From Bdellovibrionales bacterium (GTDB taxonomy: Bacteria > Bdellovibrionota > Bdellovibrionia > Bdellovibrionales > UBA840), in NCBI GenBank assembly GCA_037969075.1, contig JBBKWS010000042.1, forward strand, positions 1 to 32,807: 32,807 nt of DNA. Reading direction: 5' to 3'. Shown here piece by piece: positions 1 to 32,807 of the stretch. The position numbers were made by a program, and so were the translations under genes. The number at the start of each line of letters is the position of its first letter. Positions within the stretch are counted from its first letter, which is position 1. A model generated the notes under the pieces. That model made no database searches, was not told where the DNA came from, and saw nothing but the letters and a program-made list of their open reading frames with translations.

Positions 1-42
1 AAGCACATCTACTTCCATAGTCTCTCTTTGGATTTGATCCAT
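1..42 (-). CDS. 5' fragment of a gene running off the window; probably electron-transfer flavoprotein-ubiquinone oxidoreductase or a related FAD oxidoreductase
   Basis: Not in the ORF track. The minus strand reads GGAGGA RBS, then ATG at 42: MDQIQRETMEVDVL. RETMEVDVL resembles the N-terminus preceding the Rossmann GxGxxG of ETF-QO. Only 14 codons are visible. Confidence 0.55.
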   Translation of the reverse strand, partial: MDQIQRETMEVDVL

Positions 43-91
43 AGTTCCTCCGAATGTATGTAGCTTATTAAAAATTAAATGAGAATTCTAT

Positions 92-118
92 AAAAAAATG
101 TCCTGAGAGCCAGGACAT
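92..118 (-). terminator. Rho-independent terminator for the 136..719 gene pair
   Basis: Stem ATGTCCTG/CAGGACAT (98-105/111-118) with a 5-nt loop. The A-run at 92-98 gives a U-tract on the minus strand. Confidence 0.8.
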
Positions 119-135
119 CATGTTTTTGAAAACAA

Positions 136-363
136 TTAGTCGTCGTGCGACGCTGGCAATCGATTGTTATTGTTTGGATTTTGCATCTTTACCTCATAGT
201 ACTTACGAGAGGTCTTATAGGTTGCCGGAAGTTCTTTTTGAACCTGTATATCCATTTCATCCCACCCACCTGGGTACTTTCTTTCTCTCTGCATTTGCTC
301 ATTTGTCTTTGCAAGACCAATAAGCGGCAATAGCAATGAAATTAAGATAATTAAATTTCTCAT
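136..363 (-). CDS. small secreted hypothetical protein (75 aa)
   Basis: Signal-peptide-like N-terminus MRNLIILISLLLPLIGLA. C-terminal RLPAS. ATGA overlap with the upstream gene. Confidence 0.7.
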   Translation of the reverse strand: MRNLIILISLLLPLIGLAKTNEQMQRERKYPGGWDEMDIQVQKELPATYKTSRKYYEVKMQNPNNNNRLPASHDD

Positions 364-719
364 TTTTTTACCCCTAATTTTTTCTTACTTTGCTTGATTT
401 TATTAGAAGCTGGCTTTCTTTTGCCATTCTTCTTTTTTTTAATAGATTTTGATTTTTTTTTTGCAGCAGGTGTTCGCTCTAAAGATTTCTTTTCATTTTC
501 AGTTTTTGCGGTAGTACTAGCCGGCTGAAAGCCTCTCTCTTGCACGAACCAAGTCTCTACTCCAGAATTGTCAGTAAACGTTTGTGAAGGTAGCTTATCT
601 AGTCCATCTTCTCGCTCTTTTGCGATAGGTGGTATCAATGTAAACTCCTCCTGCTTGCTATTATCAGCAAAAGCCGGGAAAATTATAAATAGAGTTAAAA
701 TACAAACTACCGTCTTCAT
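360..719 (-). CDS. secreted hypothetical protein with Lys-rich C-terminal tail (119 aa)
   Basis: Signal peptide ending AFA-D. Basic tail containing RTPAA and RKPAS. Confidence 0.75.
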   Translation of the reverse strand: MKTVVCILTLFIIFPAFADNSKQEEFTLIPPIAKEREDGLDKLPSQTFTDNSGVETWFVQERGFQPASTTAKTENEKKSLERTPAAKKKSKSIKKKKNGKRKPASNKIKQSKKKLGVKK

Positions 720-771
720 TCATCTATTTTATCGGAATAACTAATTAAGACTTACAATAGTTTGTAGAAAA

Positions 772-1578
772 TTAGACAATAGGCTTGCGATGTAAATGCA
801 GCGGAATCTGCTTTCGGACTGACTCAATTTTAGCTTTGTCTAGCTCGACCAACACAGACTGCGGCAGATCGCTCTCGGTCTTTATTTCGGCAATGATTTC
901 GCCCCAAGGGTCTATAACCATAGAGTGTCCCCATGTTCTATGTAGCCCCATATGTACCCCACCTTGGGCCGGCGCAATGATGTAACTTTGTGTTTCAATC
1001 GCTCTGGCTCTTAATAAAATTTCCCAATGAGCACTTCCAGTGAGAGCTAAAAAAGATGATGGAGCCAAGATCGCATCCACACTTTCTTGTGCATACTTTA
1101 AGTATAAAGCAGAAAATCTGAGATCATAACAAATGCTCTCACCCAACTTCCACCCCTCAAAAATAAAAGTTGATGTTTTATCTCCTGCGGTAAATGTGTC
1201 GGACTCTCTAATACTCGTTTGCCCCTCTACATCCACATCAAACAAATGAATTTTCTGATAACCCGCAACTACTTCTCCAGTAGGTAAAATGCGAATAGAA
1301 GAATTAAAAATATTACCGTCAACCTCTAGAGGAATGGCCCCCAGGTGAAGATATACTTTTTTATCAGCACTCCATTTTTGCAACGTCTTTATCTCTATAC
1401 TGTCCAACAAAAATGATTCCACAGGATCTTTTCTAGTTGCACGCATAAACAGTGAATTCTCTGGTAAGCATATCAACTCTCCCTCTTTAACCGAGACAGT
1501 TTTAAGATGCTCTAGAATAACTTGTAGGTTTTTATTTTTTTGATTCGTTGTACAAAGCTGTACTAAACGAACAAGCAT
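772..1578 (-). CDS. carbon-nitrogen hydrolase, Nit1 / deaminated glutathione amidase-like
   Basis: E-K-C triad motifs LPEN, YQKIHLFD and SICYDLRF; also HWEILLRARAIE and GHSMVIDPWG. Confidence 0.92.
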   Translation of the reverse strand: MLVRLVQLCTTNQKNKNLQVILEHLKTVSVKEGELICLPENSLFMRATRKDPVESFLLDSIEIKTLQKWSADKKVYLHLGAIPLEVDGNIFNSSIRILPTGEVVAGYQKIHLFDVDVEGQTSIRESDTFTAGDKTSTFIFEGWKLGESICYDLRFSALYLKYAQESVDAILAPSSFLALTGSAHWEILLRARAIETQSYIIAPAQGGVHMGLHRTWGHSMVIDPWGEIIAEIKTESDLPQSVLVELDKAKIESVRKQIPLHLHRKPIV

Positions 1579-1579
1579 A

Positions 1580-1900
1580 CTACTGAAGGCTGGCTGCTGA
1601 ATGTAAATCAGCTTTTTGACTTACATCCTTACAGTCCCATCCTGCATTTTTTAAATTGGTACGAATATTTTCTGAAAACATATTACATGAACTTTTGTTT
1701 TGCGCTCTGCCAACTTCTTTGTCTTTTCCATCTTTTGTATAGATTGTAAGGCATACCTTTTCTGTAGGCTCCCACTCAACTCGAATGGTGCGAACTATTC
1801 CACGGTTTTTACAGATTACGTAACTAAGTAAGTCATCTGCCTTTTCTTCGGCAAATAGAGAGATAGGAAACATCAAGATGCAAATTAGTATTAGTTTCAT
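1580..1900 (-). CDS. secreted hypothetical protein with 4 Cys in the mature region (106 aa)
   Basis: Signal peptide ending SLFA. Ends 1 nt before the nitrilase start, suggesting co-transcription. Confidence 0.75.
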   Translation of the reverse strand: MKLILICILMFPISLFAEEKADDLLSYVICKNRGIVRTIRVEWEPTEKVCLTIYTKDGKDKEVGRAQNKSSCNMFSENIRTNLKNAGWDCKDVSQKADLHSAASLQ

Positions 1901-1978
1901 TACTGACTTAGGGTAACAAGATTTTATGGTTTAAACAATCAATAGCTCTATTAAAGATATGAGCTCTAGGTTTAGATT

Positions 1979-2009
1979 AAAAAAAAGCAGGCTTAAGGCC
2001 TGCTTTTTT
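1979..2009. terminator. Rho-independent terminator after rplX, potentially bidirectional
   Basis: A8-GCAGGC-TTAAG-GCCTGC-T6. Confidence 0.9.
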
Positions 2010-2013
2010 ATCT

Positions 2014-2274
2014 TTACGCTTTCGCAGTCTTTGCGGCTTTGCGCTTGGTCGGTGCTTTTTTATCTGGGTTTGATACTAAAACTACATTCGAATAGTTGAT
2101 AAAGCCTTCTTTTTTATTAAGACCCTCTTTACGATCAAAATGAGTTAGTAGCTTCACTCCACTGATTTGAATTTTAAGATTCTTTTTATCAAGAGCAGTT
2201 ACTGTGCCTTTTTTGCCTTTATCCGCGCCGGCAATTACTTCTACAGTAGCACCTTTTTTAATTTTTAATTTCAT
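2014..2274 (-). CDS. rplX: 50S ribosomal protein L24 (uL24), short form, 86 aa
   Basis: KOW motif IKKGATVEVIAGADKGKKGTV and EGFINYSNV (cf. EAPIHxSNV). GGAG RBS at the end of rpmB. Confidence 0.88.
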   Translation of the reverse strand: MKLKIKKGATVEVIAGADKGKKGTVTALDKKNLKIQISGVKLLTHFDRKEGLNKKEGFINYSNVVLVSNPDKKAPTKRKAAKTAKA

Positions 2275-2277
2275 ATA

Positions 2278-2592
2278 CTACTCCTTTGCCTTTGCTGTTC
2301 TTTTTTTAGATTTTCCAGCAAGTTTTCGCTTAACACGAGTTTTAAACGTCATGGCTCTTTTTGAAAGCTTCTCTTCAGGAAGATTTAATAAATAAGAATC
2401 AAAACTACCGCGATTTTCGATAGCACGTAGTGTGCTAGTTGCGATTCTTAAGTCTACGAACTCATTTAAAGCTTGGCTATGTAGCTGCTTTTTTTGAATA
2501 TTGGCATGTACAATAGACTTAGTTTTAATATTAGAATGACTCACCAAATTCTTAACACTGGGACCTTTGCCCGTAAGCTCACAACGAGCCAT
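2278..2592 (-). CDS. rpmB: 50S ribosomal protein L28 (bL28), long form, 104 aa
   Basis: MARCELTGK...NLVSHSNIKTK...NIQ...LRIATSTLRAIE.RG. GGAGG RBS. Confidence 0.93.
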   Translation of the reverse strand: MARCELTGKGPSVKNLVSHSNIKTKSIVHANIQKKQLHSQALNEFVDLRIATSTLRAIENRGSFDSYLLNLPEEKLSKRAMTFKTRVKRKLAGKSKKRTAKAKE

Positions 2593-2780
2593 AAAACCTC
2601 CAAAAAATTAGGAACTTAACATATAGTGTAGAGGCCAGATAACAGCAAGAAAAAAGGCCCATTCACAAGATTTCTACGGGTATATATGAAAAAAACATAA
2701 AAATAAACAAAAAACACTGGATTTTTAGACGAATATAGGATTTTATGCACATTCAAATCGATTCAGTAGCTGAGGTAAAT

Positions 2781-3131
2781 ATGGATAGAGCAGAAAAATC
2801 AGATAGATCAGATAGAAGTGACAATAAACGTGGCAACAGCAATAGCAATAGCAATATAGGTGCTGGTAGCAGTCGTTCTAAATATAGAACTGAGTATAAC
2901 GGAGACTATAAATTTGATTATAAAGATCCAGCTACTCTGTACCGCTTTATCGGAGAAGGTGGAAAGATTGTACCTTCAAGAATTAGCAAACTAAGCATGT
3001 GTCAGCAAAGAGACCTTACAAACGCTGTTAAAAAAGCCCGTAACTTGGCTTTGTTACCGGTAGGCTCACTTTCTTACGATGATTTCTCACGTCCACAAAA
3101 CGTATCACCAGTACCGTTTACTTTTGAATAG
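2781..3131 (+). CDS. rpsR: 30S ribosomal protein S18 (bS18) with low-complexity N-terminal extension
   Basis: [23 protein letters not shown]...[19 protein letters not shown]. Start moved from 2745 to ATG 2781 because GAGGT lies just upstream. Confidence 0.92.
2799..2855 (+). repeat. short in-frame tandem repeats inside the rpsR 5' extension
   Basis: TCAGATAGA x2 (2799-2816, SDR-SDR) and AGCAAT x3 (2838-2855, SN-SN-SN). Confidence 0.8.
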
Positions 3132-3155
3132 ATCTTAAGTAGACAGTTTGATCAT

Positions 3156-3183
3156 AAAAAAGCCGCTATTTTGCGGCTTTTTT
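3156..3183. terminator. bidirectional Rho-independent terminator between rpsR and the convergent membrane-protein gene
   Basis: A6-GCCGC-TATTTT-GCGGC-T6. It overlaps the last codons and stop of 3166..3534. Confidence 0.88.
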
Positions 3184-3534
3184 ATTTTGTATATATTCCA
3201 GTATAGATAAGAGAATGGCACCAACGTAGTAAGGACTAGAAATCCGGTGCAAAATGCCAATCACCGGGAAAACTTCTTCAACGGATCCTCCGTAAAATAT
3301 ACCTGCAGCAAGTCTGATCGCCAAAATGGGTATTACTAGCGCATATAGAAATGCTGACCATACCCAGAAGCTATAGGACTTGAACTCACGCTTCTTAAAA
3401 AAAACAATCATACTATTTATGGCAACAATTATAAACACCACACTGGCAGCAATACTCGCGCTCCATCTAGGCGCCCAGTGAAACAACAGGGCTACTGTAG
3501 GAATTGCTAAAATCTGTACCACAAGAGCTATCAT
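3166..3534 (-). CDS. small integral membrane protein (~4 TM), function unknown
   Basis: Four hydrophobic segments. ATGA overlap with the upstream methyltransferase gene. Confidence 0.75.
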   Translation of the reverse strand: MIALVVQILAIPTVALLFHWAPRWSASIAASVVFIIVAINSMIVFFKKREFKSYSFWVWSAFLYALVIPILAIRLAAGIFYGGSVEEVFPVIGILHRISSPYYVGAILLSILEYIQNKKAAK

Positions 3535-4334
3535 GATCTTTGACTCCTTTGTCTGATGACCTCGTAAGACAGAAGGCTTGCTGCCGCAGAGACGTTTAGA
3601 GAGTCCACTTTGCCAAGCATAGGAATCACCACTACATCATCTGATTCTTTTAAAAATCGGTCACTAATTCCATCCTTTTCAGACCCTAATACAAGAGCTA
3701 TACCCTGCTTAAGATCCATATCCCAATAAACCTTTTTTACATCTGGGCTTGTGGCTATAATTCGTATTTTTTTAGATTCACAGTACAAAAACAACTCATC
3801 GACTGTCATGGTAATTACTGGCAATGAAAATACGGCTCCAAGACTTGCCCTGATTACATTTGGGTTATTTAGATCTGTCGCTGGGTCACACAAGATAATA
3901 GCGTCTGCGCCTGCCCCGTCTGCCGTTCTTAGAATAGCGCCTAAATTACCAGGTTTTTCTACCTTTTCGATCACTAGTATAAATGGGTTTGGACTAGGGG
4001 GAATATCTAAAATATCATATAGTATTTCGTCTGCCACAGCGATAAAACCATCTGGGGTGCTTCTAAAGGATAGTTTCTCGAACACCTTCTTGCTGACATA
4101 AAATGTTTTTGCTGTATCTACACTAGCAAGTGTTTTTTTACACTCTTGATTGGGGAATAGTTCTTCACATAGAAAGATCGTATCGATTTCTAAACCATGA
4201 TCAATGGCTTGAAACAACTCTCTATATCCCTCAATCAAAGTTTTTTTGTATTTTTTACGGGCACGTCTTTCTTTGAGCTGCACTGCCTGCTTTATCTTGG
4301 CATTATTAAGACTTTCAATAATTTCTTGGGGCAT
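3531..4334 (-). CDS. TrmH/SpoU-family RNA 2'-O-methyltransferase
   Basis: EKPGNLGAILRTADGAG, LVLGSEKDG, IPMLGKVDSLNVS. Likely start MPQEII at 4334 (the ORF track starts at 4385). Confidence 0.93.
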   Translation of the reverse strand: MPQEIIESLNNAKIKQAVQLKERRARKKYKKTLIEGYRELFQAIDHGLEIDTIFLCEELFPNQECKKTLASVDTAKTFYVSKKVFEKLSFRSTPDGFIAVADEILYDILDIPPSPNPFILVIEKVEKPGNLGAILRTADGAGADAIILCDPATDLNNPNVIRASLGAVFSLPVITMTVDELFLYCESKKIRIIATSPDVKKVYWDMDLKQGIALVLGSEKDGISDRFLKESDDVVVIPMLGKVDSLNVSAAASLLSYEVIRQRSQRS

Positions 4335-4425
4335 CCGTACACATCCTGATATACGGACGAATCTACCGACTTCCGGACAAATCACAAGTTCTTTTGTCTC
4401 ATTTACGTTTTAATTAGCATACAGC

Positions 4426-4442
4426 TTGGCACTTCGCTTGCT
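4426..4442 (+). promoter_or_regulatory. sigma-54 (RpoN) -24/-12 promoter
   Basis: TTGGCAC-TTCGC-TTGCT matches TGGCAC-N5-TTGCW, with exactly 10 nt between GG and GC. It lies 27 nt upstream of the 4470 ATG. Confidence 0.75.
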
Positions 4443-4469
4443 TTATCCAATCGGTAAAGGGAGATAACA

Positions 4470-4724
4470 ATGACATCTGCAAAAAATATAATTATGGAAC
4501 TAGAGACAAACCTATATCAATTTGGGTTAAATCCTAAAGATTGGTACATTTATTTAAATAAAATTACGACTACTGCAAAAGCTAAAAAGAAAATATCTAT
4601 CAGTAATATTAAAATTGTTAGTAGAGAATTTGATGATCTTTATTTTAGAGCTGAGGCTACCGTAGAAAAAAAGAAAAGCATTATATCAGCAACATGGACA
4701 GGAATACAGCTAGTAGCAATTTAA
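4470..4724 (+). CDS. small basic hypothetical protein (84 aa)
   Basis: AAGGGAG RBS and an upstream sigma-54 motif. 4-nt convergent overlap with the next gene. Confidence 0.65.
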   Translation: MTSAKNIIMELETNLYQFGLNPKDWYIYLNKITTTAKAKKKISISNIKIVSREFDDLYFRAEATVEKKKSIISATWTGIQLVAI

Positions 4725-5335
4725 AAGGTGCTACAACTTGCAGAGAAGATGGATCTTCTCCACACATCGGCTCTAGATAAATTACTAGGATTAGGAAGCG
4801 ACAGCATTGTTTTTTCTCGCCACTTTTCCCAAGCGTCCTTACCTTCAGACTTTGTTCTTAGGCCTGTTAATTTACAAAACAAAAACATATGATTGTTATC
4901 TAGCCAGCTAAACTTTTCATAGGTAGATTCTGGCGGCTGATTGCCCCAAGCAAGTTCAACCATTAAATCCTGTGTATCACGAAATGCTTTCTTAATATCT
5001 TTCACTTTGCTTAGCTCAGCTAAGCATTCAGGATTACTGGATTCTATATCACCAGTGAGTTTTAGAACTCCATTAAATAAATCCTGACAAGCTCCTAGAG
5101 AGTTACCATTACGACATTTTGTGTAAGATGCAGAAAATCCTGTGGTTTTAATATAAGATTTCTTTTTGTCTAAATATAGAAATGGAGTTTGTAGAGATTG
5201 TAGCAAGGTTAACTGTGAATCACATACCGAATGAGGAGGGTTTAAAACTAAAAGCAGGAATATACCTAATACAAGTATTCCACCAACGAGTACCCATCTA
5301 GGAAGTTTTGCAATGACTTGGTCTAAAGAACTCAT
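4721..5335 (-). CDS. membrane-anchored periplasmic hypothetical protein, Cys-rich (204 aa)
   Basis: Single N-terminal TM (WVLVGGILVLGIFLLLVL) and six Cys in the soluble part. Confidence 0.8.
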   Translation of the reverse strand: MSSLDQVIAKLPRWVLVGGILVLGIFLLLVLNPPHSVCDSQLTLLQSLQTPFLYLDKKKSYIKTTGFSASYTKCRNGNSLGACQDLFNGVLKLTGDIESSNPECLAELSKVKDIKKAFRDTQDLMVELAWGNQPPESTYEKFSWLDNNHMFLFCKLTGLRTKSEGKDAWEKWREKTMLSLPNPSNLSRADVWRRSIFSASCSTF

Positions 5336-5356
5336 AGTTACATGGTAGGTTGCAAT

Positions 5357-5391
5357 AAAAAAAAAGCCAAGCTCGAAAGCCTGGCTTTTTT
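5357..5391 (-). terminator. Rho-independent terminator of the OMP gene
   Basis: Minus strand reads GCCAGGCT-TTCG-AGCTTGGC-U9. The stem has one G.U pair that forms only on the minus strand, and a UUCG tetraloop. Confidence 0.9.
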
Positions 5392-5412
5392 GAGATCAAT
5401 ACTAGGCTTTAA

Positions 5413-6720
5413 TTAAAAATCAAAACCAGCACTAGCCATTATGCGTTCAGCACTGTCATCACCGCCACCAACAACATCGTCCCCTGGCATAAACATACCA
5501 TACTCAAGAGATGTCTTAAATCCATTGGCATATTTCTTTTGAATCGTTAAATCAATTTCGTTACCGATTTCATCATCTGTTCCTGATTTTTCAGTTTCAG
5601 TAAACATGTAATAATCTAACATCACTGTTAAATCATCCATTGGAACCATTTTTACTTTAACAGCCATTGCAGTTAGACCAGTTCCCACTAATGCATTAGT
5701 ACCAGCTAAACCATTACCCCAACGAGCGATTCCCATACGGCCAGTGTATTTTTCTTGGTCATAGTTAAAAGAATCATAAGCTTTTGAATCAGTAGTCGTT
5801 GCACCACCGTCTTTATCACCAGATGACTGATGATAAGCTACACCGATACGTAGACCTTTAACTTCTGGCATATTAAAACCAGCTTCTACATTAAACATGT
5901 CGCCTTCACGGTCTCTTTCAACGCCACCAAAAGTAATGTTACCTGTAAAATTCTCATAGGCAGCTGCATAATCAAATGCACCCATTTCACCACCAACAGA
6001 TAAACCAATCCACTGCCTATCGTTTTTAACGATGGGTTGAGCCACTTCGTTAGTCGTAGCTGAGTTAGCTTTTGCTAACACATAGTGAATATTTACTTTA
6101 TTTAAAAATTCAGGAATGTTTTTTAAATCAACAACACCACCCAAAAAGTGAGCATCACTGTTACCAACTACAACTGCTGTTGCACCTTCAGTTGCATTAA
6201 AGCTTTCATCAACAGCTCTTACACCAAACACACTAAAGCGAAGTGCATCGAATTCATTGGATAGTAGGGCACCATCAAAAGAAATTGGAGTGTAGCCACC
6301 GTTACCAGCTCTTGAAACTAACTCACCATTGGCAAGTTCAAATGAACCACGACCAAATTGTAGAGTGCTAACATCGTTCATTTTCCAAACACCGTAAGCT
6401 TCCTCTACTAAAAGAAGGTTAGATGTTTGTGTTTGTGTTTTGTAAGCAGTTTCGCTGCCAGTAATTGCTTGTACGTCACCCCAAAGAGCTACGTTTCTTA
6501 GTACGATTTTACCAAAAAGGTTTTCGCTACGAACGATATCTAGTGCCAATCTTGTAGTTTGCACGAAGTCATTTTCACGATCACTAGCTGAATCATTATG
6601 GTCATAATTTCCTGTTGATTCGTATTTTACTTCAAGACCACCGCTCCATTTGAACTGTGTTTCTTGGGCATTAGCTACTGATACCATTAGTACGGCAGCA
6701 AGCAGAATAGATTTACTCAT
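5413..6720 (-). CDS. outer-membrane beta-barrel protein, alginate-export (AlgE)-like family
   Basis: Signal peptide ending ANA-Q, alternating beta-strand pattern, EAYGVW/QFGR and IGNEIDL...YGMFMPG motifs, terminal Phe. AGGAG RBS supports ATG 6720. Confidence 0.8.
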   Translation of the reverse strand: MSKSILLAAVLMVSVANAQETQFKWSGGLEVKYESTGNYDHNDSASDRENDFVQTTRLALDIVRSENLFGKIVLRNVALWGDVQAITGSETAYKTQTQTSNLLLVEEAYGVWKMNDVSTLQFGRGSFELANGELVSRAGNGGYTPISFDGALLSNEFDALRFSVFGVRAVDESFNATEGATAVVVGNSDAHFLGGVVDLKNIPEFLNKVNIHYVLAKANSATTNEVAQPIVKNDRQWIGLSVGGEMGAFDYAAAYENFTGNITFGGVERDREGDMFNVEAGFNMPEVKGLRIGVAYHQSSGDKDGGATTTDSKAYDSFNYDQEKYTGRMGIARWGNGLAGTNALVGTGLTAMAVKVKMVPMDDLTVMLDYYMFTETEKSGTDDEIGNEIDLTIQKKYANGFKTSLEYGMFMPGDDVVGGGDDSAERIMASAGFDF

Positions 6721-6790
6721 AAGCACTCCTTTAAGGTGTTATTTTTATGCAGGGTCCACTGGACCTTTGTCCGTTCTTTTGAACCCGTCC

Positions 6791-6819
6791 ATTAAAGCCA
6801 GGTAAAATCTAGGTTGCAA
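6791..6819 (-). promoter_or_regulatory. putative sigma-70 promoter for the OMP gene
   Basis: TTGCAA-N17-TTTAAT on the minus strand. Confidence 0.4.
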
Positions 6820-6884
6820 AAGTTTTCTTCTAAACTGTGTGCGGCGCAACAATTAGGCATCTTAAGGGTAGTTTATCTATCTTT

Positions 6885-6913
6885 TTGACATCGAGCGGTG
6901 ATTTGACTATGTT
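6885..6913 (+). promoter_or_regulatory. sigma-70 promoter of tRNA-Pro
   Basis: TTGACA-N17-TATGTT followed by a GC-rich discriminator (GCCGG), 10 nt before the tRNA. Confidence 0.7.
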
Positions 6914-6923
6914 GCCGGTTCGT

Positions 6924-7000
<77 letters not shown>

Positions 7001-7133
7001 ATTTTAACCCACACAATCGTGTTAATTTGAGGTTAAAACAATAGAACATTTTCAAACACTCATTAACTAATCCATACCGCCAAATTATAAGGCTATACTA
7101 CAGGCACTTCTTAACCATCCATATGGAGCTTGT

Positions 7134-7679
7134 ATGCCAGCATTCTTACTAGTCTTACTATCACTTAGCACCCAAAATATCTTTGCCGACCCAACGCCAA
7201 TGGCAAACACGATGCCCTTTGTTGGTATTACTACTGACCAGCCAGTATGCTATGGCCGTGAATATAGTCCCGCGCACTTAAAAGCGAAGCCAAAGCAGAC
7301 GGTAAAAAAAATCCAAGCAAAGCTTGAGATCATTCCTGAATACAATCAAAATGTACTTAATCTTGAAGTAACACTTAGAGGAGAAAAAAATCAGTACACT
7401 AATTACCGATCTATCTTCTCATGTTTTCTAGATGATGGTGGAAAATACAGATGCGGGATAGATTGTGACGGTGGTTCTGTAAAAATAAGTATGAGCTCAA
7501 AAAACGAATTAGTAATATCTGTAGAAAATGGATTTATCTTAAGCGGCGGCTGTGGATCTGAAGAAAAGGACGTCTTTTTACAAGCTGTTCTTGGTGGAGA
7601 TGATAAATTCGTAATGACTAAGCTCCCAGCGCAATTTTGTGCAAAATCAGATTGGATCGATAAAATCGATAACAACTAG
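7134..7679 (+). CDS. secreted Cys-containing hypothetical protein (181 aa)
   Basis: Signal peptide. Motifs CYGREYSPAHL..KPKQTV and CGIDCDGG. Six Cys. Confidence 0.8.
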   Translation: MPAFLLVLLSLSTQNIFADPTPMANTMPFVGITTDQPVCYGREYSPAHLKAKPKQTVKKIQAKLEIIPEYNQNVLNLEVTLRGEKNQYTNYRSIFSCFLDDGGKYRCGIDCDGGSVKISMSSKNELVISVENGFILSGGCGSEEKDVFLQAVLGGDDKFVMTKLPAQFCAKSDWIDKIDNN

Positions 7680-7780
7680 AGATCTTAGCCTAGAATCGCT
7701 TTATATAATTTCAACCAAATACGCGTCGTCATGGAATTAGAGTTTATTACCTAACAAATAAAGTCAAAAAAAGCATAAAA

Positions 7781-7799
7781 TGTCTAACGGTTGTCTAAC
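7781..7799. promoter_or_regulatory. 11-bp-period direct repeat, candidate winged-helix regulator site
   Basis: TGTCTAAC at 7781-7788 and 7792-7799, about 60 nt upstream of the DUF3309 gene. Confidence 0.4.
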
Positions 7800-7861
7800 T
7801 ACCCGTTGCATAATTAGCCAATGAATCCATAAAGATCTACTCTCCTTGCAGAGGTACATAT

Positions 7862-8020
7862 ATGGGTTTAGGAACTATCATTTTAATTATTTTAATACTT
7901 ATGCTTTTAGGTGCAATCCCTACTTGGGGCCACAGTAAAAATTGGGGCTACGGACCTAGTGGTGGATTAGGACTACTGGTAATTATTCTTGTTATATTAT
8001 TAGCTACTGGGCGAATTTAA
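7862..8020 (+). CDS. DUF3309-family small membrane protein (52 aa)
   Basis: Below the ORF-track length cutoff. Translates MGLGTIILIILILMLLGAIPTWGHSKNWGYGPSGGLGLLVIILVILLATGRI, carrying the PxWxHSxxWGYGPSGG signature. GAGGT RBS at 7851-7855. Confidence 0.92.
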   Translation: MGLGTIILIILILMLLGAIPTWGHSKNWGYGPSGGLGLLVIILVILLATGRI

Positions 8021-8177
8021 GCTAATAGCCGTAGTTTTCATTGAGCTCAATTAAGTTATAGAATCTATAAACTAAACTGCAACTCGTATAATTAATTACG
8101 GTTGTAATAATTTATAGATAAAAGGAATACAAAAATGAACCTTTTAATTAAAGATCAAAACAATAAATAATTAAATT

Positions 8178-8675
8178 TTATATTCCTTTTAATTCTTTTC
8201 GTAAAACTTCTCTCACTTCTTTATCTAAACAAGAGAAGTTTTCTTGCGACTTAGTTTGTGATTTAGAAGATGTATGACCTTTCACCCAGTGTAACTCTGG
8301 TTTCACTAAATCAAAGATCGTATAAAATTCTTTGTAAAGATCAGTATTAGTAAGTTCGGTTTGCTTAGCTTTACTAATAAATTTGCTCTCTTCTAAATCC
8401 TTTCGTCTAGATGGTAAATCAACCACTGTCTTGCAATCGGTAAAAAGCATAACTCGTTTGTGTGCTGGACAGGCTTTTAAGGCGCTAATCACCCCTCTGA
8501 GTTCAGCTCGAATATTATTAACCTCATTGATTTTTTGCGTCTTAAACAAAAGGTCTTTTGAAGACATAGCCTCATGCTCAAAGGTTCCTTGCACGATAGC
8601 ATAACCAGTAATAGCAATTTCATGACTTTTACTAAAACTTGCGTCGGTATAAATAAAAATTGTGTCAGATACCAT
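8178..8675 (-). CDS. ribonuclease H (RNase HI-like) family protein
   Basis: IYTDAS, NNIRAEL, FTDC, HWVKGH and a terminal LD give the D-E-D-D set plus His. Confidence 0.85.
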   Translation of the reverse strand: MVSDTIFIYTDASFSKSHEIAITGYAIVQGTFEHEAMSSKDLLFKTQKINEVNNIRAELRGVISALKACPAHKRVMLFTDCKTVVDLPSRRKDLEESKFISKAKQTELTNTDLYKEFYTIFDLVKPELHWVKGHTSSKSQTKSQENFSCLDKEVREVLRKELKGI

Positions 8676-8950
8676 AGGATTTCCTTTTTGGCCGTAGCCT
8701 GTGTTTATCCTATACCACTTTACATTAAATAGATTGATTAGTTTGAAGGGCTAGCTCTATTGACTGCCAGCAAGTTAATTAGGTCACAAGAGATTAAGTT
8801 TTAAACTCCTAAATTCATGCAAGACTCTCTCAGATAGATTCTATACACAGATGAGCACAGACTTACATGTTAGTATCATGACATTTATATAAAATTTCTA
8901 ATAATGCGATCAAAAACCAATTTACCCTCATGATGCTGTAGAGTGCACGG

Positions 8951-9577
8951 GTGTACAAAACATTGCTGACTCAACTCATTTTTGTGCTTTTTAGCCCTAG
9001 CCTACATGCCTCTGTATGCCACGATTTATTTGCTACTACAAAGATTCAGAATTCATCACTCTACCAAGTGAAATTATCAAAATTAACTGGAAAAAGTATT
9101 TACCACAACGGCGAATATAGTAATTATTTTAACTTTAATACCATCGCTGTGCTACTTCAAAAACTAGAGAGCGTTTATGGAAAACGTGTTTTGTCCATTG
9201 AGCAGATGAGCCCGCAAGAAGTAAAATCATGGGCGAAAGAAATGACTTTTATATTAAACAAAACAGGATATCTTTTAGATACTTCAAAACCATATCTTGA
9301 ACTGATCTTGGGTCGAATAAATTTGAATCCAGATAAAGTTATTTTTTCAAAAAAAAATGATCTTGTAAGTGCTATTTTAGCTATTAAAAACCCGATGGGT
9401 GGACAGATACGTGTTGAAATCTCAGGTTTTAATGGCGATATCGCCAGTTCACACCTGCAACTACTACGGCAACTAAGAGTACATCTCAAAAAATCAATAA
9501 CTCACTTTGAACACTTAGATGCCAACTACTATATGTGGCTGAACAAAATGAACTATATTTTAGATTACAGTAACTGA
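8951..9577 (+). CDS. secreted hypothetical protein (208 aa)
   Basis: GTG start and a signal peptide ending SLHA followed by CxxLF. No recognisable domain. Confidence 0.7.
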   Translation: MYKTLLTQLIFVLFSPSLHASVCHDLFATTKIQNSSLYQVKLSKLTGKSIYHNGEYSNYFNFNTIAVLLQKLESVYGKRVLSIEQMSPQEVKSWAKEMTFILNKTGYLLDTSKPYLELILGRINLNPDKVIFSKKNDLVSAILAIKNPMGGQIRVEISGFNGDIASSHLQLLRQLRVHLKKSITHFEHLDANYYMWLNKMNYILDYSN

Positions 9578-9709
9578 CTTGTAAAATATGTAAATAGTAT
9601 CCACACACTCTCAATATTCTTAGGTTTTGCGCTATTTCTATGAATTTTATACCACTTATCCAGTAAGTGATTTAATGTGCCTAAAACTAGCACCTTTAAG
9701 GATATTCTA

Positions 9710-10837
9710 ATGAGCTCTTTTACAAAACTGCCACTTCTACCGACCCTACTTTCTACTTTAGCAGAGAAAGAGTTTGTTACGCCCACTGAGATCCAAAGAC
9801 GTGCTATTCCTGCTCTTCTAGAGGGTAAGACCATTGTTGGTCTCTCACAAACTGGTAGCGGCAAAACCCTGGCTTATGCGCTTCCATTACTGCATATGAT
9901 GAAGACCTTAGAAATTGAGGGTAATGCTATCACAGAAGCCAGCCAACCCAGAGCTGCTGTCTTAGTACCGACTAGAGAGCTGGGTGAGCAGATATCAAAG
10001 GTTTTAAAACCATTCACTCACTCCACTAGAGTACGTGTCCGCACGGTTCTAGGTGGAACTGCAATGGATGTAGCCAAACGCAATGTAAACGGTGCATTTG
10101 AAATTTTAGTAGCAACCCCCGGAAGACTGGTTCAGTTAATGGATCAAAATCTTGTCAAAATGAATGATGTTAGAGTCTTAGTATTTGATGAAGCTGATCA
10201 AATGTTAGATCAAGGCTTCTTAAATGACGCTAAAAAAATCAGTGATGCTTGTGCCCCTAAGCACCAGCTGGCTTTGTTTTCAGCGACCGTTTCTGCAACC
10301 ATAGAAGGTTTAATCACACAACTCTTTGCAAATGCTGAAATGATTGAAGCGGAAGGTAGTCACAAAGTTGTACCAACCCTCACTACCATCAATCAAACTG
10401 TTCTTGAGGGAAAGCGTTATCCTGTTTTAGAAAAAATATTAGCAAAACCTAGTCAGGGTGGAACTCTGATCTTTACTAACACCAGAGAACAATGCGATAC
10501 ACTAGCTGCTCTTATGGATAAAAAAGGATTTGAGTGCCTTATCTACCGTGGAGAGATGGACAAGGTAGAGAGAAAAAATAATTTAAAAGCCTTCCGCGAA
10601 GGTAAAATAAAGTATTTAATTTCTACTGACTTAGCCGCCAGAGGTCTCGATGTCGAGCATGTTGAGCGGGTAATTAATTATCATCTACCCAAAGAATTAG
10701 ATAACTACATTCACAGAGTCGGAAGAACAGCAAGAGCTGGCCGCAAAGGTGAAGTAATAAATTTAATCACTGAAAGAGATGCACCGTTAATTAAAAAATT
10801 GGAAAAAATTCAATCTAGTGCACCTAAAAGAAAGTAA
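9710..10837 (+). CDS. DEAD-box ATP-dependent RNA helicase (minimal core)
   Basis: Q motif PTEIQ, SQTGSGKT, PTREL, TPGR, DEAD, SAT, ARGLD, HRVGRTARAG. AAGGA RBS favours ATG 9710. Confidence 0.96.
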   Translation: MSSFTKLPLLPTLLSTLAEKEFVTPTEIQRRAIPALLEGKTIVGLSQTGSGKTLAYALPLLHMMKTLEIEGNAITEASQPRAAVLVPTRELGEQISKVLKPFTHSTRVRVRTVLGGTAMDVAKRNVNGAFEILVATPGRLVQLMDQNLVKMNDVRVLVFDEADQMLDQGFLNDAKKISDACAPKHQLALFSATVSATIEGLITQLFANAEMIEAEGSHKVVPTLTTINQTVLEGKRYPVLEKILAKPSQGGTLIFTNTREQCDTLAALMDKKGFECLIYRGEMDKVERKNNLKAFREGKIKYLISTDLAARGLDVEHVERVINYHLPKELDNYIHRVGRTARAGRKGEVINLITERDAPLIKKLEKIQSSAPKRK

Positions 10838-10841
10838 AAAG

Positions 10842-11558
10842 TTATTTACTACAAGATTCGTAGTCCCTATATCTGATGATATAACTCATATTAGTAGTTT
10901 GGCCTAAATTAAAGCTGGTACTATTTGCAGAATAGAATCTAGCCCCTTGCAGATCGCCTGCTGATGTAATTTGAACCCTAATCTCAAAATTTTCCCCATT
11001 AAATGGTCCTATAACAGCTCCATCAGTATTGTACCAATAATGAAAATTACCAATGTATCTATTTATATCTGCATCAACTTGCCTATCAAGCTGATCACTA
11101 CGATCATCGACTAATACAATGTCATCTATACCGTTGTTTCCAGCTGTCGTAATTTTTATAGAGAACTCATTGTCAGCAGAACCCGTGCTGTTATCATTAG
11201 AATCTATATTAGCATAAAAGTTTAACATCAAGCCATCTGGCCCTTCATAGAAAAAATTATGAAGTTCATACCCAACTGGCGTCGGACCATTGATGGGATG
11301 TGCAGAAGCTGAATAATAATTATAGTTAGCAATAGCTGATACAGTTCCACCGTAAGTAACAATATTGCCTAAGTATGTTTGATTGCTATCATCTAGCCAT
11401 ATTCCTAGGTTTTTACCTGGCACACAGATGCTGAGGAAATCATTAGATTCGTTCGTTGGGCTAAAATGAACCTCACTACAATTTTGAAATAGTAGTGCAA
11501 TTACAGCGCTCATTAAGACTATGCCAAACATTACGAATGCATTAGATGTCTTGCTCAT
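10842..11558 (-). CDS. putative lipoprotein with Bdellovibrio-type FQNC lipobox; beta-rich, Asn/Asp-rich
   Basis: Hydrophobic stretch ending LLFQNCS. GAGAGGA RBS favours ATG 11558 (the ORF track starts at 11624). Confidence 0.78.
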   Translation of the reverse strand: MSKTSNAFVMFGIVLMSAVIALLFQNCSEVHFSPTNESNDFLSICVPGKNLGIWLDDSNQTYLGNIVTYGGTVSAIANYNYYSASAHPINGPTPVGYELHNFFYEGPDGLMLNFYANIDSNDNSTGSADNEFSIKITTAGNNGIDDIVLVDDRSDQLDRQVDADINRYIGNFHYWYNTDGAVIGPFNGENFEIRVQITSAGDLQGARFYSANSTSFNLGQTTNMSYIIRYRDYESCSK

Positions 11559-11693
11559 TTCAATCCTCTCCCACTGTCTCTTTTTCGGACGTTTGAACAG
11601 GAAACTTAACAGGCCTGACCCCATATCTTCTATAGAGAATATAAGGCCTAGAAACCTTAGAAATGGCCTGAAATAAGTTTTAAGGCAGCTAAG

Positions 11694-13943
11694 CTATAAA
11701 GACGGCTTTTCTCTGGCAGAGATAAACAACATTGGTATATCGCTTTCTACTAATACACTATCCGTAACACTTCCTAACTTTACAAAACCCTGTCTTTCAA
11801 TCCCACCACGACCGTGAGAAACCATAGCAATTAGGTCACAGTCTAAATCATTTGCGTAATGTAATATAGTTCTGGCCGCTCCAGATCCATCCACAATACA
11901 TTCTATGGCAGTGTTATTATCAAAGTACTTAGCCCTCAACTCATCCAAATACTGTTTTAATGTACTAGCAATATCTGGTCCACCATCAGCCTCTGGAATA
12001 CTTAGTAACGTAACCTTAGATTGGTACACATTGGCCCAAGCCTTCGCGTACGGAAGTACTTGCTCTGCAATCTCTGAACCATCAAGTGGAATCAAAATAT
12101 GATTAAAGCTTGTTGATCTTGATTTCCAATTGTCAGTAGGTCTAAAGATTAGCACTGGAGGCGTAGTCGCATAAATAACTTTATATGCTGTAGATTCAGA
12201 GATAAGTTTGTTTACAGATTTTAAATTACTAGAGGTAAGACAAATCAAATCAAACTTTTGTGTTTCACAAAATGTTGGCAAATCTTTTCTAGCATTCCCA
12301 TCTATAATACGAGGTTCTATTTGCAGATCTTCGCTAGACCAATTTTTAACTAAGTCAGAAACCAATTGTGAAGCTACGTCTTTTTTACCTTTTTCTAAAA
12401 AATGTACTGGCGTGATTTTTGATCCAAACTGCGAAGAAATTTTTATGGCAGAATAAAATGATATATCCGAATTTAAGTTCCCACTAACAGGTACCAATAT
12501 ATTTTTAATTTTATAATTAACATTAAGTTGGTTAGCATTAACATCTAACTGACGAGCATTAATAACGGAGGACAACCTAGAGTCTATAGATTCTGGAGGT
12601 GCCCCTAAACGCTTTTTATAGTAATCAAATACCACATACAAAAGAGGAACCAATATTAAATAACTCCATGCTCCCTCAAAAAATCGTTCTTCAAAAATAA
12701 TGAATGTCGCAAATGTAGCACAAATTGAAGAAAACAAGGTGATTAAAATTCCTATTGTAGACTCAACTGTTTTCTTCTGTCTGTAATATCGTACAAACCT
12801 CTTACAGGCAGACCAACCGGTCATTGATAATAATATAAATACACCCGCCGCATACAGAGCTAAATATGTTTCTTCGTGGGTACCAAAAAATAAAAAGCAC
12901 GCTATAACAACTAATGCCTGAGCCCATGCAGGAAAGGATGGCACATCAAATGTATTTCTCTTACCCCAACGAGCAGGAATATAATGTCTGGCTCTTAAGC
13001 CCAGAGCTAAATTTTGCATACCTTGTGCACTAGCGGCAGCGGCTGACAATAATACAGCTATCCCTATAAGGGTACCTGTATAGGATAACCACGCGGGCAA
13101 AAGAACATCCATAGTTTGTGTAAAGACCGATTTCGTAATATCTGCTGGATTAGACATTTTTAAAATAGCTGGACCAACAATCAGCATAGTAATCACAGTA
13201 GTACCCATAACAATTAGTAAACTGCCATAAGCCTTACGGCTACGTTGTGCCGCGTTTCCTTCATAAGATGCCACAAGATTTGCAAAGATCTCAATCCCCG
13301 TCATCAAAGCAAGAATTCTGGCAAACCCACCCAAGGTAAAATGTAAATGCTCAGAATCAAATGCTGCCATATTAAAATCAGGAAAGTGAAGTCCCTCTTG
13401 CCATATAACTGAGCCAACCATTACCCATAAAAAAAGTAGTATTAATGCAGTTGCTGGGCCAAAAAATTTAGCTGAAATTTTTGGCCCTCGATTTACAGCC
13501 ATAGCGATAAATATGGTAAACCCAACTGCAATTAAACTTCTAGTACTTAGTCCAAACAGCGTTGTATTTAGCATTGGAAGACGATCCACTAAAAAAGTAA
13601 CAAGAGCTGCAATACTAACTAAAAATGTTAACGTATACTCAATAACAGTAATGGCCGCATTTACCTTTACAGCCCAGCCGCCAAACTCCTCTTCACTAAG
13701 CCCACTACCACCACTACCATCCGTGATCCATTTCATTACGTAGCGATACATGGCAGCGACAGTAACCACTGTGAAAACAGCTAGCCAGATAGACACGCCA
13801 AATGTAACCTGGGCAACTCCTGCCCCTACAATTAGTGTTAAAAAAGGACCAAATACATATAGTGGGGAAGTGGCTGGATCACCACCACCTGCAAGCGCAC
13901 CTTGTAATGAGTTTTTTAGTTTATATGATATTGATGCACCCAC
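11694..13943 (-). CDS. APC-superfamily transporter (KUP/KimA-like signature) fused to two universal stress protein domains
   Basis: About 12 TM segments. TM1 GGDPATSPLY, TM6 ALMTGIEIFAN. C-terminal ILVPVSG... and ILIPLDGSEIAEQVLPYA...DLIAMVSHGRGG...LGSVTDSVL. Confidence 0.85.
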   Translation of the reverse strand: MGASISYKLKNSLQGALAGGGDPATSPLYVFGPFLTLIVGAGVAQVTFGVSIWLAVFTVVTVAAMYRYVMKWITDGSGGSGLSEEEFGGWAVKVNAAITVIEYTLTFLVSIAALVTFLVDRLPMLNTTLFGLSTRSLIAVGFTIFIAMAVNRGPKISAKFFGPATALILLFLWVMVGSVIWQEGLHFPDFNMAAFDSEHLHFTLGGFARILALMTGIEIFANLVASYEGNAAQRSRKAYGSLLIVMGTTVITMLIVGPAILKMSNPADITKSVFTQTMDVLLPAWLSYTGTLIGIAVLLSAAAASAQGMQNLALGLRARHYIPARWGKRNTFDVPSFPAWAQALVVIACFLFFGTHEETYLALYAAGVFILLSMTGWSACKRFVRYYRQKKTVESTIGILITLFSSICATFATFIIFEERFFEGAWSYLILVPLLYVVFDYYKKRLGAPPESIDSRLSSVINARQLDVNANQLNVNYKIKNILVPVSGNLNSDISFYSAIKISSQFGSKITPVHFLEKGKKDVASQLVSDLVKNWSSEDLQIEPRIIDGNARKDLPTFCETQKFDLICLTSSNLKSVNKLISESTAYKVIYATTPPVLIFRPTDNWKSRSTSFNHILIPLDGSEIAEQVLPYAKAWANVYQSKVTLLSIPEADGGPDIASTLKQYLDELRAKYFDNNTAIECIVDGSGAARTILHYANDLDCDLIAMVSHGRGGIERQGFVKLGSVTDSVLVESDIPMLFISAREKPSL

Positions 13944-13964
13944 TATGACTCCTCGTGAAATTGC

Positions 13965-14846
13965 TTACTTATTTTGTGTGAAACTGCCACTCTTAATGTG
14001 CAAATCTCTCTGTGGAAATGGAATTTCGACTTTTTCTTCTCTAAAAAGACGGTCTATCTCAAAACGAATATCACTACTAATTTTTTCAATACTCCAAATA
14101 TTAGCGCACCAAAACCTTAAATCAAAATTAAGAGACGAGTCCCCAAAATCCTCAAAGATAGCTTCAGGTGCAGGCTCTGTCATAACCTCTTCTTGGCTTA
14201 ACGCTGCTTTGGCCAACAAATCCCTGACCTTATTAACATCCGAACCGTAAGCTACACCTACGTGGATATGCTGTCTTATCCTTTGTCCCGAAAAACTATC
14301 GCTAACTACTTCTTCAGATATTAACTTTGAATTTGGAATGATGATGGTCACCTCATCACGTGTTTGTATGATCGATGATCTAACGCGTATATCAATAACT
14401 CGCCCGGTGGATGATCCAACTTTAATGATGTCACCTACTTTTACTGGTCTCTCGATAAGGATGATAATGCCAGAAATAAAGTTCTGTGCAATATTTTGCA
14501 AACCAAAACCAATCCCCACCATTAAAACTGCACCAACTGCAGCAAGGGAGTTAATCGAAATGCCCAAATTATCTAGAGCAAACAAAATTCCTATAGCGAT
14601 AATTAAATAACGTGAAAATTTCTCGATCGAGTCTCGAACACCCGAGTCAACACCACGAGCACCCAGCGCCTTGTTAATTGCCTTACCTAAATACTTAGCA
14701 AGATAAATCGTTAAGACAATAACAAGCATGGACATAAAAATACTTGTAACGGAAATCTTCGAACCATTTAGCTGCAACAAAGGTTCGCGTAAAAGGTTCC
14801 AAACTTCTTTTAATTGTTCAGTAATTGTTTTGAATTGATCATTCAT
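13965..14846 (-). CDS. small-conductance mechanosensitive channel, MscS family (MscK C-terminus-like)
   Basis: GIGFGLQNIAQNFISGIIILIERPVKVGD, IPNSKL, VGVAYGSD, FGDSSLNF, IPFPQRDLH. Confidence 0.95.
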   Translation of the reverse strand: MNDQFKTITEQLKEVWNLLREPLLQLNGSKISVTSIFMSMLVIVLTIYLAKYLGKAINKALGARGVDSGVRDSIEKFSRYLIIAIGILFALDNLGISINSLAAVGAVLMVGIGFGLQNIAQNFISGIIILIERPVKVGDIIKVGSSTGRVIDIRVRSSIIQTRDEVTIIIPNSKLISEEVVSDSFSGQRIRQHIHVGVAYGSDVNKVRDLLAKAALSQEEVMTEPAPEAIFEDFGDSSLNFDLRFWCANIWSIEKISSDIRFEIDRLFREEKVEIPFPQRDLHIKSGSFTQNK

Positions 14847-15701
14847 TTACATAACCTCATTTGACGCAGTTGAGTTATTAACTTGAACTGTAGGTTCAAA
14901 AAATGTAGGACGAGTAATTTTATATTGTTTTAAAGCCTCATTTCCGCGAAGCAGAATATCTGTTTGCAAGGCTTTTTCAAATCTGACGTCCATGACATAG
15001 CACTTTACTTTTATTTGCATCGCGGGACGATTGGCAAAATTTAACTCGGTGAGTACAATTGCAACTGGTTTCTTTAAAAAGGCAAATCGGCTCGTAACAG
15101 CAGTTTCGTAGAGTAATTTTTCAGCTTTTGTAATATCAGAATCTAACGACACATGAAAATCAATTTCAATCATCATATCTAAGGCACCAAAGTTTCCTGA
15201 TGATACATATTCAGTGATAAATTTACTATTAGGAATAGTCACTATAGAGTCATCCAAAGTTACTAACTGAACGGCTCTAAGGCCGATAGCTCTAATCTCG
15301 CCATACGTACCCTGAAAAGCAATTCTATCCCCTACTTGAAACGGTCTATCAAATAACAAAATAACTCCAGCAACAACCGAAGCCACCAAATCCTTTAGCG
15401 ATAAACCCAATGCAACGGCTAATGTACCACTTACTGCTAATATAAGAGCCTTGGGAGGGTTAACAATGCCATAAAAAATATATCCCCCGCCCAAGATATA
15501 AATTGCAAAAGATATCGTGGTTATGATCTGTGCGATCAACAACCGACGAGAAGGAATCCGTCTGTTTAGCGCATTACCTATGGAAGATACAAACTTAACA
15601 GCCATACCTAGGCAAACTATACCAAAAATCAGCAGAGCTATCTTTGTAAAGCTAAGTACATCCAATATTCCAGCGGCATTGCTTAAGTCATTTTCATTCA
15701 T
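14847..15701 (-). CDS. second, divergent MscS-family mechanosensitive channel
   Basis: 3 TM. LGLSLKDLVASVVAGVILLFDRPFQVGDRI, GEIRAIGLR, VTIPNSKF. Confidence 0.92.
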   Translation of the reverse strand: MNENDLSNAAGILDVLSFTKIALLIFGIVCLGMAVKFVSSIGNALNRRIPSRRLLIAQIITTISFAIYILGGGYIFYGIVNPPKALILAVSGTLAVALGLSLKDLVASVVAGVILLFDRPFQVGDRIAFQGTYGEIRAIGLRAVQLVTLDDSIVTIPNSKFITEYVSSGNFGALDMMIEIDFHVSLDSDITKAEKLLYETAVTSRFAFLKKPVAIVLTELNFANRPAMQIKVKCYVMDVRFEKALQTDILLRGNEALKQYKITRPTFFEPTVQVNNSTASNEVM

Positions 15702-18700
15702 ATAAAAAATTCTTTCCTATTAAGAAATAGTCTATTACGTATTGAGCTCGTGAGGATATACGAACCCTGTCATTCTCATCTAGCCATACTAAGTTTTTAT
15801 CTTGCGCTTCTTTTAAACACTTTCTTATGGTTGTATCCCCTACATTCGTTATCTGTTTTAATTCTTGCTGTGTTAAGCTGTCGTGCCTTGCAATGGCAGA
15901 AAGTAAAAACAGGGCATCATCACTCATCGAAGCCACTAAGCTAGATCCTATAAATAATGGAACACCAACATGAACCTGCCCATCTGCAGGTGAAGATATT
16001 GCAGAAATCCAATACATTAAAGCTGACCTTGGGTTACCTCTGGACTGTCCCCAAAGTAGTCTAAAAAACTGCCCTTCCGCCTGCTGACCAAAACTGTCAC
16101 CCGCACCATAAGCTTTTATAGAGTCATCAAAAGTACGGCTAAATTTTGTTTGTTGGTGTCTTGCCAAAATCATTTTTTGAATTTCAAAATCTTTCCATTG
16201 TGCTAAGTACATCACTTTTCCATAAAAATGCTCAGCTCCCAAAACTCCTTTTAGATAAGCCCATGAGCGCGAATTGACGCTAAGACACCAATATACATTG
16301 GCTGTTTTTAGAGTAATTACTTCTAAAAATAATTTATACGCCTCAAATCCGCCAATCATGCCTAAGAATAGATTTTGTATATCATCGACAAAAAACACTA
16401 CTGGCTTACCTAAATTACGATCAAACTGTTTAAACTCATCTATTGACGAAATCTTTTCTTCTAGAAGTTCTGACAACCAAGCAAAAAGGGCGTCTGCTGT
16501 AACTACCTTTGATGGTACTCTTTTACTTTTTGTAACACAGTCTTTAGAAACACTAACGCTGATGTGATCAAGAGCTGTTGTTTTGCCCATTCCTCGGTTA
16601 CCTACGATAATCAAAAGATCATCAGTAGATTTTTTATTAACCCAATCAGAGATCGCGTTTATCGCTCGCTCTTCTGTCGAGTTATCTCGGTGAATGTATA
16701 TATCTTTATTGGCAGACAAGTAATAATCAAATGAAGACAAATAATCTTGTGGAGGCGGGCCATAGGTAATCGATTCTTTTTCTGCGCGCTCTAAGCGCTT
16801 CCTTAATACTTCTGATAATAGCCTTTTTACTAAATCAATTCTTACTAAATGAGAAGAGATAAATTTCAATACATCCGAGCTAACCGTGAGCAAAAATAAA
16901 ATTGGCAGTATGAAATTGCTGATCTTTGATTTAAATGCTGGCTGCAACCTATTCCATAAATTAGGAAATCGATATGAAAAAGAAGAACTGATTTCATCCT
17001 TCCATTTCGCCGTCTCAATAAATGTAAAAGCAACATTTACCCAAAAAATTAAATTGGAGAACATCTGGTAAGCTAACGCCCTGCGGACCGTGTCTTCCGT
17101 AATATGCAACAAGATAAATTCAATAAATACCAGTCTTGATATTCTAGTTGCTGATTTTTTTATTCTTACTTTCTGCTGCTTTAAAGTATCTACAGAGTCT
17201 GTAGAAAAAGCTACCTCTAGACATATAGTCAGTAGTAACTTCACCGTGCGATAAATATAGTAGACTTGAAAGTAATACAAGAACATCGCTAATTCTTTTA
17301 GATCAGTATCTTGTATTAAAGATCTAGCAAAGCCAATGCTAATAATCATACCTACAGACGGTACAAATGGATTTAATCTAGCGATCCAAACAGCGAATGT
17401 AGTTCTACGCCTATAATCTAGCATTGATTTTGAGATTAAATCTTTTTTTATTTTATCTAATTTATCTGATGTCCAGCGAAGTATCTTTGTTAAGAAAAAT
17501 GGAATCATTATAAGAATGAATAAAATAAATATTTGCCTAACTAAATCGAGCCAACCATCTAGACCTGAAACAAATTTTGATTTAATTTCTATCCACTTAC
17601 TTAATCCGCCTGCCACAAATCGTAGGGGTACTACGCGAATTTCTCTTAATAAAATTCCTACATTCTTCTCATTAAGACCCCGTGGTCGATCACAGTGAAC
17701 CGCATCACACTTACTTAATAATTGAGCTCGTAATGTTCCAGCATCCTGCAAAAGTTTAAAGTTAGTGACCTTCATATCATCTAGCAGTTTAGTTCTAGCT
17801 TCTATCAATGCCATCTTGCGATTTTCGGCTTTTTTATATTTAACCAAATACTCTTCGTAATTATCTTTATATTTCTCTGATTCTATCTCTAAAATTAAAA
17901 CGCTCGGAAGCTCAACATCAGACTGTAATTCAATATCAGAAAACACTTCTAATAAGTAATCTACTGTCTGCTCCCAAATACCACTCACTTCAGAATAATT
18001 ATAACTGATTTTATTGGCCGATAAATTTACATTATTCTCATACACTGCAGATAATTTAGCCCGCAGCAGCTCTAAGCTATCATCCTTATCTTTTAATTTT
18101 TTTATAAAAGCCAAATGCTCTGTTTCTAAATCAATCATGGTTTTATCTACAGCCGATTTCGCTGTTAAAATTGATTCTTCAACACTGTTGTTTAACTCTG
18201 CTGATTGTTTTTCGGCATCTTGTAACCCTGCCTGCGCCTCTTCTAAAGCTTGCTGGCTGTTTGATAATTGATTTTTTAAGCCGTACTTATCATCTATCTT
18301 ATTTCTTGTTGTTTGATAGTTTGATATAAGATTGTCTCTTTTATCATTTTCTATTTTTAAAAAATCAACCTTCTTAAGGTTAATATTAGCTTGCATGGAT
18401 TTTACTGATTCAATTACGGCAATCACTTCTTTATCATTACAGTTGTCGTAACTTTTAAATTCAGCACTTAGCTCTTCTGCATCAGCAAAAATTCTAAGAC
18501 TAAGTTCTTTAATACGTTTTTTGATTTCATCAGGCTTAGACAGATCAACCTGAAACAAAACTTGCGTTGGTACACGGTAATCACTTCCCTTGCCCATTAG
18601 GGTATCAAGACTTAGCCCCATCTTCTCAAGCGTGCCTTTTCTCTCAGTTAGCTCACTTAATGCATTCTCACAAACAATAGCTTCAATGACCTTGGTTTTT

Positions 18701-18774
18701 TTATCTGCCGCGAGGCAAGTAAGCGAGAAATTGCTAACAGCAAAGAAGGTGATAAGTATATACAGATGTTTCAT
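15694..18774 (-). CDS. large membrane protein: signal peptide, periplasmic coiled coil, ~6 TM, C-terminal P-loop NTPase (STAND/AAA+-like) and winged helix
   Basis: Signal peptide from ATG 18774 (the ORF track starts at 18804). Walker A GNRGMGKTT (16576-16602), Walker B FFVDD (16381-16395), SRGNP motif, HTH-like C-terminus. 8-nt overlap with the first MscS gene. Confidence 0.82.
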   Translation of the reverse strand: MKHLYILITFFAVSNFSLTCLAADKKTKVIEAIVCENALSELTERKGTLEKMGLSLDTLMGKGSDYRVPTQVLFQVDLSKPDEIKKRIKELSLRIFADAEELSAEFKSYDNCNDKEVIAVIESVKSMQANINLKKVDFLKIENDKRDNLISNYQTTRNKIDDKYGLKNQLSNSQQALEEAQAGLQDAEKQSAELNNSVEESILTAKSAVDKTMIDLETEHLAFIKKLKDKDDSLELLRAKLSAVYENNVNLSANKISYNYSEVSGIWEQTVDYLLEVFSDIELQSDVELPSVLILEIESEKYKDNYEEYLVKYKKAENRKMALIEARTKLLDDMKVTNFKLLQDAGTLRAQLLSKCDAVHCDRPRGLNEKNVGILLREIRVVPLRFVAGGLSKWIEIKSKFVSGLDGWLDLVRQIFILFILIMIPFFLTKILRWTSDKLDKIKKDLISKSMLDYRRRTTFAVWIARLNPFVPSVGMIISIGFARSLIQDTDLKELAMFLYYFQVYYIYRTVKLLLTICLEVAFSTDSVDTLKQQKVRIKKSATRISRLVFIEFILLHITEDTVRRALAYQMFSNLIFWVNVAFTFIETAKWKDEISSSFSYRFPNLWNRLQPAFKSKISNFILPILFLLTVSSDVLKFISSHLVRIDLVKRLLSEVLRKRLERAEKESITYGPPPQDYLSSFDYYLSANKDIYIHRDNSTEERAINAISDWVNKKSTDDLLIIVGNRGMGKTTALDHISVSVSKDCVTKSKRVPSKVVTADALFAWLSELLEEKISSIDEFKQFDRNLGKPVVFFVDDIQNLFLGMIGGFEAYKLFLEVITLKTANVYWCLSVNSRSWAYLKGVLGAEHFYGKVMYLAQWKDFEIQKMILARHQQTKFSRTFDDSIKAYGAGDSFGQQAEGQFFRLLWGQSRGNPRSALMYWISAISSPADGQVHVGVPLFIGSSLVASMSDDALFLLSAIARHDSLTQQELKQITNVGDTTIRKCLKEAQDKNLVWLDENDRVRISSRAQYVIDYFLIGKNFLYE

Positions 18775-18886
18775 CGTAAAAGAATAGCACAGTAGACCAT
18801 TCATTCAATCTATGACGTATTGCCAATAGCCATAACGCATATCAGCGCAAGCCACCAAACTTAATGTTAAAAAATCTCTATCCATA

Positions 18887-19798
18887 TCATCTCAATGATT
18901 CATCTAGAGAAAACCGATAACTATCAAACTGCAATTCACTACTTTCTAATTCAATAGATTCATAGTCTGCGGACAGGCGACGGGGACTGCCATAAAGACA
19001 ATCTCCTACTATGGGAAACCCAAGTTGACTTAGTTGCGCACGTATTTGGTGGGTTCTGCCTGTTACTAGGCGGATTTTTAACTTACAAGTTTCATTATTA
19101 AATTCACTGCAGTCTATAATTTCTAGAATGCATTCTTGCCAATCAGGTTTTGCTTCAACAGAAACTACTTTAGGAGCTCTTGGGCTAGGCTCCATATAAT
19201 GAATCACTCTACCTATATTTGGCTTATGGCCAGCATGAACTATGACCGTATAAACCTTTCTAACTTTATCATCCACCAAACTTTTGTTGAATTTTTGCTG
19301 AAAGCCCTTATTTTTTGCAACCACCAGAAAACCTCGCGTAGCGACATCTAGCCTGTGAGTAATAAATAATGGAATCTGTAATTTACCTTCTAAATAACAT
19401 AGTATATTTTCTGTGTAATTATCTACTGTTGCATGAACGCCAATACCCGATGGTTTGTTTATAATTAAGAAATCCTCATTTTGAAAAAAAATAATATCGG
19501 ACTCGCTTAATAGGGATAATTTATACCGACGAGGCTTAGTGTGCACACGTATATGATCTCTAGGTTTTAAGTACACATGATTTAACACACGTTTTTGGTT
19601 CACATAAATTGAGCCTAAGGAAAGTAACTCTTCTACCCATGTAGTCTGAATATTCAATACAGCGGCAACCTGCGAAACCAGCTCACCATCAGCCGCAGCT
19701 AGATAATGTATTACCCCGTACTCATGCCCACTTTTAGTAACCTTAACAGTTTCTGACATAAGGTGGATGTGTAGCACAGAGGGGCATAAAAATGCCAC
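18887..19798 (-). CDS. RluA-family RNA pseudouridine synthase with S4-like N-terminal region
   Basis: NKPSG, THRLD, LVTGRTHQIRAQ, PIVGD.LYG. The true start may be ATG 19759. Confidence 0.92.
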   Translation of the reverse strand: MAFLCPSVLHIHLMSETVKVTKSGHEYGVIHYLAAADGELVSQVAAVLNIQTTWVEELLSLGSIYVNQKRVLNHVYLKPRDHIRVHTKPRRYKLSLLSESDIIFFQNEDFLIINKPSGIGVHATVDNYTENILCYLEGKLQIPLFITHRLDVATRGFLVVAKNKGFQQKFNKSLVDDKVRKVYTVIVHAGHKPNIGRVIHYMEPSPRAPKVVSVEAKPDWQECILEIIDCSEFNNETCKLKIRLVTGRTHQIRAQLSQLGFPIVGDCLYGSPRRLSADYESIELESSELQFDSYRFSLDESLR

Positions 19799-19804
19799 AA
19801 TATT

Positions 19805-20542
19805 TTATTCATGAAGCCTTAACTCGCTAACAAGCGGCAGGTGATCTGATAAAAATCTGAATTTTTTATCAAATACCCTAATAGCTTTTATGGGATCTAT
19901 GCTTTTATAATATATTCGGTCTAAAGACAAGACCGGCAAAATACTAGGTGAAGTTGGCACAAGCATTCCTTTTAAATGTTCAAATACTTCCATTAGATCC
20001 ATTTCAGATTTAATTTTTGTATGAATTTCCTTATTCCAGTCATTAAAATCTCCCAGCAAAAGTAAGCTTTCTTTCTTTTTAGAAATCTTTGATACAATGG
20101 GCTGTATAGATTGAAATTGCTTATATCTACCTTTAGCCGTTAGATCTAGGTGCGTACAGAACAGGTGCAATGGTTTTTTTTTACCTTCTATTAAAACTTT
20201 TCCGTAAAGCAATCCTCTAGACTCTATTAAATTGGTTGATATATTAGAATTCACCACTTCAGTGATTGCGAATTTTGAAAGTATTATGTTTCCCTGCGCA
20301 TTTCCACAAATAGATATAGCATTAGTACCAATGGCTACATGTGACCATCCCTCATCACTTAGCTTTTTTAAAAGAACTATGGCTTCTTTATTCTTAACAA
20401 ACTCTTGCAGACAAATAATATCTGGATTTACCTCATGTATTAACTCATCAATACTTTCCCATATTTTTCTTCTTGTAAAAAACGCCTTACCCTTATGAAT
20501 ATTATAGCTTAAAATTTTAATTATCATAAGTGCCCTGTTCAT
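19805..20542 (-). CDS. endonuclease/exonuclease/phosphatase (EEP) family protein, YbhP-like
   Basis: SYNIHKG, DIICLQE, GNIILSK, THLDL, GDFNDW, LDRIY, SDHLP. Confidence 0.92.
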   Translation of the reverse strand: MNRALMIIKILSYNIHKGKAFFTRRKIWESIDELIHEVNPDIICLQEFVKNKEAIVLLKKLSDEGWSHVAIGTNAISICGNAQGNIILSKFAITEVVNSNISTNLIESRGLLYGKVLIEGKKKPLHLFCTHLDLTAKGRYKQFQSIQPIVSKISKKKESLLLLGDFNDWNKEIHTKIKSEMDLMEVFEHLKGMLVPTSPSILPVLSLDRIYYKSIDPIKAIRVFDKKFRFLSDHLPLVSELRLHE

Positions 20543-20572
20543 CCAGAAATTATATCCGACCTATAATCTTAC

Positions 20573-21034
20573 TCAAAGAGTTTGCGTTTTATTAGATTTG
20601 TTACCTACTGCATTCAATAGCATAACGCTTTCTTTTTTAATTTCATTTACAAGTGGGCTAAAAATGGACTGATAACTTTTTGCACTTGATTGTAGCTGCA
20701 AAATTTCCTTTTGCTTCTTATTAATAAATAAAATTATTGGAATCGCAGCCATAAAGCTTATCAAGAATAAAAATATAGATGATAAGTTCCATGTGTTAAA
20801 GAATAGAGCATCTGTAGTAGAATTGTAAAATGTGGTTGTACCTAACACAGCACAAAATATAGCTAAACTAAAAATAACGGAAAATATAAATATACCCGCA
20901 ATTAAATAAGGAAGATTTTTAGCTTCGTCAGATAGCTTATTGATTAATATTTTTTTAATTGTATTTTCTTTTTTATACGTCAAAAATGAACGAACTAGGG
21001 ACTCAAACAGTGCAAATAGTCTATTAAAAACCAT
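20573..21034 (-). CDS. 2-TM membrane protein, possibly YqjE / phage-holin-superfamily-like
   Basis: Two long hydrophobic helices, GGAGG RBS, and position directly after a DUF883 gene as in yqjD-yqjE. The family call rests on context only. Confidence 0.55.
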   Translation of the reverse strand: MVFNRLFALFESLVRSFLTYKKENTIKKILINKLSDEAKNLPYLIAGIFIFSVIFSLAIFCAVLGTTTFYNSTTDALFFNTWNLSSIFLFLISFMAAIPIILFINKKQKEILQLQSSAKSYQSIFSPLVNEIKKESVMLLNAVGNKSNKTQTL

Positions 21035-21045
21035 ATTTCCCCTCC

Positions 21046-21077
21046 AAAAAAACTTGCCCCAGTTACTTAGAGCAAGT
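21046..21077 (-). terminator. intra-operon terminator-like hairpin after the DUF883 gene
   Basis: The minus-strand stem ACTTGCTCT / GGGGCAAGT with G.U pairs runs into a U7 tract, immediately before the next gene's GGAGG. Confidence 0.6.
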
Positions 21078-21099
21078 CCATTAAAATAACTAATAATAA

Positions 21100-21348
21100 T
21101 TAGTGTTTATTTCTATTAATAAAAATGCCGGCGATAAATCCAACTGCCGCAGCACCTAGTGCTGTATAGACTGGATACTTCTTTACCACATCTACAGTTT
21201 GCTCAACAGCGTTGCTTGAAGCTGCTTGCACCCTATCTTTAAGTTCAATGGCTGAGTCAGTAAAGTCTTTAAAAGCATCGGACGCTTCAGATTTTATAGC
21301 TTTCGCAGCTCCGTTCATTTTTTCTGTAGCCTTTTGTTGTTCTTGCAT
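21100..21348 (-). CDS. DUF883 / ElaB-YqjD family tail-anchored protein
   Basis: Helical Ala/Lys/Glu-rich body and C-terminal VKKYPVYTALGAAAVGFIAGIFINR. AAGGAG RBS favours ATG 21348. Confidence 0.88.
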   Translation of the reverse strand: MQEQQKATEKMNGAAKAIKSEASDAFKDFTDSAIELKDRVQAASSNAVEQTVDVVKKYPVYTALGAAAVGFIAGIFINRNKH

Positions 21349-21490
21349 ACGTTTCTCCTTGTTAGTTGTTTGTTGCAATCGCTTATCTTGAAACCAGTAT
21401 AGACAGTGTACTTAGCTTTATCCTTAAGAAAGCGTCGTAAAATTGTGTAGATTACTTAACAAAAAGCATGCGGATTACAAATTCACTAAA

Positions 21491-21508
21491 TGTTAAGAAC
21501 TCTTAACA
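21491..21508. promoter_or_regulatory. perfect inverted repeat, candidate operator in the divergent promoter region
   Basis: TGTTAAGA-AC-TCTTAACA. Confidence 0.55.
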
Positions 21509-21585
21509 ATATTCATGCAACATCTTGAGGATTATTTTTATATTCGCAGTACTATATTAGATAACAACTAAACAAGGAGAGACAA

Positions 21586-21786
21586 ATGTCTACACAAGAG
21601 AGAAGCGCACAAAGATCAAATCACAATAAACCAGAAACAAGCAGAACAAGTTCTAGAAAAAATACAAATGAAGATGAGCGCATTGACCCGAGTTACAAGA
21701 GGGCTAAGGAGAACAAAACTCCTACCGACTCAAAGACAGCCCGACCTACGCCAAACACGCATAATGCTACAACAGTTAATAGATAG
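21586..21786 (+). CDS. small hydrophilic, likely disordered protein (66 aa)
   Basis: AAGGAG RBS. Rich in R/K/T/S/N with almost no hydrophobic residues. Lies 11 nt upstream of dps. Confidence 0.7.
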   Translation: MSTQERSAQRSNHNKPETSRTSSRKNTNEDERIDPSYKRAKENKTPTDSKTARPTPNTHNATTVNR

Positions 21787-21797
21787 GAGTTAATAAA

Positions 21798-22334
21798 ATG
21801 AAAAATGGTAGTCTAAATATAAATAAAGCAAAAAAAATGAACCCTGTTGGTGAGGTAACTGCTAAGTGTAATAAGCAGATTGTAGATTCTCTGAATGTAA
21901 TCTTAGCGGATGAGTTTGCGTTATTTACAAAAACCCTTAACTTTCATTGGAATGTAACGGGACCAAGGTTTCACAGTTTACATACATTTTTGGACGAGCA
22001 GTATAGAGATCTGTTAACCATTATGGACGATGTTGCTGAAAGAGTTAGAGTTTTAGGCAGTAGACCGTTAGGGTCAGCAAAAGAAATGCTATCGAACATG
22101 GGTGTAAAAGAATCAACTAGCACATCCCCGACTCCTGCGACAGAGATGCTATCCATTCTTTTGAGAGATCATCTACAGGTACAAGCGCAGATTAAAACTG
22201 CGGTCTCAGATAAGGATGCTTTTGACAAAGATCCTGGCACTGAAGATTTTTTAATCGGCATCTTGCAAAAACATGAAAAAATGAGTTGGATGCTAAAATC
22301 TCATTTAGACGTGATTAAAGACGCACGTCACTAA
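21798..22334 (+). CDS. dps: Dps-family DNA protection during starvation protein
   Basis: NFHWNVTGPRFHSLH.FLDEQY, DDVAER, HEK.SWML. Lys-containing N-terminal tail and AGGAG RBS. Confidence 0.94.
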   Translation: MKNGSLNINKAKKMNPVGEVTAKCNKQIVDSLNVILADEFALFTKTLNFHWNVTGPRFHSLHTFLDEQYRDLLTIMDDVAERVRVLGSRPLGSAKEMLSNMGVKESTSTSPTPATEMLSILLRDHLQVQAQIKTAVSDKDAFDKDPGTEDFLIGILQKHEKMSWMLKSHLDVIKDARH

Positions 22335-22353
22335 GTACGGACTGCGCTACATT

Positions 22354-22387
22354 AAAAACCAGGTGGATTTTCCATCTGGTTTTTTTT
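22354..22387 (+). terminator. Rho-independent terminator after dps
   Basis: A5-CCAGGTGGA-TTT-TCCATCTGG-T8. Confidence 0.9.
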
Positions 22388-22424
22388 ATATACTAGGCAT
22401 AGCTATTAATAGTAGTATCTTTTT

Positions 22425-22721
22425 ATGCGTGAAGATGAAATACCCTTTGAGGGATTAGAAGAGCTTGTTGATAAATTTTTATTAGATAGAAAAAAAGAAT
22501 ATGTCATTTTAACAGAGGCCCTTAATAATAAGGAATTCAATACAATCAAAGACTATATGCACAAATGGAAAGGCTTCTGTAGACCTTATGGCTTTGGACC
22601 TTTGGTAGAACTAAGCGTGGATTTAGAGACATATGCTATAGAAAAATCATATCCAAATTGCGAAAAGAAGTTAGCTGAAATTAAAAAGTACTTAGATAGT
22701 CGTAGCTTAAAATCCACCTAA
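22425..22721 (+). CDS. stand-alone Hpt (histidine phosphotransfer) protein
   Basis: All-helical 98 aa with MHKWKG...YGF..L.ELS..LE, matching HxxKG...G. Confidence 0.8.
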   Translation: MREDEIPFEGLEELVDKFLLDRKKEYVILTEALNNKEFNTIKDYMHKWKGFCRPYGFGPLVELSVDLETYAIEKSYPNCEKKLAEIKKYLDSRSLKST

Positions 22722-23218
22722 GATTTGTAATCGCTAATGAGTGCTCCCTCTATTTTGAGTAACATGTCTTTAGCACCCAAACCGCCAGCATAGCCTCTTA
22801 ATTTACCATCTTTACCAATCACCCTATGACAAGGGATAATGATCGAAATAGGATTTTTACTATTCGCAGTACCTACCGCTCGCATTGCCTTAGGCTTCTT
22901 AATACTAATGGCTTGCTCTTGATAACTCCTTACTTCCCCATAAGGAATGTGAGTAAGTGCATTCCACACATCTTTTTGAAAATCCGTTCCCATAGGGCTT
23001 AGTGGAATATCAAAAGATTCTCTCTCACCTTTTATGTATTCAGACAACTGCCTAATAGTCAGAGTGTGTAGTTCAGTCAGTTTAGTCGTTATATTGGATT
23101 CATATTTTTTTAAAAAAATATCCCAGTTATCATCAAAAGCTACAACTTTTAATCCATCTTCATCTACGATAATATGTAAATTTCCAATGGGCGATTTCCA
23201 TAAATGATAGTAATTCAT
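22718..23218 (-). CDS. ogt: methylated-DNA--protein-cysteine S-methyltransferase
   Basis: SPIG, GTDFQ..VW..L..IPYG, RAVG.AN..NP, PCHRV. Likely start ATG 23218. Confidence 0.95.
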   Translation of the reverse strand: MNYYHLWKSPIGNLHIIVDEDGLKVVAFDDNWDIFLKKYESNITTKLTELHTLTIRQLSEYIKGERESFDIPLSPMGTDFQKDVWNALTHIPYGEVRSYQEQAISIKKPKAMRAVGTANSKNPISIIIPCHRVIGKDGKLRGYAGGLGAKDMLLKIEGALISDYKS

Positions 23219-23354
23219 AAATCCTTTTGCCTTAAACTTAATCTGAAGGCTACAAATAATAAAAGCATTGGGTGCTGTCAAATAGATACATTATCTTAAG
23301 ATAAATTACTGGCTATAAACGGACATTAGCACTTATAAGAAAATACGATTAAAA

Positions 23355-23382
23355 TTGACACCCATGCGCCCTACCATAAACT
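23355..23382 (+). promoter_or_regulatory. putative sigma-70 promoter
   Basis: TTGACA-N16-TAAACT upstream of the AAGGAG RBS and ATG 23405. Confidence 0.5.
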
Positions 23383-23404
23383 ATAAATCAAATAAGGAGC
23401 CATC

Positions 23405-23908
23405 ATGAAACTGTTTATCTTAATTCTATTTATTTCATCAACTACATTTGCCGCAGGTTTTAATGTCACCCCAGGACTTTGGGAAGTTAAAAGTACCGTA
23501 GAGGTAGATGGCAAAAAGTATGACCCTCAAGCAGAGATAAAAAAAGCTCTTGCCAATGTACCTGAATCGCAGAAAAAACAGATGATGGAAATGATGAAGG
23601 GGATGAGCAAAGAAAATAGCATGCTTGCTAGCCTTGATATGTCAAAAGTTTGTATTACTGATCAAATGCTTAAAGACGGACAACTACTAAAAAAAGATAA
23701 AGACGATGAGTGTGATTTTACATTAAAAAATAACACCGCGACAAGACTGCAAGGTACATTTAATTGTAAAGATGGAACCAAGGGTGATGTGGATTGGACA
23801 GTCGTTAATAAAACGCAATATAAAGGTACTATCAATGCGACTGATTCTAAGGGTAAAAAAGCCAAGGTAAATTACCAATCTAAATTTATTAAGTCGAAGT
23901 GCAGTTAA
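23405..23908 (+). CDS. DUF3617-family secreted protein
   Basis: Signal peptide, PGLWEV, Met-rich linker, VCIT, four Cys with the last at the C-terminus. Confidence 0.82.
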   Translation: MKLFILILFISSTTFAAGFNVTPGLWEVKSTVEVDGKKYDPQAEIKKALANVPESQKKQMMEMMKGMSKENSMLASLDMSKVCITDQMLKDGQLLKKDKDDECDFTLKNNTATRLQGTFNCKDGTKGDVDWTVVNKTQYKGTINATDSKGKKAKVNYQSKFIKSKCS

Positions 23909-23916
23909 TACTTTTA

Positions 23917-24630
23917 CTAAAGTAGCGCTGCAGCCTCAGCATCCAGAAAGCAATGTAAGTCTGGGTGCTTTTGCAAATGCGTACAGGGCCACGCCCCATC
24001 TTGCTTTCCAGCGACAAGCTCTTTAACAGCCAAACTTTTGCTTTCTCCTAGAGCTAACAATACAATTGTTTTTGAAGATAGTATCGTTTTGATTCCCATG
24101 GTAAATGCATGCTTCGGCACGCTGCCTTGAAACCTATATTGATTTGCTTGGATGCTCGCTGCAGTCAATGCTACTTCTCGAGTAATGCTGTCGATCAACG
24201 AACCTGGCTCATTGAATGCTATATGGCCATTGGTGCCAAGACCAAGCACCTGAAGATCAATCCCCCCCACTTGTTTAATAAGGAATTCATACTTATTACA
24301 ATGATCCTCTACATCAGCTGCAACCAAGTTATGTATTGAACTTTTTTTAATATCAATATGTTTTAAAAAAGTATCATACATGTAGAACGCAAAGCTAGAA
24401 GGACTAGTTGCATCCAATCCTTTAAATTCATCCAAATTAAATGTTTTTATGGAGGAAAAACTTATTTGTTTTTTTTGATATAGCTGTATCAAATTTTCAT
24501 AGAGCTTTGTAGGAGTGTTGCCGGCAGCTAAGCCTAAATTAATCTTAGGATTAGAAAATATTTTTTTAGCTATAAAACTAGCTGCCTCTAAATATAATAA
24601 TCTAGAATCAGAATAGGTATGAATATTCAT
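23917..24630 (-). CDS. nagB: glucosamine-6-phosphate deaminase
   Basis: LGLAAGNTP, TFNLDEF, GGIDLQVLGLGTNGHIAFNEPG, TMGIKTIL. Confidence 0.94.
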   Translation of the reverse strand: MNIHTYSDSRLLYLEAASFIAKKIFSNPKINLGLAAGNTPTKLYENLIQLYQKKQISFSSIKTFNLDEFKGLDATSPSSFAFYMYDTFLKHIDIKKSSIHNLVAADVEDHCNKYEFLIKQVGGIDLQVLGLGTNGHIAFNEPGSLIDSITREVALTAASIQANQYRFQGSVPKHAFTMGIKTILSSKTIVLLALGESKSLAVKELVAGKQDGAWPCTHLQKHPDLHCFLDAEAAALL

Positions 24631-25475
24631 GGTGAGAACTTTTTAAGTCTACTAACAGTATCATCAGTAAATTTTTCTAAATGCGATTGAACAAGGTCTA
24701 ACTCTGATATGTTTTTATTCTTTAGTAGCGGCATGTAATCCATGGCAAAAATAGCGGCTGTTACTTGATCGACTGATTTTGACTCTAAAAATGTAGCGTT
24801 AGAAATTCTTCTAGCAATGGCCGCCTTATCGTATCTCTTACCTCCACTGATTTGACTTTTATGGACGGCACAAAGAGCCTCAGCTAGTTTTTGCTCTTCC
24901 GAGACAGGTAATACAACCTTATCTTCATCCGCTAGCCAGTCAAGGCTGCGCCAGACCTCGCAACCATAAAAACCTTCGAGGTCTAAGTGCGATTTTAAGT
25001 CCTTCACTGCAGCAATAGTGTGTATAGCTATAGCCACATGGGTATCATGTTTATCTGCTAAGTTATGCGTGTAAATAAATTTTGGTTTTGCTTTGATTAA
25101 GATTTCTTTTATCTGTTCTTTTAATTTATCATTCACAGCACTTTTACATTCTGCACTTGAAAGACCTAGTTGTAACTGCAATGCATACTTGCCAATGTCA
25201 GCGGCCTTGTTTTGTTCTATTCGACGAATCTCTATCATTTCTTCATTCGTCGTATTTTTAAATTCGCCCATTCTTGGGCTATTGGCACCATCAGTCACAG
25301 TAACTCCGGCAAAGCCATTCTTTTTGGAGTTAAAGCATTGTAGAATTCCATGAAAACCAAAAATCTCTACATCATCCGCATGCGCACCAATAGCTAAATG
25401 AGTCACTCTCTCAAAAGCTGTGTCGATATTAGAACCATCTGGAATATAAATATTATTTATAGATGTAAGCTTCAT
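24627..25475 (-). CDS. PIG-L / LmbE-family Zn-dependent N-deacetylase
   Basis: AIGAHADDVE, TDG, RRIEQ..AA, THN..DKHDTH, HKSQ. Likely start ATG 25475. ATGA overlap with nagB. Confidence 0.9.
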   Translation of the reverse strand: MKLTSINNIYIPDGSNIDTAFERVTHLAIGAHADDVEIFGFHGILQCFNSKKNGFAGVTVTDGANSPRMGEFKNTTNEEMIEIRRIEQNKAADIGKYALQLQLGLSSAECKSAVNDKLKEQIKEILIKAKPKFIYTHNLADKHDTHVAIAIHTIAAVKDLKSHLDLEGFYGCEVWRSLDWLADEDKVVLPVSEEQKLAEALCAVHKSQISGGKRYDKAAIARRISNATFLESKSVDQVTAAIFAMDYMPLLKNKNISELDLVQSHLEKFTDDTVSRLKKFSP

Positions 25476-25528
25476 ACAATCAGCATGACAAGCTAACGAG
25501 TTTGGGGCAAGGCATTTGTAACAGACAA

Positions 25529-26287
25529 CTATTTTTTTATTTGCTTCCAATACTCAGATAAAATAACAGCTATGGCTGTACTAACATTTAAACTTTCAAC
25601 ATTATTAGTACCAGGAATCATGATTCGGTCGTCTTGAACCATAAATGCATCTTTACTAAGACCATCCCCTTCCTCGCCAAATAGCAACACTGCCTTATTA
25701 GGAAAGTTATATTGGTACAAAGAGGTCCCTTGATGACTGCTGGTAGTAATTATTTTGTAGCCATTTTTTTTAAGTAAACTCATAGAAGCTTTAATGTCAT
25801 CAATAGCCACATTTGTAATTACCTCAGCTCCACCTTCAGCTGTTCGCATAGCAGCCCCACTAGAAAGTGACCTAGCGTCTTTTGACGCCACTGCAGAAAC
25901 GCCAAAATGTGCTGCAATTCGCAGAATTGCCCCGATATTATGAGGGTTGGCTACATTTTCTAAAGCTATTATTACTGAAATCTTATTCTTTTTCTCATCT
26001 CGGATCCAATCTAATAGCGTTTTAGGTTTTGGCTGAGTAACAACAAAACAAACTCCCTCGTGATGCTTACTCTGCGAGAGTTTTTCAAGATCAATGTCTT
26101 CGACTACGCGGTATACTTTTTTTGCTTTTGATAAAAACTTTTGCAAATCTGCAAAATGTTTAGAATTTTGCTTTGTATAGAAGGCCTTGATGATCTCATG
26201 AGGTCTTTTTTTAGCAAATGCAATCGCTGCATTCAATCCATATAACTTAGCTTCTTTTGCGCTATTACTTTTTTTTGTTTTTTTCAT
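25529..26287 (-). CDS. TrmH/SpoU-family RNA methyltransferase (YfiF/RlmB-like)
   Basis: LYGLNA, HHEGV, NPHNIGAILR.AAHFG, FGEEGDGL, IPGT.NVESLNVS. Confidence 0.92.
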   Translation of the reverse strand: MKKTKKSNSAKEAKLYGLNAAIAFAKKRPHEIIKAFYTKQNSKHFADLQKFLSKAKKVYRVVEDIDLEKLSQSKHHEGVCFVVTQPKPKTLLDWIRDEKKNKISVIIALENVANPHNIGAILRIAAHFGVSAVASKDARSLSSGAAMRTAEGGAEVITNVAIDDIKASMSLLKKNGYKIITTSSHQGTSLYQYNFPNKAVLLFGEEGDGLSKDAFMVQDDRIMIPGTNNVESLNVSTAIAVILSEYWKQIKK

Positions 26288-27332
26288 ACGACTCTTTTGA
26301 ATTGTTATTTTTCGATTTATTACGCCCTGCTGCGGTCTTTTTTTCAGCGCGTTTGGCGATCTCTTTTACTTCATCTTTTAATTTTAAAAAAGATTCCCAG
26401 TGCTGTAAATCTAGTTCGCCACTCTTAATTGCCATCTTGATCGCGCATCCAGGTTCTGTGTGATGTCCGCAATCAGAGAACTTGCATTTAAGAGTTAAAT
26501 CATCAATATCAGCAAACTGCGCATCCATCCCTTCTTCGACGTCAAGAACTTGTACCTCACGCATACCAGGAGTATCAATAATCATTCCGCCAAATGGTAA
26601 GTGCAAAAGATACCTAGAAGTTGTAGTATGCTTACCCTTGCCGTCCACATCACGTATGTCTTGGGTTTTAAGTTTATTCTCTCCTAGTAAAGAATTGATC
26701 AGCGTTGACTTTCCAACGCCAGAAGAACCCACTATTACATTTGTTTTATTAGGTAAAAAATACTGTTTAAGTTCATCCAAGCCGGTGTTCTTATGACTTG
26801 AGATCAACAAGTATTCGGTATCCGCAGAAACACTTTTTAACTGTTCAATGTATTCTTCGGGCGAGTCTGTTATATCAGATTTTGTCAATAGCACTATGGG
26901 TGTAGCGCCACTATTCCAAGCTAAAGTTAGATATCTCTCTACTCTAGAAATATTAAAATTTTGATTACATGACATAGCAATCATCACGTAATCTATATTG
27001 CTAGCGATGATTTGCTCCCCCGTGGTATCGCCCGCTACCTTTCTAGATAAACATGATCTTCTTGGCAGAAGCCTTTGAATCACCCAATTCTCAGACCCAG
27101 ATGGTTTCTCACAAGAAATCCAATCCCCAACTGCTGGATAATCCTTGCGTGCATTCGCCTGATGCCTAAATTTACCAATAATGATTGCGGTTGCTTCGAT
27201 ATTAGGAGCAAAGAGAATTCTATAAGAGCCTCTCTCTTCTCCTACCACTCTGGCAACTATCTCGCCAGGATGCTGGTGAGAATCAAGTGCTTCATCCCAA
27301 CCTAGCCATAATAAATCTGATTTTGTTTGCAC
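26265..27332 (-). CDS. rsgA: ribosome small-subunit-dependent GTPase A
   Basis: OB-fold PAVGDW. Circularly permuted G motifs TKSD, GSSGVGKS, GKHTTT, DTPG. Zn finger CKFSDCGHHTEPGC. Confidence 0.95.
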   Translation of the reverse strand: MQTKSDLLWLGWDEALDSHQHPGEIVARVVGEERGSYRILFAPNIEATAIIIGKFRHQANARKDYPAVGDWISCEKPSGSENWVIQRLLPRRSCLSRKVAGDTTGEQIIASNIDYVMIAMSCNQNFNISRVERYLTLAWNSGATPIVLLTKSDITDSPEEYIEQLKSVSADTEYLLISSHKNTGLDELKQYFLPNKTNVIVGSSGVGKSTLINSLLGENKLKTQDIRDVDGKGKHTTTSRYLLHLPFGGMIIDTPGMREVQVLDVEEGMDAQFADIDDLTLKCKFSDCGHHTEPGCAIKMAIKSGELDLQHWESFLKLKDEVKEIAKRAEKKTAAGRNKSKNNNSKESYEKNKKK

Positions 27333-27400
27333 GACTAAGTATACCCAGTTTTTTATAGTAAAGCGTATTTATTTCTAATGAATCTGCACATTAAGATAAT

Positions 27401-29116
27401 TTACAGCCTAGCTTGCAACTCATAGAAGCGGTGATATTCACCCGTTTTCTCTAAGAGCTGCTTATGGGTGCCCTCTTCGACAATTACACCGTTTTTTAAC
27501 ACTAATATTCGATCCGCACTTACAATTGTAGATAAGCGGTGTGCTATCACTATGGCTGTACGTCCATCCATCAACTTATCTAAGCCCTTTTGGACCTCAA
27601 CCTCATTAATACTATCTAATGCGCTAGTTGCCTCATCTAATATTAAAAGCGGTGAATCTTTATAGAATGCTCTAGCAATACTAATTCTTTGCTTTTCTCC
27701 ACCAGACAGCAAATTCCCACGCTCTCCAACTTTTGTTTCATATTTTTTCTCTAATTTATCAATAAAAGTATGAGCATTCGCTGATACACTTGAAGATAAG
27801 TAGTCGATGTCTTTTGAAAAATCACCCGATTTAATATTACTTGCAATGGTATCGTTAAAAAGAAATACATCCTGAGAGACAAATGCAATATTCTTTCGAA
27901 GATCTTTTAGATTAATATTTTGAATAGGAATGCCGCCAACTAATATCGTTCCACTATTAGGCTCAAAGAATCTCATCAACAAATTAATAATTGTAGATTT
28001 CCCTGATCCAGACTCACCCACTAAAGCTAGCTGCTGACCACGTTTAATAGAAAAGTTTAATAATTTTAGAATTTCAGTGTCTTTATATTTAAAAGTTACG
28101 TCTTTAAATGCAATTTCATCCCAATCTTTAGGAAAAGGTAAGGCTTCTTTTGACTCTTGCACCTCAGCTTCGTCTTCGATTGTTTCTATAATACGATCCG
28201 TAGCAGCTATACTTTGCTGTAACCTTACAACACCTTCTTGGAGTTTTTTAATAGATGGTTGCATTGAAAACATTGCTGTCAAAAAACCAACAAAATCACC
28301 AATACGCATATCCGATTTTAATATATTTTGCCCGATGTATATCGCCACAGCAGAAAAGGTAAACGCACCTACTACCTCAAATAGAGGGCCCGATGCTTCC
28401 TCACGCCTAAGAATACTACGACGTGTTTTTAAGTATTTATCAGTTACTACGGTCATTTTTTTTCGCATCTCGGATTCAAGATTAAATGACTGAATGATTC
28501 TAATACCATCAAATGTTTCTTTAAGAGTAGAGGACAATTCGCCCAAGCGGTCGAGTTGCTTGTACGAATGGTTACGTAGTCCTTTGGTAACCGCTTTCAT
28601 AATAATAATGATAACAGGTATAAATACCATCGTGGCTAAAGTTAGCTTCCAATCTATATAGAGCATTGTAGCTATTAGAAACGTAACTGTTATTGGCTCA
28701 CGAACCATGTCTGCTAAAATCATCAGGCCATTGCCGACAATATTAACGTCATTCAAAGTCTGACTTAAAAGACCTGCGCCACCAGTTTTAAAATTAAAGT
28801 GATATGTTAGATTTAGTTTTAAAAATTTATCCTGTAAATCTACTCGAATCCTTGCAATGATCCTATCCATTGTAAATTTAAGTGAGAATGAATGAATGTA
28901 TCTTGCAATAGCATGCAGAACATAAACTCCAAAGACAGAAAGTGGCAGAATATATATCTGCTTCTCATTCTTTACCTCAAATGCGGTAAAGAGATCCCGC
29001 ATTAAATACGCAAGACTTGCTGTACAAGCACTCATTATAGCGCCGGTAATGACAACTATTACTAGGCGCCCTTTGTATTGTTTTAAATAAGGACTAAGTT
29101 GCAGTAGTTTTAACAA
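27401..29116 (-). CDS. ABC exporter, fused permease/ATPase, MsbA-like
   Basis: 6 TM, GESGSGKS, LSGGEKQR, ILDEATSALD, IAHRLSTI. TTG start 3 nt after the upstream stop. Confidence 0.92.
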   Translation of the reverse strand: MLKLLQLSPYLKQYKGRLVIVVITGAIMSACTASLAYLMRDLFTAFEVKNEKQIYILPLSVFGVYVLHAIARYIHSFSLKFTMDRIIARIRVDLQDKFLKLNLTYHFNFKTGGAGLLSQTLNDVNIVGNGLMILADMVREPITVTFLIATMLYIDWKLTLATMVFIPVIIIIMKAVTKGLRNHSYKQLDRLGELSSTLKETFDGIRIIQSFNLESEMRKKMTVVTDKYLKTRRSILRREEASGPLFEVVGAFTFSAVAIYIGQNILKSDMRIGDFVGFLTAMFSMQPSIKKLQEGVVRLQQSIAATDRIIETIEDEAEVQESKEALPFPKDWDEIAFKDVTFKYKDTEILKLLNFSIKRGQQLALVGESGSGKSTIINLLMRFFEPNSGTILVGGIPIQNINLKDLRKNIAFVSQDVFLFNDTIASNIKSGDFSKDIDYLSSSVSANAHTFIDKLEKKYETKVGERGNLLSGGEKQRISIARAFYKDSPLLILDEATSALDSINEVEVQKGLDKLMDGRTAIVIAHRLSTIVSADRILVLKNGVIVEEGTHKQLLEKTGEYHRFYELQARL

Positions 29117-29119
29117 AAT

Positions 29120-30085
29120 TTACCATCCAAGTACGTAAGCAAAGACAAGTGGAGCTACTATGGTTGCATCAGACTCAATAATATATTTTTTAGATTCTAA
29201 TGTTAACTTACCCCACGTAATTTTTTCGTTAGGGGTTGCTCCAGAATAAGATCCATAGCTTGTAGTAGAATCGCTAATTTGGCAAAAATACGACCACTTT
29301 GCTACATCTTGCTCTAAATCTTGCTCTAACATCGGAACTACACAGATAGGGAAATCTCCTGCTATACCACCGCCAATTTGAAAAAATCCGATCCCTTGTT
29401 TAGTTTGATTATCAGGGTACCATGAAGATAAAAATACCATGTAATCAATTCCAGTTTTCATAGCAGAGCGCTCTACTTTTTTACTGATAATTTTTCCAGC
29501 AAAAATATTTCCAAGCGTTGAGTCTTCCCAGCCAGGTACGATGATAGGTAGGTTTTTCTCTGCGGCAGCAAGTAACCACGAGTTTTTAGGATCAATTTGA
29601 TAGTGTTGTTTTAGTGAACCATCTAACAAAATTTGGTAGAAGTATTCATGAGGAAAATAAGACTCACCTTTTTTACTAGCTTCTAACCATTTTTTTTCTA
29701 TAGCTCCCTCGATGCGTCTAATCGCCTCAGCCTCGGGTATACAAGTATCGGTAACACGGTTTAAGTGTTTGTCTAAAAGTTCCATCTCTTGCTCTGGCGT
29801 TAACTCTCTCCAGTTCGGGATGCGTACATAATGTTCATGAGCAACCAGATTAAACACATCTTCTTCAAGGTTAGCCCCTGTACAACAAATACCATGCACC
29901 TTGCCCTGCCTAATCATCTCTGCAAGACTTAACCCAAGCTCAGCCGTACTCATAGCTCCCGCTAAAGTCATAAACATCTTTCCACCCTTTTCAAGATGCT
30001 CTTTGTAGCCGCGAGCCGCGTCCTTTAGACTGGCAGCGTTAAAATGTCTGTAGTGGTAATCAATAAAAGACGATATTGTTGTCAT
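29120..30085 (-). CDS. deoxyhypusine synthase-like protein
   Basis: LAGAMSTAELG, TGANLEED, PGWEDST, IGGG, GSYSGA.PNEKITWGK with the catalytic Lys retained, ESDATIVAP. Confidence 0.93.
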   Translation of the reverse strand: MTTISSFIDYHYRHFNAASLKDAARGYKEHLEKGGKMFMTLAGAMSTAELGLSLAEMIRQGKVHGICCTGANLEEDVFNLVAHEHYVRIPNWRELTPEQEMELLDKHLNRVTDTCIPEAEAIRRIEGAIEKKWLEASKKGESYFPHEYFYQILLDGSLKQHYQIDPKNSWLLAAAEKNLPIIVPGWEDSTLGNIFAGKIISKKVERSAMKTGIDYMVFLSSWYPDNQTKQGIGFFQIGGGIAGDFPICVVPMLEQDLEQDVAKWSYFCQISDSTTSYGSYSGATPNEKITWGKLTLESKKYIIESDATIVAPLVFAYVLGW

Positions 30086-30192
30086 TGCTACTCCTTAAAA
30101 TCATGAACATTTTAATTAATCTAGAAAACCACCAGATACAAGAAAATTCCCTTCTCTTATTGGGGTTTTAGCAGTACCTACCCCCCAAGCTT

Positions 30193-30768
30193 ATGGCATG
30201 GAATCCTGTCATTAATGACCTTATTGAAGTTGGTTACTCGGTTAAGAACAATCTGTTCTTACACTCTGATTTAGAGCCTATGCATGACGAATTAACTAGG
30301 CTCTACAATGAAGATATTTTAAAAAAAGCTAGCATTGCTACCGGCGTACAGCCTAGTGTTCGTGGTGACATGATTTTATGGCTTGATGATTGTAACTCAA
30401 ATCCTTTTAGTACTTATTTAAACGCTCTCGAAAATTTAAAAACTACATTAAACCGCGAACTATATTTAGGCGCCAATACTGTAGAGTCGCATGTTACTAT
30501 GTATCCCATAAATAAACATTACGATAAACACGTGGATAATTTTAAGGGTAAAAATAATCGTAAGCTATCTGTCATATTATATTTAAATAAAGACTGGAAA
30601 AAAGAAGATGGCGGAGCGCTAGTGATATACAATCAAAAAGGAGAAACTTTGTGTACCGTGCTCCCTGAACTAGGTACCTTTGTAGTTTTTTTAAGTGAAG
30701 ATTTCCCTCATGAAGTAAAAGTATGTCACAAAGAGCGAGCCAGCATTACTAGCTGGTTACGGCGCTAA
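30193..30768 (+). CDS. 2OG-Fe(II) oxygenase, prolyl-hydroxylase (PHD/EGLN)-like
   Basis: VRGD.ILWL, Y.KHVD, LYLN.DW...GG.L, HEV, RASITSW. Confidence 0.9.
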   Translation: MAWNPVINDLIEVGYSVKNNLFLHSDLEPMHDELTRLYNEDILKKASIATGVQPSVRGDMILWLDDCNSNPFSTYLNALENLKTTLNRELYLGANTVESHVTMYPINKHYDKHVDNFKGKNNRKLSVILYLNKDWKKEDGGALVIYNQKGETLCTVLPELGTFVVFLSEDFPHEVKVCHKERASITSWLRR

Positions 30769-32748
30769 CTATTCTGAAGCATCTTTACTTTTTATGTAAT
30801 AATCTCGCACCCATAATCTAATGGCTTTGAAGATATCGTCGCTAACACCTAGAAATGTAAAATAGCAAATATACTTACCTTGAAACTCTCTATCTTCTTC
30901 AGAAAAGTAACATCTAGCATAGATTGGCTCATGATTATCCATTCCTAAAAATGATTTTAAATAAAACTGAATAAACATATCTTGCCTTATAGGCGAACCA
31001 AAACGTACTGCTATCCCAAATTCTGAGAGTGATAGCATATCAATTTCGGTGGCTAGCATTATACTTTCATTTAAAGCCACATGCTCTAAGTTCTTTATGT
31101 CTAGCTGCTGCATCTTTAAATTTGTAATCCCTAGTTGATAACTGCCCAAAAGCTTTTTACCTAAAAGGGCTTTATCTATGGGTTTATGCATATAATCCGA
31201 AAAATCTTTACGTAAAAACCTTGGCGGTGGAACATTCGTCTTTCCGAGTACTATGATTTTTGGCATTTGTTTATTAGCTAATGTCTGTACCTTATTTGTC
31301 ATACCCTCTAACCAGAGAGCAGAATCTAAAATATAATTTTCATCAATAATCAGTAAATCGATCTTCGTTAAATTAACCTTGCCTATACCTAAATTTTTAT
31401 AGTCATAAGTTTTCTCTTCATCGGTTTTATCACTGATTGTAATTAAATATGAGTCTTTAAGTTTTTCAACACTGATCTGTAATAAAGATCTGGCGCCATC
31501 ACTGTGTACAAAAATAAATTTATCCGTATGTTTTCCGCCAGCTTTCCACACAATATCTAAAAAATCTTTTACATTCTCATTATGTCCAGGATCAATAGAC
31601 TTCATAAATAAATCAGGTTTTGATTCCCAATCAGTTTTAAGATGAGTCAAAAACATCTCATCTACTTCTACTTCTTCTTGTTCTTCCCCTTCTTTTTTAA
31701 CTACTTTAGATTTATCTACTTTCTTAGGACTCTCGGCCCAGTTTAATTTAAGCATTTCGAGCTCTTCATTTAACTCAATAGAAAATGCAAAGTTACCCTG
31801 TCTAGCTGGTTTAATGACTAATTCAGCCGCTTCAGTCTTAGGTTTCGAATCTTCTGATGGAAAGCAAGAGACTAGAAATCTCGTGTACGATGGAAAGTGT
31901 AACACATCGATATCTACATTTTCTTCTAAGTACTGCTTTAGACTTTGGCTTTCATTTTTATCAATATCAATAATCACAACTTGTGGTTTATCCGTCGCCT
32001 TAACTTCCGGAATAATAAGCGGCTCTCTACCTTCTTTTAACTCTGCAAAACGCTTACGCAGAACCGTTTGCCGATCATGGTTTAAGCCAAAATAATCAAA
32101 CCTGCATAGATAGCCTTCTGTTGCCTTTCTACTCTCAAGAGATCTTCCCAAAATTTTTTGCACCTGATTTTCGCCAAACCTCTTAGAGTAAAACCTAACA
32201 AACGCCCCTTCGTGTAGAGGCCCTGGGTTATTGATGGTTAAGCAAAAATCACTAAAATAAGCTAGCGTAGATTTTTTTCCTACTTCGATTTTTTCTTTAA
32301 TCGGTTGTAGTGCTAAATAGCTTGGATCAACTTTTTCTGGAGCTGAGACGGCTATTTCAAGTTTTTGCAAGAACAGCTGCTTCTCTAGCGGTTTAAAAAT
32401 ATAGTCTTCCACCTTTAGGTTATAAACTGGCACCTTAACGCCTTCAAAGGATGTTAGCAAAAGCCTTGTAGGAAATTCGTTTTGTAGCTGTTGTACCTCT
32501 AATCCTCTTCTTATTTTTTTGATATCCTCTTCGATCTTTGCGCAGGCCTCATAATCAAAAATAAGCACATCAATCTTTGCAACAACCTTTTGTTGTTTTG
32601 GAGTTGCACTAAATAAGTGGGTAGCAGCTACAAAGGCCTCTAAGGATGCAAAGCTATGGATCTCTAAATCTAATTCAGAGCTCTTTATAAACGAGATCAT
32701 CTCGTTTATAGATTTGCTATCTCGGTCAACAATACATACCACAGCCAT
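30769..32748 (-). CDS. multidomain signalling protein: two tandem degenerate receiver + PilZ-like units
   Basis: REC-like IVD / IDVLIFD / DYIFKP recurs as IID / IDLLIID / DYMHKP. Each is followed by a beta-barrel segment (FSDFCLTI; LSEFGIAV). Confidence 0.62.
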   Translation of the reverse strand: MAVVCIVDRDSKSINEMISFIKSSELDLEIHSFASLEAFVAATHLFSATPKQQKVVAKIDVLIFDYEACAKIEEDIKKIRRGLEVQQLQNEFPTRLLLTSFEGVKVPVYNLKVEDYIFKPLEKQLFLQKLEIAVSAPEKVDPSYLALQPIKEKIEVGKKSTLAYFSDFCLTINNPGPLHEGAFVRFYSKRFGENQVQKILGRSLESRKATEGYLCRFDYFGLNHDRQTVLRKRFAELKEGREPLIIPEVKATDKPQVVIIDIDKNESQSLKQYLEENVDIDVLHFPSYTRFLVSCFPSEDSKPKTEAAELVIKPARQGNFAFSIELNEELEMLKLNWAESPKKVDKSKVVKKEGEEQEEVEVDEMFLTHLKTDWESKPDLFMKSIDPGHNENVKDFLDIVWKAGGKHTDKFIFVHSDGARSLLQISVEKLKDSYLITISDKTDEEKTYDYKNLGIGKVNLTKIDLLIIDENYILDSALWLEGMTNKVQTLANKQMPKIIVLGKTNVPPPRFLRKDFSDYMHKPIDKALLGKKLLGSYQLGITNLKMQQLDIKNLEHVALNESIMLATEIDMLSLSEFGIAVRFGSPIRQDMFIQFYLKSFLGMDNHEPIYARCYFSEEDREFQGKYICYFTFLGVSDDIFKAIRLWVRDYYIKSKDASE

Positions 32749-32807
32749 AGTACTTATATTTTCTCAGGCCTTGTCTAAAATATCTACAAAAAGCACAGCT
32801 TTCTACT

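Follow-up and report, generated by a model that had tools for sequence, protein, structure and literature searches.

The window, the whole 32,807-nt stretch of DNA that was analysed, contains four ORFs on the minus strand. Genes 1 and 2 overlap by 8 nt, genes 2 and 3 abut with 0 nt between them, and 21 nt separate genes 3 and 4 (-8, 0, 21); the ORF coordinates agree with the first-pass annotation, which had described four co-oriented genes with these spacings.

18804-15694, minus strand: gene 1, NTPase, an ORF of 1036 aa; first core gene; membrane-anchored, Cdc6/STAND-like
15701-14847, minus strand: gene 2, MscS1, 284 aa; second core gene; 8-nt overlap with the NTPase stop
14846-13965, minus strand: gene 3, MscS2, 293 aa; small MscS channel resembling the MscK core; accessory
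13943-11694, minus strand: gene 4, KimA/KUP-like APC transporter with two USP domains, 749 aa; accessory

The protein database starts gene 1 at Met11 (1026 aa), and Met11 at 18774 is its probable start. Gene 4 opens with GTG, with a GAGGAG site upstream. Pfam places MscS domains in genes 2 and 3 above cut-off (MS_channel_2nd in gene 2) and AA_permease_2 plus two Usp domains in gene 4, while the nSTAND3, AAA_22 and MarR_2 matches of gene 1 are weak and all below cut-off. The operon's GC and GC3 are like the genome's (0.369 versus 0.378), and promoter-like sites do not exceed those of shuffled sequence (30 versus 38).

Across 93 distinct loci, we found the NTPase gene directly followed by an MscS gene in 89, while the remaining four run out at contig edges. 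This count leaves out the plasmid loci L101 and L102 together with L098 and L099 (weak matches to ClpB-like proteins) and L116 (a weak 352 aa match with no MscS), all three rejected; L171, an AAA_22-OmpA protein and also rejected, was fetched after the count. In the order sample of 301 genomes, the MscS1-type channel occurs in 37, all of which carry the NTPase, and 37 of the 38 NTPase genomes have the channel. Of 62 related pairs, 43 again show an 8-nt overlap. The junction is far beyond chance, and the sequence shows the two genes to be translationally coupled and to move as a pair. The complete order of all four genes is found in only 2 of the 38 NTPase-bearing genomes, and we rejected conservation of the four-gene set: the conserved unit is two genes, NTPase and MscS1, not four.

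The pair is retained on plasmids of Caulobacter and Novosphingobium, where identity is about 20%, in NTPase forms of 417-423 aa that lack a membrane-like segment, and in a subfamily whose NTPase is fused to a CPA antiporter behind trkA-trkH; channels adjoining these fused NTPases do not have the MscS1 signature, matching 2-6 of its 21 positions. The phylogenies of NTPase and channel agree (Mantel r = 0.947), the NTPase tree recovering 18 of the 20 supported splits among channels; this agreement shows co-inheritance only. One apparent NTPase-MscS fusion (P0171) was discarded as a probable frameshift artefact, because it seems to derive from a contig in which the NTPase is split as well (4467 bases in both cases). 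Our literature search found no published description of the pair, nor is it described in the available portion of a paper on Haloarchaea (PMC4230888).

MscS1 aligns to solved MscS channels and, like MscS2, contains the MscS beta-domain and pore helix; the beta-domain is common to MscS1, MscS2, E. coli MscS, YnaI and T. tengcongensis MscS. Unlike E. coli MscS and its relatives, MscS1 has its own invariant signature (mean column identity across the family alignment is 52%) and a fixed NTPase gene, and its pore helix carries a distinct, conserved Lys103-Asp104. By its family alignment and its co-occurrence with the NTPase, MscS1 is a dedicated partner-type MscS channel.

The NTPase family comprises 306 representatives at E ≤ 1e-30, with look-alikes in the Atlas from Bacteroidota and archaea, and the AlphaFold2 model of gene 1 (pLDDT 89.2, pTM 0.71) divides the protein as follows.

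17569..18672, minus strand: long helical-bundle domain, aa 45-412, behind a hydrophobic N-terminal helix (secondary structure)
16843..17568, minus strand: membrane region, aa 413-654, about six hydrophobic helices (family-averaged hydropathy and model)
15955..16758, minus strand: AAA+-type nucleotide-binding and helical domains, aa 683-950
15697..15942, minus strand: winged-helix domain and conserved C-terminal tail, aa 955-1036 (MarR_2 below cut-off)

The helical bundle is probably periplasmic. It varies among relatives and is missing from some (protein lengths 417-1089 aa), and the short forms that remain paired with MscS weaken the earlier description of the NTPase as periplasm-sensing. Modelled separately (pLDDT 84.3), the N-terminal part matches generic helical bundles (best Z 13.5, rmsd 3.1, 175 aligned), with no Foldseek match at E ≤ 0.001, and a PDB sequence search with the NTPase returned coiled-coil noise only.

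The nucleotide-binding core carries Walker A (735-742, including Lys741), Walker B (Asp807-Asp808), Asn844 and G923-N-P925-R926, and so by its motifs has the Walker A, Walker B acid and sensor-1 of an active P-loop AAA+ protein. Across 144 aligned homologues, Walker A (GxxxxGK[ST]) is intact in 136, D807 is present in 142, the polar sensor-1 N844 in 120, and G923 and P925 in all. Walker A is degenerate in the other 8, and also in L154 and L158, so ATP use is not universal. There is no invariant Arg in the stretch presumed to hold the arginine finger: R862, the candidate column, is found in 69 of 144 homologues and is Gly in the gene 1 product.

The best folds for the core are Cdc6/ORC1 (Z 15.8, rmsd 3.6, 246 aligned), TnsC and clamp loaders, and the winged helix matches MarR-type wHTH (Z 12.0). 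An NBD-HD-WHD layout is present over residues 683-1036 of the model, and Cdc6/ORC1, with the same layout, scores highest; the order and fold are shared with Cdc6/Orc1 initiators, the archaeal ATPases PAB2304 and SSO1545, MalT and other STAND NOD modules (Z 15.8 to 12.8). In contrast to these proteins, the NTPase is membrane-anchored, lacks an arm or sensor after the WHD, and has a channel rather than DNA as its predicted target. STAND proteins have an N-terminal hhGRExE motif, and columns 703-709 of the NTPase alignment hold no conserved G-R-E. Set against named NTPase families (nSTAND3, AAA_22, Avs), the gene 1 protein falls under every Pfam cut-off, has no NCBIfam match, and gives only a weak PtuA match in PADLOC (E 3.6e-4). 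The STAND NOD core is an AAA+ NBD-HD fused to a C-terminal winged helix, has a conserved GxP motif in its helical domain, and is followed "in most cases" by an arm and repeat sensor (PMC6468293). The STAND label given initially thus stands in part: the NBD-HD-WHD order and GxP agree with it, but no arm or repeat sensor follows the NOD, the WHD being the last domain and residue 1036 the last residue, and Cdc6/ORC1 give the best fold matches.

Complex prediction of the NTPase with MscS1, as proposed in the first-pass annotation, docks the NTPase on the cytoplasmic alpha/beta domain of the channel.

14934..15182, minus strand: MscS1 cytoplasmic alpha/beta (cage) region, aa 174-256; predicted NTPase docking site

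The score was 0.68, compared to 0.00 for the best of 3 controls; of 157 solved complexes 116 attain this mark, as do 2 of 215 mismatched pairs, counts that apply only roughly here. The complex was predicted as 1:1, without heptamer, membrane or nucleotide; runs share at least 95% of contacts, and partner pLDDT is at least 77. The NTPase side of the interface includes residues 966-970, 985-987 and 1031-1036 (winged helix and tail). Interface columns are more conserved than others (0.64 versus 0.45; 0.75 versus 0.61 for the MscS1 cage domain), as computed on alignments that also fed the complex model. The AAA+ core, winged helix and C-terminal tail are thereby predicted to bind the outer face of the MscS1 cage domain. 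According to the available part of one study, the alpha/beta domain of E. coli MscS is a known protein-binding surface whose partner, FtsZ, is an unlinked GTPase (PMC4440785); the gene for the MscS1 partner adjoins. Gene order (89/93; 37/37) and the predicted interface both agree with the original proposal tying the NTPase to MscS, and point to the NTPase as an undescribed partner subunit of an MscS channel.

We compared the pair to MscK/MscM, which together NTPase and MscS1 resemble in layout (periplasmic helices, extra membrane helices, MscS core). The pair consists of two chains, however, and its AAA+-WHD module is missing from MscK. The N-terminal model matches MscK only at Foldseek E 0.5-1.0 and a TM of about 0.13, which bears on the idea of a split MscK, and gene 1 has no MscK profile match in Pfam or NCBIfam.

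Of the pair's 114 co-oriented neighbours, 32 are ion transporters or channels, compared with 4 of 145 farther ORFs, with the control scan of the farther ORFs stricter (1e-12 versus 1e-6), kin not independent, and AA_permease matches that may carry amino acids. An ion-transport neighbour besides MscS1 is present in 22 of 93 loci, 7 of them from one related subfamily; six Proton_antipo_M neighbours were left out because they resemble nuoL-M-N. In other lineages the neighbours include TrkAH, cation/proton antiporters and K+ channels, among others, and such recurrence fits the ion/osmotic setting first suggested. KtrAB/TrkAH place a nucleotide-binding RCK ring on a K+ channel. The likeness is that a cytoplasmic nucleotide-binding protein regulates an ion pore, and trkA-trkH precede one NTPase subfamily, but the folds are unrelated on both sides (AAA+ versus RCK, MscS versus SKT).

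We propose, with a probability of roughly 0.55, that the NTPase is a nucleotide-switched auxiliary subunit dedicated to MscS1 and serving ion or turgor control. The heptameric MscS1 cage would be encircled by several NTPase copies whose membrane helices and helical bundles would lie alongside the channel, and nucleotide control of gating would operate as their ATP/ADP state moves the channel among closed, openable and inactivated states. Tension-gated solute release would thereby be coupled to the energy state or to a signal sensed by the variable N-terminal part. A wider version, in which a widespread, unnamed MscS class bears a cage ring of Cdc6/STAND-like NTPases as its ATP/ADP switch and exchangeable N-terminal modules feed in signals, is tentative and somewhat under even odds. 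The N-terminal modules in such a ring are a periplasmic bundle, a cation/proton antiporter, or none.

MscS channels are treated as stand-alone valves gated by tension in the membrane, and what their large cytoplasmic cage does is a long-standing question. If our proposal is true, a separate enzyme subunit would give an MscS channel ligand- or energy-controlled gating, and a channel would join the targets of Cdc6/STAND-like switches. The pair may also explain why many bacteria retain several MscS paralogues. A co-inherited NTPase predicted on the cage offers a direct way to test the cage's role, with named interface residues such as MscS1 Glu199, Thr203 and Asp238.

Several other mechanisms could account for an NTPase on the cage. 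It could be an assembly, remodelling or localising factor that builds, recycles or positions MscS1 heptamers without moment-to-moment gating. The linkage and predicted interface are equally compatible with this role, and the best folds (Cdc6/ORC1, TnsC, clamp loaders) are those of loaders and remodellers. To our knowledge, however, no MscS channel described so far needs a factor of this kind for assembly, and the large N-terminal part is variable and includes an antiporter in one subfamily, so signal input fits better than a chaperone; we consider an assembly role unlikely.

Alternatively, information could flow in reverse, with MscS1 as the tension sensor whose cage movement switches the NTPase and, through it, a transporter or other target such as the fused antiporter or, via the winged helix, DNA. 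The MscS C-terminal region undergoes a change in shape when the channel activates and inactivates, as stated in the available part of one study (PMC4440785), one NTPase subfamily is fused directly to the CPA antiporter, and transporter neighbours recur. Most loci nevertheless have no linked transporter, and the winged helix belongs to the predicted channel interface, which argues against DNA binding. Reverse flow is improbable on this balance.

The defence role raised as an option in the first-pass annotation would require an NLR-like anti-phage system, in which the periplasmic bundle detects infection, the NTPase oligomerises, and the channel is forced open to depolarise the cell. The STAND-like core with GxP and WHD, the patchy spread of the NTPase (38/301, 14/401 and 7/251 genomes in three samples) and the pair confirmed at two plasmid loci are consistent with it. 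We found no defence signal: PADLOC returned one weak generic AAA match in the four genes and 5 generic-domain matches in 145 flanking ORFs, and the NTPase has no match in annotated phages or viral contigs. The surroundings are housekeeping and ion-transport genes, the repeat sensor is absent, the channel is highly conserved, and the GC is genome-like, making an anti-phage role very unlikely. ATP-driven export or import of a specific solute through MscS1 is highly doubtful: the Walker motifs are intact and the Lys103-Asp104 signature is distinct, but no substrate-related gene was found among the linked genes, no conserved arginine finger was found, and we know of no precedent for ATP-driven transport through an MscS pore.

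A four-part arrangement had been proposed at the outset, namely one complex of the NTPase, a mixed MscS1/MscS2 pore and a KUP-USP importer. Tight junctions favour it, as do the gene 4 orthologues, which occur in 4 of the 301 order-sample genomes and each time at the NTPase-MscS1 locus, and a second MscS near the pair in several lineages. Most loci lack MscS2 and the APC-USP gene, however, and the four-gene order is rarely complete (2/38). MscS2 has a Pfam MscS match above cut-off, its best NCBIfam match is the C-terminal part of MscK (E 1.6e-64, below cut-off), and it matches the partner signature at 3 of 21 positions and clusters among non-partner channels; second channels elsewhere fall into several different groups. 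Chloroflexota is where the Atlas cluster nearest to the APC-USP protein occurs most often. A machine of four parts whose pore has two kinds of subunit is therefore scarcely credible, and the MscS2 and KimA-like-USP genes are occasional passengers, accessory rather than fixed subunits. Under the proposed nucleotide-switched subunit, they would be co-transcribed ion/turgor genes recruited in a few lineages, like TrkAH and others elsewhere.

The gene 4 protein has no match among plasmids or viral contigs, and its closest solved structure is Bacillus subtilis KimA of the KUP family (6s3k, E 1.9e-7). E102, T106, T215, E218 and Y364 align with KimA D117, T121, T230, E233 and Y377; the equivalents of the proton-coupling Glu (E233) and gate Tyr (Y377) are thus kept, while D117 becomes Glu. 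D22 and Y29 are spaced like D36 and Y43 of KimA helix 1, which we take to be the K+-binding Asp and outer-gate Tyr, although the tool's alignment starts later and is shifted by two residues; both are kept in gene 4 orthologues. The product is probably a K+/H+ symporter. Unlike KimA, gene 4 bears two USP domains and is accessory to the NTPase-MscS1 module, with K+ transport putative.

The first-pass annotation had described four co-oriented genes separated by an 8-nt overlap, 0 nt and 21 nt, and we recovered these open reading frames (ORFs), with junctions of -8, 0 and 21 nt:

18804-15694, minus strand: gene 1, NTPase ORF, with P-loop and winged-helix matches below threshold
15701-14847, minus strand: gene 2, MscS1, an MscS-family channel
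14846-13965, minus strand: gene 3, MscS2, an MscS-family channel
13943-11694, minus strand: gene 4, an APC transporter with two USP domains (APC-USP)

Housekeeping genes flank the operon, encoding a pseudouridine synthase, an EEP nuclease and a DEAD helicase. The nearest named relatives of gene 1 come from Bdellovibrionales, and the host probably belongs there too.

We found that the NTPase and MscS1 genes are linked. With duplicates removed, and three weak or unrelated matches and two plasmid loci excluded, an MscS gene lies directly behind the NTPase gene in 89 of 93 loci, all four misses being contig edges; the 8-nt overlap recurs in 43 of 62 complete pairs. The NTPase family is large, with 306 representatives at E ≤ 1e-30, rising to 2152 when the cut-off is relaxed to E ≤ 0.001. 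In the reverse test, an MscS1-type channel (E ≤ 1e-60) was detected in 37 of the 301 genomes of the order sample, and all of these also belong to the 38 genomes that have a strong NTPase match (E ≤ 3e-41). The two genes are adjacent on one contig in 35 of these 37 and split across contigs in two, and the NTPase gene of the single genome without a channel match lies at a contig end. The pair is also present in 13 of 14 genomes with NTPase matches in a second phylum (401 genomes searched), in 6 of 7 in a third (251 genomes) and, at 19-24% identity, on two alphaproteobacterial plasmids. The NTPase and MscS1 trees are congruent (Mantel r 0.947), which shows joint inheritance, not binding. One database protein with the NTPase C-terminus fused to MscS (P0171) is probably a frameshift artefact.

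The AlphaFold2 model of the whole NTPase (pLDDT 89.2) contains the following parts:

N-terminus: hydrophobic helix
aa about 45-412: long helical bundle
aa 413-654: membrane region, about six hydrophobic helices
aa 683-1036: nucleotide-binding, helical and winged-helix (NBD-HD-WHD) module

Fold searches ranked Cdc6/ORC1 first (Z 15.8, rmsd 3.6, 246 aligned), followed by BrxC, TnsC, the archaeal ATPases PAB2304 and SSO1545, MalT and NLRs. Across 144 aligned homologues, Walker A is complete in 136, D807 is kept in 142, N844 in 120 and R926 in 103, while G923 and P925 are invariant. The NTPase lacks both the arm and the repeat sensor that, according to a passage of PMC6468293, most STANDs possess, and is therefore STAND-like rather than a typical STAND. 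Fold searches with the separately modelled N-terminal part matched nothing specific. The long forms conserve two cysteines, at aa 45 and 122 (window 18440-18672, minus strand), which are present in 80 and 89 of 144 rows, with gaps in most of the remaining rows, and likely form a periplasmic disulfide. ESM Atlas clusters from Bacteroidota, Actinomycetota and archaea hold proteins of 300-400 aa that resemble the NTPase-WHD module.

We predicted the complex of NTPase residues 387-1036 with MscS1, using a 63-row alignment for each. Its score was 0.68, against 0.00 for the best of three controls; the score mark, which 116 of 157 solved complexes reached as against 2 of 215 mismatched pairs, is only roughly valid with such custom alignments. 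No similar solved complex is known to us that the predictor could have memorised. Agreement of contacts between runs was at least 95%, and partner pLDDT was at least 77. The predicted contact joins NTPase residues 815-820, 850-856, 966-970, 985-987 and 1031-1036 to MscS1 residues 174-175, 196-212, 237-238 and 248-256, which belong to the cytoplasmic alpha/beta domain. Conservation is higher in these columns than elsewhere, a comparison not independent of the model input. The model supports binding of the two proteins but does not show it. In E. coli, the alpha/beta domain of MscS is a binding site for polymerised FtsZ, according to a passage of PMC4440785.

The reading we favour, with a probability of roughly 0.55, is that the NTPase is an auxiliary subunit: it would grip and hold the cytoplasmic cage of MscS1, and its nucleotide state would tune channel opening or inactivation. 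We infer gating, stoichiometry and periplasmic sensing for this pair. It is unlikely that the NTPase is instead an assembly or localisation factor, and equally so that signalling runs from channel to NTPase. Full-text searches of a library with few subscription journals turned up no paper on the pair, so a table from comparative genomics could already list it.

Channels or ion-type transporters account for 32 of 114 co-oriented neighbours within two genes of the pair (six Proton_antipo_M genes were left out) and for 4 of 145 farther ORFs (taken from 411), at unequal thresholds of 1e-6 and 1e-12, respectively. The recurrent types are MscS (7), TrkH (7), TrkA (6), APC-USP (3), other APC (3) and K+ channel (2); Na/Ca exchanger, CitMHS-TrkA_C, CorA and Amt are singletons. 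Because the thresholds differ, 13 of the 32 come from a single related subfamily and such a neighbour is present at only 22 of 93 loci, these gene contexts indicate a tendency, not a rule. PADLOC gave five matches on the 145 farther ORFs, all to generic domains; that the pair is an anti-phage pore seems very improbable to us. At six loci (L037, L039, L047, L051, L053 and L120), a 240-280 aa Phenol_MetA_deg gene of outer-membrane barrel type directly follows MscS1 and could encode an outer-membrane partner in one lineage. In one genus-level group (L089-L091), nuoL-M-N-like (Proton_antipo_M) genes lie directly upstream of the pair. Two loci carry larger clusters: MscS, NTPase, MscS1, a third MscS, CorA, Na/H exchanger and a fourth MscS-like gene (L146:3006-12577), and NTPase, MscS1, a K+ channel with a TrkA_N domain and two more MscS genes (L155:6021-12984).

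The suggested co-occurrence of NTPase homologues with MscS genes and APC-USP stood for one MscS and failed for APC-USP, which has an orthologue in 4 of 301 genomes, always at the NTPase-MscS1 locus. The complete four-gene order is rare, being present in genomes G000 and G050 (loci L014 and L162, overlapping within MscS2) and in L032 with its near copy L117. MscS2 matches 3 of 21 partner-channel signature positions; 85 of 86 partner rows match at least 15, the sole exception being a frame-broken fragment, and the other 15 rows match 1-8, in a test made partly circular by picking positions from the partner alignment. In a 64-row channel tree, from which L153, a duplicate and 42 partner rows were omitted, 41 partner channels group together with support 95; the branch holding all 43 has support of just 76, and MscS2 is placed with non-partner channels. 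The best solved relative of gene 4 is KimA, whose E233 (proton coupling), Y377, T121, T230 and D117, named in a passage of PMC6994465, align with gene 4 E218, Y364, T106, T215 and E102; gene 4 D22 and Y29 correspond to KimA D36 and Y43 by spacing only. Gene 4 is likely a K+/H+ importer. The least credible readings, on a par, are a four-part machine of all the gene products and an ATP-driven transporter formed by the pair.

Weak matches led to an antiporter-fused subfamily at six loci (L093:1599-9345, likewise L094-L097 and L100), with the order trkA, trkH, a fusion of a cation/proton (CPA) antiporter with the NTPase-WHD module (about 1400 aa) and a short MscS; the seventh locus, L092, encodes a 969 aa NTPase form without an antiporter match. 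The short MscS of the fused operons has 241-257 aa, and the operon itself is preceded by a 430-450 aa ORF that has no Pfam match. Since these short channels lack the MscS1 signature (2-6 of 21 positions), their interface with the NTPase may differ from that of MscS1. Two NTPase forms of 417-423 aa, without a membrane-like segment, lie upstream of an MscS (L154:9476-10729 and L170:1498-2769). The standard Walker A pattern had no match in the short soluble form of L154 or the 786 aa form of L158. Together, the antiporter-fused and soluble forms found with MscS show that the cytoplasmic module and a channel are the constant element and that the N-terminal part is exchangeable.

In the window, a 260 aa ORF whose N-terminus resembles that of a lipoprotein (10842-11624, minus strand) lies 69 nt downstream of the operon, in the same orientation; family searches gave no match, and it was not seen as a conserved neighbour of the pair. 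A tRNA-Pro(TGG) at 6924-7000 is followed by several ORFs without a Pfam match (7134-7679, 8951-9577) and an RNase H-like gene, a region that is possibly a small integration site.
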